In this document: one piece after another, positions 1 to 64,000 of the stretch
Numbering within the stretch: position 1 is the first letter of the stretch
Layout of the letters: each line of letters opens with the position of its first letter
Assembly: GCA_041661275.1 (NCBI GenBank)
Contig: JBAZUU010000004.1
Location: 71,480-135,479 of the forward strand
Source: Parcubacteria group bacterium
GTDB taxonomy: Bacteria; Patescibacteriota; Minisyncoccia; Moranbacterales; UBA2206
Length of the DNA stretch: 64,000 bases
Reading direction: 5' to 3'
Made by a program: the position numbers and the translations under genes
Notes under the pieces: model-generated
Seen by the model: only the letters and a program-made list of their open reading frames with translations
Told to the model about the DNA's origin: nothing
Database searches by the model: none

Positions 1-1
1 A

Positions 2-1354
2 CCAGATCTCCCCAGCCTTCTTTACCAAGGCATCACTACTATTGTTGGCGGAAATTGCGGCTCTTCACTTTCTCCCTTGGCCGACGCCTCAACTATTGAA
101 TCAATTCAAAAATGGATAGATCTGAAAAAGATTAGCGTGGATTGGCTGCGAGAAAAAGAATTTTTTGCATCTTTATCCAAGCGGAAAATTTCTGTCAATT
201 TTGCGACTCTGGTTGGACATGCAACATTGCGAAGGGGGATATTAAAAAATGAATCAAGAAGCCTCAACCGAAAGGAGCTTAATTTTATAAAAAAATTATT
301 GCTAGATTCAATGAAAGAAGGAGCAATGGGAATGTCAACTGGTCTCGTATATACGCATGCAAGAATGGCGTCAAGAGAAGAGATAATAGAATTGGCGGAA
401 GTGGTGGCGAAATCAGGCGGAGTCTACACAACGCATGTTCGAGGAGAAAAGGAGGAACTAATTTCTGCTATTGAAGAAGCGGTCGAGATCGGAGACGCAG
501 CCCGCGTGAAAGTACATATATCACATCTAAAAGCGATGGGAAAGAAAAACTGGCCCAAAATGATTGATGCTCTCGCTATCATTGATAACGCCAAAAAGAA
601 CGGAATTGATATCACCTTTGATGTTTATCCATATACGGCCACAGGATCGGTTCTCTATACCCTCCTTCCTTCTTGGGTAGCCGAAGGAGGAAAGAGAATA
701 ATGATTCATAGACTAAAAGACCCTGTTACTAGGAAAAAAGTGATAACTGAGATGAAAGACAGTGGATTCGACTATGATCAAGTAGAAATTGCCATTTCTC
801 CGCTTAATAAGACTTTGGCGCGAAGAAAAATAACAGAAATTGCCAAGTCCCAGGAAAAGTCTGCGGAAGAGGCGATCATTGATATTTTGATCGCGTCAGA
901 AGGAAGGGTGATAAGTTCTATGGAAGTTCTCTCCGAAGAAAATGTGAAGAAAGCCATAAAGCATCCACTGTCCATAATCTCTACTAATGGATCCGGATAT
1001 TCCGAAGCTCACAGGGAAACAGGAGAGGTGGTCCATCCAAGATGTTTCGGGGCATTCACCAAGGTACTGGAAGATTATGTGAAAAAACAATCTATATTAA
1101 GCTGGGAAGAAGCAATAAAAAAAATGACGTCAATGCCAGCAGAAAAATTCGGTATCAAAAAACGTGGTATTTTAGCTCCAAAGTATTTTGCTGACATTAA
1201 TATTATTGATCCGGAAAAATTGTCCAGTCCTGCTACCAAGGAAAATCCATACCAGTATTCCAAGGGTATTGACGCTATGCTGGTTAATGGTAAAGTGGTT
1301 ATAAGCGACGGGAAGTATACAGGGAGTAGAGAGGGGAAGATTATAAAACGTTAA
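2..1354 (+). CDS. N-acyl-D-amino-acid deacylase (D-aminoacylase) family amidohydrolase, 5' partial (runs off window start)
   Basis: Frame 2 is open from the window start: PDLPSLLYQGITTIVGGNCGSSLSPLADAS... The GNCG motif and the C-terminal amidohydrolase-type segment (ADINIIDPEKL...LVNGKVVI) fit the D-aminoacylase/Amidohydro_3 family. Confidence 0.55.
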   Translation, partial: PDLPSLLYQGITTIVGGNCGSSLSPLADASTIESIQKWIDLKKISVDWLREKEFFASLSKRKISVNFATLVGHATLRRGILKNESRSLNRKELNFIKKLLLDSMKEGAMGMSTGLVYTHARMASREEIIELAEVVAKSGGVYTTHVRGEKEELISAIEEAVEIGDAARVKVHISHLKAMGKKNWPKMIDALAIIDNAKKNGIDITFDVYPYTATGSVLYTLLPSWVAEGGKRIMIHRLKDPVTRKKVITEMKDSGFDYDQVEIAISPLNKTLARRKITEIAKSQEKSAEEAIIDILIASEGRVISSMEVLSEENVKKAIKHPLSIISTNGSGYSEAHRETGEVVHPRCFGAFTKVLEDYVKKQSILSWEEAIKKMTSMPAEKFGIKKRGILAPKYFADINIIDPEKLSSPATKENPYQYSKGIDAMLVNGKVVISDGKYTGSREGKIIKR

Positions 1355-1372
1355 GAACAGGCTTTAATAATC

Positions 1373-1560
1373 AATAACCAAGAAACAAGATACAAACAAA
1401 TCACAAATCCAAAATAACAAATCACAAATAAATTCAAAATTCAAATATCCTAAATCCAAAACCGTTTTGAATTTTAAAAATTGTAATTTGTAATTTATTT
1501 GGAATTTGGTGCTTGTAATTTGGAATTTGTTTGATTATTGCGTCTTGTATCTTGGTTATT
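1373..1560. repeat. Long imperfect palindrome (~188 bp). Left arm is CAAAT-rich, right arm ATTTG-rich. Related to the element at 63395-63540.
   Basis: Left arm aataaccaagaaacaagatac... and right arm ...gtcttgtatcttggttatt are reverse complements with indels. The centre lies near 1466. The segment caaacaaattccaaattacaa (on rc) is shared with 63430. Confidence 0.6.
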
Positions 1561-1567
1561 TTTTTAT

Positions 1568-2968
1568 ATGAAAATAGAAGATCTAAAAAACAAGAAAATA
1601 ACAGTTATGGGTCTCGGTCTTCATGGAGGCGGTGTGGCGATCGCGAAATTTTTGTGCGCGAATGGCGCCGTAGTTACCGTAACAGACATAAAATCCAAAG
1701 AAGAATTGGCGCCGTCAATTGAAAAACTGAAAAATTGCAAAAATATCACCTTTGTTTTTAATGCTCATCGGCCGGAAGATTTTACCAAGGTCGACATGAT
1801 AATCAAAAATCCGGCTGCACCCTGGACCAATAAATATGTAAAAATGGCGCTCGATGCAGGGATTCCGGTAGAAAGTGATTCCAGTTTGTTTTTCAAGTTT
1901 ACAAAAAACGAAATTATCGGCGTGACCGGAACAAAAGGAAAAACTACTACCGCTACCCTTATTTATGAAATTTTAAAAGCGGCCGGAAAATCGGTAATGA
2001 AAGTTGGCATTGGTCAGGTCAGTGTTCTTGATAAAATACCAGAACTCAAAAAAGATACAATTGTTGTTTTTGAGCTTTCTTCCTGGCGGCTGTCAGCTTT
2101 GGGACGACACAAACTGTCTCCTAAGGTTGCTGTTATCACTAATATATATCCAGACCATTTGAATTACTATAAAACAATGGAGGAATATCTGAATGATAAA
2201 AAATATATTTTTAAAAACCAAACTTCCAGCGATTGGTGCGTCATAAATCAGGATGATGCCAAGCTTGATATTTTGGAACCGGAAATAAAATCGCAAATAA
2301 TAAAATTTTCTAAGCAGAAGATTAATTCGGGGAAAACAGTTTATGCCGCGGATGGCGCTATCTATCTCAATAATGGGATAGATGAGAAAAAAATAATTGA
2401 TGTGGCGGATATAAAAATAAAGGGAGCGCATAATCGAGAGAATATTATGGCGGCTATCGCGGCGGTTTCTATATACAATATCGATCCTAAAATCATAAAA
2501 AAGACGATTGCCGAGTTTACGGGAGTTGCTCATAGATTAGAACTAGTCCGTGAACTTAACGGCGTGAAATATATAAACGATACGGCGGCTACCACTCCAG
2601 AATCAGCGATTTTTGGCCTCAATTCGTATTCTGAACCTATCATTCTCATCTGTGGCGGATCGGATAAAAATCTAGATGTGGCGGAATTCGGCGCAGAAAT
2701 AGTGAGAAAAGCCAAGGGAGTAATTTTTTTGAAAGGCGCGGCGACAGAAAAAATAATCGCGGCTATCAAAAATAATCTGCCCGAACTGGAAAAGTTTAAA
2801 TCATTCTCTATTGTTGACTCTATGGCTAAGGCCGTGGAACTGGCTCGATTAGAAGCTGTTTCTGGCGATATTGTCTTGCTTTCTCCTGGCGCCGCTAGTT
2901 TTGGAATGTTTCAAAATGAGTTTGACAGGGGGGACAAGTTTAAAGAAGCGGTAAAAGCGTTAAAATAA
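1568..2968 (+). CDS. murD: UDP-N-acetylmuramoyl-L-alanine--D-glutamate ligase MurD
   Basis: N-terminal Rossmann segment KKITVMGLGLHGGGVAIAKFL, Mur ligase P-loop GVTGTKGKTTTATL and a C-terminal Mur ligase domain. ATG at 1568 preferred over the upstream extension. Confidence 0.85.
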   Translation: MKIEDLKNKKITVMGLGLHGGGVAIAKFLCANGAVVTVTDIKSKEELAPSIEKLKNCKNITFVFNAHRPEDFTKVDMIIKNPAAPWTNKYVKMALDAGIPVESDSSLFFKFTKNEIIGVTGTKGKTTTATLIYEILKAAGKSVMKVGIGQVSVLDKIPELKKDTIVVFELSSWRLSALGRHKLSPKVAVITNIYPDHLNYYKTMEEYLNDKKYIFKNQTSSDWCVINQDDAKLDILEPEIKSQIIKFSKQKINSGKTVYAADGAIYLNNGIDEKKIIDVADIKIKGAHNRENIMAAIAAVSIYNIDPKIIKKTIAEFTGVAHRLELVRELNGVKYINDTAATTPESAIFGLNSYSEPIILICGGSDKNLDVAEFGAEIVRKAKGVIFLKGAATEKIIAAIKNNLPELEKFKSFSIVDSMAKAVELARLEAVSGDIVLLSPGAASFGMFQNEFDRGDKFKEAVKALK

Positions 2969-2971
2969 AAA

Positions 2972-2996
2972 ATCCCCAGTGATGGGGATTCTTTTA
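2972..2996 (+). terminator. Rho-independent terminator after murD
   Basis: Hairpin aatccccagtgatggggatt followed by cttttat. Confidence 0.6.
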
Positions 2997-3006
2997 TCCG
3001 TTTTGT

Positions 3007-3774
3007 TTAAAAAATCTTTTTTTTGATAACAAACTTATTTTTTAGCATACTCCCAAGAGTCGTTTTTATTGAATCTGTTATGTCGGAAAAATAATATACG
3101 TCATTTGCGTTTAATTTCCTTGGCATATTGGCAACTTCTTTAGCTATTTCACGGGCAGAACTTATCAGGTTTACTTTCGGATCGAGGATATCCAAAATTA
3201 TTTCTTCCAAGTAGGGATAGTGCGTGCAACCCAAAACCAAAACATCGACGCTGTCCTTTATATTGTCGAGATATTCCTTAGCGATCAATTTTGTTGCGGC
3301 ATGCTGGATCAATCCTTCTTCCACTAGCGGAACAAATAGCGGACAGGCCTTTTGTATCACTTCTATTTTGGAATTAACTTTTTTTATTTTGTCTCGATAA
3401 ATATTGCTCCTAATCGTTCCTGTTGTTCCAATTATTCCAACTTTATAATTTTTATTTTTTTCGGCTTCTAGCTTTATTTTTTCGATGACAGGATCGATTA
3501 CGTTATAAAATTTTATTTGGGTATATTTATTTTTTAAATGTTCGCTGGCCAGAGCTGAGGCAGTATTGCAGGCAATGATTATTTCTTTTATGCCTTGCTC
3601 GATAAAAAACCGACTTATTTCGTCGGCGTAACTAATTATCGTATCAGCGCTTTTATTTCCCCATGGATAGCGGGCGGTGTCGCCAAAATACATGACGGGA
3701 AATTTCGGATTTATCTTTTTCAATTCCGAAACAACAGAAAGCCCGCCGATACCGCTGTCAAAAATACCAATCAT
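3007..3774 (-). CDS. murI: Glutamate racemase MurI
   Basis: MIGIFDSGIGGLSVV... signature and both conserved Cys regions (IIACNTAS, VLGCTHYP). The start is trimmed to MIGIF because the longer ORF would overlap the tRNA. Confidence 0.85.
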   Translation of the reverse strand: MIGIFDSGIGGLSVVSELKKINPKFPVMYFGDTARYPWGNKSADTIISYADEISRFFIEQGIKEIIIACNTASALASEHLKNKYTQIKFYNVIDPVIEKIKLEAEKNKNYKVGIIGTTGTIRSNIYRDKIKKVNSKIEVIQKACPLFVPLVEEGLIQHAATKLIAKEYLDNIKDSVDVLVLGCTHYPYLEEIILDILDPKVNLISSAREIAKEVANMPRKLNANDVYYFSDITDSIKTTLGSMLKNKFVIKKKIF

Positions 3775-3795
3775 TTGTTTGAAGATTTTAATTTG

Positions 3796-3869
3796 TGGGC
3801 GTATCTGGACTCGAACCAGAGACCTCGTCATTATCAGTGACGCGCTCTAACCAACTGAGCTATACGCCC
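3796..3869 (-). tRNA. tRNA-Ile (anticodon GAT)
   Basis: rc reads gggcgta/tagctcagttggttagagc/gcgtca-ctgataa-tgacg/aggtc/tctggttcgagtccaga/tacgccc. Cloverleaf is complete. No CCA is encoded. Confidence 0.85.
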
Positions 3870-3874
3870 GAATG

Positions 3875-3947
3875 TGGACTGTGCCGGACTCGAACCGGCC
3901 GCCTCCTGCGTGCAAAGCAGGCGCTCTACCAGATGAGCTAACAGCCC
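3875..3947 (-). tRNA. tRNA-Ala (anticodon TGC) with G3:U70
   Basis: rc reads gggctgt ta gctcatctggtagagc g cctgc tttgcac gcagg aggcg gccggttcgagtccggc acagtcc a. The G3:U70 Ala identity pair is present. Confidence 0.85.
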
Positions 3948-4119
3948 GCAAACTATTTAAAAAACAGGCGAGAGGCCTATAAATAGTGTAATCAGGTAAC
4001 TAGAAATTATTATACATCAAATAATAGCCTTGTCCAGCGAAATTTGACACAATTCACAAAATAATATAATATATAGATACACAAAAAAGCCCAGAGGGGC
4101 TTTTAAAAAAGCTCTAAAT

Positions 4120-4305
4120 ATGAATAAAATCATCCATTTTTTGAAGGACGCCAAGACCGAACTGCAAAAGGTCAATTGGCCGACCAAAAAACAAACTATC
4201 AATTATACAGCGGCTGTCATTGCCATCAGTATTGCTATTGCCTTGTTTTTGGGCGCACTGGACTACATTTTCGAAGCTATTTTAAACAAATTTATATTAA
4301 AATAA
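4120..4305 (+). CDS. secE: Preprotein translocase subunit SecE
   Basis: 61-aa protein with a single C-terminal TM helix immediately upstream of nusG (canonical secE-nusG-rplK-rplA order). Confidence 0.75.
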   Translation: MNKIIHFLKDAKTELQKVNWPTKKQTINYTAAVIAISIAIALFLGALDYIFEAILNKFILK

Positions 4306-4306
4306 T

Positions 4307-4852
4307 ATGGCTAAACAATCCCAACATCACGGGCGAGCGTGGTATGTGCTCCATACATATTCCGGATATGAAGACAATGTGTCACGGAACCTGAAGCAAC
4401 GTATCGAATCGATGGATATGCAAGACCTCATCTTCGATGTAATGGTACCGACGGAAAAGAAAATAAAGATCAAGGCTGGGAAAAGAACAGTTGTTGAAGA
4501 AAAAATTTATCCCGGATATGTCCTGGTTGATATGATCGTCACTGACGCTTCTTGGTATGTAGTACGAAACACTCCAAATGTAACCGGATTTATCGGTCTT
4601 GGAACCACTCCGACGCCGGTTGATCCGCGGGAAATCGAGATGCTCAAAAAACGAATGGGTGTATCCGAACCGAAATATAAGATTGATGTGCAGACAGGTG
4701 ATGCAGTGAAGATCACTGACGGACCATTTAAGGATTTTGACGGAAAAGTTTCAGATGTGGATGAGGAAAAGGGAAGAGTGAAGGTGCTGGTTTCAATATT
4801 TGGAAGAGAGACACCAGTGGAATTAGACTTTTTGCAGATAAATAAAATATAA
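4307..4852 (+). CDS. nusG: Transcription termination/antitermination factor NusG
   Basis: WYVLHTYSGYEDNV NGN domain and C-terminal KOW motif (GDAVKITDGPFKDFDGKV). Confidence 0.9.
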   Translation: MAKQSQHHGRAWYVLHTYSGYEDNVSRNLKQRIESMDMQDLIFDVMVPTEKKIKIKAGKRTVVEEKIYPGYVLVDMIVTDASWYVVRNTPNVTGFIGLGTTPTPVDPREIEMLKKRMGVSEPKYKIDVQTGDAVKITDGPFKDFDGKVSDVDEEKGRVKVLVSIFGRETPVELDFLQINKI

Positions 4853-4858
4853 TTATTT

Positions 4859-4956
4859 CCTACAAAATTACAAAATACATACAAAATTACAAAAGTACAA
4901 AGGCAGATAATATTTCGCAGTTTTGTATTTTTGTAAATTTTTGTATTTTTGTAGGG
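4859..4956. repeat. Imperfect palindrome (acaaaattacaaaa / ttttgtaatttt arms) between nusG and rplK
   Basis: cctacaaaattacaaaatacatacaaaattacaaaagtacaaa ... tttgtatttttgtaaatttttgtatttttgtaggg. The arms are reverse complements. Confidence 0.5.
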
Positions 4957-4964
4957 TTACGAAC

Positions 4965-5387
4965 ATGGCTAAGAAAGTAAAAACTATAATAAAGTTACAA
5001 ATTCCAGCGGGAAAAGCTAATCCGGCGCCTCCAGTGGGACCAGCCTTGGGTCAGCATGGTTTGAATATCCAGGAATTTTGCACCAAATTCAATGAGCAGA
5101 CTCGGGACAAGGGATCTGACATTATTCCGGCTGAAATTACTGTTTTTGAAGACAGAACTTTCACTTTTATCCTGAAAACTCCTCCGGCATCTGATCTTCT
5201 GCGAAAAGCAGCGGGAGTAGAAAAGGGCGCGGGGAATCCTCTAAAAGACAAAGTGGGAAAAATTTCTAAAGATAAACTGCGAGAAATTGCGGAAAAGAAA
5301 TTACCAGACCTCAATGCTAATGATGTAGAAGGAGCGGAGAAGATCATCGCCGGGACAGCAAGAAGTATGGGGATAAAGATTGAGTAG
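4965..5387 (+). CDS. rplK: 50S ribosomal protein L11
   Basis: [39 protein letters not shown] matches the L11 N-terminal domain. Confidence 0.9.
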
Positions 5388-5552
5388 TGTTTGGAAGTTG
5401 GTTTATTGGAAAAAAGAAGATAGTTCAGGAAAACGGAAATAAGAAATAAGATTCCATTTTCTAATTTCTTCTTTCTGGAACCAATTTCTATTTTCTAATT
5501 AACTAATTTCTAAGTGGGAGAGCATTACAGCTCGTATGTACCACGAAAATAT

Positions 5553-6245
5553 ATGAAACATGGTAAAAAGTATCGAGCGGCCTATGAAAAACTGGATCGC
5601 GAAAAAGTTTACAGTTTAGACGAAGCTGTGAAGTTTATGAAGGAAAACAAGATTGCTAAGTTTGATGAATCAGTGGAAGTGCACATCAGAACTAATGTTG
5701 ATACTAAAAAGGGTGACCAGCAAGTGCGCGGAACGGTCAATTTGCCACACGGAACAGGAAAAAACAAGAAGATCGCGGTGATCACCTCAACTGCTGCCAA
5801 AGAGGCGAAAGAAGCCGGAGCGGACATCGTGGGTGGTGAGGAAATGATCGAGAAGATAAAGAGCGGAAAAATGCTGGCAGGGAAAGAAACCTTTGATATT
5901 TTAGTGGCGACTCCCGAGATGATGCCAAAGCTGGCGCAGGTGGCCAAAATTTTGGGACCGAAAGGCCTGATGCCAAATCCAAAAACTGATACAGTAACGA
6001 CCAAGGTCAAGGAGACAGTGGCGGCGCTCAAAAAAGGAAAAGCGGCTTTCAAAAATGATGACTCGGGGAACATTCATCAGATCGTCGGCAAAGTTTCTTT
6101 TGATGATCAAAAATTAGTTGATAATATTAGAACTTTTGTCGAAGCGGTGGAAAAATCAAAACCATCAGGACTGAAAGGAAGACTTATCAGTAATATTACC
6201 GCCTGCTCAACAATGGGAGTGGGATTGAAAATCAGCGTGAAATAA
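5553..6245 (+). CDS. rplA: 50S ribosomal protein L1
   Basis: MKHGKKYRAAYEKLDREKVYSLDEAVKF...VHIRTNVDTKKGDQQVRGTVNLPHGTGK matches L1. The upstream repeat-rich leader could be the L1 autoregulatory site. Confidence 0.9.
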   Translation: MKHGKKYRAAYEKLDREKVYSLDEAVKFMKENKIAKFDESVEVHIRTNVDTKKGDQQVRGTVNLPHGTGKNKKIAVITSTAAKEAKEAGADIVGGEEMIEKIKSGKMLAGKETFDILVATPEMMPKLAQVAKILGPKGLMPNPKTDTVTTKVKETVAALKKGKAAFKNDDSGNIHQIVGKVSFDDQKLVDNIRTFVEAVEKSKPSGLKGRLISNITACSTMGVGLKISVK

Positions 6246-6334
6246 AACTAGATTTGATTTTTTAGCTGAAATATGCTATAATAGATAAAGCGGGTGAAAT
6301 ACCCGTTTTTATTTATTTTTATAAAAGCAATAAT

Positions 6335-6793
6335 ATGGCTATACGTATAGGAACAAATTTACCCAAAGGAACAGTGGCCGATGGCAAATCTTTAGGTTTT
6401 GATCCAAAGCGCAGTAAATTTATACAGGGACTTCTAAAAGATAAAGACGCAAGAGGAGCATTGGATAAACCTCAAGAAAGAAAACTGGTTTATGATGCTT
6501 TTAAAAGGCAGATGGGCAAAACTCCCAGAAATATAACCAACAGAGATGTGCGGGCTGTATTAGGAGCTTTTGGAACAGGAGAAATTGACCTGAAGGAAAG
6601 GCAGGCATTAGGAAAGGCGCTTCTTGGCAATGGATCATTTGTAAAGAAATATGATACTATTTCCAAAGAAAAGAAAGATTTTCTTTTAGGAAAAAGCAAC
6701 CCTGTAGTCGATCCTCGCAATGGAAGCTTGTCGACGACTAAACCCGGAAGTTCTTCAGGGAAAAGCGTCACTAGACATTCAGGTTTATTCTAA
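6335..6793 (+). CDS. Hypothetical protein (152 aa, basic, no recognised domain) occupying the position where rplJ is normally found
   Basis: Clean ORF preceded by a terminator and a TGCTATAAT -10 element. No similarity recognised by eye. Confidence 0.4.
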   Translation: MAIRIGTNLPKGTVADGKSLGFDPKRSKFIQGLLKDKDARGALDKPQERKLVYDAFKRQMGKTPRNITNRDVRAVLGAFGTGEIDLKERQALGKALLGNGSFVKKYDTISKEKKDFLLGKSNPVVDPRNGSLSTTKPGSSSGKSVTRHSGLF

Positions 6794-6886
6794 ATTGTAA
6801 AAGCAAAAAAGCGTTAAGAGCGCTTTTTCTATTGACTACCGGCAATACTTTTGATAGGATAATAAGGTGTTTAAAGGATAAATCAC

Positions 6887-7453
6887 ATGGACAAGAGAAA
6901 AATAGTAATAGGTCTCATAGGAGAGAAGGGTGCTGGAAAAGGCACTGTTTCTGATTATCTCATTGAAAAATATAAAGCCATCCACTACGGAACTTCAAAG
7001 ATACTTCGAAGGACGCTAGAGGACTTGCATCTGCCTGTCACGCGAGACAATTTAGTTAAGTTAGCCCTAGTTCTCAAAGAAGGCTATGGTCCATCGGTCA
7101 TCATTGATTCGCTTATCACAGATATGGAAAAGAATGGGTCGGATATCATCATCGCTGACGGAATCAGGATGCATGGCGATGTGGAACCGTTCAAGAAAAA
7201 ATATGGGCCGGATTTTTATCTGGTATATGTGACGGCTGACACGCGCTTGCGTTATGAGCGGACAAAAGCCAGAAAGCAAAACCACGGCGAAGAAAAGACT
7301 TCGTTCCAGGAATTTTTAGAAGAAGAAGCCAAGCTAACGGAAATCTCCATCCATGAAATAGGCAAGCAGGCTGACTTCAAACTTTCCAACAATGGCGCGC
7401 CGGAAGATCTCATCAAGCAAGTAGAGGAAATGCTTAAAGGCATATTGAAATAG
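6887..7453 (+). CDS. P-loop nucleoside/nucleotide kinase-like protein (CoaE/dNMP-kinase-like), paralog 1
   Basis: Walker A GLIGEKGAGKGT, DGIR motif, LID-like RLRYERTKAR, and a C-terminal SNNGAPEDL that matches the CoaE-type DNNGAPD ending. Confidence 0.6.
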   Translation: MDKRKIVIGLIGEKGAGKGTVSDYLIEKYKAIHYGTSKILRRTLEDLHLPVTRDNLVKLALVLKEGYGPSVIIDSLITDMEKNGSDIIIADGIRMHGDVEPFKKKYGPDFYLVYVTADTRLRYERTKARKQNHGEEKTSFQEFLEEEAKLTEISIHEIGKQADFKLSNNGAPEDLIKQVEEMLKGILK

Positions 7454-7459
7454 ACCTAC

Positions 7460-7491
7460 AATCCCGTCGCTCGCGAGCGACGGGATTTTTT
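7460..7491 (+). terminator. Rho-independent terminator
   Basis: aatcccgtcgctcgcgagcgacgggatttttt: 12-bp GC-rich stem plus T6. Confidence 0.65.
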
Positions 7492-7539
7492 GACCCCGAT
7501 TTTAATAAATAGTACAATAGAAAAACCTAATATAGCCAT

Positions 7540-8109
7540 ATGAAAATAGTCATTGGGACAGCGGGGGAGATAGCCAGTGGGAAAGAAACTGTGGCACGAT
7601 ATATCATCAAAAAATACGGCGGGTCTTTGTATAGATTTTCCGATTCTCTTCGCGAAATCCTGACCAGGATGCATCTGCCTGCCGACAGATCAAATTATCA
7701 CAAGATTTCCATGGCTTTGCGAGAGTATTTTGGTCAGGATGCACTTTCGCGGATTGTCTATAACGACATTAAAAAAAGCAAAAATAAAATAATTATTCTT
7801 GACGGGATTAGAAGGAAATCAGATACTGAATATTTGAAAGATATTAAAGGGTTTAAACTTATCTTCATTGACGCCAAGATAGAAACAAGACTAGTTAGAT
7901 TAAAAGCAAGAAAAGAAAAGCCCGATGATAAGAATAAGAGCATTGCTAAGTTTAAAAAAGAGCATGAGTCAGAAGTGGAAATAAAAATAAGAAAACTCAA
8001 GAAAATAGCTGATTTTGTGGTTGATAATAATGGTGAAAAAACGAAGCTTTTCCAGCAAATTGATCAAATCATTGATAGGATTTCCAAGAAAAAGAGTAAT
8101 TTGGTATAA
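7540..8109 (+). CDS. P-loop kinase-like protein, paralog 2 (degenerate Walker A GEIASGKET)
   Basis: Same architecture as 6887..7453 (MHLPADRSNY ~ LHLPVTRDNL; DGIRRK; RLVRLKARK; DNNGEKT). Tandem duplicate. Confidence 0.55.
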   Translation: MKIVIGTAGEIASGKETVARYIIKKYGGSLYRFSDSLREILTRMHLPADRSNYHKISMALREYFGQDALSRIVYNDIKKSKNKIIILDGIRRKSDTEYLKDIKGFKLIFIDAKIETRLVRLKARKEKPDDKNKSIAKFKKEHESEVEIKIRKLKKIADFVVDNNGEKTKLFQQIDQIIDRISKKKSNLV

Positions 8110-8183
8110 TTAGTTTACATTGCGCAACTGGGGATAATTTCAGTTACGCATTATTTTATCTCTAAACACTAACAACAACAAAA

Positions 8184-8705
8184 ATGGCAAAACCGTCCAA
8201 TGCAAAAAAAACCAGACTGAATTGGGATGAATTATTTATGAACATGGCTGTTCTGGCCGCTGAAAGAACCGCCTGTAAATTTGTGAGAGCGGGAGCAGTG
8301 TACGTTGATCACAATCATCGGGTAATTTCCTTGGGTTACAATGGGCCGACTGAAGGGGACTATCATTGCATCGATGTCGGATGCGCCAAAGTGGACGGAG
8401 ATCCGAAAACCAAAAAACTGAAACGATGTCGCGGAGCGCATGCTGAAATGAATGGCATCGCTAACGCGGTTGACACTACCCGACTCCGTGGCGCCACACT
8501 TTATTCTGCTACTTTTCCGTGTTATGACTGTATGAAAGCGCTTAATAACGCGGGAATAAAAGAAATTGTCTACTACACCGAATATAAAAGGATCCAGACC
8601 GGCGGAGAGAAAAAGGAAGAAGAGAATGAGGCTTGGGAGCTGGCCAAAAAACGAAAAATAAAAGTACGGAAATATAAAGGAGAGCTTAATCAAAAAATAA
8701 GTTAA
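8184..8705 (+). CDS. dCMP deaminase (ComEB/CDA family)
   Basis: HAEMNGIANA zinc-binding motif with PCYDC. dCMP deaminase length and motif spacing. Confidence 0.85.
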   Translation: MAKPSNAKKTRLNWDELFMNMAVLAAERTACKFVRAGAVYVDHNHRVISLGYNGPTEGDYHCIDVGCAKVDGDPKTKKLKRCRGAHAEMNGIANAVDTTRLRGATLYSATFPCYDCMKALNNAGIKEIVYYTEYKRIQTGGEKKEEENEAWELAKKRKIKVRKYKGELNQKIS

Positions 8706-8723
8706 AAAATCTTTTATAAAACT

Positions 8724-9722
8724 ATGGACAAAAAACATCCGGAATATCAATATTTAGACCTGATGCAAGACATTTTGGATAATGGATCGGATAAAAAACT
8801 GTTTTTCACTCCTGAAGTTCTGAAAGATTATGAAGAAAAAGGCCAAGAACCGCCGGTCATTCGAAGCGTCTTTGGGCGGCAGGCCAGATTTGATATGACC
8901 CAGGGCTTTCCCTTACTTACGACAAAAAAAGTTTTTTGGAAAGGAATTCTTCATGAGCTGCTCTGGTTTTTAAGTGGAAGTTCCAACATAAAATATTTAG
9001 TGGATAATAATGTCCATATTTGGGATGAGTGGGCTTATAAGAGATACAGAAAAAGCGCTATTGAAAAAAATGAGCCCTATATGACACAGGAGGAATTTAT
9101 TTCTAAGATAAAAAATGAACCAGCGGACAGCGAATTTGTGACCAATTGGGGCGACTTGATTGTTGTTTATGGAAAAATGTGGCGTCGTTGGCCAGCTAGC
9201 GATGGTCGAGAAATTGACCAATTAGGCTGGGTAATTCAAGGACTCAAGGACAAACCATTTCGAAAATCGTACGTAGTTTCTGGATGGAATCCTGATTTTA
9301 TCTACGCTATGGCCTCAAGGGGTAATGCCAATGAAGTCCCACCGTTTTGTCATACAACTTTTCAATTCGCAGTTACCGAAGGCAATAAGTTAAATCTTGG
9401 TCTATATCAAAGGAGCGCTGATTTATTTTTAGGTGTCCCGTTTAACATTGCCAGTTACGCTCTTCTTCTTCAAATGGTAGCCCAAGTAACTGGCCTTGAA
9501 GTAGGAGAATTTGTGCATACTTTCGGTGATGTGCATTTGTATTCCAATCACTATGATCAAGTAAGAGAGCAACTTTCCAGAGAACCGAAACCATTGCCGA
9601 CGATAAAAATTAAGCCTGATATAAAAAATATTGATGACTTTAAGTTTGAGGACTTTGAATTGATAAATTATGATCCGCATCCAGCCATCAAGGCGGAGTT
9701 GGCGAATATTGGAGGATTCTAA
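8724..9722 (+). CDS. thyA: Thymidylate synthase ThyA (with ~50-aa insertion as in Lactobacillus-type TS)
   Basis: Near-collinear with E. coli ThyA: [12 protein letters not shown], catalytic [41 protein letters not shown]. Confidence 0.9.
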
Positions 9723-9731
9723 TGATATTAT

Positions 9732-10232
9732 ATGAAAGTTATTTTGATGATGGCTATTACCATGGACGGGAAGATCGCGCGAGATAGCGATCATTTTCCT
9801 GATTGGACGAGTAGGGAAGACAAAAAACTTTTTGCGCGTGTTTCCAAGGAATATGGCGTGGTTATGATGGGAGAAAGGACTTTCAAAACTTTTCCGTCAC
9901 CACTTCCAAATCGCCTAAATGTAGTTTTTACACTGGAGAAAAATCCTCCGGAAACAGAGGGTGTGAAGTGGGTTTCTGGCGAGCCGGAAAAAGTTTTGAA
10001 AGAATTGGAACAAATGGGATATAAGTCAGCTATCCTTGGAGGGGGAGCCTATCTCAACACCTTGTTCTTGAAAAAAGGCCTGATTGACGAAATAATTGTG
10101 ACAGTTGAGCCAAAAATATTCGGCGCCGGACTTTCGCTTTTTTCGGAAGAAGTGGGTGTGAATCTGAAATTGATAGAAACGGAAAAGATAAATGAAGATT
10201 CTATCGTACTAAAATATAAAGTTATTAAATAA
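9732..10232 (+). CDS. Dihydrofolate reductase family protein (RibD C-terminal-domain type)
   Basis: MKVILMMAITMDGKIA... and GGGAYLNTLFLKKGLIDEIIVTVEPKIFG match the RibD_C/DHFR-like fold. Located immediately after thyA. Confidence 0.6.
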   Translation: MKVILMMAITMDGKIARDSDHFPDWTSREDKKLFARVSKEYGVVMMGERTFKTFPSPLPNRLNVVFTLEKNPPETEGVKWVSGEPEKVLKELEQMGYKSAILGGGAYLNTLFLKKGLIDEIIVTVEPKIFGAGLSLFSEEVGVNLKLIETEKINEDSIVLKYKVIK

Positions 10233-10238
10233 AAAAAT

Positions 10239-10811
10239 ATGATTTTAGGGATCAAAGAGCTTCACCGGTTGGTTTCCGAACAAAAATTGGTAGAAAATTT
10301 GTGCGAGCGGGAAATGAATAATCCGGAAGGAGCGGGGTTTGATTTGCGACTGGGAGAAGTGTATGAAATGGTAAGTGACCCTTCGACAGGCTCAGGGCAA
10401 GATGGGTTCCTGGGAGTAGAAGAAAGGCAGACGCCGGAAATTAAGCTTGTTGCTAAAGATGATCCGACAAAAGAAGAAGCAGAAAATTTTTTTGTGTTCG
10501 AACCGGGAAAATATTATCTCATAAAAACGATGGAGAAAGTGAATCTGCCAGTAACACTTTCCGGAATAATTTTTCCGCGGACAACTATGTTTCGCTCGGG
10601 GCTGGGACTGTTTAATGGTGTGGTGCAACCCGGTTATCAAGGCGAACTGACTTTTGGCGTTTGCAATCTTGGAAAGAGCAATATAAAAGTTTCTTTTGGC
10701 GCTCGCGTGGTGCATATCACATTCCACGAAGTTTTGGGAGAAGGCAACCAATACCGCGGACAGTGGCAAGGCGGAAGAGTGGCAACGGGAGGGAAAGAAG
10801 TGCAGGTTTAA
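10239..10811 (+). CDS. dcd: dCTP deaminase
   Basis: GAGFDLRLGEVYEM, the dUTPase-fold motif GIIFPRTTMFRSGL, and GYQGELTFGVCNLG. Confidence 0.85.
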   Translation: MILGIKELHRLVSEQKLVENLCEREMNNPEGAGFDLRLGEVYEMVSDPSTGSGQDGFLGVEERQTPEIKLVAKDDPTKEEAENFFVFEPGKYYLIKTMEKVNLPVTLSGIIFPRTTMFRSGLGLFNGVVQPGYQGELTFGVCNLGKSNIKVSFGARVVHITFHEVLGEGNQYRGQWQGGRVATGGKEVQV

Positions 10812-10831
10812 TATTTCTTCATAAATTAATT

Positions 10832-10859
10832 AAGACCCGCCGATGACGGGTCTTTTTTA
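10832..10859. terminator. Bidirectional intrinsic terminator between dcd (+) and the BtpA-like gene (-)
   Basis: agacccgccgatgacgggtct followed by tttttt. An A-run lies on the other side. Confidence 0.6.
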
Positions 10860-10876
10860 ATTTCGTAAATTCTACG

Positions 10877-11575
10877 TTATTTGACAGCGTTGATCAGTTC
10901 TTCCGTAAGAGACGGGTCGAGATTGTAAAAATTCCGGCTAATACTTGTAGCAACCAAAAAGAACTGGCATTCAGGGTAAAGTTTTACATTTTCAACGCTG
11001 ATGCCGCTAGCTATCGCCAATGGAACATTGCCAGCGACTTTCTTCATGCGGCTGATCTTTTCAGGATCGGGCGGGCTTCCTGTTTTCCTCCCACTTGTGG
11101 TTATAACGTCCATGTAGCGTATTGCTAGTTCAGTCGCTCTTTCAACGTTATCGACAAGTGATTGATACTTGAAAGCTACTCCGCCAAAATACATTCCCTT
11201 CCAGCCACTTTTTTTTCTAGCCATTGCTATGAGCTCGGGCTCATTTTGATGTTCAGTTTGTTCGTTGATCATGGCGTTGTCAGTCCAAATGGCGGAGGCG
11301 CTTTCTGGAATAACCTCGAAAACCTCTCTTGGAGCAAGGTCTAAAAAATTCAGACCGATCCACCAGTCAGGAAAAATATTTCGAACGGCCTGATAAATGT
11401 AAAGCAGATCGTTACACAAGATATTGTGGTTGATTAAAAAAATCCCGTCGCAACCAGCTCTCTTAGCGATGGTTGCATTGGCCAAGGCTTGATTAACATT
11501 GCTTACATGAATTACGGGCAATACAACATGCTTTTTGTCGGGAAAATCATTTTTTGGCATCGCTATTACCTCCAT
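10877..11575 (-). CDS. BtpA/SgcQ-family TIM-barrel protein
   Basis: VLPVIHVSNV..., TSGRKTGSPPDPEKI and AIASGISVENVK...FLVATSI are consistent with PF03437 (BtpA). Confidence 0.5.
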   Translation of the reverse strand: MEVIAMPKNDFPDKKHVVLPVIHVSNVNQALANATIAKRAGCDGIFLINHNILCNDLLYIYQAVRNIFPDWWIGLNFLDLAPREVFEVIPESASAIWTDNAMINEQTEHQNEPELIAMARKKSGWKGMYFGGVAFKYQSLVDNVERATELAIRYMDVITTSGRKTGSPPDPEKISRMKKVAGNVPLAIASGISVENVKLYPECQFFLVATSISRNFYNLDPSLTEELINAVK

Positions 11576-11721
11576 AAGGGTTTATAATGAACTTTTTATC
11601 CAAAAGCAACGTTAGCTTGTAGATTATATCAGATTAAAATAGAATATAGTTATTGTCAATGAAACAAGTTGCCAGCCGTCATTTTTTTGGTTAGAATAAG
11701 AAAGTACTAAATATAGCAATT

Positions 11722-13197
11722 ATGGCCAAATATACACCAGTCATTGGAATGGAAGTTCATGTGGAGTTGAAAACTGCTTCCAAGATGTTTTGTGATTCTA
11801 AAAATGGCTTGGGATTGGAAAGGGAACCGAACGTGAACATTTGTCCTGTTTGTACTGGCCAGCCAGGAACATTGCCAGTGCCTAATGCTGAAGCGATAAA
11901 ATTCGTTCAGATGGCCGGGCTGGCTTTGAATTGCGAACTCAATCTCAGTACTAAATTTGATAGAAAAAATTATTTTTATCCAGACCTTCCGAAAGGTTAT
12001 CAGATATCCCAATACGACCAACCACTTTGCGGAAAGGGAAGTCTGAAAATAAACGGGAAAGAAATTGGAATAACCAGGATCCATCTGGAAGAAGATACGG
12101 GAAAGCTTATTCATCCCAAAGGTGTGGATTATACCTTGGTAGATTTTAATCGGGCTGGCGTGCCGCTTATGGAGCTGGTAACTGAACCGGATATTGAATC
12201 GGGGGAAGAAGCCAGGATTTTTTGTCAAAAATTACAACAAATATGTCGATACTTAGGTATTTCTGATGCTGATATGGAAAAAGGAATGATGAGATGCGAA
12301 GCCAACATCTCGGTCTATAGAAAGGGCGAAGATAAACTCTCTGGAACGAAAGTGGAAGTGAAAAACATCAACTCTTTCAAGTTTGTGGAAAAGGCTATTG
12401 CTTATGAAATAGAAAGACAGATCGAAGTTCTGGAATCGGGGAAAAAAGTGGTTCAGGAAACACGCGGCTATGATTCTAATAGGAGCGCGACAGTATCACA
12501 AAGGACAAAAGAATCCGCCCATGACTACCGCTATTTCCCAGAGCCGGACATTCCGCCGCTAAAATTCACTAAGGATTATTTTGATGATTTGAAAAAACAT
12601 CTTCCGGAATTGCCGGAGGCAAAAATAATCCGCATAAAAGAGGAATATAAATTACCCGAAGCTGATGTGGAGATAATTGTTTCTGATAAAGACCTGGCTG
12701 ATTATTTTGAAGATGTAGTCAGTGAACTCAAAGAAAAGATAAGCTGCAAAGAATTCGAGGTTGATGAGAAAAAAGCAATAAAACTGGCGGCTAACTATAT
12801 TATCACTGAACTGCGAAAACACCTGACCGAACATAATCATGGTATAGCCGACATAGAAATCACTCCGGAAAATTATGCGGAACTCATTTGTATTGTGGCC
12901 AGTGGAAAAATAAATTCCAGCGCGGCGCAGACAGTTCTCGCTGAAATGTACAAAACCGGTGGCGATCCGTCACAGATAATAGAGTCAAAAAATTTGGCGC
13001 AGGTGAGTGATGAGGAAGAGCTGGAAAAAATAGTGGAAAGAATAATTTCTGATAATCAGCAGTCCGCGGACGATTATAAGGCGGGAAAAGAAAACGCGTT
13101 GAAATTTTTGATGGGACAGGTAATGAAGGAAACGAAAGGGAAGGCTAACCCGCAGGTTGTCGGAGAAATTTTGAAAAATAAATTGAGTATTAAATAA
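11722..13197 (+). CDS. gatB: Asp/Glu-tRNA(Asn/Gln) amidotransferase subunit B
   Basis: MAKYTPVIGMEVHVELKT..., the ICPVCTGQPGTLPVPN segment and a C-terminal GatB/YqeY domain. Confidence 0.9.
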   Translation: MAKYTPVIGMEVHVELKTASKMFCDSKNGLGLEREPNVNICPVCTGQPGTLPVPNAEAIKFVQMAGLALNCELNLSTKFDRKNYFYPDLPKGYQISQYDQPLCGKGSLKINGKEIGITRIHLEEDTGKLIHPKGVDYTLVDFNRAGVPLMELVTEPDIESGEEARIFCQKLQQICRYLGISDADMEKGMMRCEANISVYRKGEDKLSGTKVEVKNINSFKFVEKAIAYEIERQIEVLESGKKVVQETRGYDSNRSATVSQRTKESAHDYRYFPEPDIPPLKFTKDYFDDLKKHLPELPEAKIIRIKEEYKLPEADVEIIVSDKDLADYFEDVVSELKEKISCKEFEVDEKKAIKLAANYIITELRKHLTEHNHGIADIEITPENYAELICIVASGKINSSAAQTVLAEMYKTGGDPSQIIESKNLAQVSDEEELEKIVERIISDNQQSADDYKAGKENALKFLMGQVMKETKGKANPQVVGEILKNKLSIK

Positions 13198-13255
13198 AAA
13201 GAGGGGGTTCGCCAACGAGCGGACGTTTTGTTAACCTAAACGGAGGGGATGCGTA

Positions 13256-13444
13256 ATGACGGTTTGTCAGAAAAGAGGGGAAGGGACAGGGAGCGAGGGT
13301 GACTGCTTATGTATCAAGTGTGATAGTCACCTTGGTCCAATCCTGTGTGACAAGGGGAGTTGCGGGAAGTGCAGTGTTCACATCATAACCCATGATGAAT
13401 GCGTCATGGCAAGGAGCTCCTGCATTCCCAAGGATCAATACTAG
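13256..13444 (+). CDS. Small Cys-rich protein (62 aa, 11 Cys) in a GC-rich island
   Basis: Strong SD ggagggg 7 nt upstream. Cysteine pattern C-x13-CLC-x2-C-x8-C-x4-C-x2-C. Local GC is clearly above the flanks. Confidence 0.35.
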   Translation: MTVCQKRGEGTGSEGDCLCIKCDSHLGPILCDKGSCGKCSVHIITHDECVMARSSCIPKDQY

Positions 13445-13656
13445 GCGATGTCGTCAAAAAAGTCCCGGGCCAAGCCTCGGGACTAAAATTTATACAGTTG
13501 ACGAGTTTTCTATAGAGTGCTATGATGGTTAAAATATGAAAAGCTACAGGAAGCGAAAGAAATATCCACTAGCGATTAAAACAATTTTTATAGTTTTCCG
13601 ATAAAACCCCGAGAGGGGATTTTTTTTTCGTCCTTTTACAAAAAAAGGGAGGTTTT

Positions 13657-13869
13657 ATGAGAAGAAAGCATATAAGTAATGTCATTGAAAATGGTCACAG
13701 TACACGTTGCCTGATTTGCGGAAAAATAAAGCCGGCAATCATAGTTGAGGTTAGCCTGGAAGATGGAAAAGTGATAAATCTTTGCAATCTGGACGCGTGC
13801 AAAATTTGTTTTTGGAAAAGCTGTTTTTTGCGAAGTCAATTTTGTATCGGCCAGGGTATCAGTGATTAA
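13657..13869 (+). CDS. Small zinc-ribbon-like protein (70 aa)
   Basis: SD aagggagg upstream. Motifs CLICGK ... CNLDACKIC. Confidence 0.35.
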   Translation: MRRKHISNVIENGHSTRCLICGKIKPAIIVEVSLEDGKVINLCNLDACKICFWKSCFLRSQFCIGQGISD

Positions 13870-13917
13870 CCGCAACGCGGTTTGGGCGTATGATAGTCCA
13901 ACCTATCATATTGCCCT

Positions 13918-14925
13918 TTATTTTTTCAAAAATTTATTTATTTCCGATTCTGTCTTTTTATACTCGTCAATCCATTTTATACGCGTATCTTTTCTGAACC
14001 ACGTCATCTGCCGTTTGGCATAGTCTTTTTCAGCTCGGAGTATTTTTTGAAATAGTTCCTCCTTGGTTGCGATCTCACCTCTGAGATACTTAGGAATCAA
14101 AAAGTATCCAAGACCAAAGCTTTCTATTTTTTTCCAGGACAGTTTTTCTTTGGAATGTAAATTTTCCACTTCCCTTATCATTCCTTTCGCGAATCTTTTT
14201 CGAAGACGTTTTTCAATGTTTTGGTGGAGTTTTTCTTTGGGGAGATTGATGCCGATCTGGAGAAAGTTATAATTACGTGGTTTTAATTTAGAACCCTCTC
14301 CTGTCGCGAAGACGCGACATCCTCTCCCGAGGGGAGAGGAGGAATTTCTTCTTCCACCCTCTCCCTTCGGGAGAGGGTCATTCGACGAAGTCGAATGGGG
14401 AGAGGGAACCTTACCTAACGTCTTACAAATTTCTATGGCTCTTATTAACCGTACTTTGTTTTTGGCGTCAATACTTTTGGCTCGCTGGGGATCTAGTTTT
14501 TTTAGCATTGTGAATAATTTTTCCGCCGAATAATTACGTAAATAATTACGTAATTTCCAATCAGGTTTTACTTCCGGGTAGATTACATTATCAACAATGG
14601 CTTTTATCCAAAAGCCAGTGCCTCCACAGATAATGGGCAATTTCCCACGTTTCAGGATATCCTTAATAATCTTTTCGGCATCTTTTTTAAATTTAGCGGC
14701 GTTGTAATTTGTTCGCGGACTGACGATATCAATCATATAATGTTTAGCTAGCTTCTGTTCAGCTTTAGTAATCTTACCTGTTCCAATATCCAGTCCGCGA
14801 TAGATTTGTCTTGAGTCAGCGGAAATAATTTCACCGTTGAATTTTTTGGCAAGTCGAATTGCCACATCCGATTTTCCGGAAGATGTGGAGCCGAGGATGA
14901 CGATTATCTTATTATTTCCTTCCAT
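13918..14925 (-). CDS. miaA: tRNA dimethylallyltransferase MiaA carrying in-frame palindromic insertions
   Basis: IIVILGSTSSGKSDVAIRLAKKFNGEIISADSRQIY P-loop. ~38 aa (PSPHSTSSNDPLPKGEGGRRNSSSPLGRGCRVFATGEG) derive from the palindromic repeat at 14294-14406. Confidence 0.85.
   Translation of the reverse strand: MEGNNKIIVILGSTSSGKSDVAIRLAKKFNGEIISADSRQIYRGLDIGTGKITKAEQKLAKHYMIDIVSPRTNYNAAKFKKDAEKIIKDILKRGKLPIICGGTGFWIKAIVDNVIYPEVKPDWKLRNYLRNYSAEKLFTMLKKLDPQRAKSIDAKNKVRLIRAIEICKTLGKVPSPHSTSSNDPLPKGEGGRRNSSSPLGRGCRVFATGEGSKLKPRNYNFLQIGINLPKEKLHQNIEKRLRKRFAKGMIREVENLHSKEKLSWKKIESFGLGYFLIPKYLRGEIATKEELFQKILRAEKDYAKRQMTWFRKDTRIKWIDEYKKTESEINKFLKK
14294..14406. repeat. Family-B palindromic element (two tandem CCCTCTCC...GGGAGAGG hairpins) inside the miaA CDS
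   Basis: ccctctcctgtcgcgaagacgcgacatcctctcccgaggggagagg + ccaccctctcccttcgggagagggtcattcgacgaagtcgaatggggagaggg. Related copies at 24565-24625 and 54688-54739. Confidence 0.6.
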
Positions 14926-16159
14926 ATCTTATTAACTCTCTTAAGACTTTTTCTCTCCTTTTCTTTTCCGGCAAATCGACCGTTTCTTTCATCTTCCACG
15001 CGGCAGTATCGGGGCGGGGAGAATATTTATTGATATATGCTTCATTGTAGCTGACAGTTTTGAAAACTTTTATTGACTCGGAGAAATCCTTTTTGGCTTC
15101 ACCCGGGAAGCCGACGATTATGTCAGTAGTAAATTCGGCTTCTGGAATTATTTTTTTTATCTTTTTAATGAGATTCAGATAATACTTTTGCGTGTATGGT
15201 CGGTTCATGGCCTTGAGAATCTTGTCGCTTCCAGCCTGGACAGGCAAATGGATCTCTCGGGAAATATTTTTGTTTTTGGCAATAACTTTTATCAGTTCGT
15301 TAGAAAAATCTTTGGGGTGAGAGGTTAAAAACTTGAAGCGAATTTGAGGGTTTGATTTGGCAAGGTAATCCAAGAGTTTCGGAAAGTCTACAGTGACAGA
15401 ATTTTTAATTTTTAATTTTAAATTTTTAATCAATTTTAAATTTCCTAATTTTGAATTTTTAAACTCATAGTTATAACTATTAACGTTCTGTCCGAGAAGA
15501 GTTATTTCTTTGCAGTCATTTTTTGTCAGCGATTTTATTTCTTTGATAATATCTTCTACGGGTCTCGAAATCTCTCTACCTCTGGCGTAGGGGACGACGC
15601 AATAGGAGCAGAAGTTGTTACAGCCGGTCATTATCGGCACGTACACTTTATTGTTGTTAATGTATTTTGGAATAATATCCAAATAAGAACCGTCATTCTG
15701 AGCGGAATGACCCCGCCCTTGGCGGGGGAATGTAGCCGAAGAATCTGCCTTTTGGGTTTTCTGGTTATATTTTTTAGTAGATCCTTCGACTACGTTCCGA
15801 TAAGAATCGGAACTTCGCTCAGGATGACGGACTAAGAGAGGTTTTAATTTTTCCGGAAAATTATTTATATTACAGAATAAATCAACCTTATCTTCTAATC
15901 TTCTTTGCACGTCTTTTCTGTCGGCAAGGCAGCCGGTGAGGATGATAGTAATTTTTGGGTTTGATTTTCGTAGATTATGCACAAGTCCATAAACCCTATT
16001 TTCCGCCGACTGACGCACGCCGCAAGTATTGAAAATCACCAAGTTGGCCTGGTTTATATCTTTGGTTGGTTTAATTCTATGCGTTTCTAGAAACCCAGCA
16101 ATTCGCTCGGAATCGCTTTCATTCATTTGACAGCCGAAAGTTTTGATGTAATATTTCAT
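14912..16159 (-). CDS. miaB: tRNA-i6A37 methylthiotransferase MiaB carrying an in-frame MITE insertion
   Basis: MKYYIKTFGCQMNESDSERIAG MTTase N-terminus and radical SAM GCNNFCSYC. A 47-codon insert (15690-15830) is the family-A repeat. Confidence 0.85.
   Translation of the reverse strand: MKYYIKTFGCQMNESDSERIAGFLETHRIKPTKDINQANLVIFNTCGVRQSAENRVYGLVHNLRKSNPKITIILTGCLADRKDVQRRLEDKVDLFCNINNFPEKLKPLLVRHPERSSDSYRNVVEGSTKKYNQKTQKADSSATFPRQGRGHSAQNDGSYLDIIPKYINNNKVYVPIMTGCNNFCSYCVVPYARGREISRPVEDIIKEIKSLTKNDCKEITLLGQNVNSYNYEFKNSKLGNLKLIKNLKLKIKNSVTVDFPKLLDYLAKSNPQIRFKFLTSHPKDFSNELIKVIAKNKNISREIHLPVQAGSDKILKAMNRPYTQKYYLNLIKKIKKIIPEAEFTTDIIVGFPGEAKKDFSESIKVFKTVSYNEAYINKYSPRPDTAAWKMKETVDLPEKKRREKVLRELIRYGRK
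15690..15830. repeat. Family-A MITE-like nested-hairpin repeat, copy 1 (141 bp, inside miaB CDS, in frame)
   Basis: ccgtcattctgagcggaatga...gaagaatctgcc...agatccttcgactacgttcc...cgctcaggatgacgg. Both the outer and the inner inverted repeats are present. Confidence 0.7.
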
Positions 16160-16224
16160 AGAAGTTCTTGTGGGTAAAGTGGTATCCATTAGGATACTAA
16201 AATATTAACGAATTATCAAGGAGG

Positions 16225-16431
16225 ATGGCCATGGAACGAGGTGAAGAAATCACTCCCAAAGAGAGAGAAATTTGGGAAAGGAGAGGCGTATATTACTTCG
16301 TTTTCCAAACAAGCGACAGGGGTCTCTATATGGAAGGCCCTAATGGATCATCTCGGCCCATTGAGGATGGGATGGCTCACGGAAAAAACGGCTGGACAAG
16401 GCATTCACCGCCGGTTGGGATTTTGGACTGA
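16225..16431 (+). CDS. Hypothetical small protein (68 aa) in a GC-rich island
   Basis: Perfect SD aaggagg 6 nt before the ATG. No homology recognised. Confidence 0.25.
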   Translation: MAMERGEEITPKEREIWERRGVYYFVFQTSDRGLYMEGPNGSSRPIEDGMAHGKNGWTRHSPPVGILD

Positions 16432-16449
16432 AAATCAAGGAGATCTGTT

Positions 16450-16740
16450 ATGACGGTCAAAAGCATAAGAGAGATTTTATCAGAAGGAGGAACATTATTA
16501 CGAGTAGATATCGCAGGTCAAACGACCGCCGAATATGCTACGCATGCACGGCTGGATAGGTCTACTCTTTATCTCACATGTCCGACTCGCGGATTAGGGC
16601 TTAGCGATAATCTGGTTGATATCGCTTATGAGAAAAGGGTGCCTGCCGCAAAGGTTTGGGGTTTACGCTGGGTTTCTGTGCATGTAACAGCGTTTATCTT
16701 GAGGGAAGTTCAGCCAGACTCAGAATTATTTTTTAAGTAA
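16450..16740 (+). CDS. Hypothetical protein (96 aa) in a GC-rich island
   Basis: SD aaggag before the ATG. Followed by the terminator aaaagggctgcgaattgtgcagccct + T-run at ~16775-16808. Confidence 0.35.
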   Translation: MTVKSIREILSEGGTLLRVDIAGQTTAEYATHARLDRSTLYLTCPTRGLGLSDNLVDIAYEKRVPAAKVWGLRWVSVHVTAFILREVQPDSELFFK

Positions 16741-16814
16741 AATAAGTTCTTTGAGTTTTTAAAACAGATAATAAAAAGGGCTGCGAATTGTGCAGCCCTA
16801 GTATTTTTTCTAGG

Positions 16815-18623
16815 TTATTTTTTTTCGTCAATTTCTTTTCTAATTTTTTCCACAAATTCATCTACTTTCAAAACCTCTTGCTCTTTTTGTCCTCGCGTTC
16901 TCACGGCAACTGTGCCATCCTTTTCTTCCTTTTCTCCCACCACAATCATATACGGAATTTTTTGCTTTTCCGCTTCGCGGATGCGTTTGCCGAGAGATTC
17001 GTCATCTTTGTTTATTTCTGCGCGTATATTATTTTCCTTCAGTTCCGCCAGTATCTTTTCGCCATATTTATTAAACTTTTCGGAAACTGGAATGATCATC
17101 ACTTGCACTGGGGATAGCCAAAGCGGAAACGCGCCGGCGTAGTGTTCAATGAGAACACCAATAAATCTTTCAAAAGATCCAAATAGTGCTCGATGTAGCA
17201 TATAAGGTTTTTCTTTTTCTCCTTTCTCATTAATAAAGCTCATAGCAAATTGTTCGGGCATATTAAAGTCGAATTGCAGTGTTGAACATTGCCATTCCCG
17301 TCCGATTGCATCCTTTACCTTAAAATCTAATTTTGGCCCATAAAATACCGCGCCGCCCACATCTTTAGTTATGTTTAATTTCTTTTCTTTTGCAACTTCT
17401 TCTAAAACTTTTTCTGTGAATTTCCACCCATCTTCTGTTCCGGCATATTTTTCATTTTTAGGATCTCGAACTGAAAGATAAACATTAACATCATCTATCG
17501 CGAATCCAAAAGATTTATAAATGAACAAAATAAAATCTACCACTTTTTCAAGTTCCTGTTTGACCTGGTCAACCCGGCAAATTATATGAGCATCATCTTG
17601 GGTAAAGCCTCGCACCCGAGTTAATCCAGAGAGTTCGCCTTTTTTCTCATAGCGATACACTGTGCCACATTCTGCCCAGCGAAAGGGGAGCTCCCGATAA
17701 GAGTGCAGGTTAGAATTAAAAATTTGAATGTGGAAGGGGCAGTTCATTGGTTTTAGGAGAAACTGTTCTGGCGCTTTAGCTTTTTTCCCTTCCTGGCTAT
17801 CTCTCAAAGTCTGACCAACTTCCATTGGAGGATACATGCTTTCGTTATAGAAACCCCAATGGCCAGAAGTTTCCCAAAGAGTCCGGTTTCCGATATGTGG
17901 AGAGCGAACAAGCTCATAACCATTTTTTAAATGCTCGGCATACCAAAAATCTTCAATAACTCGCCAAAGAATAGCGCCCTTTGGATGCCAAAGGGGAAGG
18001 CCAAGTCCAACTACTTCATCAATATGAAATAAATCCAGTTCTTTTCCTAATTTCCTATGATCTCTTTTTTCCGCTTCTTCCAGCATCTTTAGATACGCGT
18101 CCAGTTCTTTTTTATTCTCAAAAGCGACGCCATAGATCCGCTGGAGCATTTTGTTTTTTTCATCACCTCGCCAATAGGCGCCAGAAATCTTGGTGAGTTT
18201 AAAACTTTCTGGATTAATTTTTCCAGTAGATTCCACATGCGGGCCGGCGCAAAGGTCAACGAGATGGCCAGATTTATAAACGGAAACTTTTTTCTCGCCA
18301 GCTTTTTCCAGATCAGAAATAAGTTCAACTTTATAAACTTGGTCAGCTTCTTCGAATTTTTTTATGGCTTCGGCAATGGAAATTTCCGCCCGTTCAAATG
18401 GATGATCGGCTTTGATGATAGCTTTCATCTTTTCTTCCAAAATTTCCAAATCTTCCGGAATCAAAGTTCTTGGCAGATCAAAGTCATAATAGAATCCGTT
18501 TTCAATGGCCGGACCAATGGCCAGTTTCGCTTCGGGAAACATTTCCAAAACCGCCGCGGCCAAGACGTGGGACGCGCTGTGTCGAAGAGTTTCTAAATTG
18601 TTGGGTGTGGTTTTTCTTGACAT
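16815..18623 (-). CDS. thrS: Threonyl-tRNA synthetase
   Basis: LRHSASHVLAAAV editing/second additional domain, class II motifs (FRWAECGTVYRYE..., GFTQDDAHIIC) and a C-terminal anticodon-binding domain. Confidence 0.9.
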   Translation of the reverse strand: MSRKTTPNNLETLRHSASHVLAAAVLEMFPEAKLAIGPAIENGFYYDFDLPRTLIPEDLEILEEKMKAIIKADHPFERAEISIAEAIKKFEEADQVYKVELISDLEKAGEKKVSVYKSGHLVDLCAGPHVESTGKINPESFKLTKISGAYWRGDEKNKMLQRIYGVAFENKKELDAYLKMLEEAEKRDHRKLGKELDLFHIDEVVGLGLPLWHPKGAILWRVIEDFWYAEHLKNGYELVRSPHIGNRTLWETSGHWGFYNESMYPPMEVGQTLRDSQEGKKAKAPEQFLLKPMNCPFHIQIFNSNLHSYRELPFRWAECGTVYRYEKKGELSGLTRVRGFTQDDAHIICRVDQVKQELEKVVDFILFIYKSFGFAIDDVNVYLSVRDPKNEKYAGTEDGWKFTEKVLEEVAKEKKLNITKDVGGAVFYGPKLDFKVKDAIGREWQCSTLQFDFNMPEQFAMSFINEKGEKEKPYMLHRALFGSFERFIGVLIEHYAGAFPLWLSPVQVMIIPVSEKFNKYGEKILAELKENNIRAEINKDDESLGKRIREAEKQKIPYMIVVGEKEEKDGTVAVRTRGQKEQEVLKVDEFVEKIRKEIDEKK

Positions 18624-18734
18624 ATATGCTTTTTTGTTAAATAATTTTAATTAGTTCCAAATATTAAGTTTTTTAAGTGTTTGCGAATCTATTAATGATC
18701 CTAATCTGTAAAGACTATACGAGGAGGAAGGCTT

Positions 18735-19034
18735 ATGTGCGGAGGAGCTGATATTGGTTACGATCTTGATGAGATCCAAGATAGTCAACTGTTTATTCTG
18801 GTCAAATGTCCTAAGTCTGGATGCAAGGGGTTAATTTCTATGACTCCTCGAGAGGTGCGCGTGGATTTTCCGGACTGTCCTGTTGGGGGCAATGTTCAGC
18901 TCAGATTTGATCAGGGGGAAAACATCTGTCCGGAGTGTGGAGATGCAGGTCTGCAGATAGATACGAAAATAATTAACTTTTCATTCTCCGATCAAGACTA
19001 TCGATCTCGCGCTGAACATTACGAATACCCATAA
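18735..19034 (+). CDS. Small zinc-ribbon-like hypothetical protein (99 aa) in a GC-rich island
   Basis: SD gaggagg upstream. Motifs CPKSGC ... CPVGG ... CPECGDAG. Confidence 0.4.
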   Translation: MCGGADIGYDLDEIQDSQLFILVKCPKSGCKGLISMTPREVRVDFPDCPVGGNVQLRFDQGENICPECGDAGLQIDTKIINFSFSDQDYRSRAEHYEYP

Positions 19035-19042
19035 ACGGCAAA

Positions 19043-19111
19043 ACCCCGTCTCAAAAATTTGTCGAGAATAGCAATTCTCAAAAAACAAATTCTTGGGACG
19101 GGGCTCTTTTT
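19043..19111 (+). terminator. Long GC-rich hairpin terminator
   Basis: aaaccccgtctc...(internal gagaatagcaattctc hairpin)...gggacggggctc followed by tttttattt. Confidence 0.5.
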
Positions 19112-19352
19112 ATTTACGTAAATAATTACGTAATTAATTACTTACCTCGTGGTTCCACCCAAATTGCCCGACATATGTCGAACTACTCTTTAAGTTATAT
19201 CGTTAACTTACACCGGAGGTTCGGCGGATGGTTAGGCCGCGTCAACGCCTCATTTAGTTGTCACTATATAACATACATAAAAACTGGAAAAAAGTCAATT
19301 TTCAAAAACAAAATAGTGTGATAAGATAAAGAAAATTACTAACAAAAAACAT

Positions 19353-20138
19353 ATGGAACAAGAAAACTCGTGCTGTCACAATTTCGACAAAAAATACGTC
19401 CTCATTATCCTCGGAATGGTGCTTTTGTCTGGAATTATCATTGCTTCTATTCTTCGCGACTGGTTTGTTAATGATTATCAAAGCCAGGTTTCTGTCACTG
19501 GCCAAGGGAAGGTGTCTTATCAACCAGATGAGGCTAATATAAATTTGGGGATACAAGTCGATAAAGCGCCGACGGCGGAAATTGCCTTGAAACAACTTAA
19601 TGAAAAAATGACCAAGGTCGTGGCGGCAGTAAAAGCGGCAGGAATTCCGGAAGAGGACATAAAAACCCGAGACTATAATTTAAGTCCCAGTTATGACTAT
19701 AATCAGGGAAGAGATTTTGTTTCCGGATATGATGCCCGACAAAGCTTGGCTGTGAAAGTAAAAAATATTGATAAAAATAAAGAATTAGTCAGTCAAGTGG
19801 TCGCGGCGGCCAATGGGGCGGGAGTGAATAATATAAACAGTATCAATTTTGGAGTTTCTGATCTGAATTCTATCAAGCAGCAGGCGCGAGTGAAAGCTAT
19901 CCAGGATGCCAAGAGCAAGGCTGATGAACTTTTCAAAGCGGCTGGAGTGAAGCCGAAAAAAATTACCGGTTGGTATGAGAATGAAGCAGGGGGAATGGGA
20001 GGAGCGCAACCTGTGGCGGAAGGCAGTATGCTATCAGCCGCTAAAAATGACAGAGGAGGAGCCAGTGTCTCTCCGGAAATTCCATCAGGGAATCAGGAGA
20101 TGATAGTGGAAATCGGAGTTAACTATGAAGTGAAGTAG
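19353..20138 (+). CDS. SIMPL-domain (DUF541, YggE-like) periplasmic/membrane-anchored protein
   Basis: N-terminal TM segment. YQPDEANINLGIQVDKAPTAEIALKQLNEKMTKVVAAVKAAGIPEEDIKT is typical of the SIMPL family. Confidence 0.75.
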   Translation: MEQENSCCHNFDKKYVLIILGMVLLSGIIIASILRDWFVNDYQSQVSVTGQGKVSYQPDEANINLGIQVDKAPTAEIALKQLNEKMTKVVAAVKAAGIPEEDIKTRDYNLSPSYDYNQGRDFVSGYDARQSLAVKVKNIDKNKELVSQVVAAANGAGVNNINSINFGVSDLNSIKQQARVKAIQDAKSKADELFKAAGVKPKKITGWYENEAGGMGGAQPVAEGSMLSAAKNDRGGASVSPEIPSGNQEMIVEIGVNYEVK

Positions 20139-20169
20139 TTTTTTCCAATACTCTAAATAAGGATGACCT

Positions 20170-20460
20170 ATGGAGATGATGCAGGCAAAGAGCAATGGTT
20201 TACAAGGTGTTATTTTTCTGAAAATAACAAATCTACAGGTGATAGTTGAGAATTCCCGGTTCTCTGTGGTCTGGAAAGGTTACGGCATCGATTTAGAGAC
20301 CACTCTGGATACATTGGAGAAAATCAAGACACCCGAAAAATTCGGAATGAGGGTCGATGAGGTTGATCGAAGAGTGGGGTATATTACCGCTCAATTGGAA
20401 ATGATGGGCATAATCACTCCGGAACAGGCGGAGGCAATCATGAGCTATGGATGCTACTAG
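20170..20460 (+). CDS. Hypothetical protein (96 aa)
   Basis: Clean ORF with a moderate SD. No recognised domain. Confidence 0.4.
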   Translation: MEMMQAKSNGLQGVIFLKITNLQVIVENSRFSVVWKGYGIDLETTLDTLEKIKTPEKFGMRVDEVDRRVGYITAQLEMMGIITPEQAEAIMSYGCY

Positions 20461-20707
20461 TTCTTTATTTTAAGGGAGGACACCAATATGAAACAATTCG
20501 GGAGCAGGCAGTTGTCTGCTCCTTTTTATTTTCAAATCCACAAATTTATGGTATAATTTAGGTAATTCATCCCCCACCACTTTTTCGCTTTTTTTTATTT
20601 AACTCTTGTCAATCTTATTTAATAAATTAGTAATTTATTAAAATTTTATCACTTTCTTTTCGCGCTTTCGCGCAAGAGAAAAAGTGGTAGGGGATAAAAA
20701 TAAAACA

Positions 20708-21667
20708 ATGAACACAAAAACAACCTTAACGTTAATAATCATTATTATCCTTGTGGCAGGAGTGGTGATGTTGGGCGCGCGGATTTTGAGTGGTTCAGAA
20801 GACAATTGGATCTGTCAAAACGGCGAATGGGTGAAGCACGGCAACCCGTCCTCTTTCAAACCGGCATTGCCTTGTGAAAAAAATAAAAGTATCGATGAAA
20901 GTGTCAACGTTCAGGAAAAAAATAATTCAGAAAATCCAACTTCCGATGCGGCAGGGAATGATGTGAAAGTGACGCAGCCGATGCCAGGCGATACCATCAA
21001 TAGTCCCATAGAAATTATTGGTGAGGCGAAAGGAAATTGGTTTTTTGAAGGGGAACTGCCGGTAAAATTAGTTGATAAAAACGGAAAAGTAATTGCCGAA
21101 ACGCAAGCTAAAGCGCTTGGCGAATGGATGACGACAGATTTTGTTCCTTTTAGAGCGATTTTAGAATTTTCAGCTCCAACATCCGCTACAGCGGATTTAA
21201 TTTTGGCTGCTAATGATCCTTCGGGTCAGGGAAGCGCGAAAGAGATAAGGATACCGGTAACGCTCGGAAAAGTTACCGGCATGAAAATAAAATTATTTTT
21301 CAGCAGCCTCTATTTTGATCCGGAGTCGCAAAATTGTGAAAAAGTTTATGAAGTGGAAAGAGTTGTTCCAAAAACCAAGGCAGTGGCCAAGGCGGCGCTC
21401 GAGGAACTTTTGGGCGGCATAACAGAGGAAGAAAAAGGCGGCGGATATTTTACCAGTATAAGCCTGGGGGTAAAAGTAAATAGTGTTTCTGTAGTGAATG
21501 GCGTAGCCAAAGCCGATTTCAGTTCGGAGCTGGGAAATGGAGTGGGTGGATCATGCCGAACTTCTATAATAGTCGCGCAGATAACTCAAACGTTGAAACA
21601 ATTCCCGACTGTGAAAAACGTAGTAATTTCGATTGATGGGAAGACGGAGGGAATTTTGCAGCCTTGA
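20708..21667 (+). CDS. Membrane-anchored Gmad2 Ig-like + GerMN-domain protein
   Basis: N-terminal TM segment. Gmad2-like block PMPGDTINSPIEIIGEAKGNWFFEGELPVKLVD. C-terminal GerMN block ALEELLGG...GGGYFTSI...VISIDGKTEGILQP. Confidence 0.7.
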   Translation: MNTKTTLTLIIIIILVAGVVMLGARILSGSEDNWICQNGEWVKHGNPSSFKPALPCEKNKSIDESVNVQEKNNSENPTSDAAGNDVKVTQPMPGDTINSPIEIIGEAKGNWFFEGELPVKLVDKNGKVIAETQAKALGEWMTTDFVPFRAILEFSAPTSATADLILAANDPSGQGSAKEIRIPVTLGKVTGMKIKLFFSSLYFDPESQNCEKVYEVERVVPKTKAVAKAALEELLGGITEEEKGGGYFTSISLGVKVNSVSVVNGVAKADFSSELGNGVGGSCRTSIIVAQITQTLKQFPTVKNVVISIDGKTEGILQP

Positions 21668-21845
21668 TCAGGGTGTAAACTTTTGCGTTCGTCTCTGTCG
21701 ATACGCGCTTCGGCGCGATAATATTTTAGAATACTTAATCCCGACAGTATAGCAAGGTTGATCTATATCGGAAAATGCTAAGCGCCTACGAAAGCGTCTC
21801 TCCATAGCCAAACGCAAAAGTTTAAGAAATATAAATAAAAATAAC

Positions 21846-23672
21846 ATGAAAAATCAAAACAGTGCGCTGCCTTCAAATAGAAGGGGATCGGCAGGATTAA
21901 TAATTGTTCTATTCGCGGCAATAATAGTCCTGGCTATTATTGTTTTTGTAATAATAAGAACACTTTTTCCAGCTTTTGATCTAAAAAATCCCCTGGCGCT
22001 TTTTTCTGGTTCTCAAACAAGTCAAAGCGTTGTGTCCGCTCTAAAAATAAAGACCGATGACAGTGTGGCGGAGATAATAACAGGGGATGGAAAAACGAAT
22101 TTGACTCTCGATCCGATTGCTAAAAAAGACTGGCCAAAAGATGCGGTCGGTGGAATGTTCAAGTTGGAGCCAAGTGGAGATTTTCCAAAGCCAATCACTT
22201 TCAAAATGACTCTAAATAAGGCACCGGAAGGATGTTTTGCTATCGGCTATTGGCATGAGGACACAAAAAAATGGGAATTCTTGCCGACAATTGATCTGGG
22301 AAATAATCAATATGCCACAGTTCTGACGCACGCCAGCACTGTTGGTGGGGGATTGGCCAGCGCCTGTCCTTCGAAGTTTCAGGATGCGGAAAATGTATCT
22401 ATGAGCAATGCTATCCGGGCGGAGCTGATGAAAATTCAAATTGACCAACAAACCGGAGAAGCGGCCAAGATAAATGATGCCAGTTGGAAAAAGGCCTGGG
22501 AGAATGCTGATGAGCTGACTAACAAAGTTATCAGTGATTTTTGCAAAGAGAGAAAAGCGGCCAAGAATTTCTGGGATATAAAAAACACACCAGCCACGAT
22601 GGACTTTTTTAATGGCACACAAATGATGCAGTGTCTCGGTTTTGAAACATTGGCTGAAAAATATTCCAAAGCCGTGGACAACGAGTGCGGAGAAAAGAAA
22701 AAAGATAATGTATATGTCATCAAACAAACTGATAATATAAATGCCAATGTTGATATAAATTTGGCGCAGGGATTCTATAAGCAGCAAATGGATCATAAGA
22801 CTATGGCAGTGACCAACGGAAAAACGACCTCATTTGCCAAGCCAGGCGCTTTCGGCTGGCAGACAAGCTGGCAGGTAGATTCTTTCTACACAGCCACCTT
22901 TACCAATGACTCACGTGTTTTCAAGGAAGAAAGTGTCGGAGCTGACTATTATCTCCTTGATATTCCAATGAAGGGTGTGACGGGAAAATCAAATAGTGTT
23001 AACCGCACCACTTTTTCCTTGGAAGGAGTGAATGAAGGACAGACGTTTTCAGTGAAGGTCGTGCCGATTTCTTATACTTCTAGCGCTTCTGGTCCGTCAC
23101 AGACTGCCAGAGGAAAAATTATCGATGACGGCCAATTAGTGTGGAATTATAACCGCAACTTTTCTCCCGGCTGGAGTGACTCGGGTACTACCGGAAAGCC
23201 GATGGAATTTAAAGCTACTTTACTGAAAAATCTGGGGGAGAAAGGAGCAATAATTAAATTTAGTAGTGACTTGGATGATTTAGGAGGAAAACAAGGAGAG
23301 CAACTGAAACAGATAAATGATATGGTGAAAAGCGCTATGCCAGGCGGACAAAGCTTTCATGGTATGACTTTGCCTCCAGGAGTGAACATTTCAGAATCCG
23401 GTGGCGATAAGCCGTGGAGAATAAAATTGGAATCGGATAGTACGAGCTCAGAAGATGGGACGGGAAATCAGACAGATTCTTCCAAAAACAATAATTCTTC
23501 AGTCAATCCCAATGACAAAGATGGTGATGGCGTTCCGGACCTTGCACCTTTGCCTTCGGCAAATGACAAAAATGGCGACGGTATTCCCGATCTGGTTCCG
23601 TTGCCTTCGCCTAATGATCTTAATGGTGATGGTATTCAAGATCTAGTTCCGCTTCCAGGGTATAAGAAATAA
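21846..23672 (+). CDS. Membrane-anchored surface protein with C-terminal thrombospondin-type-3-like Ca-binding repeats
   Basis: N-terminal TM segment and a large extracellular region. The C-terminus carries three repeats: NPNDKDGDGVPDLAPLPS / ANDKNGDGIPDLVPLPS / PNDLNGDGIQDLVPLPG. Confidence 0.6.
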   Translation: MKNQNSALPSNRRGSAGLIIVLFAAIIVLAIIVFVIIRTLFPAFDLKNPLALFSGSQTSQSVVSALKIKTDDSVAEIITGDGKTNLTLDPIAKKDWPKDAVGGMFKLEPSGDFPKPITFKMTLNKAPEGCFAIGYWHEDTKKWEFLPTIDLGNNQYATVLTHASTVGGGLASACPSKFQDAENVSMSNAIRAELMKIQIDQQTGEAAKINDASWKKAWENADELTNKVISDFCKERKAAKNFWDIKNTPATMDFFNGTQMMQCLGFETLAEKYSKAVDNECGEKKKDNVYVIKQTDNINANVDINLAQGFYKQQMDHKTMAVTNGKTTSFAKPGAFGWQTSWQVDSFYTATFTNDSRVFKEESVGADYYLLDIPMKGVTGKSNSVNRTTFSLEGVNEGQTFSVKVVPISYTSSASGPSQTARGKIIDDGQLVWNYNRNFSPGWSDSGTTGKPMEFKATLLKNLGEKGAIIKFSSDLDDLGGKQGEQLKQINDMVKSAMPGGQSFHGMTLPPGVNISESGGDKPWRIKLESDSTSSEDGTGNQTDSSKNNNSSVNPNDKDGDGVPDLAPLPSANDKNGDGIPDLVPLPSPNDLNGDGIQDLVPLPGYKK

Positions 23673-23769
23673 AATATTTATAGTCCCATAAAGCTGGTCG
23701 TAGCAAGCCGATATGGTCGCTGGCCAGCTTTTTTTATATCCTTTATAATTATATGACTCATGCAGTATT

Positions 23770-24333
23770 ATGATAACGACTCTGGAAAAAATTAAATTGG
23801 AAGACAAAGAGATAAACTATAATTTGCGACGCAGTAAACGTGCTCGGCGGATGCGGCTGACTATCAATTGCGACGGATCTCTGACGGCGACTCTTCCCCG
23901 AAGATATTCCACTGATGTGTTGGAGAATTTTATCATAGAAAAGGCCGGATGGATCTTGAAAAAGATCGAATACTTTGAGGGCTTGGAAAATAAGGTTCTT
24001 TGGAAAAATGATCCGGTTGATTATGGAAGATACAAAAATGAAGCTTTAGCGCTGGCTCTCAAGCGTGTATATTATTTTAATCAGATTTATGGTTTTAGTT
24101 ATTCCAAAATTTCCATTCGTAATCAAAAGACCAGGTGGGGAAGTTGTTCGAAGAATGGCAACCTAAGCTTTAATTATAAAATTGTTTTTTTGCCAGAATA
24201 TCTGGCTGACTATGTAATTGTCCATGAGCTTTGTCATTTAGGAGAGTTTAATCATTCATCGCGATTTTGGCAATTGGTGGAAAAGACCATAAAAGATTGT
24301 AAAGCTTTGAGGAAGGAAGTGAGGAAGCTATAA
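23770..24333 (+). CDS. YgjP/DUF45-family (M48-like) metal-dependent hydrolase
   Basis: WGSCSKNGNLSFNYKIVFLP...YVIVHELCHLGEFNHSSRFW contains the HExxH motif in the typical DUF45 context. Confidence 0.7.
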   Translation: MITTLEKIKLEDKEINYNLRRSKRARRMRLTINCDGSLTATLPRRYSTDVLENFIIEKAGWILKKIEYFEGLENKVLWKNDPVDYGRYKNEALALALKRVYYFNQIYGFSYSKISIRNQKTRWGSCSKNGNLSFNYKIVFLPEYLADYVIVHELCHLGEFNHSSRFWQLVEKTIKDCKALRKEVRKL

Positions 24334-27300
24334 AATTGTCACTTTTCCTTCCGGTAGAACGGCTTTGATTTTTTCCTGGATATCATCCAGTTTTTTGATG
24401 CAATAGGGAGTTTCCAGTTTGGAATTATTTATTTCCAAAATTACTTTCATCGCCCCACGATCGCAGGAGTCGAAGAATTGAGAAAGTTTCTTGATCGATT
24501 CTTGGCCGCATTCCGCAGGAAGAGTAATAAATAATTTAGGATTATGGATAGTTTGTCCCTCATCCGCCTGCCGTAAATTTTCAGAAAAATTTTGGCAGGC
24601 CCCTTCTCCCGAAGGGAGAAGGGGTTTTGAAGGAGTATTTCTTTTTTGGGTGGCCATAATTCTTTTCATATTTTCCACTTCTTTTTGGTCGACTATTTTG
24701 GCGTTGTCTACCAGGATCTTGAAATTCCCATCCTTGTCGGAAACGCGGCCACTGGCGATGATGATCTTTTCTTCTTCGAAAACTGAACCAAGACGTTCCA
24801 GGACTTTTGGAAAAACAAGAAGTTCAATGCTGGAATCGACACTCTCAATGGTAACGAAACACATCATTTGCTGGCTTTTGGTATATATTTTTTTTATTTT
24901 GGAAATAATTCCGCCGACACTGACATTTTGGCCGACACTAGACTGATTGATATTTCTGATGTTTGTTGCTACCTTGTTAAAATAGTCCTGATAATCTTTG
25001 ACTGGGTGGTCGCTGATGTAGAGTCCCAAAAGTTCTTTTTCCCAGGTCAATTTTTGTTTGGCGGTTGCTTCTGGAGCGCTGGCCAACGTAATTTGCGGCA
25101 GATTTATTTCCTCTTCTCCAAAAAGGCTGGCTTGCGAACTATTTTTGATACGCTCAAGATTTTTGGAATGAGCCAGGATCATTTCTATCGAAGTTATAAT
25201 TTGATTTCTTTCGCCCAGATCATCAAGCGCGCCGACTTTGGCCAGAGCTTCAATGGATTTTTTATTCAGATCTTTGTGATGGACGCGCTCGATAAGGTCA
25301 GTGATACTTTTAAACTTCCCGTTTCTTTTTCTCTCTTCAACAACTTCATGCGCAATTGTATGCCCGACGTTTTTGACAGCATTGAGTCCAAAGCGGATCC
25401 TTTCTTTTTTATCAGTCGGGTCAATAATAACAGCGAATTCTTCAAAACTTTCATTGATGTTCGGTGGTAGGACTTCAATGCCCATTTCCCGGACCTCGGC
25501 AATTTCAATGGCTACGCGATCGATGTCGTCCTGGTCGGAAGTGAGAAGAGCGGCCATAAATTCCGCCGGATAATGAGCTTTGAGATAGGCGGTTTGATAT
25601 CCGATGAGTGCATAACAGGCAGCGTGCGAACGATTAAAACCGTATCCGGCGAACGGTTCGATAAAAGAAAAAACCTCTTCAGCGATGACACTGGAAATTC
25701 CCTGACGTAAACATCCATCGATAAATTTAGCCCGCTCTTCCTGAATGAGAGCGAAAACTTTTTTGCCCATCGCTTTTCGGAGAACATCCGCTTCACCAAG
25801 GGAAAATCCAGCCATCGATTGCGCTATCTGCATCACTTGTTCCTGATAGACAGCTACGCCGTAGGTTTTTCCCAAGATTGGCTCAAGCAATGGATGAAGA
25901 TATCTTATCTGACGCTCGCCATGTTTTCTGGCGATAAAGTCGGGGATCCAATCCATCGGTCCCGGGCGGTAGAGAGCCACCATAGCAATAATGTCTTCAA
26001 AAACGTTTGGTTTTAATAATTTTAAGTATCTTTTCATACCGGAACTTTCCAACTGAAACACGCCGGTTGTTCGGGCATCTTGCAAAAGCTTGAAGGCTTT
26101 AGGATCATCAGCCGGAATATCATCAATATTGATTTCCACGCCTTTGGTTTTTTTCAAAATTCGCAAAGTATTTTGAATGATGGTCAGGTTTTTCAGTCCC
26201 AAAAAATCCATTTTCAGAAGCCCAATCTTTTCTATAAAACTATATTTTGTGGAAGAGGAATATTGCGTGACAGCTCCTGATTCTTTTCCGATAATTTTTT
26301 GTAAGGGGGTATATTCCACCACTGGCTCGCGGGTGATCACCACGCCACACGCATGCATTGACGCATGGCGAGCCACTCCTTCCAGACGCTTGGCTGAATC
26401 GATCAATTTTTTAGCGTCTTCTCCGGAACCATAAAGGTCAGAAAATTCCTTGACGTTTTTGAGGGCATCTTCAATTCCAGAAAACATCGGAATGAGCTTG
26501 GCCGTTTTGTCGCAAAAATCATAAGGGAGGCCAAGCGCCCGGCCAGCGTCACGGATAGCGGCTCGCGCAGCCATTGTTCCAAAAGTGATGATCTGCGCCA
26601 CGTGATCGTTGCCATATTTTTCCCTGACATAATCCAACACTTCATCCCGGCGATCGTCAGCGAAGTCCATATCAACATCCGGCATAGATATTCTTTCCGG
26701 GTTCAAAAATCTTTCAAAAAGAAGGTCATATTTGACCGGGTCGATGTTGGTGATTCCGATGAGATATGAAACGAAACTTCCTGCGGCTGATCCGCGTCCC
26801 GGTCCCACAACTATTCCCTGATCTTTCGCCCAATTGACGAAATCCTGAACGATCAAAAAGTATGACGCAAATCCGGTTTTTTGGATGATGTCCAGTTCAT
26901 ATTCCATTCTTTTTAAATATTCTTCGCCGGGATTTTCGCCAAATTTTTTATGCAAACCTTCTTCTGTCAGTTTTCTGAGATATGATTCGGCATTGTATCC
27001 ATCCGGCACATCGAAGTGGGGGAGCTGGGTTTCTCCGAGTTTGATTTCCAAATTACATGCCTCGACAATTTTTTGGGTGTTTTCTAATGCTTCCGGAACG
27101 TCCTTAAAATGTTCATACATTTCTTCCGGACTCTTGAGCCAAAGTTCAAAAGCCATCAAATTCATCCGGTTGTCTTCCTGCACTTTGCGGTTAGTTTGGA
27201 TGCAAAGCAAAATATCCTGGATAGAATTATCACCGCTATTCACATAATGGATATCATTAGTAGCGACCAAAGGGATATCCAGTTTTTTGGAAATTTTTTT

Positions 27301-27879
27301 GAGCGCGTCATTGGCAATTTTCTGTCGCGGGAAATTAGGATGATGCTGGATCTCCAGATAAAAATTACCGTGGCCAAAAATTTCGTCGTATTCTTTCGCC
27401 AGCCTTTCCGCTTTTTCCATATCGCCGGAAATGGCCGCGGCCGGCACTTCGCCTTCCGCGCAAGCGCTAAGACCGATGAGACCTTCGGAATGTTTTCTTA
27501 GTAATTCCTTATTGATGCGAGGTTTGTAATAGAATCCTTCCAGATGGGCGATAGAAATCAGTTTCATGAGGTTCTTGTAGCCCTTTTCATTTTTGCAAAG
27601 CAAGATCAGGTGATAGCGAGTTTTGTCTTCCGCAGTATTATTGTGGCTTTTATAGTCTCCGGCAGTGAGATAAAATTCGCAACCGATAATCGGTTTTATC
27701 CCTTTTTCTTTGGCTTTGATAAAAAACTCGATAGCGCCATAAAGAACGCCGTGATCGGTGATAGCGAGCGAATCCATTCCCAGTTCTTTGGCGCGATTAA
27801 GTAGGTCGTCGATTTTGGCAAGACCATCGAGGAGGGAGTAGTGGGAGTGGACGTGGAGATGGGTGAATTTGGGAGGCAT
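24328..27879 (-). CDS. dnaE: DNA polymerase III alpha subunit DnaE
   Basis: N-terminal PHP domain (HLHVHSHYSLLDG), polymerase core, OB fold. 1183 aa. Confidence 0.9.
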   Translation of the reverse strand: MPPKFTHLHVHSHYSLLDGLAKIDDLLNRAKELGMDSLAITDHGVLYGAIEFFIKAKEKGIKPIIGCEFYLTAGDYKSHNNTAEDKTRYHLILLCKNEKGYKNLMKLISIAHLEGFYYKPRINKELLRKHSEGLIGLSACAEGEVPAAAISGDMEKAERLAKEYDEIFGHGNFYLEIQHHPNFPRQKIANDALKKISKKLDIPLVATNDIHYVNSGDNSIQDILLCIQTNRKVQEDNRMNLMAFELWLKSPEEMYEHFKDVPEALENTQKIVEACNLEIKLGETQLPHFDVPDGYNAESYLRKLTEEGLHKKFGENPGEEYLKRMEYELDIIQKTGFASYFLIVQDFVNWAKDQGIVVGPGRGSAAGSFVSYLIGITNIDPVKYDLLFERFLNPERISMPDVDMDFADDRRDEVLDYVREKYGNDHVAQIITFGTMAARAAIRDAGRALGLPYDFCDKTAKLIPMFSGIEDALKNVKEFSDLYGSGEDAKKLIDSAKRLEGVARHASMHACGVVITREPVVEYTPLQKIIGKESGAVTQYSSSTKYSFIEKIGLLKMDFLGLKNLTIIQNTLRILKKTKGVEINIDDIPADDPKAFKLLQDARTTGVFQLESSGMKRYLKLLKPNVFEDIIAMVALYRPGPMDWIPDFIARKHGERQIRYLHPLLEPILGKTYGVAVYQEQVMQIAQSMAGFSLGEADVLRKAMGKKVFALIQEERAKFIDGCLRQGISSVIAEEVFSFIEPFAGYGFNRSHAACYALIGYQTAYLKAHYPAEFMAALLTSDQDDIDRVAIEIAEVREMGIEVLPPNINESFEEFAVIIDPTDKKERIRFGLNAVKNVGHTIAHEVVEERKRNGKFKSITDLIERVHHKDLNKKSIEALAKVGALDDLGERNQIITSIEMILAHSKNLERIKNSSQASLFGEEEINLPQITLASAPEATAKQKLTWEKELLGLYISDHPVKDYQDYFNKVATNIRNINQSSVGQNVSVGGIISKIKKIYTKSQQMMCFVTIESVDSSIELLVFPKVLERLGSVFEEEKIIIASGRVSDKDGNFKILVDNAKIVDQKEVENMKRIMATQKRNTPSKPLLPSGEGACQNFSENLRQADEGQTIHNPKLFITLPAECGQESIKKLSQFFDSCDRGAMKVILEINNSKLETPYCIKKLDDIQEKIKAVLPEGKVTIL
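24565..24625. repeat. Family-B-like palindromic element inside the dnaE CDS (near the C-terminus)
   Basis: ccgcctgccgtaaattttcagaaaaattttggcaggc + cccttctcccgaagggagaagggg, translated in frame as ...KPLLPSGEGACQNFSENLRQADEG... Confidence 0.4.
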
Positions 27880-27903
27880 AATAATTTTATTATTTTGACT
27901 TAT

Positions 27904-28033
27904 CCGTCATTCCGAGCGAGCACGAATGAAATGAAGTGCGAGTCGAGGAATCTGCCAAATGGGTTTACTAGTAATATTATTAAGTAGATCTCTCGACTCG
28001 CTCTCCCTATGGTCGAGCTCGCTCGAGATGACG
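27904..28033. repeat. Family-A MITE-like repeat, copy 2 (diverged)
   Basis: ccgtcattccgagcgagcacgaatgaaatgaagtgcgagtcgaggaatctgccaaat...agatctctcgactcgctc...gctcgagatgacg. Confidence 0.6.
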
Positions 28034-28452
28034 ATAAAATTGGAAATAATAAAAACCACCTGTTAAAGTAGTCTAAAAAAATTTCTCTGAATAATATATT
28101 ACCACCATACTTTTTTTATCCTCATAGCCCAGGTTGCCCTTTGGGATTTGCAGGATAGTTATGGATATATAGTAGCATACAATATTATAACAAAAAAGAC
28201 CCGGGTTTACCGGTCTTCTTTTTTGCTTTTTATTTTTCTCGAGATTTGTTGTTTTTTCTAAATCTATCTCTCATGATAAGATAGATTGAGAAATAATAAC
28301 CAAAGAACTTTACGAACCCCGCACTAATTCCGAGTAAAATATAATAAACATATAATTTTTACCACGGAATCGCCTGCGGCTTAAAATCGGATAACTTCAA
28401 AGTCTATTTCTTGAATTAGTGCGGGGCAGGCACCATATTATTTTACTACTGT

Positions 28453-29157
28453 ATGAAAAAACAGTCAATATCAAAAATACTAAAAACTGAACAAAAATAT
28501 CTGGACAATGGATACGATTTTGTTATTGGCATAGATGAGGCAGGACGGGGGCCGTTGGCGGGGCCAGTAGTGGCTTGCGCGGTTTGTTATAGGAATGGAG
28601 GCTCGGCCTCCATTATGGAGGCCGAGCCTCCAAAGCGATTTGAGTCAATAAAGGATAGTAAAAAGCTTTCTGAAAAGCAGCGGGAAGAATTATATGATTT
28701 TATACACGAGCATTTCCATGTCGGTATTGGAATCTGTGACCACAAAACAATCGATAGGATAAATATTTTGGAAGCGACGTATCTTTCTATGAAAAAAGCG
28801 CTTACCTTCCTAACATCCGATGTTAGGATGAATAAGATGATAGTGTTGGTCGATGGCAATAAAGTTATTCCCAATTGCAGTTATGAACAAAAAGCGATTG
28901 TTAACGGCGACAATATTGTGAAATCAATTTCGGCGGCTTCGATCATTGCCAAAGTGACGCGGGATCGGATGATGAAAAAAATGCACGATAAATATCCGAA
29001 GTATAATTTTGCTTCTCATAAGGGATATGGGACGAAATTGCATATGGAAATGATAAAAAAGCATGGAGCTTGTGAGATACATAGGAAGAGCTTTAGACCC
29101 TGCAATCTTAAGAGAGTCTCTTCTGCCCGTCATTCTGAGCGGAATCGAGTCCGTTAG
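28453..29157 (+). CDS. rnhB: Ribonuclease HII (C-terminus extended by read-through into a MITE copy; internal in-frame palindrome)
   Basis: FVIGIDEAGRGPLAGPVVACAV catalytic motif. An internal NGGSASIMEAEPPK segment is encoded by the perfect palindrome at 28597-28635. The last ~12 aa (ARHSERNRVR) come from the repeat at 29127. Confidence 0.85.
   Translation: MKKQSISKILKTEQKYLDNGYDFVIGIDEAGRGPLAGPVVACAVCYRNGGSASIMEAEPPKRFESIKDSKKLSEKQREELYDFIHEHFHVGIGICDHKTIDRINILEATYLSMKKALTFLTSDVRMNKMIVLVDGNKVIPNCSYEQKAIVNGDNIVKSISAASIIAKVTRDRMMKKMHDKYPKYNFASHKGYGTKLHMEMIKKHGACEIHRKSFRPCNLKRVSSARHSERNRVR
28597..28635. repeat. Perfect 15-bp-stem palindrome inside the rnhB CDS
   Basis: ggaggctcggcctcc attat ggaggccgagcctcc. 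Confidence 0.6.
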
Positions 29158-29263
29158 GACGAGATGAAGTCGAAGAATCTGCCAAATAATATTACTAGTG
29201 GTATTTTTGAGTAGATCCTTCGACTTCGTTCGGATAAAATCCTCACTACGCTCAGGATGACGG
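29127..29263. repeat. Family-A MITE-like repeat, copy 3 (overlaps the 3' end of rnhB)
   Basis: ccgtcattctgagcggaatcgagtccgttaggacgagatgaagtcgaagaatctgccaaat...agatccttcgacttcgttcgg...cgctcaggatgacgg. Confidence 0.7.
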
Positions 29264-29307
29264 ACTGTTTTGTTGATTTTTGCGTTTAATTGGGATAATA
29301 TGTAACT

Positions 29308-30906
29308 ATGAAGGAAGAGATAAAAAAAGTCTTAAAAAAATCTTTAAACGAAACAAAAACCCAAGAAAACTGGGATATTTCTGAAATGCCTGAAATTGAA
29401 GTAGATTATCCTCGTGACGAGCAATTTGGCGATTTTACCACCAATATTGCTATGGTTTTGGCTAAAATTATCAAGAAAAACCCCTTGGAAATAGCGGCGG
29501 CTATAAAAGAAAACATCAAGTCCAATGTAATAAAAAATGTGGATATTGTCGCTCCGGGGTACATCAATGTTACCCTAAAAACGAAGTATTTGCAGAAAAT
29601 AGTGGCTCAAATCGCAGAATATGGCAAGAAATTCGGCGAAAATGACCTCGGAAAGGGTCAAAAGGTGCTTTTGGAGTTCATTTCATCCAATCCAACAGGT
29701 CCAATTCACATCGGAAATGCCCGAGGAGGGCCACTGGGCGACACTTTGGCGCGTGTTTTAGAGAAAACCGGCTATAAAACAGAGAGGGAATTCTATATCA
29801 ATGACTGGGGCAATCAGATCGAAATTCTGGGTCATTCAGTTTTAGGCGACAGTGAAGCGCAATATTCCGGCGACTATATCAAAATTCTTACGGAGAAAAT
29901 GGATAAAAAAATAACCAACCCGTTGGAAATCGGCCATTGGGCGGCGCATAAAATTATTCAAGAATATATCAAACCGACATGCAAAAAAGCGGGAATAAAA
30001 TTCGACAGTTGGTACAGTGAAAAAGATGAGTTGCACGAAAAAGATAAAGTAGGAGAAATAATAAAATTTATTGAAGAAAAGGGATTGACCTATGAAAAAG
30101 AAGGCGCGCTTTGGTATAAATCTATCCAGTTTGGTGATGACAAAGATCGAGTGCTAGTGAAATCCGATGGCAAAAAAACATACATTGCTACCGATTTTGC
30201 TTATCATAAAGAAAAAGCAGATAGGGGATATAATAAACTAATTAATATCCAAGGCGCCGACCATCACAAAGAGGCGGAAGTAGTGAAAAATTTTACGGAA
30301 AAAGTATTAGGTGCAAAAATAAAAGTTGATTATATCCTGACGCAAATTGTCAAAGTGGTTGAAAATGGAGTGGAGGTAAAAATGTCCAAAAGAAAGGGGA
30401 CATATTTTGCCCTTGATGATCTCATCGATGAAGTAGGAAAAGACGCGGTGCGGTTTATCTTCCTTTCCTATTCATCGACCAATCACATCAATTTCGATAT
30501 TAATTTAGCGAAAGTTCAATCAGACAAAAATCCGGTCTATTATGTCCAGTATGCTCACGCCAGAATATCTTCAATCCTCAAAAAGGCCAAGACTCTCAAT
30601 TTCAAATTCGATAAGAAAAATTCTGCCGAGCTTCTGACCCACGAAAAAGAGATAGGCCTCATCCGTGAACTTTCCAAATTTCCAGCGCTTCTCGAAGAAA
30701 TTTCCCAAAGTTATGAAGTGCACAGGCTGCCATTTTACGCTATGAAACTGGCCGATAAGTTCCATTCGTTCTATGGTGCTTGCAAAGTGCTGGACGAAAA
30801 GAATAGTGAACTGACACGCGCTAGACTAAACCTGGTGAATGCTGTTAAGATAGTACTAGCTGAAGTATTGGAGTTGATGGGAGTGGAGGCGCCGGAAAAA
30901 ATGTAG
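29308..30906 (+). CDS. argS: Arginyl-tRNA synthetase
   Basis: Class I motifs: SNPTGPIHIGNARGG (HIGH region) and a KMSK variant (KMSKRKG). C-terminal DALR anticodon-binding domain. Confidence 0.9.
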   Translation: MKEEIKKVLKKSLNETKTQENWDISEMPEIEVDYPRDEQFGDFTTNIAMVLAKIIKKNPLEIAAAIKENIKSNVIKNVDIVAPGYINVTLKTKYLQKIVAQIAEYGKKFGENDLGKGQKVLLEFISSNPTGPIHIGNARGGPLGDTLARVLEKTGYKTEREFYINDWGNQIEILGHSVLGDSEAQYSGDYIKILTEKMDKKITNPLEIGHWAAHKIIQEYIKPTCKKAGIKFDSWYSEKDELHEKDKVGEIIKFIEEKGLTYEKEGALWYKSIQFGDDKDRVLVKSDGKKTYIATDFAYHKEKADRGYNKLINIQGADHHKEAEVVKNFTEKVLGAKIKVDYILTQIVKVVENGVEVKMSKRKGTYFALDDLIDEVGKDAVRFIFLSYSSTNHINFDINLAKVQSDKNPVYYVQYAHARISSILKKAKTLNFKFDKKNSAELLTHEKEIGLIRELSKFPALLEEISQSYEVHRLPFYAMKLADKFHSFYGACKVLDEKNSELTRARLNLVNAVKIVLAEVLELMGVEAPEKM

Positions 30907-31020
30907 CTCTTTACTAATTACTAATTTTGTACGAATATACCAATTACGAATAAAAAATTAGTATATTAGTATGAGAATCGTAATTAGTAAAGATTTATCT
31001 AATTATAAATCACTAAATGT

Positions 31021-32184
31021 ATGAGGATCGGTATCGATGCAAGGACTATACTGAATCCGGAAAAAGGCGAGGCGATCGGGGTAGGGCATTATACCTACCA
31101 GTTGATCCGTCATCTTCTGGAGATCGATTCTGAAAACGAATATGTTTTGTTTTTTGATTTTCGCGTTCGGGAAAAAGACGTCAAAAAATTCACCAAGCTC
31201 AATGTGAAAATAAAATTCTACCCGTTTTCTGATTATAAAAAATATCTGCCCGGAGCCTACAATGAAATTTTGGGCATGGCGACACTCGCGCGAGAAAAAT
31301 TGGATGTTATTCATTCCACTTCTCCATCAAGCCGGATCCCGACCAGCTATCGCGGAAAAACTATCGTTACTGTGCATGATCTGGCTTCATACAAAGTGCC
31401 GGATATCTTTCCGAGCTTCAAAGTAGCAAAATACAAAGCGACAATGAACCTTATGGTATCCAAAGCCGACAAAATTATTGCCGTTTCCAATTCCACCAAA
31501 AAAGATCTGTGTGACATTTTTGGATGCAACGAGGATAAGATAAGAGTCATTTATTCCGGTTTTGATAAGCGCCTACTCGAAGAATCAAAGGTCAGCCGGG
31601 AAAAAGTTTTGGAAAAATATGGGATTAATGACGGCAAAAAATATATTCTGTTTTTGGGAACTCTTGAGCCGGTGAAAAATCTGACGAGACTTTTTGAGGC
31701 TTATAAAATATTTAAAGAGAAATGTGGTAAGGGAAGTGGGAGTTGTGATTATAAATTGGTCATTGCCGGAAAGAAAGGTTGGCTTGGGAAAGAATATCGG
31801 CAAATAGTAAAAGATCTCGGTATCGCCAAAGACGTAATTTTTACCGGTTATATAATCGGCGATGAGCTTGTGCCGCTTTTCAAAAACGCCGATTTTTTCG
31901 TGATGCCTTCACTTTATGAAGGATTTGGCACAACTGTTCTTGAAGCTTTTGCTACCGGCACGCCAGCCATCGTTTCGGGCGTTTCTTCCATTCCGGAACT
32001 AGCCGGAGATGCGGCGGTTCTCGTCAATCCGCTAAACACCCAGGAAATCGCTGATGCTATGGTTAAATTAGCAGGAGATGACAAATTGCGCTATGACCTG
32101 CGACAACTTGGTTTCCATCAGGTGGAAAAATTTGATTGGAAAAAGACGGCGAAAGAAACTCTTGAAGTTTATAAAAATGTATAA
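31021..32184 (+). CDS. Glycosyltransferase family 4 (GT-B fold)
   Basis: MRIGIDARTI... N-terminus and a C-terminal EGFGTTVLEAFATGTPAIVS GT1/GT4 motif. Confidence 0.8.
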   Translation: MRIGIDARTILNPEKGEAIGVGHYTYQLIRHLLEIDSENEYVLFFDFRVREKDVKKFTKLNVKIKFYPFSDYKKYLPGAYNEILGMATLAREKLDVIHSTSPSSRIPTSYRGKTIVTVHDLASYKVPDIFPSFKVAKYKATMNLMVSKADKIIAVSNSTKKDLCDIFGCNEDKIRVIYSGFDKRLLEESKVSREKVLEKYGINDGKKYILFLGTLEPVKNLTRLFEAYKIFKEKCGKGSGSCDYKLVIAGKKGWLGKEYRQIVKDLGIAKDVIFTGYIIGDELVPLFKNADFFVMPSLYEGFGTTVLEAFATGTPAIVSGVSSIPELAGDAAVLVNPLNTQEIADAMVKLAGDDKLRYDLRQLGFHQVEKFDWKKTAKETLEVYKNV

Positions 32185-35110
32185 GAAGATTGATCCTAAA
32201 ATGAATCTTCCAAAGATGGAGGAAGACGTTTTGAAATTTTGGGAGGAAAATAAAATATTTGAAAAGTCTTTAGAGAATAGAAAGGATGCGCCTTTGTATT
32301 CTTTTTATGATGGACCACCATTTGCCACTGGCCTTCCGCATCACGGGCATCTTTTAGCTTCAACCTCAAAAGATGTTGTTCCTCGCTTTTGGACAATGAA
32401 GGGATATAATGTTCCGCGAAGATGGGGATGGGATACCCACGGTTTGCCAATCGAAAATATTGTCGAGAAAAAATTAGGTTATAAGGGCAAGAAAGAAATC
32501 GAGGAAAATATTTCTAAATTTAATGAAGAAGCAAAAAACACAGTTCTTCAATTTGCCGATGAGTGGAAAAAAACTATCCGAAGAATTGGACGTTGGGTGG
32601 ATTTTGATAATTCCTATAAAACCATGGATTCAACTTTTATGGAATCAGTTTGGTGGGGGTTTAAGGAGTTGGATAAAAAAGGACTGGTTTATAAGGATTC
32701 AAGAATTTCGTTATACTGTCCGCATTGTGCTACACCACTTTCTAATTTCGAGATTGCTATGGACAATTCCTACAAGATGGATAAAGATGTTTCGATTTAT
32801 GTGAAAATTGGCTTAAAAGATAATCCAGGAACTTACTTTTTAGTCTGGACAACAACTCCCTGGACACTGTTAGCTAATGTTGCACTCGCTGTTGGAGAAA
32901 AAATAAAATATGTAGAAGTAAGATATGACAAAGAAAAATATATTATAGCCAAAGACCTTATAGATAAAGTAATTCCGGAAGATGATTATGAACTTATCAG
33001 CGAGTTTGATGGAAAGGATCTGATTGGAAAGGAATATGATCCGATTTTTCCTCATAATATCGAAAATGGGTACCGTGTGGTGGCGGGAGATTTTGTGAAT
33101 ATTGAAGATGGAACAGGGATAGTTCATTTAGCGCCAGCTTATGGGGAAGATGACTTTCAAGCGAGAAAGAAAAATAACTTGCCTCTAATTGAAAATGTTG
33201 ACGATGAAGGGCAATTCACGGAAGGGCAGTGGAAAGGAATGAATGTTTGGGATGCTAATTTTAAGGTTGTTGGGTATATCCATGAAAAAGGATTGTTATT
33301 CAAAAAAGAAAACATCACTCACTCTTATCCACATTGCTATCGATGTGACGCGAAATTAATTTATAAGGCTCAACCAGCCTGGTTTATAAAAGTATCAGAG
33401 TTTAAAGATGAGTTGATAAGCGAAAACGAAAATATTAACTGGCATCCAGAACATTTGAAACATGGAAGATTTTTGAACGGCTTGGAAAACGCGCCAGATT
33501 GGAATGTTTCACGCTCCCGATATTGGGGAAACCCGATGCCTATTTGGGAATGTGAAAAATGTAAAGAAATAGAAATTGTTGGATCATACGATGAGCTGGA
33601 AAAACTTTCTGGAAAAAAGCTCGATGATTATCACAGGCCATTTATTGACGAGATAACTTTTGACTGTGAAAAATGCAAAGGCAAGATGAAAAGAGTTTTA
33701 GATGTGTTTGATTGTTGGGTAGAATCAGGATCGATGCCTTTTGCAGAATTTCATTATCCTTTCGAAAACAAAGAGATATTTGAAAAAAGATTTCCGGCAC
33801 AATTTATATCCGAATATATCGCCCAGACGCGAGGCTGGTTTTATACTCTTCACGTTTTGTCGGTCGGACTTTTTGAAAAACCCAGTTTTATAAACGCAGT
33901 AACGACCGGGACGATTGCTGGAAGCGACGGAAAAAAAATGTCAAAGTCGCAAGGAAATTTTACTGATCCTAATGTCCTTCTTGATAAATATGGAGCAGAT
34001 TCTTTCAGATTTTATTTGATGCAATCTTCTCTTATGGAAGGGGAGAATCTAAATTTTCTCGATAAAGATCTGGAAGCTATCTTTAAAGGAATGTTTCGCA
34101 TGATGTGGAATTCATATTCGTTTTTTGTGCTTTATGCCAACGTCGACAAATGGAATCCTGATCCTAAAACCGGGTTTTGGGATGAATCCCAAAACCCGGT
34201 TTTAGGAAGCCGAAATATTTTAGACCGCTGGATAGTTTCTGAATTACAAACGCTCATTAAAGATGTTAATGAAAATATGGAAAATTATGAGTTGACCAGA
34301 GCAGCGAGGCTGTTTCCAAAATTTATCGACAATCTTTCCAATTGGTATATCAGGCGTTCCAGAAGGAGATTTTGGAAGTCGGAGTCCGACTCCGATAAAA
34401 AAGAAGCCTATGAAACTTTGCATTATGTTTTGGTGACGCTTTCAAAACTGATGGCGCCATTCACGCCGTTCATCGCGGAGGAGATATTTCGGAATTTATC
34501 AGACGCAGGGAACAAAAATTTTTGTTCCGTACACCTCCAGGATTTTCCGGTGGCCGATGAAAAATTGATTGATGAAAAATTAAATGAAGAGATGGCAAAA
34601 GTGAGAGACATTATCACACAAGGCTTGCAACTTCGCGCGATGGCGAAAATAAAAGTCAGACAGCCATTGGAAAAATTTTTGATTGCCAATTTGGAGCTTT
34701 CTCATAAAGAACTTTTGGAAATCATCCGTGAAGAAATGAATGTGAAGAAGGTTGAGATGGTGGAAAAAGTCAAAGAAGGGGAAAGCTGGATAATCGGGGA
34801 GATTGGGGAAATTAGCGTTGGTTTAAATATTGAGATCACCGAAGAACTTAGGCTGGAAGGTGTGGCGCGGGAGATAATCCGGCATATTCAGGAGATGCGA
34901 AAAGAGGCCGGGTATGATGTTGACAACCGGATAAAAGTATGCTATGCTGGTTGGTCAGTGGTTTTCGAGAAATTTGGCGATCTGATCGCCAAGGAAACTC
35001 TGGCTGATTCTTTACAAAATAATAAACCGGATCAATCCGATCTGGAAAAGGAATTTAATATTGAGGGGGAAAAAGTTCTTATTTATATAAAACGAACCAA
35101 AAATACATAA
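32177..35110 (+). CDS. ileS: Isoleucyl-tRNA synthetase
   Basis: PPFATGLPHHGHL (HIGH), KMSKSQGN (KMSKS), CP1 editing domain and zinc-finger C-terminus. The ATG overlaps the stop of the GT4 gene (ATGTATAA). Confidence 0.9.
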   Translation: MYKKIDPKMNLPKMEEDVLKFWEENKIFEKSLENRKDAPLYSFYDGPPFATGLPHHGHLLASTSKDVVPRFWTMKGYNVPRRWGWDTHGLPIENIVEKKLGYKGKKEIEENISKFNEEAKNTVLQFADEWKKTIRRIGRWVDFDNSYKTMDSTFMESVWWGFKELDKKGLVYKDSRISLYCPHCATPLSNFEIAMDNSYKMDKDVSIYVKIGLKDNPGTYFLVWTTTPWTLLANVALAVGEKIKYVEVRYDKEKYIIAKDLIDKVIPEDDYELISEFDGKDLIGKEYDPIFPHNIENGYRVVAGDFVNIEDGTGIVHLAPAYGEDDFQARKKNNLPLIENVDDEGQFTEGQWKGMNVWDANFKVVGYIHEKGLLFKKENITHSYPHCYRCDAKLIYKAQPAWFIKVSEFKDELISENENINWHPEHLKHGRFLNGLENAPDWNVSRSRYWGNPMPIWECEKCKEIEIVGSYDELEKLSGKKLDDYHRPFIDEITFDCEKCKGKMKRVLDVFDCWVESGSMPFAEFHYPFENKEIFEKRFPAQFISEYIAQTRGWFYTLHVLSVGLFEKPSFINAVTTGTIAGSDGKKMSKSQGNFTDPNVLLDKYGADSFRFYLMQSSLMEGENLNFLDKDLEAIFKGMFRMMWNSYSFFVLYANVDKWNPDPKTGFWDESQNPVLGSRNILDRWIVSELQTLIKDVNENMENYELTRAARLFPKFIDNLSNWYIRRSRRRFWKSESDSDKKEAYETLHYVLVTLSKLMAPFTPFIAEEIFRNLSDAGNKNFCSVHLQDFPVADEKLIDEKLNEEMAKVRDIITQGLQLRAMAKIKVRQPLEKFLIANLELSHKELLEIIREEMNVKKVEMVEKVKEGESWIIGEIGEISVGLNIEITEELRLEGVAREIIRHIQEMRKEAGYDVDNRIKVCYAGWSVVFEKFGDLIAKETLADSLQNNKPDQSDLEKEFNIEGEKVLIYIKRTKNT

Positions 35111-35120
35111 CCCAACCTCT

Positions 35121-35309
35121 ATGTCCCGAAAGGAGCTATTTATGGCTAAGATACTGGATTTTCCGAAAAAGATGGCTTCCGCCAATTCTTCAGATGTGGA
35201 TAGGGAAGAAACAGGAAAGACTCCTGAGTCCAGCAAGGAGGTGACACCTATTGAAATTGACTGGGAGCATATCAAAAAGAGAATGTTTCTGGATGACATC
35301 GGCGCCTAA
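35121..35309 (+). CDS. Hypothetical small acidic protein (62 aa)
   Basis: ORF directly after ileS with a moderate SD. Confidence 0.3.
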   Translation: MSRKELFMAKILDFPKKMASANSSDVDREETGKTPESSKEVTPIEIDWEHIKKRMFLDDIGA

Positions 35310-35336
35310 TTTTTCCGAATGCGAAAGGGGAGCGTC

Positions 35337-35474
35337 ATGAGACAATTTATTTCTGTGTGTGAATGGATTGACACTGCTCCGGAAGAGGTGTTTGTCGCGT
35401 TTCTTCTGGTTGCGACGTTGGTTATTATAGTCATCAACGATCTCCTCCGAAAAAAGGGGAGATCGGAAGTCTGA
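35337..35474 (+). CDS. Hypothetical small single-TM peptide (45 aa); a paralogous unit follows at ~35613
   Basis: SD aaggggag before the ATG. The upstream context atgcgaaaggggagcg is duplicated ahead of a second hydrophobic peptide ORF (MGLLLLGVWITGLGLAFGL...). Confidence 0.3.
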   Translation: MRQFISVCEWIDTAPEEVFVAFLLVATLVIIVINDLLRKKGRSEV

Positions 35475-36075
35475 CAGGGAGGGAGGGGAATGACAGTACT
35501 ATTAATCGCACTCGGTGTTTTTGTCTGGTTTCTCGTCGTTTCCGTGACGCGCCAAACCTTTAAGAAAAACAAAGAGACGGTGAACGTTTTTCCCGTATGC
35601 GAAAGGGGGCGATATGGGATTATTGCTTCTGGGCGTTTGGATAACAGGGTTGGGTCTTGCGTTTGGCCTTTGCCGATGCATGGCTCTCGTATCAATCCGT
35701 CTGGTTGAGGCCGAGGAACGGAGGCGGGGCGTGATCATTTCTTCTTCAGAAGAGCCTGCCGACTAAAGATTTATTTTTTGGCAGAGTATCTTCAAAAGTC
35801 TCTCGTGGAGAAATTTTCTGCGGGAGCTTTTTTTATTTCCCCTTGACAAAAATATAGGGCGGTTTTGGAAGAAATAAAAAATAGAAAAAAATGCGTGTTC
35901 AAGCTTGATTTTTTCTTTTAGACGTGCTATAATGGATATAGAAAGTTAAAGAAGTTGCTCGCGGGAGCCATAACCCTGTAAAGTTCCGCAACGGAACCAC
36001 GGGGCAAGAAACGGGTGTAGGCCCGTTTTAAGTATTTTCTGGGGGAACAATAACCCAGAGTTAATTATTGCCAAA

Positions 36076-36948
36076 ATGAAAAAAAATAATAGGAAAATAA
36101 AAATACTCAAACTATCAGTGGCAGTTGTCATAATGTTTTCATATTTGTCATATCCTGCCCTGGCTAAAGAAATAAATATTGCTAATGTTTTAGAGTTGGT
36201 GAATGAAGCTCGACAAAAAAATGGCGTAGCCACCTTGGATGAAAATCAAAAATTGGACAAGATCGCGGCGGACAAATTGGAAGACATGGTGAAGAATAAT
36301 TATTTTGCCCACACGTCTCCCAAGGGAGTCAATCCGTGGTTCTGGTATGAAAAAAATAGTTATGACTATAAGTACGCGGGAGAAAATCTGGCTATCAATT
36401 TTATGCGCGCCGAAGATCAGCAGGACGCCTGGATGAAAAGTCCGACTCACCGAAAAAATATTTTGAATCCCAACTATCAGGAAATTGGAGTTGCGGTCGG
36501 AGCGGGGGAGGTCAATGGACAGTTGGGAATAATTGCCGTTCAGGAATTTGGAACCTTGGCCAGCGCCGCCGGAGACGTTTCAAAAGAAGGGGAAAACTTT
36601 TCCGCGCACAAGGATGAGGGATTGGTCAAGGACGGCGTGAAGATAACCCCGCAAGTTTTGTCGGTGAAAGACTTTACCGAAGAGAAATTGAAAAATGAAA
36701 TTCCAGGAACCAAAAGCAATTCCAGTTGGACGAGAAATATATTGGACAAGTTCAACGCCAATAGTCCTGCTATGTATAACTACATGAGCCTTCTCGCCGT
36801 CTTCTTAATGCTTGCTTCAATCGTTCTGGCCTCAGCTTCATTTCTCACAGTAGCCGCGCATGAGATTATGATTTGCGATGAGTTGCGTCGAAAAGTGTAT
36901 GCCGACCACGAAGTATTAATAAAACATGACCGGATTTTGATATCGTAG
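36076..36948 (+). CDS. CAP/SCP/PR-1-domain secreted protein with N-terminal signal/TM and C-terminal TM segment
   Basis: VNEARQKNGVATLDENQKLDKIAADKLEDMVKNNYFAHTSP...GENLAINF...WMKSPTHRKNILNPNYQEIGVAV matches PF00188. Confidence 0.75.
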   Translation: MKKNNRKIKILKLSVAVVIMFSYLSYPALAKEINIANVLELVNEARQKNGVATLDENQKLDKIAADKLEDMVKNNYFAHTSPKGVNPWFWYEKNSYDYKYAGENLAINFMRAEDQQDAWMKSPTHRKNILNPNYQEIGVAVGAGEVNGQLGIIAVQEFGTLASAAGDVSKEGENFSAHKDEGLVKDGVKITPQVLSVKDFTEEKLKNEIPGTKSNSSWTRNILDKFNANSPAMYNYMSLLAVFLMLASIVLASASFLTVAAHEIMICDELRRKVYADHEVLIKHDRILIS

Positions 36949-37283
36949 TATGCGAATGGCCCACTACGAAAGGGCACATGCGAATACATATCGTGATAGG
37001 GGGTTGACTTGTGGAATCTAGCTTATGTTAGATTTCACAATCAAAACAAACACAAAAAAATAACAAAAAAGTCTTCGACGAAAGTTGACAGACTATCTGC
37101 CTCATCGGCAGACTCGCCGGAGAGGCGAGAAAACAAAAAATAAAAGACAAGAGTCCTTGTCTTATCTCAAATGAAATTGAGAACCCTATCAAAACTCCCG
37201 ACTTGTTCGGGATTTTTGATTGGGAAAAATATTATAAAAAACAAACCCCCATTCGCCAAGAAGCGAACGGGGGGGGGGTGGGT

Positions 37284-38075
37284 TCAGAGCGGCTCCAGCA
37301 TCTCCAATAATGCTTGGACTGCCGGTTCGTCCGAGCGCGGAAGGGCAAAGTATATCGCTTCGCCCTTGAATATTTTTACCGCGAGGGAATACGTTACTAC
37401 CTTTCCCTCAAGAAATTTTCTATCCTCCTTATCCCACTGGAGAGGGATAAAGCATTTTTTGATAACCGGGGATTTTTTGTTAAAGGTCCACAGTATCATA
37501 TCCCCAGTATCTTCAAAGAGAATAACTGCGCGTCTTTCGCGGTCGTCGTAGCTATCCTGTGTTTGAGCAAGAATCGGTGTCGCCAGGAAAAGAAAGCAGA
37601 TGAGAACAGTAAGTTTTGTTACAACCCTTTGCGAAAGTCGCAAGACGTTGCAATTCTCTTTTGCTTCCGCTTCCTCCAGAGTACGATTTTCCTCGTCCAT
37701 TTTTCGGCCGAAAGTTTCAAAGTCCTGGAGCTCGTAGATACCTACGGGATCACTTTCTTTTTTTCGGTTACTGAAATAGATCGAAAGGGAAATTGCGGTG
37801 AGAACCATCAGTGTGAGCAGGACATTTGGCAGTATGGATATTAGCTTATTCACTGCCAATTTTAATGCCAAACCGATAGGCTCGAAAGCGTTAATGAAAT
37901 CGCTGACGACCTGTTTTTCAACAGGCATTGTTGATATTTCAGTTCCTGTTGCATGAACCACCCATGGAAGAATTAAAAAAAGCAGGCCAACCAGTGTTAC
38001 AAAAATTATGATTTTCACCCAGTAGGGCACAAAATAACACTTAAGTTCTCCATTCTTGGAAATTAATGTGATCAT
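37284..38075 (-). CDS. Hypothetical membrane protein (263 aa, three or more TM segments)
   Basis: Clean ORF followed on the minus strand by an intrinsic terminator (ccccgttcgc ttcttg gcgaatgggg + U-run) that includes the G10 tract at 37271-37283. Confidence 0.5.
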   Translation of the reverse strand: MITLISKNGELKCYFVPYWVKIIIFVTLVGLLFLILPWVVHATGTEISTMPVEKQVVSDFINAFEPIGLALKLAVNKLISILPNVLLTLMVLTAISLSIYFSNRKKESDPVGIYELQDFETFGRKMDEENRTLEEAEAKENCNVLRLSQRVVTKLTVLICFLFLATPILAQTQDSYDDRERRAVILFEDTGDMILWTFNKKSPVIKKCFIPLQWDKEDRKFLEGKVVTYSLAVKIFKGEAIYFALPRSDEPAVQALLEMLEPL

Positions 38076-38357
38076 TTCATCCCTCCTTTTGATGAAAAGT
38101 AATGATTGGTTTCAAATAATTCATCCCACCCCTCTTTCAATCTTTTTTGCAAAAAAACTGAAAGAGAGGCAGGTTTTGAGTTGTTAACGAACCATGTTCT
38201 TAATATAACACATTAGCACAGTTTATGCTTCCAGTCAACAAGCAGATATAAAACTTGGATTAAACCACAAATCTTGGCTTTGTCTAGCCAAATTGCCAAT
38301 TTAGAGTTTTTTACTATTGTGTGCTATAATAATTAAATAATAAATAACAAATAAAAA

Positions 38358-39404
38358 ATGAAAAAAATCGTAGTGTCTGGTCTTGCTCTGGTGTTTCTTT
38401 TGGGCGCGTCGGGTGCGGCAGCGGGAGTAGAAAAAAATGGAATAGATTTTTCCAGGCCTATCAAAGTTGATGACCTGAAAATCGAAAAGAAGTTGATTCT
38501 TTCCAAAGAGCAACGAGCTTTAGGAGAAAAAGGTTCAAAAGGCAAGCCTACTCCACCGCCGGTGACAGTTGAAGGAGCGACCGGAGTTTTGGGAACGCCT
38601 CTGGCGCTGGGCGCCAAAAAATATGCCATTTTGGTCGGACTGAGCAATTATGCGGGAACCGCTAATGATTTATGCATCGATTCTCTAAAAACAACAGCCA
38701 ACTACCCAAATAGTTTATGCGCTGATGCCGATGCGGCTAATATGGAACTGACACTGAAAGATAAATATGGATATAATGATACAAATTCGACTATCTGGCG
38801 TTTCAGTGATGCTGATGCCAATTTTGCTGCGATCCAATCAGCCAAAGATTATATTTTAGCCAATGCCAAAGCTGGAGACGAAGTAGTTTTCTTTTTCAGC
38901 GGACATTCAGCCACTTCCAACAGAAATCTTTTCAAAAATGGCGACCGGTTGAATGTAGGTCTGGCTCTGTATAATCTGCCATATGATTCGCGAGAAGTCA
39001 TTTGGGACGGCTATCTCCAGAATTGGTTTGGCAGTTTAGCCACTAATCGCATTGTGTTTATTTTTGACACTTGCCATGCCGGTGGGCTGGCCAGTTATCT
39101 GCAAGGAACCGGTCGGGAAGTGGTGATGTCCAGCGCCGAAAATCAGTATTCCTATACATATTATTTGGGAGGGGAAAGCAATATGCTTGGAGAAGGATCG
39201 TTTGCTCACTTTTTTAACGTAGATGGGATGTATAATGGCTTGGCAGATGGTTATAACATGTTTGCGCCTAACGGAATTGACGGTAAAGTTGCGGTGGAAG
39301 AAGCCTATAGCTATGCTAAAAAATTCGTGCCCATCGATACTTCCAATCATCAGATTCCTGCGCTCAATGACAAGTTTACTGATGATTTAATGCTTGGTTA
39401 TTAA
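38358..39404 (+). CDS. Secreted caspase-family (peptidase C14, orthocaspase-like) protein
   Basis: Signal peptide. YAILVGLSNYAG ... GDEVVFFFSGHS (catalytic His) ... IVFIFDTCHAGG (catalytic Cys). Confidence 0.7.
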   Translation: MKKIVVSGLALVFLLGASGAAAGVEKNGIDFSRPIKVDDLKIEKKLILSKEQRALGEKGSKGKPTPPPVTVEGATGVLGTPLALGAKKYAILVGLSNYAGTANDLCIDSLKTTANYPNSLCADADAANMELTLKDKYGYNDTNSTIWRFSDADANFAAIQSAKDYILANAKAGDEVVFFFSGHSATSNRNLFKNGDRLNVGLALYNLPYDSREVIWDGYLQNWFGSLATNRIVFIFDTCHAGGLASYLQGTGREVVMSSAENQYSYTYYLGGESNMLGEGSFAHFFNVDGMYNGLADGYNMFAPNGIDGKVAVEEAYSYAKKFVPIDTSNHQIPALNDKFTDDLMLGY

Positions 39405-39515
39405 GAAAATAAAGTGGGAAGGGATAAAGGTCGAGGGTGTTAGTAACTGTTCAACATCTTTTCTTTGATATATACTTCTTTGCAGAGCTTTGTTAAAACA
39501 AAAAAACACAAAACT

Positions 39516-39851
39516 ATGCAAAGAAAAATGTATCCAAGCGATGTCACTCGCGAGCAATTTGAAAAAATCAGACCGATTCTCGATACGGCCTGCAAGAAAA
39601 CAAGGCCGAGAACCATCGACCAGTATGACGTGTTCTGCGCCCTGCTGTACCTGCTGAAATCCGGCTGCCAATGGCGAATGTTGCCATCGGATTTTCCCAA
39701 ATGGCGCACCGTCCATCATTACTTTTCTCTCTGGAGCCGGAAGGAAAACAAAAACACCCCCAGCGTATTGGAGGAGGTCTTAAAAAAAATTGGTCAGCGA
39801 CGAACGCTTGAGAAATGGGAGATTATGCAAAACGAGCTTGGGTATCGTTGA
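39516..39851 (+). CDS. IS5-family transposase OrfA (DUF4096 N-terminal domain)
   Basis: YDVFCALLYLLKSGCQWRMLPSDFPKWRTVHHYF is the hallmark of IS5/IS427 OrfA. Confidence 0.8.
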   Translation: MQRKMYPSDVTREQFEKIRPILDTACKKTRPRTIDQYDVFCALLYLLKSGCQWRMLPSDFPKWRTVHHYFSLWSRKENKNTPSVLEEVLKKIGQRRTLEKWEIMQNELGYR

Positions 39852-40311
39852 TGCCCAAAGCGTGAAAAATACTGAATCAGCGAGACAGAAAGGCTATGAC
39901 GCAGGCAAAAAAGTATCCGGTATTAAGCGGCATATTGTCGTGGACACCAATGGATTACCGCACGCAGTTACCATTACGACAGCTGATGTGACTGACAGAG
40001 ATGGAGCCATTAAGGCTTTTGAGACAAACAAAAAACACCTGTCGAAGGTGAAGAAAATACTGGCCGACGGCGGTTACACAGGCAAACCGTTTGCCGAAAA
40101 AGTGAAGAAGATTTTGAAAGCGGAAACAGAAATTGCTAAAAGAAATGAATTGCATACATTCAAAGTTATTCCGAAAAGATGGGTGGTGGAAAGAAGTTTC
40201 TCTTGGTTGGAAAAATGTCGGAGATTATGGAAAAATTGCGAAAGAAAACTTAATTCAAGTTTACAAATGATGGTTCTGTGTTTCGTGAGAGTTTTGTTGA
40301 AAAGATGTTGA
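39790..40311 (+). CDS. IS5-family transposase OrfB (DDE domain), expressed by programmed frameshift from OrfA
   Basis: GIVDAQSVKNTESA...GIKRHIVVDTNGLPHAV...ADGGYTG...VVERSFSWLEKCRRL is the DDE_Tnp_1 signature. Confidence 0.8.
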   Translation: MVSDERLRNGRLCKTSLGIVDAQSVKNTESARQKGYDAGKKVSGIKRHIVVDTNGLPHAVTITTADVTDRDGAIKAFETNKKHLSKVKKILADGGYTGKPFAEKVKKILKAETEIAKRNELHTFKVIPKRWVVERSFSWLEKCRRLWKNCERKLNSSLQMMVLCFVRVLLKRC

Positions 40312-40370
40312 ACAGTTACTTAGGCTACCCAAAATGCCTGAACTAATTAATAATTACTAGAATAATATAC

Positions 40371-40871
40371 ATGAAAAAAATACTTATTGGAGGAAGTCTT
40401 GGTATTTTCGCATTTTTTGCCTTCTTTGCAATGCCGGCTTTTGCGGCAGGCAGATTTGACCAATATGGCTATAATGATACTGCCAGAATTTTTAACGGCA
40501 CAGGAGAGTCCTGGTCTTTGGCAAAAGGATTGCCTGCTGATTATCTTGGAGCGTATGCCAAAGATAAACTAGTTATGAAATGGAACGCTGAATGGGATAG
40601 GGGAAATGCAGAGGGCTGGTCCAAGGGACCATACAATGCCTGGGAGAATAATGAATGGAATGGAAAAGTGAAAGGTGGTTCCGGCGCTGTTTGGCATTAT
40701 AAAATAGTCTGGGTCGGCGATTATGTTGCAAATCCAAGCCTGATACCTGATGGAGCATACGGAATATGGGGACAATTCGCGACTATTATGGATCAGGGGC
40801 ATGACCCAAGTTATGGGCCGGGACATTTTTGGTTCGCACATGCCAGTCCAACCGGGTACGGGGCTTACTAA
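40371..40871 (+). CDS. Secreted Trp/Gly-rich hypothetical protein (166 aa)
   Basis: Signal peptide MKKILIGGSLGIFAFFAFFAMPAFA. The upstream region is paralogous to that of 41398. Confidence 0.5.
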   Translation: MKKILIGGSLGIFAFFAFFAMPAFAAGRFDQYGYNDTARIFNGTGESWSLAKGLPADYLGAYAKDKLVMKWNAEWDRGNAEGWSKGPYNAWENNEWNGKVKGGSGAVWHYKIVWVGDYVANPSLIPDGAYGIWGQFATIMDQGHDPSYGPGHFWFAHASPTGYGAY

Positions 40872-41397
40872 GAGTCAGAAACTTTAAAAAACAACCCAGT
40901 ATTTTGAGGGGTTGTTTTTTTATGTCATAATATTTGGCTTTGTCAAGCCAAAATGTGGATAACTTTCCTTGCATTTTTTTTGCCGGCTGATAGAATAAAA
41001 AAGCAGATGAGGGAAAATAAAATATTTTTCAAAAAGGAAAAAAGATAAAAGGAGGGAAAAGGGGTTAAATCGTAAAATACAGTTGAATAATAGATATGGA
41101 TATATTCTTGATGAAAAGGATATTTTTATTTAAGAAGGCCAGCCGGCGTTCATTATTTGTTTAGTGAATAGCGGTTGGCTTTTTTTGTTGTTCTCTACGA
41201 ATTACGAATTTTAAAGAGCAAAATTTAATTCCTCCGATCGGAGGAGCCCAAAGAGGAGGAGGGTTTAAATTTTTTTAAAGCCAACCCCGGTTGAATAGTC
41301 CGCTTCGCGGAATTCAACGGGGCAAGTAATGGTCGAGGGTGTCAGGCCGCCCAGAGCGTCTGGAAATTAATTAGTAATTAACTAGAATAAATAAACT

Positions 41398-42000
41398 ATG
41401 AAAAAAATTATATTAAGCTTAGCGGCCATTGTTGCTGTCGGAGCTGTGGCAGGATATGGATCTTATGCTCTGTGGAGTGATACTGAAACCAGTACTGGAA
41501 ACAGTATTACAGCTGACAAGTTGGATTTGGTATTAGCAAGTGTCCCCCTGACTATTGCTAATGTTCATCCCGGGCAAACAGGAAGCAGTGCTGCTATGAC
41601 AGCTAAAAATGATAGCAATACTGTCAATGGAACCTTGACTTATACAGTCACTGGATTAGTTGATAATGAAAATGGTTGCGTGGAGCCAGAATCTAACCCA
41701 GCAGAAGGAAATGACCTTACTTGTGGTACGCCCGGAGCGGGGCTAGGAGAACTTTCGGGTCACGTAAAGGTAGGTTTTATTGCTGATTTAAACGGAGATG
41801 GCACATATGAAACTACTATTCCCGAGGCGTATCTGAATACTCTTAGCGGTACTACTACCATAGGAACTGTGGCCGCTGGCGTTACTGCCAGTGTTCAAAT
41901 GACATATACCGTAGATAATTCAGTTACTCCTTTTGCAGACAATATCTTTATGACTGACAGCTCTACATTTGATGTTAATTTCAACTTAACTCAGATATAG
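41398..42000 (+). CDS. TasA/camelysin-like protein with SipW-cognate class signal peptide
   Basis: N-terminus ...GYGSYALWSDTETSTGNSITADKLDL matches the TIGR04088 pattern (xYAxFSDxExSxxNxFxAxxLDL). ~200 aa. Immediately upstream of sipW. Confidence 0.6.
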   Translation: MKKIILSLAAIVAVGAVAGYGSYALWSDTETSTGNSITADKLDLVLASVPLTIANVHPGQTGSSAAMTAKNDSNTVNGTLTYTVTGLVDNENGCVEPESNPAEGNDLTCGTPGAGLGELSGHVKVGFIADLNGDGTYETTIPEAYLNTLSGTTTIGTVAAGVTASVQMTYTVDNSVTPFADNIFMTDSSTFDVNFNLTQI

Positions 42001-42097
42001 TCCTGGTTATTTTTGACGCGGGAAGATTTTCTCGCGTCTGCTTGGGAAACTCAATGACGACTGTGGGTCGGTTTGGGTTTTCAAAGCGGACTAAATT

Positions 42098-42625
42098 ATG
42101 AAAAAAGCGTACTATATCACCCAAAACATATTTGTCACTCTGGCCATTGCCATTGTCCTGTTTCTTTTGGCTGCCAGATTTTTGCCAAAATTCCATTACG
42201 GGCTATATATTATCCAGTCCGGATCGATGCAGCCGACTTTGAAAACAGGAAGTATCGTAGTCGACAAAAAGCAGGCGGATTATCAAAAAGGCGAAATCAT
42301 TACTTTTGCCCGAAGCAAAAAAGAGATCATCACCCACAGAATCACAGAAGTGACAGGCGAAGGAGAAAATATATTATACAAAACCAAGGGCGATGCCAAT
42401 AATACGGATGATTTGTTCCTGGCCAGGAAAAATTTGGTTTTGGGAAAAGTAATATTCGCGGTTCCGTATTTCGGATATATTATCGCTTTTGTCAAAACGA
42501 AAACAGGACTGGTTCTGCTAATTATCATTCCAGCCCTTTGGTTTATAGTAGAAGAGGCGTTGAAAGTCAAAAAAACAATCAGAGAGAAAAAAAATAAAAC
42601 TAAAGGTAATGAACAGGAGGAATAA
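42098..42625 (+). CDS. sipW: Signal peptidase I, SipW (archaeal/ER) type
   Basis: IQSGSMQPTL (catalytic Ser), ITHRITEV (catalytic His region), KTKGDANNTDD and the C-terminal TM helix are collinear with B. subtilis SipW. Confidence 0.75.
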   Translation: MKKAYYITQNIFVTLAIAIVLFLLAARFLPKFHYGLYIIQSGSMQPTLKTGSIVVDKKQADYQKGEIITFARSKKEIITHRITEVTGEGENILYKTKGDANNTDDLFLARKNLVLGKVIFAVPYFGYIIAFVKTKTGLVLLIIIPALWFIVEEALKVKKTIREKKNKTKGNEQEE

Positions 42626-44552
42626 AAAAAATAAATATGCGGAATTAATAACGGTTGTTTGCGCGATGTTGTTGGCTGTTGTTTCTCCTGTTTTTGTTTA
42701 TGCTGACTATCAGGATAACGAAACGACTAGTGGCAATTCTTTTTCCGCTTCCAGCTTGAATGCGGAAGTTTCTTCCACTCAATCGGGACTGGAAGTGGCT
42801 TTGACGGCTGCTGGAATGGTTCCGGGAGACAGCGTCAGCCGGGACGCCAATATTGATAATGTCGGAGGTGAAAATTTCAAATATAAAGTGGAATTTGAAA
42901 AAGTGAGCGGAAGCGACGCTCTTTGCGACGCGCTCCAACTGGAAGCAAAACAGGGCGGCGCGACGGTATATAATGACGATCTCCTTGATTTTACTGTGAG
43001 CGGCGGGACTTTGAATTCAGGAAATGATGACGATTGGGATTTTACTGTTACCTTGCCGACAGGGTCGCCCAATAGTTTGGAGGGATTGAGTTGCAATTTT
43101 AAGTTCGTCTTTACCGCCTGGCAGACAGATTTTGCGAATCCAACCGCGGGCTGGGTGGACGAAGAAGAACTCGATGGCAACAATATCACGACTGGTGATT
43201 GGGATCCGGTGATAACGGGCGTAGCAAATACTAATCCGCTGGATACCAAAGGCCAGACCAACGATGAGATGGCTAAAGTTAGTGTTTCCTGGAGCACCAG
43301 CGAAAACACCACTTCCAACGTGGTTTATGACACAGTCACTCGCGCGGATTGCACCGGATACGCGAACCATAATACTCCTGTTGACGCAGTGGCTGACAAT
43401 ACTAACCATGAAGTGACACTTAAAAATCTTTTGGCCGGCACTACATATCATTATCGCGCCGTGAGCCGCGACGTGGGCGGAAATCAGGTTTGCTCCAGTG
43501 AATATTCATTCACCATCCCTGCTTCCACGACAGATATTCCGTCATCAGACATAGTTCTCAATGAATTTGTGCCCCATCCTTCTGGTTCGGAAAGTGGCGA
43601 ATGGGTGGAATTATATAACAAAAGCGGATCGGATGTCGGAGTCAATGGCTGGTATATTTATGATTCTACGGATTCCGGTGGCGTAATGATAAGTTCGGCC
43701 AATACTGATACGGGCGGAACGACTGTTTCAGCCGGTGGTTATCTCGTTGTTTATCTCAATAAATCCTATCTTAATAATAGTGGTGGCGATACCGTGAAAC
43801 TGTATAGCGGCTTATTCGGTGTCGGAACATTGATTGACAGCCACAGCTATACCGGAACAATTCCCGAAGGCAAATCTTTTGCCAGGTTTCCTGATGGTGT
43901 CGGGGTTTGGATAGATCCGGATGTAACGCCTGGAGAAAAAAATGAATTGAAGCCGGAAGAAAAAGAGGCGTTTCTGACGCAAACAGCAAACGCTTGCTTT
44001 GACGGTAAAATGCGAAAAGAAAGCAAGGAAAATATCTGCCAGGGAGAATTTTTGAAATATCTGGGGATGGTAAACAAGAAAAAAGACATTGAAATGACCG
44101 ATGCAATGTGGGAAAAAATGAAAACCGTCAGCCCGGCAGTGGAAACAATGAAGGAAAAAGAAGCTACAGATGTGAAAACAGAACCCGCCTCGACTCGCGA
44201 AGACGCTACGTCGACGCGAGGCGGGAAAACAACGCCGGCAGGTGGAAAAGCGGATATAAAAAAAGAAGAGGTAGCCGCTCCCTTGGAAGAAAAGGATAAA
44301 AAAGTGGAAGATGCGCCTGCTGTTGAGGTTGCTCCGGCGCCGAAAGAGGAAATAAAACCGGAAGAAAAAACTATTCCGGAAGAAAAGAAAGTGGAAGTGA
44401 AGGAAGTGCCAAAGGAAGATCCTAAAGTCGAAGAAAAGCCTAAAGAAGAACCTAAAATCGAGGAAAAACCCAAAGAAGAAGCGCCAAAAGTGGACGCTGT
44501 TGTTTCGGAAGTTTTTGATTATTTTAAAATAAATTATATTAATTTATGTTAG
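42609..44552 (+). CDS. Large SipW-cognate-signal surface protein with Fn3-like and lamin-tail (LTD) domains and a K/E/P-rich repetitive tail
   Basis: N-terminus VYADYQDNETTSGNSFSASSLNAEV. Fn3-like block KVSVSWSTSENTTSNVVYDT...TTYHYRAVSRD. LTD block LNEFVPHPSGSESGEWVELYNKSGSDVGVNGWYIYD...GGYLVVY. Tail PKEEPKIEEKPKEE... Confidence 0.6.
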   Translation: MNRRNKKNKYAELITVVCAMLLAVVSPVFVYADYQDNETTSGNSFSASSLNAEVSSTQSGLEVALTAAGMVPGDSVSRDANIDNVGGENFKYKVEFEKVSGSDALCDALQLEAKQGGATVYNDDLLDFTVSGGTLNSGNDDDWDFTVTLPTGSPNSLEGLSCNFKFVFTAWQTDFANPTAGWVDEEELDGNNITTGDWDPVITGVANTNPLDTKGQTNDEMAKVSVSWSTSENTTSNVVYDTVTRADCTGYANHNTPVDAVADNTNHEVTLKNLLAGTTYHYRAVSRDVGGNQVCSSEYSFTIPASTTDIPSSDIVLNEFVPHPSGSESGEWVELYNKSGSDVGVNGWYIYDSTDSGGVMISSANTDTGGTTVSAGGYLVVYLNKSYLNNSGGDTVKLYSGLFGVGTLIDSHSYTGTIPEGKSFARFPDGVGVWIDPDVTPGEKNELKPEEKEAFLTQTANACFDGKMRKESKENICQGEFLKYLGMVNKKKDIEMTDAMWEKMKTVSPAVETMKEKEATDVKTEPASTREDATSTRGGKTTPAGGKADIKKEEVAAPLEEKDKKVEDAPAVEVAPAPKEEIKPEEKTIPEEKKVEVKEVPKEDPKVEEKPKEEPKIEEKPKEEAPKVDAVVSEVFDYFKINYINLC

Positions 44553-45448
44553 GTAGAAAAATAAAAATCATCACATACGCTTTTTTCTTCTCGATTCTTT
44601 TTGGCTTTGCAGGGGCGGCTCAAGCGGCGGTTTCTCTCGATGTCAGCGGAGTGCATGACCATATGTTCAGTGAAGACAATATATATCCGGGATGGACCGA
44701 TAGCCATACGGTGAATGTCAAGAATACCAGTGATGGTTCTGAAGTGATTGATGTTTACGCCACTTTTGATATTACTGATAATTCCGATCTAACCAAAAAA
44801 ATTCATTTGTATGTCATAAGAGAGGCTGACAATAAATATATGCTGGGCGGAGTCGGTGACAGAATAACTTTGGATGAAGCGGATGGTGACAGGATATTTA
44901 TCGATCGATTGGACGCGGGAGAATCGGAAGATTATAAAATAAAACTTCGTTTCGATTCTGACGCCGGCAATGAATATCAGGAGCTTAGTTCTGATTTTGA
45001 CATAGATTTAGGGTTTGAATCAGATGAAGTTCCGGGCGGAGGAACGCCCTTGCCAAAAGTTGTTTCTGGTGAGAAGCCCCCGGAAGAAGTGGCCGGAGTT
45101 TCTACGCCGGAAGAAGGCGCTGAAAATCAGGGGGCGCAATTGGGAGCAGAAACAACTTGTCAGAGCTGGCCGCAATGGATATGGATAGTCGCCATCTTGG
45201 CTTATGCCTTGATACTTCTGAAATACTTGCAGAATAATTATAAAGCCGAAAAAATGGTTTGGAAATTCGGTCTCGTCTGGACTGTTGCGGCTGTCACTTT
45301 CTGGTATTTTAGGGACAAATGTCGGGAATATCAGTGGTTTTTGTATGGTTCAATAATAATTGCTGTTGCTAGCTATTTTATTTATCTCTGGATGCTGAAA
45401 AAGAAAGTGAAAAGCGGAACTTTGCCGGTTGATCATACGCAGGAATAA
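44546..45448 (+). CDS. Secreted beta-rich protein with C-terminal triple-TM anchor (possible second TasA-like/anchor component)
   Basis: Signal peptide followed by a ~180-aa acidic beta-rich domain, then three TM helices. The start overlaps the end of the preceding gene. Confidence 0.45.
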   Translation: MLGRKIKIITYAFFFSILFGFAGAAQAAVSLDVSGVHDHMFSEDNIYPGWTDSHTVNVKNTSDGSEVIDVYATFDITDNSDLTKKIHLYVIREADNKYMLGGVGDRITLDEADGDRIFIDRLDAGESEDYKIKLRFDSDAGNEYQELSSDFDIDLGFESDEVPGGGTPLPKVVSGEKPPEEVAGVSTPEEGAENQGAQLGAETTCQSWPQWIWIVAILAYALILLKYLQNNYKAEKMVWKFGLVWTVAAVTFWYFRDKCREYQWFLYGSIIIAVASYFIYLWMLKKKVKSGTLPVDHTQE

Positions 45449-45548
45449 AGATTGACTTAAAACTGTATAAGGTATAAAATGCCAATCACTCGAGATTGGC
45501 ATTTTTGATTGGAGTGAACCGTTCTTTGAACACAAAGGGGATATAATC

Positions 45549-45908
45549 ATGAAAATTCTTGTGATCGATGATGAAGAAGGACTTAGTTTCATCATAAGTA
45601 AATTCCTAAAATCGAGGGGCTTTGAAACAGCCCTTGCTACTAATGGACAGGAGGGAATAAAAATCATCGGCTCTAGTGAGATCGACCTAGTGGTTTCCGA
45701 CATCAATATGCCGGGGAAAAGCGGGTTGGATGTATTGGAATACGTTCGGTCTAATCATCCAGGCATACCGGTCATCATGATGACCGGCGAAGCTACCAAA
45801 AAAGAAAGAGAAAGCGCCTTAGCGTTAGGTGCTTTCGGTATCATAAAGAAGCCATTTCTTTTGTCTGATCTTCTGGGCAAAATCAAGGAGGCGCTCGGAA
45901 AGGAGTGA
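45549..45908 (+). CDS. Stand-alone response-regulator receiver (CheY-like)
   Basis: MKILVIDDEEG...DLVVSDINMPGKSGLDVL...GAFGIIKKPF. The phospho-acceptor Asp and a Lys are present. Confidence 0.8.
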   Translation: MKILVIDDEEGLSFIISKFLKSRGFETALATNGQEGIKIIGSSEIDLVVSDINMPGKSGLDVLEYVRSNHPGIPVIMMTGEATKKERESALALGAFGIIKKPFLLSDLLGKIKEALGKE

Positions 45909-46200
45909 CTCTGTTTCTCTAACTGTAAACGCAAAGGAAAGGGAGATGAAAACAACGGGTAGCAGTGATAGTTGGAGCTGGGTATCATTTCTTGTGCTGG
46001 TTTCCCCACTGCTGGGATTCGGACTCTTTCTTCTTTGGGTTTTTGGATGCCATGGAGCGTCCAAAAAAGCCCAAAAAGAAAGGAGGAAAAAAAGTGTGGA
46101 ATACAAAAAGGCGTAGGCAAAAATGCCTGCCTAGAAAGGGAGAAAGATCGAAGGCTTTCCTCCCTTTTCTTTTTGCCTTTTTCTATTATAGAATTGATAT

Positions 46201-46923
46201 ATGGACTATAAATATAACGGCATAATTTTGTCCAAGATCGATATCGCGGAAGTTGATCGGATTTATAATATCTATACACTGGAAGCGGGAAAGATACGGG
46301 TGATTGGAAAGGGAACAAGAAATCCCAATGCTAAACTGGCGGGAAGTATTGAGCCGGTGACTAGCGCCGAAATATATGTTTCCCGTACAAAAGGTCTAGG
46401 GAAAATTACCGGAGCTATTGTCCTTGATAATTTTTCGCGCTTGAAATCCGATTATGAATATCTGAACAAGGTTTTCTATGTTTTTGGGATTTTAGAAAAA
46501 ATAATTACCAACGAAGAAAAAGACGAAAAAGTCTTCGCGCTTCTTTTGACTTATCTAAAAATACTGGAAGAACTGGCAGAAAAAGGCAAGGAAAAAGAGA
46601 AGATAGAGATTGTCACTCTCGGATTTATATTTAAACTGCTTGAAGCTGCCGGTTACGGGCTTAATATGGAAAACTGCGTCAGATGCGGAACCAGACTCAG
46701 ACCAGAAAACAACTTTTTCAGCGCGCCGTCCGGAGGAGTAGTTTGCTCCGGGTGTGCCGATTTTAGCGCGAAGAAAGTAAGAATTGAAAGCGCTACTATA
46801 AAATTGATCCGGATATTTTTGGGGAATAAGTTGGAAAATTTTGCCAAAATATCCGCTTCCAGAGCAGATATAAAAAATACGGAAGCGATAGCGGGGGAGA
46901 TGGTGAGGTGGATAGTGGGATAG
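46201..46923 (+). CDS. recO: DNA repair protein RecO
   Basis: N-terminal OB fold (GIILSKIDIAEVDRIYNIYT) and zinc finger CVRCG...CSGC. Confidence 0.8.
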   Translation: MDYKYNGIILSKIDIAEVDRIYNIYTLEAGKIRVIGKGTRNPNAKLAGSIEPVTSAEIYVSRTKGLGKITGAIVLDNFSRLKSDYEYLNKVFYVFGILEKIITNEEKDEKVFALLLTYLKILEELAEKGKEKEKIEIVTLGFIFKLLEAAGYGLNMENCVRCGTRLRPENNFFSAPSGGVVCSGCADFSAKKVRIESATIKLIRIFLGNKLENFAKISASRADIKNTEAIAGEMVRWIVG

Positions 46924-46942
46924 GAAATTTGAAATTTTTTAG

Positions 46943-47079
46943 CCGTCATCCTGAGCGAAGTCCAATTCTTATTGGACGTAGTCGAAGGATCTGCTTGCTA
47001 ATAGCACGAGTAGTATTAATTAGTAGATTCTTCGACTGCATTCTCCCGCTTCGCGGGATCATTCCGCTCAGAATGACGG
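46943..47079. repeat. Family-A MITE-like repeat, copy 4 (inverted orientation)
   Basis: ccgtcatcctgagcgaagtccaattcttattggacgtagtcgaaggatctgc...agattcttcgactgcattctcccgcttcgcgggatcattccgctcagaatgacgg. Confidence 0.7.
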
Positions 47080-47143
47080 ACGTCTCTGGTTTGATAAAAC
47101 ACTCAAAATCGTCTATTATAAAAGTACTTAATCAAATACAAAA

Positions 47144-49039
47144 ATGTCGCTATCTGATATCAAAAGAAAACTATATCAAAAAGAACAGGAAAAGAACCTG
47201 TCGGAACATGACAAAAGTTCTTACGACCCGCATCACGCAATTTCTGGGCAAACGCAGGATTCTTCCGGCGATCTTTGGGCAAAAAAAGAAATGGGACTTG
47301 GCGTCAAAGAAAAAGTGGCTATCAAAAAAGGCGCTTACGTTTTAGGCGGAATTCTGGCGGTTATTTTTATCATCATGATAGCCTATTTTATCCGGCTGTC
47401 TTCCTTTTCAGCCGATCGAGTGACGGTGTCGATAACCGGAGCGGATCGGACGGACAGCGGTAAATTTCTGACCTATGAGATCAGTTATAAAAATGATAAT
47501 CGGGCAGAATTGAAAAATGCCCAACTGAAAATTACTTATCCGGGAGATTTCAAGCCGGAAGACAATACCAATTTTGTCGAAGAAAGCCCGACCAATGGAA
47601 CATATTCTCTTGGCACAATTGCCGGTCACGGGACGGGAAAAGTAACTTTTAGCGGAAGAATCTATAGCCCAAAAGGCGCTCTGGTTTATCTGAAAGCCCA
47701 ATTGTTATATAACCCGGGAAGCTACAGTTTGCGTTATACCAGTGAAAAACAGTTGGGGATAAATGTTGTCACTTCACCGATAACTCTGGAAGTCGCAGGA
47801 CCACAAACTTTGGCCAGCGGAGACGAGATAGGCTATATGGTCAGTTTCAAAAACGATGGAGAAACGGATCTCAATGATATAAAAATAAAGATCGATTATC
47901 CTGGCAGATTCACTTTTTCCACATCTTCTCCGAAAAGTTTTGAAGGAAATAATATCTGGTATGTCGGATTGCTTTCTCCGGGTCAAACTGGAAAATTAAC
48001 GGTAATTGGAAAACTGGAAGGAAATACCGATGAAGTAAAGAGTCTTAAAGTGTACGTCGGTTCTACGGAAAAAGGGAGCTTTGTCAGTTTCAATGAAGGA
48101 AGCGCTGACACCAGAATTGTCGGCTCGGCCATTGCTATAACGCAGACAGTGAATGACCTGACCAGTCTCAATGCTAACGCGGGCGATCTTTTGCGCTTCG
48201 GCATAGATTATAAAAATACAAGTGAAATAGGGCTCAAAAATCTGATTCTGACAGACAGAATTGACAGTCCGGTTCTGGATTATAGCTCGCTTGAAGCAAG
48301 CGGCGGACATTTTGACGCCAATAGCAAAACTATTACCTGGAAAGCGTCTGATCATCCGGAACTGGCCGGGATCGAACCAGGCGCTGGCGGAAGAGTTGAG
48401 TTTACTGTGAAAGTAAAAGAATCTATTCCGGTGGCGAGTACGAACGATAAAAATTTTGTCATTTCCAGTATCGTGAAGATTGATAGTCCTGACATCCCCA
48501 CGTCTATTTCCACGAATAAAATTATCTCCGGAAATAAAATTGATGTGAAGCTTAATTCCAAGCTGTTTCTAGCTGTCAAAGGATTTCATAAAGACTCTAA
48601 TATTACTAACTCCGGGCCGGTTCCTCCTAAAGTAGGCCAGGAAACAACGTATGCCATCCATTGGATAGCGTCAAATATTAACAATGACGTGAATAACGCC
48701 AGGGTGGAAGCAGTATTGCCCACCTGGGCGACAGCGACAGGAATAGTATATCCGGAAGGCGCGAACATCACATATAACCAGCGAGACAATACTGTCGTTT
48801 GGGAAATAGGCAATATGAGCGCTGGAACTGGCGTGCTGTCAAGTCCCAAAGAAGTTTCTTTCCAGATAAAAATTATGCCTTCGCCCGACCAAAAGGATAA
48901 ATTGATAGACATTCTGAAACCATCAACTTTCAAAGCCAAGGATGCTTTTACGGGAGATGAAATTTCAGCGACGGCTGAAGGAAAAACAACCCATCTTGAG
49001 GAAGACAGTAGCTTGGATTCGAAAGAGAGGGTGGAGTAG
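47144..49039 (+). CDS. Membrane-anchored DUF11/CARDB-like repeat protein (631 aa)
   Basis: N-terminal TM segment. At least four ~110-aa repeats with the YxxSYKNDxxxxLxNxxLxxxYP pattern. Confidence 0.55.
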   Translation: MSLSDIKRKLYQKEQEKNLSEHDKSSYDPHHAISGQTQDSSGDLWAKKEMGLGVKEKVAIKKGAYVLGGILAVIFIIMIAYFIRLSSFSADRVTVSITGADRTDSGKFLTYEISYKNDNRAELKNAQLKITYPGDFKPEDNTNFVEESPTNGTYSLGTIAGHGTGKVTFSGRIYSPKGALVYLKAQLLYNPGSYSLRYTSEKQLGINVVTSPITLEVAGPQTLASGDEIGYMVSFKNDGETDLNDIKIKIDYPGRFTFSTSSPKSFEGNNIWYVGLLSPGQTGKLTVIGKLEGNTDEVKSLKVYVGSTEKGSFVSFNEGSADTRIVGSAIAITQTVNDLTSLNANAGDLLRFGIDYKNTSEIGLKNLILTDRIDSPVLDYSSLEASGGHFDANSKTITWKASDHPELAGIEPGAGGRVEFTVKVKESIPVASTNDKNFVISSIVKIDSPDIPTSISTNKIISGNKIDVKLNSKLFLAVKGFHKDSNITNSGPVPPKVGQETTYAIHWIASNINNDVNNARVEAVLPTWATATGIVYPEGANITYNQRDNTVVWEIGNMSAGTGVLSSPKEVSFQIKIMPSPDQKDKLIDILKPSTFKAKDAFTGDEISATAEGKTTHLEEDSSLDSKERVE

Positions 49040-49201
49040 GGGGTCGGGATAATTTTCATTTTACAAAAAATTAACTCGGGCTCTAAATTTTCTAGCTAAA
49101 ATTTTTGCTACGGTCAACGGCTGAAGCGCAAAAATTTTAGAGAAAATCTGAGCCCTCAAACAGGAATTTTTTATAAAATAAAAAATTATCCCTCTTGATA
49201 T

Positions 49202-50275
49202 ATGAAAGAAGATAAAAGAAAAAAAATAATAAAGACAATGCACGGCGAAATTCAGACGCCGTTTTTTATGCCGGACGCGACGCGCGGGTTTATGCGATCG
49301 ATGGATAAGAATGATCTGGAACAGATTGGTGTCGAGCCGATGGTGGTCAACACGTATCATCTATATCTCCAGCCGGGAATGGAAACTATAAAAAAAGCAA
49401 GCGGAATTCACAAATTTATGAACTGGCCGCATCCGTTGCTTTCTGATTCCGGAGGTTATCAGGTTTTTTCTCTTATTCATAAAAATCCCAAAATGGGGAA
49501 AATTACGGACAAGGAAGTTATTTTTCACTCACCCTTGGACGGTTCTATCCATAAAATTTCTCCAGAATATGCGATTCAAATCCAATTTGATCTCGGAGTG
49601 GATATGATGGTGGTTCTGGATGATCCCCCGCCGAACAGTTATCCGAAAGAAAAAATTGCCAAGGCGGTGGATCGAACAATCGCCTGGGCAAAACGGTGTA
49701 AAGTTGAATATGAAAAGCAACTAGAAAAACGTAAAATTAGTGAAAAAGACCGGCCGCTTATTTTTGGCGTGATCCAGGGCGGGGAGCATCTGGACTTGCG
49801 CAAATATTGTGCCGAAGAACTGGTAAAAATCGGATTTGACGGTTATGGTTTTGGCGCGCGGCATGTTGATTCTGATGGAAAATTTATGGAAGAAGTGGTT
49901 CGGGAAACCGCCAGCTTCATTCCGGAAGATTCCTTGCGGTTCGCGCTTGGCATCGGTACGCCGGAGGATATCATGAAATGCGTGGGATACGGCTGGGATA
50001 TGTTTGATTGTGTCATTCCAACGAGAGAAGGAAGACACGGGAGGCTTTTTATCAGTGACGGAAAAACCATAAATATTAATAACGGGAAATTTAAAGATGA
50101 TTTTTCTCCGGTTGACTCTAAGTGTGATTGTATGTTATGCCAGAACCATACACGCAGCTATCTCCGCCATATGTTCCAGATGAAAGAACCACTAGCGATG
50201 CGACTGGCATCGATTCACAATTTGAAATTTTATATGGATCTTATGGAAAAGATAAGAAGCGATGTGGATAAGTAG
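49202..50275 (+). CDS. tgt: Queuine tRNA-ribosyltransferase (tRNA-guanine transglycosylase)
   Basis: TPFFMPDATRGFM, VVNTYHLYLQPG, the catalytic region MMVVLDD, and the zinc site CDCMLCQNHTRSYLRH. Confidence 0.9.
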   Translation: MKEDKRKKIIKTMHGEIQTPFFMPDATRGFMRSMDKNDLEQIGVEPMVVNTYHLYLQPGMETIKKASGIHKFMNWPHPLLSDSGGYQVFSLIHKNPKMGKITDKEVIFHSPLDGSIHKISPEYAIQIQFDLGVDMMVVLDDPPPNSYPKEKIAKAVDRTIAWAKRCKVEYEKQLEKRKISEKDRPLIFGVIQGGEHLDLRKYCAEELVKIGFDGYGFGARHVDSDGKFMEEVVRETASFIPEDSLRFALGIGTPEDIMKCVGYGWDMFDCVIPTREGRHGRLFISDGKTININNGKFKDDFSPVDSKCDCMLCQNHTRSYLRHMFQMKEPLAMRLASIHNLKFYMDLMEKIRSDVDK

Positions 50276-50395
50276 GATAGAAAAAAAGTATTATTGTTGC
50301 TAATATATAAGCATAATATAAAAAACAAAAAAATGAACCCCGTTAGAACTTTCTGTTTTTGAAATTAAAACGGGGAACATAAAAAAACAAAAAAT

Positions 50396-51097
50396 ATGGA
50401 CAGTTCTAACGGGGTGAACCAAAAAGGAGTGGTGGCCGGACTTATCATAGTTATTGTAATTTTAACCGTGGTTCTAGCCTACGTATTGGTGGTAAAAAAA
50501 GCGGAAGCTCCAAGTGTTTCTCCGGAGGCAGTAGTTCAAACGCAAAAACCGGTGGAAAGTGCAGTCAGTGAAACGCCAAAGCCAATTATTCCTGAAACAC
50601 CGGTAGTAGTTCCGGAAGCAGTTGATAAATATGCCGGATGGCTGACGTATACCAGTGATAAATATAAATATGAAATAAAATATCCGCAGGGAATGACCAT
50701 AACGGAAGCTAAAAAAAGCGATTTGGGGTTATCACCGGATTCGGGGATGACCTTTGATCAGGCTTTCGCGAAAGTTACCGGACAAGTCTGTGTCAGCTTT
50801 AGCCAGAAAAAAGATTCCGTGCTTATTTCAGCGCCAGTGAACAAGGGATACGCTTATGTCATTTGCGGACGCACCGGCATGGGATCGGATACGAAGATAA
50901 AAAAATCTACGGAAAAAATTACCATTGACGGAAAAGAATATACAGTTAATGCCAACGATATGACCGATTCTACCGGCAGAACCATCGAAACCGTGGTCGA
51001 GTTGACTGACGGAACGCAAATATCCTTTTCCGCTTCCAATGAAAGTTATAGGGAAGGGGTCAAAAAAATGGTGGAGTCGTATAAAAAAATAAAATAA
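50396..51097 (+). CDS. Hypothetical membrane-anchored protein (233 aa)
   Basis: N-terminal TM segment, Pro/Glu/Val-rich linker and a C-terminal globular region. No domain recognised. Confidence 0.45.
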   Translation: MDSSNGVNQKGVVAGLIIVIVILTVVLAYVLVVKKAEAPSVSPEAVVQTQKPVESAVSETPKPIIPETPVVVPEAVDKYAGWLTYTSDKYKYEIKYPQGMTITEAKKSDLGLSPDSGMTFDQAFAKVTGQVCVSFSQKKDSVLISAPVNKGYAYVICGRTGMGSDTKIKKSTEKITIDGKEYTVNANDMTDSTGRTIETVVELTDGTQISFSASNESYREGVKKMVESYKKIK

Positions 51098-51172
51098 AAG
51101 TAGTATCAAAAAACAAAAGGAGCAAGGATTTCCCTTGCTCTTTTTATATAAGTGATTTAAATTTAAGTTTAT

Positions 51173-52441
51173 ATGAAACATATCGAACTTCTGGCTCCGG
51201 CAGGAGATTTGGATAAATTAAAATACGCCATAGAATACGGCGCGGATGCTATCTATTTTGGCGTGCCGGATTTTTCACTGCGGGCGCGGATAAATAAATT
51301 CAGCGAAAAAACTTTGAAAGAAGGCGTGGAATACGCGCATGCGAAAAAGAAAAAAGTTTATGTAACGCTAAATATCTATGCCCACAACAGGCATATGCTA
51401 GCAATTGAAAGGCATTTGAAGTTTTTACATCCACTGAAAATTGATGGCGTGATTGTAAGCGATCCGGGAATAATGAGCCTAGTGAAAAAACATTTGCCGC
51501 ACGTGGACATCCATCTTTCTACGCAAGCCAATACTACAAACTGGCAGGCGGTAAAATTTTGGAAAGAGCAGGGAGTAAAAAGGATAATTTTAGCGCGGGA
51601 AGTGACACTTTCTGAAATAAAAGAAATCAGAAAAAAAGTGCCAAATATCGAACTGGAATATTTTGTTCATGGGGCGATGTGTATGAGCTATTCCGGACGA
51701 TGCATTCTTTCCAAATGGATGACAAGCCGCAGTGCGAATCTTGGAGATTGTTCGCAACCTTGCCGGTGGAAATATGGGGCAGTGAACAGTGATCAAGGAT
51801 CAATGAACAAAAAAGAGTTAAGGATAAGAGATGATCAGAAAAGATATGAAATGAATATTGAAGAGGATCAGCACGGGACGTATTTTTTCAATAGCTATGA
51901 CATGAATCTCATAGAACACGTGAAAGATCTGATTGATGTCGGCGTAACCAGTCTCAAAATTGAAGGGCGGGCGAAAAGCGTATATTATGTTGCGGTGGTA
52001 ACGCGAGCGTATAGAAAGGTGATTGACACAGTAGAGACGCAAAATTTTGCGTCTGTACAAAAAATAATTTCCGAGCAAAAAAAGGAACTGGATAAATTGA
52101 CTAACCGCGGATATTCCAAAGGATTTTTGTTAGGCGCTGAACCACCGCATGATTTTTCTGACCGGATGAGAATCGCTGATTTTAGTTTTGTGGGAGAAAT
52201 TATTGGAGATTGGGAAAATGAGGGAAATAAGGGAAATTCGGTCAGGGTGCACAATACTCTATTTAAAAAAGATAAATTGGAGGCAATTACGCCTTCTGGA
52301 AATTTTAGGATAAAAATTAAGGAGGTGTTAAACTTTGAGGGAAAAAAAGTAACCGAGGCGCACGGTGGAACGGACAAAACTTTTTATATAAAATTTAATA
52401 AGCTTTTGGAAAAGGGGAATATTATCAGAAAAATCGGTTAG
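51173..52441 (+). CDS. Peptidase U32 family protein (YhbU/RlhA-like)
   Basis: MKHIELLAPAGDLDKLKYAIEYGADAIYFG...LNIYAHNRHM...FVHGAMCMSYSGRCILS. U32 consensus. Confidence 0.85.
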   Translation: MKHIELLAPAGDLDKLKYAIEYGADAIYFGVPDFSLRARINKFSEKTLKEGVEYAHAKKKKVYVTLNIYAHNRHMLAIERHLKFLHPLKIDGVIVSDPGIMSLVKKHLPHVDIHLSTQANTTNWQAVKFWKEQGVKRIILAREVTLSEIKEIRKKVPNIELEYFVHGAMCMSYSGRCILSKWMTSRSANLGDCSQPCRWKYGAVNSDQGSMNKKELRIRDDQKRYEMNIEEDQHGTYFFNSYDMNLIEHVKDLIDVGVTSLKIEGRAKSVYYVAVVTRAYRKVIDTVETQNFASVQKIISEQKKELDKLTNRGYSKGFLLGAEPPHDFSDRMRIADFSFVGEIIGDWENEGNKGNSVRVHNTLFKKDKLEAITPSGNFRIKIKEVLNFEGKKVTEAHGGTDKTFYIKFNKLLEKGNIIRKIG

Positions 52442-52490
52442 AAAAGTTGTCCACAGTCGGCGTTTTTCAACATTGACAAAAAGTATTTTT

Positions 52491-52860
52491 TCGTGTATAA
52501 ATAAACCAAAAAGCGGTGTCTCTAATCATGGAGGGGTGGAATGCAGACTTCCGGCTTTTCCTAGGGTGTTTTGACCGACATCCAAGATATTCAAACATCA
52601 ACCGACGTAGCTGGTGAGTATAATGCCCAGCGCCCGGCGTTAATATAACGACCGGATCGGACGGAACCCGCTCCACTTTAAAGGGGGCAAAATGAAAGCT
52701 AGAGACCGGCCTTAGCTCTTTCGAGAGACCAAAAGGTCTCTCACGCCCAATCCCCGGGGATAATAATTTCTATTCAGAATAAGCAATCTTACACCTGCAT
52801 CACAAGCTCATTCCCGGGGCTTGTTTTTTTATTTCAAAACATTGACTAAAAGCCGAATCC
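52491..52860 (+). promoter_or_regulatory. Candidate structured RNA / long leader upstream of GlyRS (promoter + GC-rich ~330 nt + weak terminator)
   Basis: ttgaca-17-tataaa promoter at 52491-52519. Multiple GC hairpins follow (gagagaccaaaaggtctctc, tccccgggga). caagctcattcccggggcttg + T7 lies at ~52815-52845. Confidence 0.3.
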
Positions 52861-52894
52861 GCGGTATATTTCATTATATTTAAAGCAAAATATT

Positions 52895-54292
52895 ATGAGT
52901 AAAAAAGATCTAACTATGGAAAAAATTGTGTCGTTGTGCAAGAGAAGAGGGTTTGTCTATCCATCTTCCGAAATTTATGGAGGACTGGCGGCTATTTATG
53001 ATTATGGCCATTACGGAATTCTCCTCAAGAATAATATTGCCAATGCCTGGTGGAAGCATATGGTTCAGTTTCGAGATGATGTTGTCGGTCTAGATTCGGC
53101 TATCTTTATGCATCCGACAACGTGGGTAGCGTCAGGTCATGTCGGAGGGTTCAACGACCCACAAGTGGATTGTCGAAAATGCAAAAACCGTTTTCGCGCC
53201 GACCATATTTTAGAAGAATTTGGAATTAGCGCTGACAAAGCGACATTAGAATTTTTGAATGAACAGTTGGATAAATTACGAGAAGAAAAAAAATTGAAGT
53301 GTCCGGTTTGCGGCTCAACTGACCTGACTCCGGCCAAAACTTTTTCTTTGATGGTGAAATCAAATGTTGGTTCGCCGACAGACGAACTCAAAGAAGAAAA
53401 TGTCGTCTATCTTCGTCCGGAAACGTGCGGTGGAATATATTTGGAATATAAAAATACAGTAGATTCATTGCATATGAAATTGCCGTTCGGAATTGCCCAA
53501 GTAGGAAAAGCTTTTAGAAATGAAATTGTGGCTCGCCAATTTATCCTGCGAACAAGGGAATTTGAGCAGATGGAAATGCAATATTTCTTGCATCCGTCTA
53601 TCATGAAAGAAAAATATGACGAATGGAAAGAAACTCGCTGGGAATGGTATTTGGAATATGGAATTGGAAAAGATGAATTGCGCTGGTATAAGCACGAAAA
53701 ATTAGCTCACTATGCTTCGGAAGCTTATGACATCGAATTTGATTTTAGCTCTCTTGGCGGATTCAAAGAAGTGGAAGGAATTCATGCCAGAGGAGATTGG
53801 GATCTTTCTCAACACTCAAAGTTTTCTGGTGTAGATCTAAGTTATTTTGATGAAAAGACCCAGGAACGATTCACTCCGCACATCATGGAAACTTCCGTTG
53901 GGCTCAACCGCTTGCTATATATGTTCATAGATCATTCCTACACGGAAGAGGAAGTAAACGGAGAAACGAGAGTAGTTTTGAAATTTGATAAGCGCCTGGC
54001 TCCAGTGAAGGTAGCTGTTTTGCCACTTTCTAAAAAAGAAGAATTGCAAAAAGTAGCCAAAGACATCTGGAATGATCTGAAATTATCTTTTATGGCTGAA
54101 TATGATGACACGCAATCTATCGGCAAGCGTTATCGTCGTCAGGACGAGATCGGCACGCCATATTGTGTGACGGTAGATTTTGACACTCTGACTGATAATT
54201 CTGTCACGGTTCGTGATAGAGATAGTATGAAGCAGGAAAGAATAAAGATTAATGAGCTGGAAAAGTATTTAGAAGAGAAACTAGCTGAATAA
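52895..54292 (+). CDS. glyQS: Glycyl-tRNA synthetase, dimeric archaeal/eukaryal-like type
   Basis: Class II motif 1/2/3 arrangement with an anticodon-binding C-terminus. 465 aa. Confidence 0.9.
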   Translation: MSKKDLTMEKIVSLCKRRGFVYPSSEIYGGLAAIYDYGHYGILLKNNIANAWWKHMVQFRDDVVGLDSAIFMHPTTWVASGHVGGFNDPQVDCRKCKNRFRADHILEEFGISADKATLEFLNEQLDKLREEKKLKCPVCGSTDLTPAKTFSLMVKSNVGSPTDELKEENVVYLRPETCGGIYLEYKNTVDSLHMKLPFGIAQVGKAFRNEIVARQFILRTREFEQMEMQYFLHPSIMKEKYDEWKETRWEWYLEYGIGKDELRWYKHEKLAHYASEAYDIEFDFSSLGGFKEVEGIHARGDWDLSQHSKFSGVDLSYFDEKTQERFTPHIMETSVGLNRLLYMFIDHSYTEEEVNGETRVVLKFDKRLAPVKVAVLPLSKKEELQKVAKDIWNDLKLSFMAEYDDTQSIGKRYRRQDEIGTPYCVTVDFDTLTDNSVTVRDRDSMKQERIKINELEKYLEEKLAE

Positions 54293-54382
54293 TTTTTTGA
54301 AAAATTGAATATCTTTTATAGAGACGCCCTGCCATGGCGTCTCTACTTTTCGGCTCTTTAATATTTAGTGTGTGCTTTTTAA

Positions 54383-54525
54383 CCGTCATTCTGAGCGGAA
54401 TCGAGTCCGTTTAGGACGAGATGAAGTCGAAGAATCTACTTTATGGCTAAACCAGGCAATATTATTGAGTAGATCCTTCGACTGCGTTCTTCCGCTAACG
54501 CGGAATCACTTCGCTCAGGATGACG
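54383..54525. repeat. Family-A MITE-like repeat, copy 5
   Basis: ccgtcattctgagcggaatcgagtccgtttaggacgagatgaagtcgaagaatct...agatccttcgactgcgttcttccgctaacgcggaatcacttcgctcaggatgacg. Confidence 0.7.
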
Positions 54526-54687
54526 AGCTTATATGGTCCAGTGTAAAACCTCGTTAAATGGCTTAACAAAAATAATTTTTAAACTTATCCACCACACTAA
54601 TTATTATAGAGCCTACTTTTCTTGCCAATTGAGCCAAAATATAGTAGGCTGAAGTGTGGTATTATTAATATAACCAACAATAATGTG

Positions 54688-54739
54688 CCCTCTCTGTCAC
54701 GATAGGAATCGTGACATCTCTCCCGGAGGGAGAGAGGGA
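54688..54739. repeat. Family-B palindromic element upstream of the NIF3 gene
   Basis: ccctctctgtcacgataggaatcgtgacatctctcccggagggagagaggg. Same architecture as the first hairpin at 14294. Confidence 0.5.
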
Positions 54740-54741
54740 TA

Positions 54742-55704
54742 ATGAAAAACTCTATGACTATTCAAGAAATTTATAAACTGGCCTTAGAAATGGGCATGAA
54801 GAGCGATTTTCGGTCAAAAAAGGAAATTGCCGAATATTTGAAATTGAAAAAGGAAGAATATGACGCTTTGCCGAAAGACGAAAAACAATATTTCGACAAA
54901 GAAAAATTGACTAATCCATATTCTGATACGCGAATTCATTTTGATTCTGGCAAAAAAAATATTAAAAGAATTTTTGCGTCGATTGATGTGACGCCTGGAT
55001 CGATCTATATTGCCGAAGAACTACATGCAGATCTCATCATCAATCATCATCCGGTTGGACTGGCCTTGGCTGGACTTGATGATGTTATGAACTATCAAGT
55101 GGATCAGATGGAAAAAGTTGGTGTGCCAATTGCTATTGCCGAAAAACTAATTCACAAGAGAATTTCCGAGGTGGCACGCGGAATAAACCCCATTAATCAT
55201 TATGAACCGGTAGATGCAGCCAGAGTTATGAAGATTAGTCTTATCAATATTCATACACCAGGAGATAATTTTGCTGCGCAATTTGTTTTAGAAAAAATCA
55301 AAAAAGCCCAACCAAGATATGTGAAAGATATTTTGAAAGCGCTTATGGAAATTCCGGAATATCAAGAAGCAACAAAACAAGGAAGTGGGCCAATGCTTTT
55401 TTCGGGCGCTAAAAATAATCGCTGTGGACGAGTTGTAGTATCAGAATTTGCCGGAGGAACAGACGGGTCAAAAGAAATCTATCAAGCAATGGCCAATGCT
55501 GGTGTGGGAACAATCATTTCCATGCATCAGAGCGAAGATCACCGGAAAGCGGCTGAAGAGGCGCATATCAATGTCGTTGTGTCTGGGCATATTTCATCTG
55601 ATTCTTTGGGCATGAATTTGTTTTTGGATAAATTAGAAAAAAAGGGAATGGAAATCGTGCCGTTTGGAGGACTCATTAGAGTTAGCAGAAATAAGAAAAA
55701 ATAA
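54742..55704 (+). CDS. NIF3-family (YqfO-like) dinuclear-metal-centre protein
   Basis: ADLIINHHP and the C-terminal VVVSGHISSDSLGMN match the NIF3 signatures. Confidence 0.8.
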   Translation: MKNSMTIQEIYKLALEMGMKSDFRSKKEIAEYLKLKKEEYDALPKDEKQYFDKEKLTNPYSDTRIHFDSGKKNIKRIFASIDVTPGSIYIAEELHADLIINHHPVGLALAGLDDVMNYQVDQMEKVGVPIAIAEKLIHKRISEVARGINPINHYEPVDAARVMKISLINIHTPGDNFAAQFVLEKIKKAQPRYVKDILKALMEIPEYQEATKQGSGPMLFSGAKNNRCGRVVVSEFAGGTDGSKEIYQAMANAGVGTIISMHQSEDHRKAAEEAHINVVVSGHISSDSLGMNLFLDKLEKKGMEIVPFGGLIRVSRNKKK

Positions 55705-55706
55705 TT

Positions 55707-56987
55707 ATGAAACATAAAAAAACTACACTCAAAAATGGGCTGCGGCTTATCACTATCCCCATGTCTGGTGGTACACAAACAGTGACAGTGATTGTTATGG
55801 TTGGTGTTGGCTCCCGCTATGAAAAAGATATAGAGGCGGGGATTTCTCATTTCATTGAACATATGTTTTTCAAGGGAACAGAAAAGCGTCCAACCACACT
55901 TGATATTTCAACAGAATTAGATAGCGTTGGTGGAGAATTTAATGCCTTCACCGGAAAAGATAGAACGGCCTACTATGTGAAAGTGGATGCGCGACATTTG
56001 GATCGAGCGCTTGATGTGGTGGCTGATATGTATCTCAATTCCAAATTAGAAGAAAAGGAAATCAACAAGGAGCGCGGCACGATTTTGCAAGAACTTAATA
56101 TGTATGAAGACACACCTACGGCGAACGTCGGTGATACTTTTGAAAATCTGATGTATGGAAAAAATCCGTTGGGGCGGGAGATCATCGGCTATAAATATAC
56201 TTTGCTAAAAATGAAGAGGAAAGACCTCGTGGACTATATGGGTCGTTTCTATATGGCCAATGATACGGTGATAACAATAGCTGGAAAATTTAATGAAAAA
56301 GCGACGATCAAAAAAATTAAGAAATATTTCGGAGAAATGGGCAAGGGAGAAAAACCGCGTATCGTGAAATTTAAAGATACCCAAAAAGAACCGCAAGTAA
56401 AAATAAAATTCAAAAAAACCGACCAGACCCATTTCATTCTGGGCACGAGAGCCTATGATATTTTTTCGCCACATCGATTTGCCCTTTCGCTTCTTTCGAT
56501 AATCCTGGGCGGCAATATGTCGAGTCGTCTTTTTGTCGAAATCAGGGAAAAGCGGGGACTGGCCTATTATGTCCGCTCGACCGTAGAATCTCATCACGAC
56601 ACTGGATATTTGTCAGTACAAGCTGGTGTGGAGCACAAAAATCTTGACCTGGCTATCTCAACGATAGTCAAAGAATTCAAAAAGATGGCCAAATTCGGCG
56701 TCAGTGAAAAAGAGCTGCAAAGAGCCAAGGATTATGTCAAAGGAAAAACGGTCATGGGTATGGAAGAGTCAGATGAAGTGGCAATGTTCTTTGCCGGGCA
56801 AGAAACGATGAAAAAAGAAATAATGACAACAGAAGAGATCTTCAAGCATTTTGACAGGGTGAAAACTTCTGATATTCTTAGGGTAGCGAAAGACATATTT
56901 AAGAATAATAAATATAATCTGGCGGTCATCGGGCCGCATAGTAACGGCGGCAAATTTAAGAAACTTTTAGAAAATAATGTCCAATAG
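55707..56987 (+). CDS. Peptidase M16 (insulinase/pitrilysin) family protein
   Basis: HFIEHMFFKGTEKR inverted zinc motif HxxEH. Confidence 0.8.
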   Translation: MKHKKTTLKNGLRLITIPMSGGTQTVTVIVMVGVGSRYEKDIEAGISHFIEHMFFKGTEKRPTTLDISTELDSVGGEFNAFTGKDRTAYYVKVDARHLDRALDVVADMYLNSKLEEKEINKERGTILQELNMYEDTPTANVGDTFENLMYGKNPLGREIIGYKYTLLKMKRKDLVDYMGRFYMANDTVITIAGKFNEKATIKKIKKYFGEMGKGEKPRIVKFKDTQKEPQVKIKFKKTDQTHFILGTRAYDIFSPHRFALSLLSIILGGNMSSRLFVEIREKRGLAYYVRSTVESHHDTGYLSVQAGVEHKNLDLAISTIVKEFKKMAKFGVSEKELQRAKDYVKGKTVMGMEESDEVAMFFAGQETMKKEIMTTEEIFKHFDRVKTSDILRVAKDIFKNNKYNLAVIGPHSNGGKFKKLLENNVQ

Positions 56988-58011
56988 ATCAATAAACATT
57001 TCTACCGGAATTGTTTTCAGGACTATTCTCATAATCCTGGCTCTTTGGTTTTTATATTTAGTGCGCGAAGTAATCGTGCTTCTTTTTATCTCGGTCATTC
57101 TGGTTTCCGCTATGGAGCCAGCGGTGGACTTTTTGCAAAAGAAAAAAATTCCCCGCTCGGTCACGGTTTTAGGATTATATATAGTCATACTGGCTGTTAT
57201 TAGCGTGGCTGTTTCTTTCCTGGTTCCGCCAATGGTCAAACAATTTCAGGAATTGTCGCAAAACTTCGCGCAGTATTCCCAAAACTTCAAAGACTCGTTA
57301 GGGCCGATCAATAATTTTATTGAGATCAACCATATTAATCTGGGAACTAGCCAGATCCTGGGCGATCTTGGCAGTGGAGTATCCGGCATTACTCAAAATA
57401 TATTTTCCAAAACTCTTGGAATTTTCTCTGGTCTGCTTTCCGTCGTTATTATTTTTTCTCTGGCTTTCTATATGTCAGTGGAAGAAAACGGTATCAAAAA
57501 TTTCATCACTTCCGTTACGCCCAAAAAACATCAGGAATATGCTATTAATATTTCAGAGCGGATAAAAAACAAAATTGGCAAGTGGCTTCTGGGACAACTT
57601 TTTGTGATGTTTGTTATTTTTGTTATGGATTCCATCGGGTTATATTTGGTTGGCGTTCCGTACGCGTTAATTTTAGGAATTTTTGCCGGTCTGATGGAAG
57701 TCATTCCTTATGTCGGGCCGATTATTTCCGGTATTCCCGGTGTCATTTTGGGATTTATGATTTCTCCGACAACTGGCTTTTTAGCATTTTTAGTTTATCT
57801 CATCGCCCAACAAGTCGAAGGTAATGTGGTTATTCCTGTTGTCATGAAAAAAGCGGTGGGTCTGAATCCTATCGCGATAATCCTCGCTCTTCTTATCGGA
57901 GCGAAAATAGCTGGAGTGCTGGGAGTTATCCTTTCTATTCCCATAGCCACCGCCATCGGACTTTTCATCAGAGACATTATGGACAATAAAAACGAAAAAG
58001 AGACAGCGTAG
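56977..58011 (+). CDS. AI-2E family transporter (PerM/YhhT-like)
   Basis: 8-TM topology and the PF01594 motifs (e.g. EVIPYVGPIISGIPGVILG). Confidence 0.8.
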   Translation: MSNRSINISTGIVFRTILIILALWFLYLVREVIVLLFISVILVSAMEPAVDFLQKKKIPRSVTVLGLYIVILAVISVAVSFLVPPMVKQFQELSQNFAQYSQNFKDSLGPINNFIEINHINLGTSQILGDLGSGVSGITQNIFSKTLGIFSGLLSVVIIFSLAFYMSVEENGIKNFITSVTPKKHQEYAINISERIKNKIGKWLLGQLFVMFVIFVMDSIGLYLVGVPYALILGIFAGLMEVIPYVGPIISGIPGVILGFMISPTTGFLAFLVYLIAQQVEGNVVIPVVMKKAVGLNPIAIILALLIGAKIAGVLGVILSIPIATAIGLFIRDIMDNKNEKETA

Positions 58012-58060
58012 GCAGTTTGTGCAGGTTTGATATTCGACTTAGACATTTGATGTCTAAGTT

Positions 58061-58537
58061 TTATTTTATAAAAAGTATTATAATAGCCGCGACGGAAATT
58101 ATGAAGTCATTGGCAAAATTACGAAAGCTCCATTCCCGGAGCTTGGAGTTTTTGGGAATTTTGTTATAGCGATGGGCGAAATAATTAAAATCCCGGAGTT
58201 TTATAAAAACAGGATTTTCGGGAAAAACCTTATAGAGAAAAGTAAAAAGGTCAGGAAGGAGCGAGAAAGTGACTCCCAAAAGAATATTGTTAGAAATTCC
58301 GTCATAATTCATAAAAAGATAAACCAGAGAAGCGGTGATGGCCATAGCGGCCATAAAATCCAGAAGGACTTTCCAGGCAGAACTCCTCATGTTATTTTTC
58401 CGGTCATCCCAATAGTCGCCGTGCCTCAAACTATCCATTGCGTAATGCATAGTTAGCGACAGGATTATTATAAGCCATGGATTTGATACATTTTTTCCGA
58501 TAACTGCTCCGACCAGAGCATGAGTAGGTAGAATCAT
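58061..58537 (-). CDS. Hypothetical membrane protein (possibly YdjM/DUF457-like)
   Basis: MILPTHALVGAVIG N-terminus and 4 predicted TM segments. A MITE copy lies directly upstream of its start. Confidence 0.45.
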   Translation of the reverse strand: MILPTHALVGAVIGKNVSNPWLIIILSLTMHYAMDSLRHGDYWDDRKNNMRSSAWKVLLDFMAAMAITASLVYLFMNYDGISNNILLGVTFSLLPDLFTFLYKVFPENPVFIKLRDFNYFAHRYNKIPKNSKLREWSFRNFANDFIISVAAIIILFIK

Positions 58538-58545
58538 AAAATAGT

Positions 58546-58682
58546 CGTCATTCTGAGCGGAATCGAGTCCGTTTAGGACGAGATGCAGTCGAAGAATCTG
58601 CCAAATATTAGCACTAGTGATAATTTATAGCAGATCCTTCGACTACGTCCAATAAGAATTGGACTTCGCTCAGGATGACGGT
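58546..58682. repeat. Family-A MITE-like repeat, copy 6
   Basis: tcgtcattctgagcggaatcgagtccgtttaggacgagatgcagtcgaagaatctgccaaat...agatccttcgactacgtccaataagaattggacttcgctcaggatgacgg. Confidence 0.7.
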
Positions 58683-58723
58683 GGTGGTTTGAGTTTTTAT
58701 TGTAACTACGATAAACTAATTAT

Positions 58724-59425
58724 ATGCATACTGGTATATTATACATCGTCGCGACACCTATTGGCAACTTGGAGGATATCACATTCAGGGCTGTTTGGAC
58801 TTTAAAAGAGGTCGATTTAATTTTTTGTGAGGATACGCGGGTAACAAAAAGACTTCTAGATAAATATAATATTACTGCTGAAACAAGATCTTTCTATAAA
58901 TCCAGTGGAAGCGGCGCGCGAAAGCCGCAAGCCAATTTTGAATATATCTTGTCGGAGCTCGGCTCCGGTAAAGATGTGGCTTTTGTCACAGATGCCGGAA
59001 CACCAGGAATATCTGATCCGGGGAATACGCTCGCGGAAAAAGTTCTGGCCGAAGGTTTTGCTGTTATGCCAATCCCAGGAGTTTCCGCTCTCACGACTCT
59101 CGTGTCTGTTTCTGGAATTGATCTGACCCAATTTGTATTTTTAGGTTTTCCACCGCATAAAAAAGGCCGGGAAACATATTTCAAAAAATTATTGTCGTAT
59201 GATATTCCGGTGATATATTATGAATCCCCGCATCGATTGATAAAAAATTTAGAATTATTATCTGTCATTGCGAGCGAAGCGAAACAATCTCGTAACATTA
59301 TTTTGGGTCGCGAACTGACAAAAATGTTCGAAGAAGTCATTCGCGGCAGCGCGGAAGATATTTTGAGATATTTTGAGGAAAATAAGGGAAAAGTGAAGGG
59401 AGAGTTTGTAATTATTGTTTATTAA
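58724..59425 (+). CDS. rsmI: 16S rRNA (cytidine1402-2'-O)-methyltransferase RsmI
   Basis: GILYIVATPIGNLEDITFRAVWTLKEVDLIFCEDTR matches the tetrapyrrole-methylase-fold RsmI family. Confidence 0.85.
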   Translation: MHTGILYIVATPIGNLEDITFRAVWTLKEVDLIFCEDTRVTKRLLDKYNITAETRSFYKSSGSGARKPQANFEYILSELGSGKDVAFVTDAGTPGISDPGNTLAEKVLAEGFAVMPIPGVSALTTLVSVSGIDLTQFVFLGFPPHKKGRETYFKKLLSYDIPVIYYESPHRLIKNLELLSVIASEAKQSRNIILGRELTKMFEEVIRGSAEDILRYFEENKGKVKGEFVIIVY

Positions 59426-59427
59426 AT

Positions 59428-60849
59428 ATGGAAAATAAATTTTATATCACCACTCCGATATATTACGTCAATGCCAAGCCACATATCGGGCATGCTTATA
59501 CGACTATTGCGGCGGACGCGATGGCGCGGTTTTATCGTCAACAGCTGGGAGGTAAAAATGTTTTTTTTCTTACTGGAACTGATGAGCATGGACAAAAAAT
59601 CCAGAAAGTTGCAGAGTCTGCGGGAAAAAATCCACAGGAATTTACTGATGAAATCGTTGGCGAATTTAAGGATCTTTGGAAAAAATTGGATATAAAATAT
59701 GATAATTTTATCCGGACAACCGATGAAAAACACAAAAAAGCGGTGCAAAAAGTTTTGCAGACACTTTTTGATAAAGGTGCAATATATAAAGGCGAATACG
59801 AAGGGCTATATTGTGTTGGTTGTGAACAATTTAAAAACGAGTCGGATCTGGTCGATGGAAAATGCCCAGATCATGGAACTGTTCCGGAACTTCTAAAAGA
59901 AGAAAGCTATCTTTTGAAATTGACTGATATCCAGAAGGAGTTAATTCAAAAAATTGAAAGCGACGAGTTCAAAATAACTCCGGAAAAATATAAAAAGGAA
60001 ATTTTATCCTTTCTTAAAAATCAAGAATTGCGCGATGTTTCAGTTTCGCGGAAAAATGTTTCCTGGGGGATTCCACTTCCTTTTGATGAGAATCATACAA
60101 CTTATGTTTGGGTTGATGCATTCTTAAATTATCTGACGGGTCTTGGTTGGGATGGTGATGAAAAGAATATTCCCGAATTTTGGCCAGCAGATGTGCAATT
60201 GATTGGAAAAGACATTCTTCGCGTCCATGCGACAGTTTGGCCGGCGATTCTTTTGCATCTCGGAATAGAATTACCAAAAATTCTGTTTACTCATGGTCAT
60301 ATTTTATCTTCTGGAAAAAAGATGAGTAAAACTTTGGGGAATACAATCTCCATTGACGAAATGTTAGATAAATTTGGGACTGACGGTACCAGATATTTAT
60401 TATTAAGTGCAGGAACCTTTGGAACTGATGTTGATGTGACGATGGAGAGGCTAGCTGAGAAGTATAATTCAGATCTAGCAAATGGAATAGGAAACTTAGT
60501 TAGTAGAATTTTAAAACTTTGTGAGGGATTTAACATTGAAATAAAGAAAAGCGAATATGATCCTCTCGTATGGAACAAGGGATTTATAGAAAGTTTATGG
60601 CTGGATAAAGCGATTGATAGAATCTGGGATCACTTAATAAGGAAAAATAATAAATTTATAGATGACAATAAGCCATGGGAGCTTAAAAAAACCAATGAAA
60701 ATAAATTTAAAGAAGTTATGGAGAAACTTCTTGCCGATCTAGACTTAATTTCTGATTTAATTTCCCCTTTTATGCCTGAAACTTCGGAGAAAATTAAGGA
60801 GGCTTTGAAAAATAAAAAAACAAAGCCGTTGTTTCAAAGGATAAAATAA
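59428..60849 (+). CDS. metG: Methionyl-tRNA synthetase (short form)
   Basis: PIYYVNAKPHIGHAYTT (HIGH), KMSKTLGN (KMSKS) and the zinc knuckle CVGCEQF...CPDHG. Confidence 0.9.
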   Translation: MENKFYITTPIYYVNAKPHIGHAYTTIAADAMARFYRQQLGGKNVFFLTGTDEHGQKIQKVAESAGKNPQEFTDEIVGEFKDLWKKLDIKYDNFIRTTDEKHKKAVQKVLQTLFDKGAIYKGEYEGLYCVGCEQFKNESDLVDGKCPDHGTVPELLKEESYLLKLTDIQKELIQKIESDEFKITPEKYKKEILSFLKNQELRDVSVSRKNVSWGIPLPFDENHTTYVWVDAFLNYLTGLGWDGDEKNIPEFWPADVQLIGKDILRVHATVWPAILLHLGIELPKILFTHGHILSSGKKMSKTLGNTISIDEMLDKFGTDGTRYLLLSAGTFGTDVDVTMERLAEKYNSDLANGIGNLVSRILKLCEGFNIEIKKSEYDPLVWNKGFIESLWLDKAIDRIWDHLIRKNNKFIDDNKPWELKKTNENKFKEVMEKLLADLDLISDLISPFMPETSEKIKEALKNKKTKPLFQRIK

Positions 60850-60851
60850 AA

Positions 60852-61418
60852 ATGGAATACTGCAACCAAAACAAAAAAGCAGGTTATGAATATCTGCTGG
60901 CTTATAAGTTGAGTGTGCCAATTTACGATTTAACAGTTGAATTTACTGAATTGCATATCTCGAGATTTTCCCGAACCAAAGATCAAATGGATCAGGCGGC
61001 AAGGTCGGGAATGCAAAATACCGCAGAAGGAAACAAGCAACAAAGTCTGGCCGGGTATATCAAGCTCACAGGCGTTTCTCGAGGTTCTTTTGAAGAACTT
61101 TTGAAGGATTACCTTTCTTTTGCCAGGCAGAAAAAGATTGAGATTTGGAATAAGGAAAAAGCGAATTTGGAGATCGGGGAAATAGGGGAGATATGGGGAA
61201 TTATTAAAGCGACTCCAACTCTTCCCGATCAACCCAATTTCCCTAATCTCCCGCAAGATCTCACAAAAGCTGTTAATTTGATGATTACCCTCATTAACCA
61301 GGAAAATTATCTTCTTGATAAATTGATTTCATCGCTTAATGAAAAACACATGAGAGAAGGTGGGTTTAATGAAGGCCTCTATAAAAAAAGAGTTGAATAT
61401 AGAAAAATTCATGGATAA
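60852..61418 (+). CDS. Four-helix-bundle (23S rRNA IVS-type, TIGR02436) protein
   Basis: YKLSVPIYDLTVEF...DQMDQAARSGMQNTAEGNKQ...GSFEELLKDYLSF is collinear with the family consensus. Confidence 0.45.
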   Translation: MEYCNQNKKAGYEYLLAYKLSVPIYDLTVEFTELHISRFSRTKDQMDQAARSGMQNTAEGNKQQSLAGYIKLTGVSRGSFEELLKDYLSFARQKKIEIWNKEKANLEIGEIGEIWGIIKATPTLPDQPNFPNLPQDLTKAVNLMITLINQENYLLDKLISSLNEKHMREGGFNEGLYKKRVEYRKIHG

Positions 61419-62229
61419 GTTAAAACTTGTTGACACTCACGCTCATGTGAATTTTTCCGCGTTTAAGGATGACGCGGATGAAATATTAAAGAAATGCTCC
61501 GATGAGAATGTCGGAGTTATTAATATTGGCTCACAATTTTCTACGTCAAAAAGAGCGGTAGAAATGGCGGAAAAATATGAAACTGGCGTTTGGGCCGTTA
61601 TCGGTCTTCATCCGAGTCATCTGGTCGAATATGATTACGAAGAAGAGGGGATAAAATTCAAATCAGTGGTGGAAAAATTTGATGCCCAAAAATATCGGGA
61701 GCTAGCCAAAAGCAAAAAGGTGGTGGCCATTGGCGAGTGCGGACTGGATTATCATTATGGTGAAGAAAACAAGGAAATACAGATGGAAACTTTTCGAGAA
61801 GAAATAAAATTAGCAGTAGAGCTGGATCTGCCGCTAGTTGTCCATTGTCGCAATGCTTACAAGGACGTTTTGGAAATTTTGACGGAAGAAAAGAAAAAAT
61901 ATGGTGAAAAACTGCGGGGCGTGATGCATTCGTATCTCGGAAGATTGAGCTATGCCCACGAATTTAATAAACTTGGATTTCTCATCGCATTTAACGGCGT
62001 CATCACATATGCCCGTGATTATGACAAAGTGATTCGCGAAATAAATCTGGAAAATATACTAGTAGAAACTGATTGTCCATGGCTCACGCCAGTTCCTCAT
62101 CGAGGCGAAAGAAATGAACCAATTTACGTTAAATTTGTTGCCCAAAAGATCGCGGAGATAAAAAATATTGATGTGAGTGAAGCGGAAAATGTCACCACCC
62201 AAAACGCCAAAAAACTTTTCCTGATTTAG
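61411..62229 (+). CDS. tatD: TatD-family metal-dependent hydrolase/DNase
   Basis: VDTHAHVNF, ...AIGECGLDYHY..., VVHCRNA..., ETDCPWLTP. Confidence 0.8.
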   Translation: MDKLKLVDTHAHVNFSAFKDDADEILKKCSDENVGVINIGSQFSTSKRAVEMAEKYETGVWAVIGLHPSHLVEYDYEEEGIKFKSVVEKFDAQKYRELAKSKKVVAIGECGLDYHYGEENKEIQMETFREEIKLAVELDLPLVVHCRNAYKDVLEILTEEKKKYGEKLRGVMHSYLGRLSYAHEFNKLGFLIAFNGVITYARDYDKVIREINLENILVETDCPWLTPVPHRGERNEPIYVKFVAQKIAEIKNIDVSEAENVTTQNAKKLFLI

Positions 62230-62321
62230 TTGCTAAATTTTCAAAAGCAAGCTAGAATAAGGCCAGAAAAACTGGTCTTTTTTGGTGAGTTGATGGTTCT
62301 TTGGAAAACGAAAGGGGAGTT

Positions 62322-62975
62322 ATGTACGCAACAGTAATTTCGATAGGAAGCATGGTATCCATGTGGTTCTATTCCGTTAGGAATTACTGGGAGCGGGTCA
62401 TAATTCCGTTTCTCAGAATAATTCCTGCCGAGATAAAACCAGACCACTTGAGCTGGTCGCGAGTGCCACTGGGATTTCTGGTAACTTTTTTCCTGTTTTT
62501 TTATCCAGTGCGATTGGTAGCTAATATGCTATATATTCTGGCATGGCTAACAGACATCCTGGATGGAGCATTGGCGCGGTACCGGAAACAATTTTCTATT
62601 TGGGGCTGTCGGATCGATCCTATTACCGACAAGGTTTTAAATGACTCAATTTTTATTGGCTATGGATGGTTTTGGCGAAATGATCCTGAGTTTTCTGTAA
62701 TGTTTTGGACAATTGTAGTTATAGTTGTTGCTGATCTCATTACCTTGGTTGGCGCCGGATTAATGTCTTACTTTATCGAAGAACGTGTTCAGGCCAACAT
62801 TTTTGGCAAATGGAAATTTGGCGCTCAATGCACTGGCTGTACAATGCTTATTTTAGAATGGGTTAATTCTGCAAGGCCGGTTTTGGAAGTCGCGGCGGCT
62901 TTGGGAATCTTAAGCGCTGTCAGTTATTGCTATACCGGATGTGTCAAAATTCGAGCCAGAACCGGCAGGTCTTAA
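62322..62975 (+). CDS. CDP-alcohol phosphatidyltransferase family protein
   Basis: DILDGALARYRKQFSIWGCRIDPITDKV matches the D-x2-DG-x2-AR...G-x3-D-x3-D motif. Multi-TM. Confidence 0.7.
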   Translation: MYATVISIGSMVSMWFYSVRNYWERVIIPFLRIIPAEIKPDHLSWSRVPLGFLVTFFLFFYPVRLVANMLYILAWLTDILDGALARYRKQFSIWGCRIDPITDKVLNDSIFIGYGWFWRNDPEFSVMFWTIVVIVVADLITLVGAGLMSYFIEERVQANIFGKWKFGAQCTGCTMLILEWVNSARPVLEVAAALGILSAVSYCYTGCVKIRARTGRS

Positions 62976-63143
62976 AACTTTTTTAAGGGACTCTTTGCGT
63001 TGCAATGCAGTCCCTGTTGTTTTTTCTGAAAAGAATTTTTCAGGGTTGACTTTTTTCCACTTCTCCTCCACAATTAAAGGTGGTTGCACGTATGCGAATC
63101 CCGCCAAGGCGGGACGAAAGCGCACATACAAATTAAATTGATT

Positions 63144-63452
63144 ATGGAAACAGATAAGAAAGATACAAAGAGGGCTCCATGGTGGCAGTCGGGGTTAGTG
63201 CTTTTCACAAAACTTTCCGGATGGATAATCGGGCCGGTACTTCTGGGAGTAATTTTGGGCAAATGGCTGGACAGGAAATATGGCACCGAGCCGTGGTTGT
63301 TTCTGGTCACAGTCGGAGTGGCGTTCTTCCTGTCGATGTTTGGGATAGTCAGAGATAGTTTGAGGGAGATGAAGAGGATAGAGGAAAAGGAAGTTAAAAA
63401 CAAGAAACAAGAAACAAGAAACAATAACCAAACAAATTCCAAATTACAATAA
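63144..63452 (+). CDS. AtpZ/AtpI-like ATP synthase-associated membrane protein
   Basis: APWWQSGLVLFTKLSGWIIGPVLLGVILGKWLDRKYGTEPWLFLVTVGVAFF and its position directly upstream of atpB. The C-terminal 20 aa are encoded by the repeat at 63395. Confidence 0.6.
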   Translation: METDKKDTKRAPWWQSGLVLFTKLSGWIIGPVLLGVILGKWLDRKYGTEPWLFLVTVGVAFFLSMFGIVRDSLREMKRIEEKEVKNKKQETRNNNQTNSKLQ

Positions 63453-63540
63453 TCAAATAATCAAGCAGATTGAGTTTTGAACAATTGGGTATTGAATTTT
63501 ATTTGTATCTTGTTACTTGGTCATTGGTTATTATATTTTT
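63395..63540. repeat. Family-C CAAAT/ATTTG-type imperfect palindrome (related to 1373-1560)
   Basis: aacaagaaacaagaaacaagaaacaataaccaaacaaattccaaattacaataatc...ttgaattttatttgtatcttgttacttggtcattggttatt. Shares caaacaaattccaaattacaa with the rc of the 1500-1530 region. Confidence 0.5.
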
Positions 63541-64000
63541 TATGGCTGAACATATTGAACAACCAAATATTTCCGGAAGCACAGAAATCACTACCGAAAC
63601 AACACTTTTTGCCGAACCTGTGGCGCATATCGGTGGTTTTACCATCACTAATTCTCTGATCAATAGTTGGATGGCCGTCCTGATTTTGGTCATTTTTTTT
63701 ATTCTCGTCGGGAAGAAGATAAAGAAGATCCCTCGCGGAATTCAGAATTTGTTCGAAATAATTTTGGAACAAGCTCTGACACTCGCTGACTCTATAACTT
63801 CCGACCGGAAGAAATCCGAAAAATTGCTGCCTATCACATTGGCGCTTTTTTTATTCATCCTTGTCAACAATTGGTTGGGACTTTTGCCGGGAATGGGAAC
63901 GATCGGATTTGTGGAATCGGAAGGTGGACATAATTTGTTCATCCCGTTTTTCCGTGGCGGAACAGCGGATATAAACACGACGTTAGCTCTGGCGCTCATT
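63541..64000 (+). CDS. atpB: ATP synthase F0 subunit a, 3' partial (runs off window end)
   Basis: MAEHIEQPNISG...LPITLALFLFILVNNWLGLLPGMGTIGF. Typical subunit-a TM helices. No stop before the window end. Confidence 0.8.

Follow-up and report, generated by a model that had tools for sequence, protein, structure and literature searches.

The seven open reading frames at positions 6335–10811 of a 64,000-nucleotide stretch of DNA (the window) are best explained, with a probability of roughly two in three, as a dTMP supply cluster of a Patescibacteria genome, standing between rplK-rplA and gatB as is typical of the lineage. What the analysis shows directly is the identity of the genes, the state of key residues, synteny and co-occurrence, whereas the enzymatic activities are all inferred: dCMP would be converted to dUMP by dCMP deaminase, dUMP and 5,10-methylene-THF to dTMP and dihydrofolate by ThyA, and THF would be regenerated by the adjacent Thermotoga-type DHFR. 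Two kinases and the small hypothetical protein hyp152 make up the other, upstream half of the cluster, and the most likely role of the kinases would be to phosphorylate (deoxy)nucleoside monophosphates entering or leaving the dTMP pathway. The compact dUMP-to-dTMP supply module proposed in a preliminary description of this DNA thus appears sound, as the deaminase, ThyA and DHFR score above curated cutoffs and their best structure matches agree.

Gene organization and genomic position

The window derives from a metagenome-assembled genome of the Parcubacteria/Patescibacteria (CPR). All seven ORFs were found on the plus strand at exactly the coordinates given earlier (Table 1), including the 152-aa hypothetical. 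The genes secE-nusG-rplK-rplA (4120..6245, +) constitute a conserved anchor on the upstream side, and the usual rplJ-rplL continuation is indeed missing, no L7/L12 motif being present in the 64-kb window. The preliminary description had taken the module to be inserted at this point. However, the order secE-nusG-rplK-rplA, then kinase(s), dCMP deaminase, thyA and folA, then gatB, is shared by approximately 38 related Patescibacteria loci among those examined. Consequently, the absent rplJ-rplL continuation is typical of the lineage, as is the position of the cluster between rplK-rplA and gatB, which is no insertion. The next large genes downstream are gatB, miaA, miaB, thrS and dnaE.

Table 1. 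Features of the cluster and its upstream anchor (window coordinates)
Feature	Position	Strand	Basis or remark
secE	4120-4305	+	Pfam SecE, precomputed on identical contigs
nusG	4307-4852	+	Pfam NusG/KOW, precomputed on identical contigs
rplK	4965-5387	+	Pfam Ribosomal_L11, precomputed on identical contigs
rplA	5553-6245	+	Pfam Ribosomal_L1, precomputed on identical contigs
Promoter-like site	6254-6282	+	TTGATT-17-TGcTATAAT; consensus scan and sequence, consensus match only
Terminator-like hairpin	6287-6309	+	AAAGCGGGT-GAAAT-ACCCGTTTT and T-run; directly 3' of promoter-like site, consensus match only
hyp152	6335-6793	+	152 aa, no family match
Kinase 1	6887-7453	+	UPF0200/SSO1041-like P-loop NMP-kinase fold; P-loop GEKGAGKGT
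Kinase 2	7540-8109	+	Paralogue of kinase 1; P-loop GEIASGKET
dCMP deaminase	8184-8705	+	Zinc motifs HAEMNGI and PCYDC; PF00383
ThyA, Patescibacteria variant clade	8724-9722	+	TIGR03284, NF002496
DHFR, Thermotoga maritima type	9732-10232	+	PDB 1CZ3/1D1G; PF00186, PF01872
DCD/dUTPase-fold protein (DCD-like)	10239-10811	+	PF22769
Bidirectional terminator-like hairpin	10832-10854	.	AAGACCCG(C/T)C...GACGGGTCTT; T-runs on both strands

The promoter-like site precedes the first hairpin, the reverse of the terminator-then-promoter order described before, and a transcript from this predicted promoter would start within the 5' arm of the hairpin. Tight spacing had been ascribed to the whole module; it holds for the last four genes, from the deaminase to the DCD-like gene (intergenic gaps of 18, 9 and 6 nt), but not for the first four, which are separated by 74–93 nt with promoter-like sites inside the gaps. 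The second hairpin closes both the cluster and a convergent BtpA-like ORF. Given the gaps of 6–18 nt and the terminator at the end, the last four genes probably constitute a single operon. Canonical Tmk, Dut, Adk and SHMT were all absent from the 64-kb window, so that local genes do not account for the steps after dTMP.

A thymidylate synthase with a remodelled phosphate site

The ThyA protein scores above the relevant thresholds for Pfam Thymidylat_synt (325 bits), TIGR03284 (362 bits) and NF002496 (355.8 bits), and is homologous over its full length to the best PDB TS chains at 49–50% identity. Like folate-dependent ThyA enzymes (EC 2.1.1.45; PF00303, TIGR03284) it adjoins folA and keeps the catalytic Cys, the Asn that specifies dUMP and the folate-site residues (Cys146, Glu58, Trp80/83, Tyr94, Arg166, Asp169, Asn177, His207 and Tyr209, E. 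coli numbering), and it shares the small-domain insert of the L. casei type. Unlike in the L. casei and E. coli enzymes, however, of the four 'universal' arginines that bind the dUMP phosphate three are replaced (E. coli R21, R126' and R127'), with 'RKS' standing in place of the canonical 'SRR' at R126'/R127'; the R21 loop carries a 14-aa insert predicted to form a strand and a helix, and the otherwise fixed C-terminus is extended by 4 aa, ending ...ANIGGF. These residue states were read from alignments to PDB TS chains, from a clade alignment and from a site census against E. coli numbering. Inspection of the active site, as proposed in the preliminary description, thus gave a divided answer: Asn177 and the catalytic residues are in place, but with the three arginines missing and the C-terminus extended the protein does not carry all canonical methylase residues.

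The window ThyA belongs to a large and strongly conserved clade confined to Patescibacteria, and 19 clade members with 76–85% identity to it all share the insert and the ...ANIGG[FY] end without variation. In subtype 1 of this variant (39 distinct sequences) R21 is replaced by E, Q, V or L, R126 by K and R127 by S, with a tail extension of 4 aa; in subtype 2 (8 sequences) the replacements are R21 to G, R126 to H and R127 to N or S, and the tail is longer by 17–22 aa. The 14 canonical Patescibacteria ThyA sequences have Arg at all three positions and no tail extension. The conserved residues listed above (W80 for the tryptophan pair) are kept in both subtypes and in the canonical form.

Loss of three phosphate-binding arginines is expected to weaken dUMP binding severely, and hence either compensation comes from elsewhere in the protein or the true substrate is a different one. 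Such compensation might be provided by the invariant R180/K181, by the Gly-rich tail or by residues within the insert; since the R21 column adjoins the 14-aa insert, a structurally equivalent basic residue for R21 is possible in subtype 1. The only natural precedent found is a Vibrio TS with a raised Km for dUMP, in which R127' is replaced by Gly (PMC6005164), i.e. one arginine is missing as compared to three in the window ThyA.

The preliminary description had also raised a phage-type pathway, in which the TS homologue would be a dUMP or dCMP hydroxymethylase making modified pyrimidines and the extra kinases would phosphorylate the modified nucleotide. Such a pathway would account for the combination of a deaminase, a TS homologue and dNMP-kinase-like proteins (phrog_139, 45–69 bits), as well as for the remodelled C-terminus and R21 loop of ThyA, which together form the lid that shields the active site for hydride transfer in canonical TS; moreover, an Asp-type (dCMP-type) TS homologue occupies the same slot in relatives. 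Still, position 177 is Asn, never Asp, in 47/47 variant sequences, ThyA passes the TS equivalog HMMs, and the DHFR gene is co-operonic with thyA. Hydroxymethylases release THF, not DHF, and DHFR is needed only by a DHF-producing methylase. The best phage matches are only 47–50% (ThyA), 30% (DCD-like) and 27% (kinase) identical, and the place of the cluster in the core genome is conserved. With Asn177 and the folate-site residues kept, DHFR co-operonic, and SHMT and Tmk adjoining the same ThyA variant in relatives, a hydroxymethylase role is unsupported for the window ThyA, and the modified-pyrimidine pathway is very improbable. Support for dTMP as the product comes from the DHFR gene directly downstream, from the DHFR, SHMT, Tmk or Tmk-dUTPase fusions that adjoin this ThyA variant elsewhere, and from the demonstrated function of CPR folA genes (PMC11974145).

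The DCD-like protein and its association with variant ThyA

The last gene of the cluster had been read as dcd, encoding dCTP deaminase, an assignment that closer comparison did not support. The protein exceeds the gathering score of Pfam DCD (PF22769, 80.8 bits) but reaches only 74 bits with TIGR02274 (cutoff 92.8) and is also below the PRK02253 cutoff. Alignments to 4XJC, 1XS4, 9LN0 and 1DUC place Gly140 at the catalytic Glu138 of Dcd and Gln130 at Asp128; both Q130 and G140 are invariant in the alignment of the DCD-like family, while more distant members have Pro or Ala at the Asp128 position. The change of Glu138 to Gly leaves the protein with no deaminase base. The RTT..R motif and the C-terminal lid Y-R-G-Q-W-Q-G-G-R are kept. 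In common with Dcd, DCD-DUT and archaeal Dcd-like dUTPases (PF22769; 1XS1, 4XJC, 9LN0/8Y1W), whose fold it shares, the family has R-[ST]-[ST]-x-x-R, PG[YW]xG and a Y-x-G-x-[YW]-Q-G lid within ~182–190 aa, but unlike these enzymes it lacks both Glu138 and Asp128, the motif III Asp of dUTPases. The DCD-like protein retains the scaffold with which dCTP deaminases and dUTPases bind nucleotides, without their catalytic Glu and Asp. It would bind a pyrimidine dNTP, and would either act in non-canonical dNTP hydrolysis or work with the deaminase and variant ThyA as their partner or regulator. Members of this family are named 'hypothetical protein' at NCBI.

Among loci sampled through the DCD-like gene, 56/56 TS ORFs adjoining a window-type DCD-like gene encode variant ThyA and none the canonical form, and in a kinase-anchored sample 0/14 canonical-ThyA loci carry a DCD-like gene. 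In the loci sampled, the DCD-like protein was thus seen only beside variant ThyA. From the ThyA side the association is not absolute: one locus with variant ThyA (L085) has a Dcd-type gene in which the Glu is kept, and another, with subtype-2 ThyA (L047), is without any DCD-like gene.

This association could signify an obligate two-component system, in which either a DCD-like trimer in physical complex with ThyA binds the nucleotide and passes it on, or the TS substrate is something other than free dUMP (e.g. at the dUDP/dUTP level, or protein-bound), with the partner protein or the Gly-rich C-terminal tail taking over from the lost arginines. The strictness of the DCD-like-anchored sample and the lack of DCD-like genes at canonical-ThyA loci are in line with such a system. 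Likewise, ThyA and the DCD-like protein are each unusually conserved, keeping 72–82% identity at loci whose L1 and gatB have only 47–57%, their genes are often 16–19 nt apart, and the changes in the ThyA phosphate site and C-terminal lid are concerted with those in the DCD-like catalytic residues. However, most loci with the pair also have Tmk or Tmk-dUTPase genes, an argument for free dTMP remaining the product, and the exceptions at L047 and L085 speak against an obligate pair. The co-occurrence could also stem from common descent or from the transfer of a single cassette, without any functional coupling, and a two-component system is accordingly considered unlikely.

The tandem kinases and hyp152

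Kinases 1 and 2 are paralogues, as described before (37% identity over 184 aa, E 2e-31), and both exceed the Pfam gathering scores of AAA_17 and AAA_18. Their best match in sequence (E 1e-10 to 1e-13; kinase 1 vs PDB 3LW7, E 7e-13) as well as in structure is UPF0200/SSO1041, 'adenylate kinase-related protein' (3LW7, 3H0K), with PRK08356 (NF006226); size, P-loop, DGxR motif and arginine-rich lid are common to both. The AF2 model of kinase 2 (pLDDT 91.7) gave 3LW7 as its best Foldseek match (TM 0.75/0.83), followed by adenylate, UMP/CMP and dephospho-CoA kinases at ~0.6. Identity to UPF0200/SSO1041 is nevertheless only ~20%, the NF006226 scores of 73–76 bits (kinase 1, 75.7) are well under the cutoff of 189, and unlike these archaeal and themselves uncharacterised proteins the window kinases form a tandem pair beside a dCMP deaminase. 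The GK-[DEG]-T-type P-loop is shared with phage T4 dNMP kinase (PF21448; 1DEK) and the phrog_139 phage 'deoxynucleoside monophosphate kinase' family (45–69 bits). With PF21448, however, the kinases reach 18–22 bits, which is less than the Pfam cutoff, the alignment to T4 Dnk is limited to the N-terminal part, and no close phage homologue of the kinases was found (identity ≤28%). Kinase 1 additionally matches phrog_10255, the kinase part of NF041025 and PADLOC dCTPase. Of the CoaE-like C-terminal motifs reported earlier, DNNGEKT is present in kinase 2, but DNNGAPD is not found in kinase 1, which ends ...SNNGAPED.

It is unlikely that the kinases are dephospho-CoA kinases, or simply a Tmk replacement, and hence unrelated to the pathway or a trivial part of it. 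JGI does name kinase homologues 'dephospho-CoA kinase', CoaE structures are among the Foldseek matches (TM ~0.6), and the 64-kb window is without Tmk. Yet the CoaE models cover only the P-loop (residues 3–32, 21–24 bits) and stay below their cutoffs (TIGR00152 23–24 vs 65.55; PF01121 21 vs 27), the nearest neighbour in sequence and structure is SSO1041/UPF0200, and neither kinase has a Tmk match in the Pfam and NCBIfam searches. Most related loci that have the kinases also possess canonical Tmk or Tmk-Dut fusions, and the kinases are thus no general Tmk substitutes. The profile and structure matches place them, in agreement with the preliminary description, outside canonical CoaE and Tmk and within a large uncharacterised UPF0200/SSO1041-like NMP-kinase family.

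The kinase 2 family comprises 646 clusters at E<=1e-30, and two-kinase fusion proteins exist. Kinase 1 orthologues (74–84% identity) stand directly after rplA in loci L005, L021, L027, L031, L034, L057, L058 and L090. For hyp152 there was no match in Pfam, NCBIfam, PHROG or PADLOC; a homologue (39% identity) was found in L057, and in P0377 a kinase 1 orthologue carries a hyp152-homologous segment at its N-terminus (35% identity over 85 aa, E 7e-10), a pattern that links hyp152 to kinase 1.

Deaminase and dihydrofolate reductase

The deaminase matches PF00383 (dCMP_cyt_deam_1, 81 bits), phrog_174 (138 bits), ComEB (96 bits) and PDB 2HVV (70 bits), and its structure matches are the dCMP deaminases 2HVV and 2W4L; it is by these criteria a canonical dCMP deaminase. 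Orthologues of this type (53–79% identity) accompany variant ThyA in metagenome loci.

In AvcD-type anti-phage dCTP deaminases (NF041025, PADLOC dCTPase), the N-terminal kinase-like and C-terminal deaminase domains are homologous to the window kinases and deaminase, and kinase 2 and the deaminase could in principle represent a split form serving defence rather than metabolism. Both kinases and the deaminase each match their counterpart half of NF041025 and PADLOC PDLC02373 (33–46 bits for the kinases, 69 bits for the deaminase), and the gene order reproduces the domain order of the fused protein. These scores are, however, far below the 400-bit cutoff, the deaminase is closer to housekeeping dCMP deaminases, and a kinase-deaminase fusion was found in 0/168 loci. 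Unlike in AvcD-type systems, kinase and deaminase are here separate core-genome genes, co-operonic with thyA-folA and conserved beside ribosomal genes in many Patescibacteria, making a defence function highly unlikely.

The DHFR exceeds the cutoffs of RibD_C (PF01872, 79 bits) and DHFR_1 (PF00186, 44 bits), and aligns over its full length (residues 2–165; 108.7 bits, E 2.5e-30) with the equally long T. maritima DHFR (1CZ3/1D1G), with no difference of note. In many relatives the slot is occupied by a second, ordinary FolA type, 27–34% identical to the window DHFR. CPR folA genes have been reported to complement E. coli ΔfolA (PMC11974145). As a dTMP supply cluster, the region would be a housekeeping module of its lineage that appears to contain new enzyme variants.

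Gene layout and genomic position

The seven ORFs of the cluster lie on the plus strand at exactly the coordinates first reported (Table). The tight spacing ascribed to them holds for the last four genes, which are separated by gaps of 18, 9 and 6 nt and are probably one operon, whereas the first four are separated by gaps of 74–93 nt with promoter-like sites inside. A terminator-like hairpin lies 3′ of rplA, and a bidirectional one marks the end of the cluster. The promoter that the preliminary description placed after the first terminator is actually upstream of it: the extended −10 promoter-like element, TTGATT-17-TGcTATAAT, ends 5 nt 5′ of the rplA hairpin. As speculation from consensus matches alone, transcripts from this site would begin within the hairpin's 5′ arm and might evade termination. 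The bidirectional terminator is shared with a convergent BtpA-like ORF, which occupies the slot held by a plus-strand Tmk or Tmk-Dut gene in most relatives.

Proteins identical to those of the window are encoded in a metagenome-assembled genome of the Parcubacteria group. A kinase-anchored scan with one genome per species yielded 80 loci, mostly with Patescibacteria labels (Moraniibacteriota, Falkowbacteria, Lloydbacteria and others) and in a minority of cases with generic or other labels, e.g. "uncultured Bdellovibrionales" and two "Aenigmatarchaeota". The recurrent order is secE-nusG-rplK-rplA, followed by kinase(s), dCMP deaminase and kinase, then optional thyA, folA and DCD-like genes, usually a Tmk or Tmk-dUTPase fusion, and gatB. 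Since rplA is found directly upstream of the module in approximately 38 related loci, the absence of the rplJ-rplL-rpoB continuation is a lineage trait and the module a conserved core-genome feature, rather than an insertion as originally suggested. A phage origin was likewise rejected, the best phage identities being 47–50% for ThyA, 30% for the DCD-like protein and 27% for the kinase. The other genes of the window are housekeeping genes (gatB, miaA, miaB, thrS, dnaE and several aminoacyl-tRNA synthetases).

Motif scans of the 64 kb window for L7/L12, Tmk, Adk, Cmk, Gmk and Ndk signatures matched only the two kinases, and tblastn with CPR references for Tmk, Tmk-Dut, Dut, Adk and SHMT gave no match in the 64 kb window, a result that concerns the window and not the whole genome. 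In relatives, single ORFs combining an N-terminal canonical thymidylate kinase with a C-terminal trimeric dUTPase carrying the GFGSTG motif usually stand between the kinase/ThyA genes and gatB.

Coordinates of the cluster features and of related genes in other loci (L numbers denote related loci from the scans)
Feature	Locus	Position	Strand	Match
Promoter-like site with rplA hairpin	window	6254-6309		
Terminator-like hairpin	window	6287-6309		
hyp152, 152-aa ORF	window	6335-6793	+	family match in none of four libraries
Kinase 1, P-loop protein	window	6887-7453	+	generic AAA_17/AAA_18 models only
Kinase 2, P-loop protein	window	7540-8109	+	generic AAA_17/AAA_18 models only
dCMP deaminase	window	8184-8705	+	PF00383, 81 bits
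Thymidylate synthase ThyA	window	8724-9722	+	TIGR03284, 362 bits
DHFR	window	9732-10232	+	Pfam/NCBIfam
DCD-family protein	window	10239-10811	+	PF22769, 81 bits
Bidirectional terminator-like hairpin	window	10832-10854		
Convergent 232-aa ORF	window	10877-11575	-	PF03437 (BtpA family), 31 bits, cutoff 30, marginal
Tmk-dUTPase fusion	L087	4411-5592		
Tmk-dUTPase fusion	L041	8174-9466		
Tmk-dUTPase fusion	L037	8727-9950		
Tmk-dUTPase fusion	L049	8745-9968		
Tmk-dUTPase fusion	L070	8530-9723		
Tmk-dUTPase fusion	L093	4800-5762		
Tmk-dUTPase fusion	L134	6744-7994		
Small NUDIX hydrolase	L083	9004-9414		
Small NUDIX hydrolase	L088	5870-6292		
Small NUDIX hydrolase	L047	5326-5775		
Asp-type TS-family protein	L030	710-1540		
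Asp-type TS-family protein	L044	771-1610		
Asp-type TS-family protein	L058	8553-9383		
Asp-type TS-family protein	L062	5204-6034		
Asp-type TS-family protein	L065	5486-6316		
Asp-type TS-family protein	L070	5616-6446		
Asp-type TS-family protein	L082	8533-9381		
TS-like protein, 362 aa	L016	1517-2605		28% identical to window ThyA

Thymidylate supply

The proposal that the cluster is a thymidylate supply module is borne out, with dCMP deaminase, ThyA and DHFR all scoring above their HMM cutoffs. The dCMP deaminase (PF00383 cutoff 25 bits) retains both zinc motifs, HAEMNGI (H-A-E) and PCYDC (P-C-x-x-C), and resembles housekeeping and phage dCMP deaminases most closely. The DHFR scores 44.1 bits against PF00186 (cutoff 25) and aligns over its full length (residues 2–165, 108.7 bits, E 2.5e-30) with the characterised Thermotoga maritima enzyme, 1CZ3. 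CPR folA genes have been reported to complement an E. coli ΔfolA strain (PMC11974145). In other genomes the same type of ThyA adjoins DHFR (most loci), SHMT (L083), or Tmk or Tmk-dUTPase. DHFR is required only where the TS reaction gives dihydrofolate, and the function of the window ThyA is consequently most likely the usual conversion of dUMP to dTMP by reductive methylation. The role in hydroxymethylation or base modification raised in the preliminary description is not upheld, as ThyA keeps Asn177, DHFR is adjacent, and SHMT and Tmk stand beside the same ThyA type elsewhere. A T4 gp42-type dCMP hydroxymethylase was rejected on the same residue, since this activity requires Asp in place of Asn177 and the window ThyA has Asn (Asn241 in its own numbering).

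The cluster as a whole is thus ordinary housekeeping for this lineage. The new variants, as read from their sequences, are within it: an arginine-poor, tail-extended ThyA, a seemingly catalytically altered DCD-like protein and an uncharacterised kinase pair.

A thymidylate synthase clade with altered phosphate-binding residues

The window ThyA is a confident member of its family (TIGR03284 cutoff 108 bits; NF002496, 355.8 bits against a cutoff of 325; PF00303, 325 bits). Residues were compared in E. coli numbering, all counts referring to distinct sequences; sequences of E. coli and L. casei ThyA and of the E. coli proteins Dcd and Dut served as references, and the columns that matter most were verified in HMMER alignments with PDB chains. 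Cys146 (P-x-C-H), Glu58, Tyr94, Trp80, Asp169, His207 and Tyr209 are kept in the window protein and in 39 of 39 subtype-1 sequences, Trp80/83 and Arg166 are also kept in the window ThyA, and Asn177, which selects dUMP over dCMP, is present in all 47 variant sequences. Conversely, of the phosphate-binding residues R21, R126′, R127′ and R166 only R166 is retained in the variant, in agreement with the HMMER alignments of PDB TS chains. The active-site check suggested in the preliminary description therefore gave a divided outcome, the catalytic, folate-site and Asn177 residues being canonical while three of the four phosphate-binding arginines are replaced.

ThyA types in Patescibacteria (distinct sequences)
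Type	Sequences	R21	R126	R127	C-terminal tail	Other
Variant subtype 1	39	E/Q/V/L	K	S	+4 aa	
Variant subtype 2	8	G	H	N/S	+17-22 aa, containing GG[IV]	W83 to Y; 53-57% identical to window ThyA
Canonical	14	R	R	R	none	

The three departures of the window ThyA, seen against solved TS chains, were confirmed in a 26-sequence MAFFT alignment and in a 19-member clade alignment. The R21 loop carries a 14-residue insert, predicted by AF2 to be an ordered strand and helix (pLDDT 82–88), and "FRKS" is found where canonical enzymes all read "DSRR". Canonical ThyA chains end at a conserved ...A-[IV], whose free carboxylate closes the active site; the window protein continues for four residues to ...ANIGGF, and this N-I-G-G-F/Y extension is invariant across the 19-member alignment, with the tail predicted to be flexible (pLDDT <50). 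In subtype 2 the R21 loop is of normal length, showing that the arginine loss there is not an alignment artefact. The clade comprises at least 120 clusters at 90% identity, all those listed being at least 75% identical to the window ThyA, and every listed match with a source name is from Patescibacteria.

The roles of the four arginines have been described (PMC6005164), and a Vibrio TS with R127′ replaced by Gly was reported in 2018 as the first natural TS lacking one of them, with a raised Km for dUMP (PMC6005164). A clade without three of them goes well beyond this precedent.

The DCD-like protein

The label "dCTP deaminase" for the product of the last cluster gene is wrong at the level of mechanism. 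The protein scores 74.0 bits against TIGR02274, below the equivalog cutoff of 92.8, and was aligned with B. halodurans DCD:DUT (4XJC), E. coli Dcd (1XS4), a retroviral dUTPase (1DUC) and the 155–156-aa chains 9LN0/8Y1W. Gly140 falls on the catalytic Glu138 (E. coli numbering), which corresponds to the Glu in "itlElfn" of 4XJC and to the residue mutated in 1XS4, and Gln130 takes the position of Asp128, the motif III Asp of dUTPases (versus 1DUC, 9LN0 and 4XJC). Both residues are invariant in 18 family members 77–94% identical to the window protein; in members further removed, the Asp128 position is occupied by Pro or Ala. A trimeric dUTPase was rejected as well: TIGR00576 gives 30.8 bits against 102.55, the motif III Asp is Gln130, and the motif V G-F-G-S-T-G is absent. 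The family conserves both R-T-T-x-x-R and the C-terminal lid Y-R-G-Q-W-Q-G-G-R, which suggests that dNTP binding is retained. Family members are named "hypothetical protein" by the NCBI pipeline and "dCTP deaminase" by JGI.

Other thymidylate synthase homologues in relatives

Asp at position 177 was found only in separate TS-like proteins of 276–282 aa, which fill the thyA slot in seven related Patescibacteria loci. These proteins have Asp for Asn177 ("RSNDMMLGCPHDMAGF", as in T4 dCMP hydroxymethylase) and Pro for His147. DHFR adjoins them in five of the seven loci, and a distinct second DCD-like type of 216–233 aa, with Glu138 replaced by Pro, occurs in all seven. No clear dCMP deaminase was found near the Asp-type TS in these loci, the only match being one of 28% in L070. 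Such loci may encode a CPR pathway built on a methylase or hydroxymethylase specific for dCMP. The TS-like protein of L016, encoded beside SHMT and a homologue of kinase 2, departs from the usual sequence around the active site (APCHGNF..., QRSADVPVGLQLNLIEW) and fits none of the canonical, variant and Asp types.

Pairing of the variant ThyA with the DCD-like protein

Among the kinase-anchored loci, a DCD-like gene of the window type is present in all four distinct loci with an ANIGGF-type variant ThyA (the window contig, L083, L087 and L088), and a DCD-like gene of any sort in none of the 14 canonical-ThyA loci. In a second, independent set of 80 loci from metagenomes, selected by the DCD-like protein, the TS ORFs present were 56 of the variant type and none canonical, the usual order being dCMP deaminase, DCD-like, variant ThyA, (DHFR), kinase, Tmk(-Dut) and gatB. 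From the ThyA side the link is not absolute: in L085 the variant ThyA adjoins a different, Glu-containing Dcd type, and in L047, which has a subtype-2 variant ThyA, the DCD-like gene is absent. In other genomes the immediate neighbour of the variant ThyA or of the deaminase is repeatedly a small NUDIX hydrolase gene, and L047 is NUDIX-positive and DCD-like-negative; the hydrolase may serve as another dNTP pyrophosphatase supplying the monophosphate.

Co-inheritance of the genes as a cassette is a sufficient explanation for this co-occurrence. Both members of the pair are better conserved than the genes around them. Identity to the window proteins is 72–80% for ThyA and 77–90% for the DCD-like protein, where L1 and gatB of the same loci reach 47–57%. 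In five related loci (L114, L126, L144, L150 and L134) the corresponding values are 66–70% for dCMP deaminase, 79–82% for the DCD-like protein and 77–78% for the variant ThyA, with 47–57% for L1 and 53–56% for gatB, a similarity that reflects either unusually strong constraint or cassette exchange among Patescibacteria. Functional coupling of ThyA and the DCD-like protein is a more novel reading than co-inheritance. Patescibacteria would then possess an undescribed TS system, in which an arginine-poor ThyA with a Gly-Gly-aromatic tail works with a re-tooled DCD/dUTPase-fold partner, through a complex, substrate hand-over or use of a nucleotide other than free dUMP, and in relatives the same slot would be taken by a canonical ThyA, or else by a dCMP-specific TS homologue of the Asp type accompanied by a DCD-like partner of its own. 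We consider this system unlikely on balance, at roughly one chance in five.

The kinase pair and hyp152

Kinases 1 and 2 are paralogues (37% identity, E 2e-31) and, as the preliminary description held, neither CoaE nor Tmk. CoaE was rejected on scores of 23.5–23.9 bits against TIGR00152 (cutoff 65.55) and 21.2 against PF01121 (cutoff 27), with only P-loop residues 3–32 aligned; Tmk, recognised by a PF02223 match and a G-x-D-G-x-G-K-[ST] P-loop, was rejected as PF02223 gave no match and the kinases occur beside bona fide Tmk in relatives. A canonical Tmk or Tmk-Dut stands alongside the kinases in most relatives, which argues against simple Tmk replacement. The T4 dNMP kinase model PF21448 gave 18–22 bits (cutoff 27). 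UPF0200/PRK08356 is the closest family by both sequence and fold, with NF006226 scores of 73–76 bits that do not reach the cutoff of 189. The nearest solved protein is the AMP-bound, uncharacterised Sulfolobus SSO1041 (UPF0200; E 1e-10 to 1e-13), matched by the AF2 kinase model (pLDDT 91.7) at TM 0.75–0.83, followed by adenylate, UMP/CMP and dephospho-CoA kinases at TM ~0.6. A literature search on UPF0200/SSO1041 returned nothing. Residues that do not vary are Gly and Lys of the P-loop, the DGxR arginine and three arginines in the lid, a pattern that fits an NMP-kinase mechanism.

The family comprises 646 representative clusters at E≤1e-30 and 4,672 at E≤1e-10, and nearly all of the 150 clusters listed are single-domain proteins of ~185 aa. 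Among the kinase-family proteins compared, P0322, P0369 and P0409 (379–395 aa) contain two kinase domains in tandem, and P0377 (390 aa) joins a hyp152-like N-terminal segment to a kinase-1 orthologue (56% identity), which is possibly a gene-calling artefact. These fusions link kinase 1 with kinase 2 and hyp152 with kinase 1, suggesting that the tandem kinases and hyp152 may function together.

Each half of the anti-phage dCTP deaminase model NF041025 has a counterpart in the cluster, one in both kinases and the other in the dCMP deaminase. However, that model describes a single polypeptide with kinase-like and deaminase domains scoring at least 400 bits, whereas the window genes are separate and score 33–69 bits. 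With no kinase-deaminase fusions in 168 loci, a split AvcD defence system was rejected; the likeness is an evolutionary relationship, not membership. The literature found on AvcD and on thymidylate metabolism in CPR bacteria offered general context only.

Biological significance

CPR bacteria have lost most biosynthesis and have retained this cluster beside the ribosomal protein genes; it thereby marks what minimal, host-dependent cells must still do themselves. The DCD-like protein ("dCTP deaminase") and the kinases ("dephospho-CoA kinase" or "AAA ATPase") are mis- or unannotated at scale, the kinase family alone running to thousands of uncharacterised clusters. All the cluster proteins are small and easily expressed, and the questions are therefore open to direct test. 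Few enzymes are as conserved or as thoroughly studied as ThyA, in which the four arginines that bind phosphate are regarded as invariant. A large, strongly conserved clade without three of them would mean that there is another way to build the dUMP site, or else that these enzymes use a different substrate.

Follow-up and report, generated by a model that had tools for sequence, protein, structure and literature searches.

Small Shine-Dalgarno-led ORFs in the junctions of a conserved gatB / miaA-miaB-thrS locus of an uncultured Moranbacteria-like bacterium

Locus and small open reading frames

The window, by which we mean the whole 64,000-nucleotide stretch of DNA that was analysed, belongs to the genome of an uncultured, Moranbacteria-like member of the Patescibacteria (CPR) with a mean GC content of 40.5%. 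Among GTDB genomes a Candidatus Moraniibacteriota MAG comes closest; the NCBI label is 'Parcubacteria group bacterium'. Across Moranbacteria-like relatives the order thrS-miaB-miaA facing gatB is kept, and gatB / miaA-miaB-thrS forms the backbone of the locus. ThrRS itself appears mosaic between lineages, and the window also contains an IS element and dispersed repeats. Five small ORFs, here called O1 to O5, lie in the gaps between the backbone genes:

11722-13197, plus strand: gatB
13256-13444, plus strand: O1, 62 aa, Cys-rich, uncalled by every gene caller
13657-13869, plus strand: O2, 70 aa, with the motifs ENGHS..CxxCG ... CxxxxCxxCF
13918-14925, minus strand: miaA
14912-16189, minus strand: miaB
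16231-16431, plus strand: O3, 66 aa, no Cys, antisense in the thrS/miaB gap
16450-16740, plus strand: O4, 96 aa, in the same frame as O3, with GGAG upstream
16815-18623, minus strand: thrS
18735-19034, plus strand: O5, 99 aa, zinc-ribbon-like, with the motifs CPKSGC...CPECG
19353 onward, plus strand: SIMPL-domain gene

An earlier note had singled out four segments here as GC-rich islands that start with strong Shine-Dalgarno (SD) sites and hold small, mostly Cys-rich ORFs. The ORFs and the SD strings (GGAGGGG, AGGGAGG, AAGGAGG and GAGGAGG) are all present at the positions it named. The description as GC-rich holds for island 1 (O1) only, where the GC content of 51.4% against the genome mean of 40.5% is matched by just 0.4% of same-length windows. 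Island 2 (O2), at 37.7%, falls below the mean, and islands 3 (O3-O4) and 4 (O5), at 44.7-44.9%, are modestly raised and rank in the top 8-14% of windows. A fifth island, absent from that note, lies at 35110-35770, 3' of ileS; it has 47.7% GC (top 0.75%) and contains 3-4 small, SD-led ORFs. O1, which had been credited with 11 Cys in 62 aa, has 9 by our count; O2 has 7, O3 none, O4 one and O5 six.

In dinucleotide shuffles, ORF length alone is weak evidence (P = 0.30, 0.07, 0.06 and 0.03), and for an ORF that is as long as observed and has an SD in front, P = 0.033, 0.011, 0.006 and 0.002. An SD core stands upstream of 6 of the 56 long genes of the window, most of which start in A/T-rich leaders. 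Because the genome hardly uses SD sites, those of the small ORFs are informative. The few long genes with a strong SD include a DDE transposase and an orphan gene. Strong SD sites on accessory genes in an otherwise SD-poor core genome pose a testable question on translation initiation in the CPR.

Conservation of the small ORFs in relatives

The first relatives, 160 loci from thrS-anchored scans of GTDB genomes and JGI metagenomes, were too distant, and tblastn near thrS in them returned no homologue of any ORF. The informative, closer relatives (MiaA identity 65-75%) were obtained with MiaA as the anchor, and once these had been fetched, the protein-level conservation whose absence the earlier note would have taken as refutation became visible. 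A syntenic, diverged homologue occupies the same slot in the same orientation for O1 in locus L165, for O2 and O3 in L173, and for O5 in L163. Two further loci, L001 and L002, match the window to within a single base, too closely for a test of within-population polymorphism.

In all homologue pairs the frames are intact in both genomes and differ in length by whole codons, at a protein identity of 33-42%, and all four homologues retain the SD site. Cys residues are kept at 8 of 9 positions in O1, 5 of 7 in O2 and 4 of 5 in O5, against 24-37% identity at the other positions, a pattern that fits the suggestion of small metal-binding or zinc-ribbon proteins. A dN/dS below 1, which the earlier note had put forward as support for coding, was obtained for O5 (0.26), O3 (0.18) and O1 (0.70, close to neutral); O2 has a dN of 0.61 with dS saturated. 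These values are rough, since dS is saturated or nearly so, and each family consists of two sequences only. The signals that accompany the ORFs are as follows:

13207..13224, plus strand: weak hairpin with a T-rich tail directly 3' of the gatB stop, conserved in L165
13242..13248, plus strand: SD of O1, GGAGGGG; the L165 homologue carries GAGGGGGG
13462..13486, plus strand: terminator-like hairpin 3' of O1, with outer stem and position kept in L165
13498..13526, plus strand: promoter-like site of the O2 unit, TTGACG-17-TATGAT, whose core is shared by L173 (TTGACGAG...TATRATGGT)
13527..13630, plus strand: leader of about 100 nt between the promoter-like site and O2, conserved in L173
13646..13652, plus strand: SD of O2, AGGGAGG; L173 carries GGAGGGAGGGGAG
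16218..16224, plus strand: SD of O3, AAGGAGG; L173 has AAGGAG
16777..16799, both strands: predicted bidirectional terminator hairpin, common to the O3-O4 unit and the convergent thrS
18617..18645, plus strand: predicted promoter-like site TTGACA-17-AATAAT (11/12) of O5, overlapping the thrS start codon on the other strand
18721..18727, plus strand: SD of O5, GAGGAGG; L163 carries GGAAGGAG

Since the hairpin behind gatB is weak, O1 is probably transcribed by partial read-through from gatB. Its nine Cys, accompanied by three His, follow the pattern CxCxxC-x8-C-x4-CxxC-x9-C-x6-C. The L165 homologue (60 aa, 9307-9489, minus strand) also lies 3' of gatB and is likewise uncalled; it has an SD of its own, the flanking hairpins are kept, and it shares 8 of 9 Cys, against 24% identity at the remaining positions. 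The tblastx score of the pair is 57.9 bits for the sense frame against 36.3 for the antisense, and the block LCDKG.CG.C is conserved with synonymous third-position changes. For the same pair of genomes the dN/dS of gatB is about 0.04-0.045, far below the 0.70 of O1. Other Cys-rich ORFs occupy the gatB slot in L169 (60 aa, 8 Cys), L032 (86 aa) and L003 (69 aa); homology of these to O1 finds no statistical support.

At its end the O2 leader has an intrinsic terminator, conserved in L173 and made up of a hairpin (13607-13618) and T9 (13620-13628). The leader (13527..13630) has no match in Rfam and could be an attenuator or a small RNA. The O2 homologue (82 aa, L173 5597-5845, minus strand) is syntenic and identical at 28 of 70 residues (40%), with tblastx matches in the ORF frame only. 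Both knuckles, CxxCG and CxxxxCxxC, are kept in L173, as in a two-knuckle zinc finger.

The homologue of O3 (93 aa, L173 1630-1911, minus strand) also lies antisense in the thrS/miaB slot, with 27 of 65 residues identical. It stands alone, without O4. For O4 itself no homologue was found in the relatives examined or in IMG/VR, and its single-sequence AlphaFold2 model is of low confidence (pLDDT 48).

O5 alone of the five was taken through an exhaustive HMMER search of 1.84 billion representatives, which returned one relative, P0008 (89 aa, E = 2.5e-9), encoded on contig L163 in the same local layout as in the window. The candidate ligands C25, C30, C65 and C68 are invariant between the two proteins, and the pair scores 46 bits in the sense frame and 30 in the antisense by tblastx, with dS near saturation. 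O5 and P0008 resemble the zinc-ribbon fold (Pfam Zn_Ribbon_TF / TFIIB-type) in that 34-35 residues, with predicted beta strands, separate their two Cys knuckles. They depart from it in score: O5 reaches 14.5 bits against Zn_Ribbon_TF, for which the cut-off is 29, and no zinc-ribbon Pfam model reaches threshold. The single-sequence AlphaFold2 model that predicts the strands has a pLDDT of 52 and is unreliable. When the O5 profile was compared with the PDB, the best match was a HVO_2753-like protein (E = 1.6, not significant).

An intact ORF that is conserved in relatives and constrained in frame was thus found for O1, O2, O3 and O5, and not for O4. Judged by these sequence comparisons, O1, O2, O3 and O5 are real coding sequences; the coding status of O4 is unproven. 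None of the five has the codon usage of the long genes of the host (-0.28 to 0.10 per codon against 0.29). Their codon scores are no better than those of out-of-frame or spurious ORFs, and O1 scores worst. O1 is uncalled by Prodigal-type callers and by PGAP, and O5 is uncalled by PGAP. The database clusters of the ORFs are all singletons, and sequence searches with the ORFs against Pfam, NCBIfam, PHROGs, PADLOC and the PDB gave no significant match. Small proteins are systematically missed in the genomes of uncultured bacteria. Of the small ORFs described here, the NCBI annotation lacks O1 and O5, two of five, and no gene call includes O1; both have syntenic homologues with conserved Cys. Synteny-anchored comparison of close relatives can therefore rescue genes where database searches and codon statistics fail.

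The thrS T-box leader and the antisense O5 gene

The region upstream of thrS combines a T-box leader with the O5 gene on the opposite strand. Two further features are needed to describe it:

19044..19112, both strands: long hairpin with U/T tracts on both strands, the terminator of O5 (plus) and the terminator arm of the thrS T-box (minus)
19113..19298, minus strand: Thr T-box leader of thrS, with a promoter-like site at 19298-19270 and a short Stem I

The specifier of the leader is ACC (19232-19230) with an A following, and the T-box core at 19160-19151 reads GGGTGGAACC; the core sequence GGGUGGAACC is present in it. The 3' strand of the antiterminator sits within the stem of the terminator hairpin (19044..19112). 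Hence the leader has a specifier that matches thrS, a conserved core, and an antiterminator and terminator that exclude each other. The ACC-A specifier is invariant in 7 genomes, and 4 of the 9 Stem I pairs covary.

In these respects (ACC plus a purine, the core, and the competition of antiterminator and terminator) the leader resembles the T-box family (RF00230), specifically its ultrashort Stem I class. It scores 20.7 bits against the RF00230 model, for which the gathering threshold is 93, and the match covers only model positions 149-216 (core and antiterminator). Stem I consists of 9 pairs with the codon in its terminal loop, and is not of the long kind with a distal platform. Short Stem I elements have been described mainly for translational T-boxes of actinobacteria (PMC7583486), and the thrS leader is like the actinobacterial ileS T-boxes in having a short Stem I without the distal platform (PMC7583486). 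It differs from the ultrashort Stem I T-boxes in that a strong intrinsic terminator accompanies its short Stem I. The thrS T-box may itself work at the transcriptional level, as a riboswitch whose Stem I is ultrashort.

The arrangement downstream of the T-box varies among relatives. In L165, L167, L170 and L003 no gene is inserted, and 80-120 nt separate the end of the leader from the thrS start. The window and L163 have about 400 nt and an O5-family gene on the opposite strand between the T-box terminator and the start of thrS, where O5 lies antisense and one hairpin terminates transcription on both strands. This insertion of about 400 nt and an oppositely oriented gene distinguishes the locus from known T-box leaders, and no description of a gene embedded antisense in a T-box leader was found in the literature searched.

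A more distant relative, L175, has at the same position and in the same orientation as O5 a 78-aa ORF with a strong SD and the motifs CPRCG...CIKCG. Membership of this ORF in the O5 family was not supported (hhalign probability 9.8%, no detectable sequence similarity). The window, L163 and L175 represent three diverged lineages that share the layout with an antisense zinc-ribbon ORF. As the L175 protein is unrecognisably different, selection could act on the arrangement rather than on the sequence.

Because O5 sits between terminator and thrS, any thrS transcript that continues past the T-box runs antisense through the O5 gene. The O5 mRNA would be fully complementary to the roughly 400-nt read-through stretch of thrS, and mutual interference is therefore expected from the geometry. 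We tentatively propose, as a possibility that we think rather unlikely, that part of this CPR clade has a thrS leader with a built-in antagonist, in which T-box read-through and O5 expression are mutually exclusive. Exclusion might come about by transcriptional interference or by formation of an RNA duplex, and threonine or tRNA metabolism may in turn be subject to feedback from the O5 protein itself. Such a layout would be comparable to excludons and long antisense RNAs, in which a protein-coding mRNA is likewise fully complementary to the 5' untranslated region of an oppositely oriented neighbour. It would differ from them in that the partner is a riboswitch-controlled leader and in that the interplay is predicted from the arrangement of the genes alone.

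One could go further and take the O5 locus to be mainly regulatory, a long, excludon-like antisense RNA against the thrS leader whose protein is secondary. The fully antisense position of the unit from T-box terminator to thrS start, the terminator hairpin common to both, the same layout in L163 and the non-homologous zinc-ribbon ORF in the same place in L175 would all be accounted for. The O5 protein, however, is constrained (dN/dS 0.26, four Cys invariant, SD kept), L165, L167, L170 and L003 run the same T-box without an insert, and the O5 promoter is a consensus match only. We consider a mainly regulatory locus doubtful, and favour a protein-coding O5 gene. The recurrent antisense zinc-ribbon gene in the thrS T-box leader is, together with the SD contrast, the part of this locus that is worth follow-up; a T-box-controlled leader that contains an antisense gene is a concrete candidate for a novel link between a riboswitch and another gene.

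Interpretation, alternatives and distribution

We think it likely that the islands are lineage-restricted, fast-evolving small protein-coding genes. They occupy three variable slots of the backbone: 3' of gatB (O1 and O2), antisense between thrS and miaB (O3 and perhaps O4), and, again antisense, the stretch from the T-box terminator to the thrS start (O5). Each small gene would be translated from its strong SD, among housekeeping genes that almost all do without one. O2, O3-O4 and O5 are presumably separate transcription units with promoter-like sites of their own, and all units appear to end at hairpins.

O1, O2 and O5 probably fold around metal ions by way of their conserved Cys. The predicted sites are one Zn(Cys)4 zinc ribbon in O5, about two Cys4 sites in O1, and CxxC...CxxxxCxxC in O2. 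Such proteins could serve as small cytoplasmic binding or regulatory modules, comparable to the archaeal CPxCG zinc-finger micro-proteins. Like members of that group (Haloferax volcanii HVO_2753, Brz), they are shorter than 100 aa, have paired CxxC/CPxCG knuckles, and, as is often the case in that group, lie in intergenic gaps, where annotation tends to miss such genes. Brz of Halobacterium is a small zinc-finger regulator whose gene lies next to its target, and some haloarchaeal CPxCG zinc-finger micro-proteins regulate neighbouring genes (PMC2253796, PMC10117724). Unlike the archaeal proteins, O1, O2 and O5 are bacterial (CPR) and share no significant sequence similarity with them; O5 combines one CPxxxC with one CPxCG knuckle, the 8-Cys pattern of O1 is another again, and metal binding is a prediction. 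In its high Cys density and length of about 60 aa, O1 also resembles bacterial metallothioneins (SmtA/BmtA) and Cys-rich RiPP precursors (SCIFF). It differs from these in having no Pfam or NCBIfam match, a different Cys spacing and no dedicated radical-SAM maturase. In kind, the finding is mostly ordinary: the families are new and narrow in distribution, and their small proteins, which annotation has largely missed, are probably zinc-binding.

Three other explanations of the islands were weighed. The earlier note had allowed that they could be structured RNAs mis-read as ORFs, that is, non-coding RNAs or cis-regulatory leaders in which one frame is open by accident. Several observations point that way: on the plus strand, 13198-13495 folds with z = -3.06 and none of 200 shuffles folds as well, O1 is uncalled and very poor in codon usage, a conserved, terminator-bearing leader lies 5' of O2, and island 4 borders on the T-box, which is a genuine RNA element. 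On the genome's own distribution of fold z, taken from a scan across the window (mean -0.89, sd 1.83, 5th percentile -4.4), however, the island windows fall at the 20th-60th percentile, which is unremarkable, and the true fold outliers of the window are palindromic repeats and the T-box terminator. Rfam 15 at gathering thresholds gave only two tRNAs (3795-3947) in the whole window, and the E-value mode (E <= 10) nothing credible inside any island, so that no Rfam family accounts for any flagged segment. The homologues, moreover, keep their frames, whole-codon indels, SD sites and Cys codons with synonymous changes, and in the O1, O2 and O5 comparisons the ORF frame gives the best tblastx score. 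We therefore regard the RNA explanation as highly improbable. Retention of this kind also bears on a reading of the ORFs, O4 and O1 especially, as chance or decaying frames in mobile-DNA insertion scars, without present function. Neutral decay at saturated dS would not keep frames of 60-99 codons open in two lineages, nor 8 of 9 Cys at 24% identity elsewhere, nor SD sites and terminators, and the islands have neither flanking repeats nor paralogues that would mark them as mobile cassettes. Insertion scars would nevertheless explain the patchy occurrence, with one relative lineage per ORF among those examined, the protein-level evolution 4-11 times faster than in the neighbours, the near-neutral O1, an O4 without homologue, the atypical codon usage and raised GC, and the IS element and dispersed repeats of the window. 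On balance we find decay improbable.

An invariant Cys scaffold with fast change elsewhere is typical of Cys-framework peptides, and O1 (dN/dS 0.70) has both. O1, and perhaps O2, might therefore be the precursor of a Cys-rich modified or secreted peptide, RiPP or toxin-like, and O3 and O4, a compact two-gene unit, a toxin-antitoxin pair; RiPP precursors and toxin components had both been suggested for these ORFs. The surroundings speak against it. No conserved maturase, protease, exporter or other partner lies by O1, whose neighbours are gatB and miaA in every genome, nor does a conserved maturase, transporter or partner gene accompany any of the other ORFs, and gatB and miaA/miaB are present in all relatives with or without O1/O2, so that none is a co-conserved partner. 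The N-terminus of O1 is not signal peptide-like, no Pfam, NCBIfam or PADLOC match was obtained, and the O3 homologue of L173 does without O4, which is not the behaviour of an obligate pair. A peptide precursor or toxin system is, in our judgement, very unlikely, and we retain the reading of the islands as small protein-coding genes.

In our reading the small genes are accessory and evolve fast, and the junctions that hold them are permissive sites within a conserved backbone. Any one homologue was confined to a single relative lineage among those examined. Elsewhere the O1/O2, O3 and O5 slots hold an OTCase gene, GT2 and Fic genes, a 23S-rRNA-IVP gene or other small Cys-rich ORFs. The patchiness may reflect repeated loss or exchange by recombination. 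Repeat and paralogue searches revealed no shared flanks, repeats or paralogy among the islands, and phage blastn and IMG/VR scans gave no lead to a mobile element. At the protein level, evolution of the small genes is 4-11 times faster than that of the housekeeping neighbours, and in every genome the small genes are slightly GC-richer than the host locus.

Start signals and small ORFs beside housekeeping genes

Only 6 of the 56 long genes across the whole window have a Shine-Dalgarno (SD) core within 20 nt upstream; the genome is nearly Shine-Dalgarno-less. Most start codons lie within A/T-rich leaders, and TGA is used as the stop by just two of 39 long ORFs. A fifth GC-raised island carries several strong SD sites, and a GC-rich stretch lies close to it:

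Window 35110-35770, downstream of ileS: fifth GC-raised island, 47.7% GC, in the top 0.75% of windows
Window 35930-36050, after a TATAAT-like site and immediately 5' of the gene at 36076: GC-rich stretch with many hairpins

The island contains 3-4 small ORFs, which are 50-72 aa long and each preceded by a strong SD; a hydrophobic helix is present in two or three of them. The SD sequences are listed here (AAAGGAG, AAGGGGAG, GGGAGGGAGGGGA, GAAAGGGGG). The neighbouring stretch may be a cis-regulatory RNA; an Rfam E-value scan around it returned just a weak match nearby, to the L10 leader (21 bits).

The slot downstream of gatB that holds O1, one of the small SD-led ORFs of the window, is occupied by different small Cys-rich ORFs at three loci of relatives:

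L169, 3695-3877, downstream of gatB, same strand: small Cys-rich ORF, 60 aa
L032, 15775-16035, downstream of gatB, same strand: small Cys-rich ORF, 86 aa
L003, 14465-14674, downstream of gatB, same strand: small Cys-rich ORF, 69 aa

CxCxxC and CxxC-x9-C spacing is common to the L169 ORF and O1, and a statistical test of all three ORFs against O1 gave no support for homology. O2, another small ORF downstream of gatB, has its own upstream unit:

Window 13498-13630, 5' of the O2 SD: promoter-like site, then an A-rich leader of ~100 nt with an intrinsic terminator at its end

This promoter-leader-terminator unit is kept in the relative L173, and its hairpin shows a compensatory change. The leader, for which Rfam gives no match, might act as an attenuator, or it might be a small RNA.

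The thrS T-box, its antisense ORF and the synthetase

Window 19113-19298, minus strand: thrS T-box, with its terminator at 19044-19112
L175, 6492-6728, minus relative to thrS at 6823: small SD-led zinc-ribbon ORF, 78 aa, CPRCG...CIKCG

Stem I of the thrS T-box is very short, at nine pairs, with the ACC specifier within a 9-nt terminal loop, and the element scores only 20.7 bits against Rfam (gathering score, 93). Whereas a review (PMC7583486) reports an ultrashort Stem I mainly from translational T-boxes, here a strong intrinsic terminator comes after the short stem. Thus, this T-box may be an undescribed transcriptional variant, common among Moranbacteria-like genomes.

The L175 ORF occupies, in antisense orientation, the gap that separates the thrS start from the T-box terminator, and L175 is the third lineage with such a layout. 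Homology to O5, the 99-aa zinc-ribbon-like ORF in that position in the window, is not detectable (hhalign probability 9.8%).

For the N-terminal ~200 aa of the ThrRS (thrS, 16815-18623), L165 is the nearest, with 88% identity, whereas at full length the nearest is L003 (77%, versus 66% for L165). The enzyme looks mosaic, which points to recombination or to a catalytic part that has been replaced.

Palindromic repeats and an insertion sequence

Window 14290-14410, within miaA, and 15690-15830, within miaB: GC-rich palindromic repeat elements, in-frame insertions
Window 27906, 29129, 47065 (reverse complement), 54385 and 58547: further copies of their motif, GTCATTCYGAGCG
Window 14531-14555 and 19111-19147: two copies of a 25-nt AT-rich palindromic element, TAATTACGTAAATAATTACGTAATT
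Window 39465-40311: insertion sequence with a DDE transposase in two overlapping frames (Pfam DDE_Tnp_1, E = 1e-31)

The GC-rich repeats, which sit in frame within housekeeping genes and also occur elsewhere in the window, account for its strongest RNA-fold z-scores (down to -12). One copy of the AT-rich element encodes LRNYLRNY within miaA and the other lies in the T-box antiterminator loop. At the junction of the two transposase frames is an SD-like GGAGGAGG, a feature that fits programmed frameshifting.

Follow-up and report, generated by a model that had tools for sequence, protein, structure and literature searches.

The window (the whole 64-kb stretch of DNA analysed here) contains four copies of a short repeat. 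Two of them (E1 and E2) lie within miaA and one within dnaE, whereas the fourth (E3) is intergenic and is located upstream of the NIF3 gene, so that three of the four copies are inside ORFs. The features are the following:

13918-14925, minus strand: miaA, tRNA dimethylallyltransferase, 335 aa (Pfam IPPT/MiaA)
14294-14340, minus strand (miaA sense strand): E1, three-armed copy, encodes SSPLGRGCRVFATGEG
14340-14332, minus strand: E1 Y arm TCCTCTCCC, followed by the loop CTC
14328-14320, minus strand: E1 R arm GGGAGAGGA
14319-14302, minus strand: E1 linker hairpin TGTCGCG-tctt-CGCGACA
14301-14294, minus strand: E1 mirror arm GGAGAGGG
14341-14356: E1-E2 spacer GGAATTTCTTCTTCCA, 16 nt
14357-14406, plus strand (antisense to miaA): E2, opposite strand reads PSPHSTSSNDPLPKGEG
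14357-14365, plus strand: E2 Y arm CCCTCTCCC, followed by the loop TTC
14369-14377, plus strand: E2 R arm GGGAGAGGG
14378-14397, plus strand: E2 linker hairpin T-CATTCGAC-gaa-GTCGAATG
14398-14406, plus strand: E2 mirror arm GGGAGAGGG
24328-27879, minus strand: dnaE ORF
24557-24624, minus strand (dnaE sense strand): dnaE copy, encodes ...KPLLPSGEGACQNFSENLRQADEG...; Y arm CCCCTTCTCCC, loop TTC, R arm GGGAGAAGGGG, linker hairpin CCTGCC...GGCAG (32 nt), mirror arm GCGGATGAGGG
24600-24624: dnaE hairpin, within the dnaE ORF
54688-54738, minus strand: E3, intergenic, upstream of NIF3; the plus strand reads CCCTCTCT / TGTCACGAT-agga-ATCGTGACA / TCTCTCCC-gga-GGGAGAGAGGG
54742: NIF3 ATG; the E3 purine arm stops 3 nt short of it

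Organization of the repeat unit

The unit consists of a Y arm (CCTCTCCC-like), a 3-nt loop, an R arm (GGGAGAGG-like), a variable stem-loop and a third arm, R*, which is the mirror of R. All four window copies have the 3-nt first loop and a perfect Y-R stem of 8-11 bp, and in every one of them the third arm mirrors the purine arm (9/9 positions in E1, 9/9 in E2, 8/8 in E3 and 10/11 in the dnaE copy, where a single T stands opposite A). The linkers measure 17, 20, 21 and 32 nt, and each forms its own hairpin. A small GGAA/TTCC hairpin lies in the E1-E2 spacer, which is the tip of a composite palindrome.

The sequences and coordinates given for the miaA copies in the initial annotation, and the copy that it placed upstream of NIF3, were recovered. 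Its choice of a palindromic hairpin as the unit proved wrong, since the unit is Y / R / hairpin / mirror-R, of the BoxC/PIT/TM kind. The hairpin that it reported in dnaE is real and translated, but it is part of a full three-armed member and not merely a hairpin.

The pattern CCCTCTC-N(10-40)-GAGAGGG was found twice in the 64-kb window against 0.00 matches expected, and CTCTCCCNNNGGGAGAG with up to 2 mismatches six times against 0.05. A three-arm finder gave 8 overlapping detections, which reduce to the 4 elements; shuffled windows gave 0.01 each. When a covariance model trained on related copies was run on the window, E1 scored 71.5 bits (E 1.5e-19), E3 40 bits (E 3.2e-10) and E2 36.5 bits (E 3.6e-9), and the dnaE hairpin was detected with E 5e-4. 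Two weak matches of this model were rejected as members, one of them (23547-23581) being a protein repeat and the other (41231-41263) a 6-nt mini-motif. Scans at the Rfam gathering score, of the window and of 14 related loci, placed no family over the elements, nor did an E-value scan of 14200-14500; the sub-threshold matches over the elements were chance microRNA models.

Relationship with known repeats

Judged by its sequence, this plan is that of the class II purine-motif "potential intrastrand triplex", except that a hairpin takes the place of the 3-nt second loop. The reference element is TM_ECO of Escherichia coli, with the pattern CCCTCNCCC-N3-6-GGGNGAGGG-N3-GGGNGAGGG, which forms a triplex in vitro as single-stranded DNA according to CD and NMR, while DMS footprinting detected none in vivo (Holder et al. 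2015, PMC4666352, where earlier work of the Maher laboratory on BoxC/PIT/TM_ECO is cited). In E. coli it is described as "always intergenic", and the published count covered 262 proteobacterial genomes (PMC4666352). The window copies share with BoxC/PIT/TM_ECO the same arm sequences (CCCTCTCCC / GGGAGAGGG), a C-rich Y arm of about 9 nt (CCCTCNCCC; CCCTCTCCC in E2, TCCTCTCCC in E1, TCTCTCCC in E3 and CCCCTTCTCCC in dnaE) and the order Y, 3-nt loop, R and mirror purine arm, with A or T permitted opposite A. Both are multi-copy, show no orientation bias, are tied to locally variable sequence and frequently form inverted pairs, the E2 and E1 pair of miaA resembling the type A and type B pairs of E. 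coli. However, the second loop has 3 nt in those elements and is a 17-32 nt stem-loop here (in CPR bacteria usually TGTC...GACA). In addition, TM_ECO is intergenic and proteobacterial, whereas three of the window copies are translated inside essential genes of a low-GC CPR/Moranbacteria genome. Because the second loop is a 17-32 nt hairpin, the window element was filed as a variant of BoxC/PIT/TM_ECO and not as a plain member.

The Rickettsia palindromic elements (RPE) are also palindromic repeats found in frame in unrelated housekeeping genes of a reduced genome, where they are tolerated because the insertion falls in permissive parts of the protein. They differ in being about 100-150 bp long, with a reported conserved peptide in one frame, whereas the unit described here has 45-70 bp and three arms and occurs in three frames and both orientations. 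To our knowledge, no sequence relationship between the two is to be expected. REP/BIME and MITEs resemble the window element in being short, GC-rich, structure-forming, multi-copy non-coding repeats, some of whose sites are nests where families replace one another. However, the window element lacks a firm GTAG/CTAC signature, no RAYT or other transposase was seen in the 64 kb, and REP and MITEs have no counterpart to the defining mirror third arm. No description of the in-frame gene setting and the hairpin-linker variant was found in the literature searched.

Distribution and origin of the copies

A pattern scan of public genome contigs gave at least 120 loci, and the matches listed include Proteobacteria, Clostridia, Planctomycetota, Bacteroidota, Cyanobacteria, Chloroflexota, CPR and other bacteria. 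The hairpin-linker form gave at least 135 matches in at least 116 metagenome stretches; since the scan patterns fixed part of the arms, these frequencies are not a census. The general pattern was present in at least 120 IMG/VR viral contigs, and no match to the CPR-type pattern was found among viral contigs. These further copies, in the window and in the public scans, bear out the initial view that the segments belong to a repeat family and are not lineage-specific low complexity.

That view also held the repeat to be mobile, which was not demonstrated: neither a transposase nor a target-site duplication came to light in the 64 kb, and the arms were the only terminal repeats. One explanation of this kind is a non-autonomous transposon (MITE or REP-like), whose transposase would be encoded elsewhere and for which the three-arm shape would be a recognition site only. 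The multiplicity of the copies, their presence or absence among orthologs, the viral contigs carrying the general pattern and the YCCTC that precedes the Y arm as a weakly conserved extension of the element would agree with it, as would the observation that the same sites hold different repeat families in different lineages. On the 3' side a weak and variable ...CTA(C) was visible; the REP-like GTAG that it suggested was dropped because the signal is weak. Against a transposon, comparison of the miaA and dnaE sites with those of L001, L002, L240 and L241 showed neither a target-site duplication nor a distinct boundary. These relatives are too distant for exact boundaries, the nearest being only ~75% identical, and each has a different element at the site. 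In addition, the linkers differ among all four window copies, which indicates that there was no recent burst, E1 was kept in orthologs of ~73-76% amino-acid identity, and the CPR-type pattern is absent from the viral contigs. Neither transposase nor integrase was seen around TM_ECO (Holder et al., PMC4666352). We consider a transposon of this kind unlikely. The shared position of E1 would be equally compatible with recent hopping and with copies that are old and have been maintained at a shared hypervariable site.

Copies translated within MiaA, DnaE and other proteins

The miaA ORF runs uninterrupted across both copies and reads ...KVPSPHSTSSNDPLPKGEGGRRNSSSPLGRGCRVFATGEGSK..., and the dnaE ORF also stays open, in agreement with the in-frame translation proposed in the initial annotation. 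Residues 174-211 of MiaA correspond to the block formed by E2, the spacer and E1 (14293-14406; 114 nt, 38 codons). These residues are missing from many orthologs (alignment A1), and a MiaA homolog in the PDB lacks about 32 residues here, its alignment skipping query positions 170-216. In the AlphaFold model of MiaA, residues 47-49 and 178-216 were the only ones with a pLDDT under 50, and residues 174-211 are predicted to be disordered. The dnaE copy lies beyond the OB-fold match, on its C-terminal side, at a variable site that comparison of the DnaE C-termini revealed to be empty in L002. Hence, the in-gene segments are indeed insertions relative to orthologs, as had been suspected. E1 occupies an identical position in orthologs of ~73-76% amino-acid identity. 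Its arms and TGTC/GACA are identical at 36/36 positions between the window and L001, and third-codon identity elsewhere in miaA is 0.46, which points to constraint on the nucleotides themselves.

Among the matches listed, CPR-like contigs carry in-frame copies in PriA, DnaX, ArgRS, UppP, MiaB and DnaE, and further in-gene copies occur in FemAB, A2M and other proteins. All three frames and both orientations are used, with about 9 sense and 6 antisense independent sites in these matches, and the peptides vary with frame and strand (SSPLGRGC.., SLPLGEMS.., PLLPSGEGA..). The arms contain no stop codon in any frame. A selected coding module was rejected, since copies also occur between genes and those within genes make use of three frames and both strands. 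The sites of in-gene copies are often interdomain linkers.

The copies might instead act as a structured mRNA element that slows ribosomes between domains, stabilises the transcript or, in the case of E3, masks the ribosome-binding site of NIF3. The miaA block, folded as RNA, reaches -82.6 kcal/mol (z = -8.6), the E3 purine arm contains GGAG/GAGG next to the NIF3 ATG, and the linker stem of the L002 copy is kept only via G-U-type pairs on the sense strand; the frequent location in interdomain linkers would also suit ribosome slowing. An element read in the mRNA is nevertheless difficult to reconcile with copies in both orientations within genes, E1 and E2 being opposite to each other inside miaA itself, with the absence of an Rfam match, or with T opposite A in the third arm, which would serve no purpose in a simple RNA hairpin. 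Furthermore, purine-motif triplexes do not form in RNA, and TM_ECO has neither promoter nor terminator activity (PMC4666352). An mRNA element is thus improbable as the explanation of these copies.

Mirror rule in the third arm and covariation of the linker

The mirror rule was analysed in 146 asymmetric Y/R hairpins outside the scan patterns, among the matches listed. A perfect mirror third arm was present 3' of R in 46 of the 146 (19 distinct R sequences), a perfect direct-repeat third arm in one, and a mirror arm upstream in none. In the asymmetric arms GGGAGAAGG / GGATGAGGG, the interruptions of R are mirrored position by position in R*, and in CCTCCCCC / GGGGGAGG / GGAGGGGG R* is unable to pair with Y. 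Opposite A of R, the third arm of the matches listed has A in 594 cases, T in 140, G in 15 and C in 12 (A/T, 96%). T opposite A does not allow Watson-Crick pairing with Y, yet it is a legal triad.

In window copies E1, E2 and E3, Y has a second complementary partner in R*, with which it can pair by Watson-Crick rules because the arms are nearly mirror-symmetric. This would permit a two-state hairpin switch (Y with R or with R*), and the BoxC-type R-N3-R* (GGGAGAGGG-TTA-GGGTGAGGG) matches the canonical G3N3 x4 pattern of a G-quadruplex built from the four G-runs of R and R*. Both were judged less likely than the triplex motif, and indeed very improbable, on account of the register-exact mirroring and T opposite A: position-exact mirroring in GGGAGAAGG / GGATGAGGG is not required by a quadruplex, which would moreover have only GG runs in E1 and several subfamilies and a central "loop" of 17-32 nt, whereas a switch is broken by the 18% of T opposite A in the matches listed and by the asymmetric arms whose R* cannot pair with Y.

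The linker hairpin also stands out from chance. A perfect stem of at least 5 bp was present in 46% of the linkers of a set unselected for the hairpin, and in 2.3% of shuffles. The linker helix of alignment A2 was paired in 98% of its cells and showed 18 double-sided changes, a result reached by 0/500 shuffles. Compensatory changes in a DNA palindrome can come from template-switch (quasipalindrome) mutation, with no need for selection.

Proposed model and implications

The triplex-motif reading explains the window copies as a BoxC-type, structure-defined DNA repeat of about 45-70 bp, hairpin-linked and tolerated in permissive protein loops, to which we assign a probability of roughly 0.7. When the DNA becomes transiently single-stranded during replication, transcription or repair, the unit would fold back twice and R* would settle in the groove of the Y-R hairpin. 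This triplex fold, or a protein reading it, may keep the arms constant, and copies would arise or be exchanged at the DNA level. In gene-dense CPR genomes, in-gene copies would survive only with a length that is a multiple of three, no stop codon and a permissive site, such as a surface loop or an interdomain linker. Their translation there would yield disordered peptides, rich in Pro, Ser, Gly and Glu, that have no function in themselves.

A broader and more doubtful proposal is that hairpin-linked triplex-motif elements constitute a pan-bacterial class of DNA structure, under selection and with a DNA-level role in CPR bacteria, which earlier searches, limited to short loops, may have missed. 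ITxF searched loops of 1-6 nt, a range that excludes the 17-32 nt linker, and the earlier work of Hoyne et al. loops of 0-10 nt (PMC4666352). The arms covary by Hoogsteen-type rules (mirror, with A or T opposite A), and we know of no copying mechanism that makes mirror repeats. If the proposal is true, selection on intrastrand triplexes, or on a protein reading them, would for the first time have comparative, in-vivo-type evidence behind it, and the CPR elements would have colonised essential genes, with their nucleotide sequence preserved between deep orthologs. In that case the elements would not be junk but would have a role in the DNA itself, for example as a signal for replication or repair or as a site that a universal host factor recognises.

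The triplex-motif reading would extend the BoxC/PIT family into CPR bacteria, Clostridia, Planctomycetota and other groups, and add to it a hairpin-linker form that is invisible to published triplex finders. It supplies natural covariation data on intrastrand triplexes, whose cellular relevance has been debated since the 1990s, and it suggests that protein loops take up repeat DNA in reduced genomes where intergenic space is scarce, a parallel to Rickettsia. For annotation, it would account for many puzzling "low-complexity" segments rich in Pro, Ser and Gly, and for spurious small ORFs, of metagenome-assembled genomes, which can be recognised and masked as translated triplex-motif repeats.

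A repeat of a different family was also observed in miaB, where it is carried in frame, as had been noted from the beginning. The split miaB of L240 is due to a homopolymer frameshift and not to a repeat.

Repeat copies in miaA, dnaE and upstream of NIF3

The miaA gene (ORF 13918-14925, minus strand; Pfam IPPT, E = 3e-67) lies in a low-GC (about 40%) Parcubacteria/Moranbacteria genome of the CPR, and within it the plus strand at 14294-14406 reads CCCTCTCC TGTCGCGaagaCGCGACA TCCTCTCCCgagGGGAGAGGA, a 16-nt spacer and CCCTCTCCCttcGGGAGAGGG TCATTCGACgaaGTCGAATG GGGAGAGGG. The initial annotation described CCCTCTC...GAGAGGG hairpins translated in frame at this site, and the ORF is indeed uninterrupted across them (residues 174-211, PSPHSTSSNDPLPKGEGGRRNSSSPLGRGCRVFATGEG). 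A proposed copy with the same plan was confirmed at 54688-54738, directly upstream of a NIF3-family gene. On the pyrimidine-first strand each copy consists of five parts: a pyrimidine arm (Y), a 3-nt loop, its Watson-Crick purine partner (R), a hairpin linker and a further purine arm that mirrors R (hereafter the third arm).

Copies of the element in the window
E1, 14294-14340, minus, in miaA: Y TCCTCTCCC; R GGGAGAGGA; linker 17 nt; third arm AGGAGAGGG; mirror match 9/9
E2, 14357-14406, plus, in miaA: Y CCCTCTCCC; R GGGAGAGGG; linker 20 nt; third arm GGGAGAGGG; mirror match 9/9
E3, 54688-54738, minus, upstream of NIF3: Y TCTCTCCC; R GGGAGAGA; linker 21 nt; third arm AGAGAGGG; mirror match 8/8
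dnaE copy, 24557-24624, minus: Y CCCCTTCTCCC; R GGGAGAAGGGG; linker 32 nt; third arm GCGGATGAGGG; mirror match 10/11, one T opposite A

The copy inside dnaE, previously taken for a related hairpin, is an in-frame relative, but since it possesses Y, R, linker and third arm it is a full member and more than a hairpin. E2 and E1 are mutually inverted and jointly fold into one four-way palindrome (RNA, -82.6 kcal/mol, z = -8.6; DNA, -47.6 kcal/mol, z = -9.7). The window copies are far beyond chance: the CCCTCTC/GAGAGGG pattern matched twice against 0 expected, the core hairpin six times against 0.05, and the full three-arm plan was detected 8 times, with overlaps that reduce to 4 elements, against 0.01 times in a shuffled window.

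Relationship to the BoxC/PIT repeats

Full-text search with the arm sequences led to the E. coli BoxC/PIT/TM_ECO repeat (CCCTCNCCC-N3-6-GGGNGAGGG-N3-GGGNGAGGG), a class II purine-motif intrastrand triplex (Holder et al. 2015, PMC4666352). According to those authors, the K-12 copies show no orientation bias and often lie in inverted pairs, 262 proteobacterial genomes hold 3610 copies, and the motif is associated with local genomic variability; as single-stranded DNA it folds into a stable triplex in vitro but none was detected in vivo, promoter or terminator activity was not found, and in E. coli a phage or plasmid link was reported absent (PMC4666352). The window copies carry a 17-32 nt hairpin linker where the second loop of TM_ECO is N3, and they lie partly inside genes, whereas all 23 copies of K-12 are intergenic (PMC4666352). 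Such a linker would escape earlier triplex finders, because these permitted loops of 1-6 nt (Holder et al., PMC4666352) or 0-10 nt (the earlier search of Hoyne et al.). No description of hairpin-linker repeats inside CPR genes was found in the literature searched, and relative to BoxC/PIT the elements have three new features: a linker that forms a hairpin, a host from the CPR and an in-frame position within essential genes.

We favour, with a probability of about 0.7, a structure-defined DNA repeat of the BoxC/PIT type, in a hairpin-linker variant that would occupy hypervariable, permissive sites and whose in-gene copies would be translated passively. An ordinary MITE driven by a transposase is unlikely; no transposase linked to TM_ECO was found (PMC4666352). 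The initial reading, an in-frame repeat comparable to Rickettsia palindromic elements, was partly right; the third arm and the BoxC/PIT link had been missed, and mobility was an assumption.

Distribution in other genomes

Copies elsewhere were plentiful. Scanning species-representative genomes with CCCTCTC-N(1-30)-CTCTCCC-NNN-GGGAGAG returned at least 120 loci; among those listed were Proteobacteria, Clostridia (Oscillospiraceae, Faecalibacterium), Planctomycetota, Bacteroidota, Cyanobacteria, Chloroflexota, Acidobacteriota, Verrucomicrobiota, Myxococcota and CPR groups. Two forms were seen, a short one with a 3-nt second loop, often in inverted pairs with GGGTGAGGG at the end, and one with a hairpin linker, as in the window. 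Near-identical relatives of E1 occur in Moraniibacteriota and Patescibacteria contigs (L084, L105, L110). The hairpin-linker form with TGTC...GACAG was present in at least 116 metagenome stretches (at least 135 matches), spread over contigs of low, intermediate and high GC content. At least 120 IMG/VR contigs of viruses or prophages (L242-L321 and further loci) also carry the general three-arm pattern, and may offer a path from one lineage to another; the CPR-type TGTC pattern had no match there. No Rfam family covered the elements of the window or of the related loci scanned. One contig labelled as a Halobacteria archaeon MAG (L113) carries a BoxC-type copy, CCCTCTCCCTGGCCCTCTCCCGGAGGGAGAGGG, which may be real or may stem from misbinning.

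Residence in coding sequences

In low-GC loci, about one element in three falls within a long ORF, and these ORFs are real genes: PriA, FemAB, alpha-2-macroglobulin, UppP/BacA, MiaB, ArgRS, DnaX, an LTD protein, a reverse transcriptase and DnaE, the last at the same site as in the window. The copies are read in all three frames (SSPLGRGC..TGEG, SLPLGEMS..DRVG, PLLPSGEGA...) and in both orientations (about 9 sense and 6 antisense independent sites), which rules out a selected peptide module and also disfavours a strand-specific RNA role. An mRNA-level regulator is quite improbable. Its best case is E3, adjoining the NIF3 start (54728-54741): the purine arm GGGAGAGAGGG contains GGAG/GAGG, with its end 3 nt before the NIF3-family ATG (54742), and may double as a ribosome-binding site, which the Y arm would mask in the mRNA. 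Inspection of the arm sequences shows no stop codon in any of the frames, which helps to account for their tolerance in genes.

In miaA and dnaE the copies are inserted where the protein is permissive. When 36 MiaA orthologs were aligned, the inserted residues fell in a hypervariable stretch after the conserved AIEICKxLGKVP that is nearly empty in several orthologs. Peptides of the same repeat fill it in P0007 (SPQPSPKGRGSSSSSPLGRGCHVLMTGEGS), P0009, P0019, P0073, P0075, P0118 and P0119, and peptides typical of different palindromic families in others. Alignments with solved structures of MiaA cover residues 7-169 and 217-323 and skip the insert, and an AlphaFold model (mean pLDDT 81.7) is confident except at 47-49 and 178-216, where secondary structure is absent. 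The DnaE site, after KRIMATQK, is empty in the related locus L002 and holds other triplex-type copies in L241 and L181/L205.

A second hypervariable MiaA site (alignment columns 101-142, after GTGKI) has repeat-like peptides in many relatives and is empty in the window protein. The in-frame copy of another palindromic repeat (family A; termini GTCATTCTGAGCG...CGCTCAGGATGAC, inner GC hairpins) reported in the neighbouring miaB was borne out: at 15693-15828 it forms an insert of about 45 aa in the MiaB interdomain linker. Another family A copy is intergenic (54372-54557, glyS-NIF3 spacer). In the closest relative, L240, a related element (TGTCATTGCGAGCG...CTCGCAATGACA) occupies the same miaB site and the miaA site. 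A frameshift within a homopolymer (GGCAAAAATAATCC) divides the L240 miaB into two ORFs (7700-7760); whether it is a sequencing error or marks a pseudogene, it has nothing to do with the repeats. The window MiaB-like protein (14912-16189) stops directly after the radical-SAM region, without the C-terminal extension found in L002, where a weak TRAM domain was recorded.

Covariation and conservation of the arms and linker

In the genome-scan set, whose loci were chosen without any hairpin criterion, 46% of the linkers had a perfect stem of at least 5 bp, against 2.3% in shuffles. When 16 E1-type copies were aligned without gaps, the linker helix was 98% paired, with four and three pair types at two positions and 18 cells changed on both sides; this covariation was reached by 0 of 500 shuffles, and slid controls were about 50% paired. 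Orthologous E1 copies differ by exactly such double-sided changes (TGTCGCGtcttCGCGACA in the window, TGTCATGtactCATGACA in L001).

The third arm was analysed in 146 asymmetric Y/R hairpins from the fetched loci, with arms not fixed by the scan patterns. A perfect mirror arm lay 3' of R in 46, representing 19 different R sequences (for instance GGGGGAGG/GGAGGGGG, GAGGGAGG/GGAGGGAG and GGGAGAAGG/GGATGAGGG), a perfect direct repeat in one, and an upstream mirror arm in none. With the register anchored by G positions only, the third-arm base opposite A of R was A in 594 cases, T in 140, G in 15 and C in 12; purine-motif triads permit A or T there. A G-quadruplex or a two-state hairpin is very improbable, since the former has no need for position-exact mirroring and, in the latter, T opposite A cannot pair with Y. 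To our knowledge, DNA copying processes yield direct or inverted repeats, never mirror repeats, so the covarying mirror arms would reflect constraint, either on a fold or on the recognition of that fold. The importance of the elements would rise if this covariation reflects triplex formation in cells.

Outside the insert, the miaA genes of the window and L001 share 73% amino-acid and only 46% third-codon-position identity, whereas the E1 arms together with the TGTC/GACA stem base agree at all 36 positions, synonymous ones included. This reflects either purifying selection on the nucleic-acid structure in place or homogenisation by exchange with other copies. The compensatory linker changes could arise by template-switch mutation in quasipalindromes, without selection.

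Other GC-rich palindromes (AATCCCGTCGCTcgcgAGCGACGGGATT and a 17-bp perfect stem, TGGAGGCTCGGCCTCCA) and a 6-nt mini triplex-like motif (TCCTCCgatcGGAGGAgcccaaAGAGGAGGAGGG) were also observed, at 7460-7487, 28594-28632 and 41231-41263.
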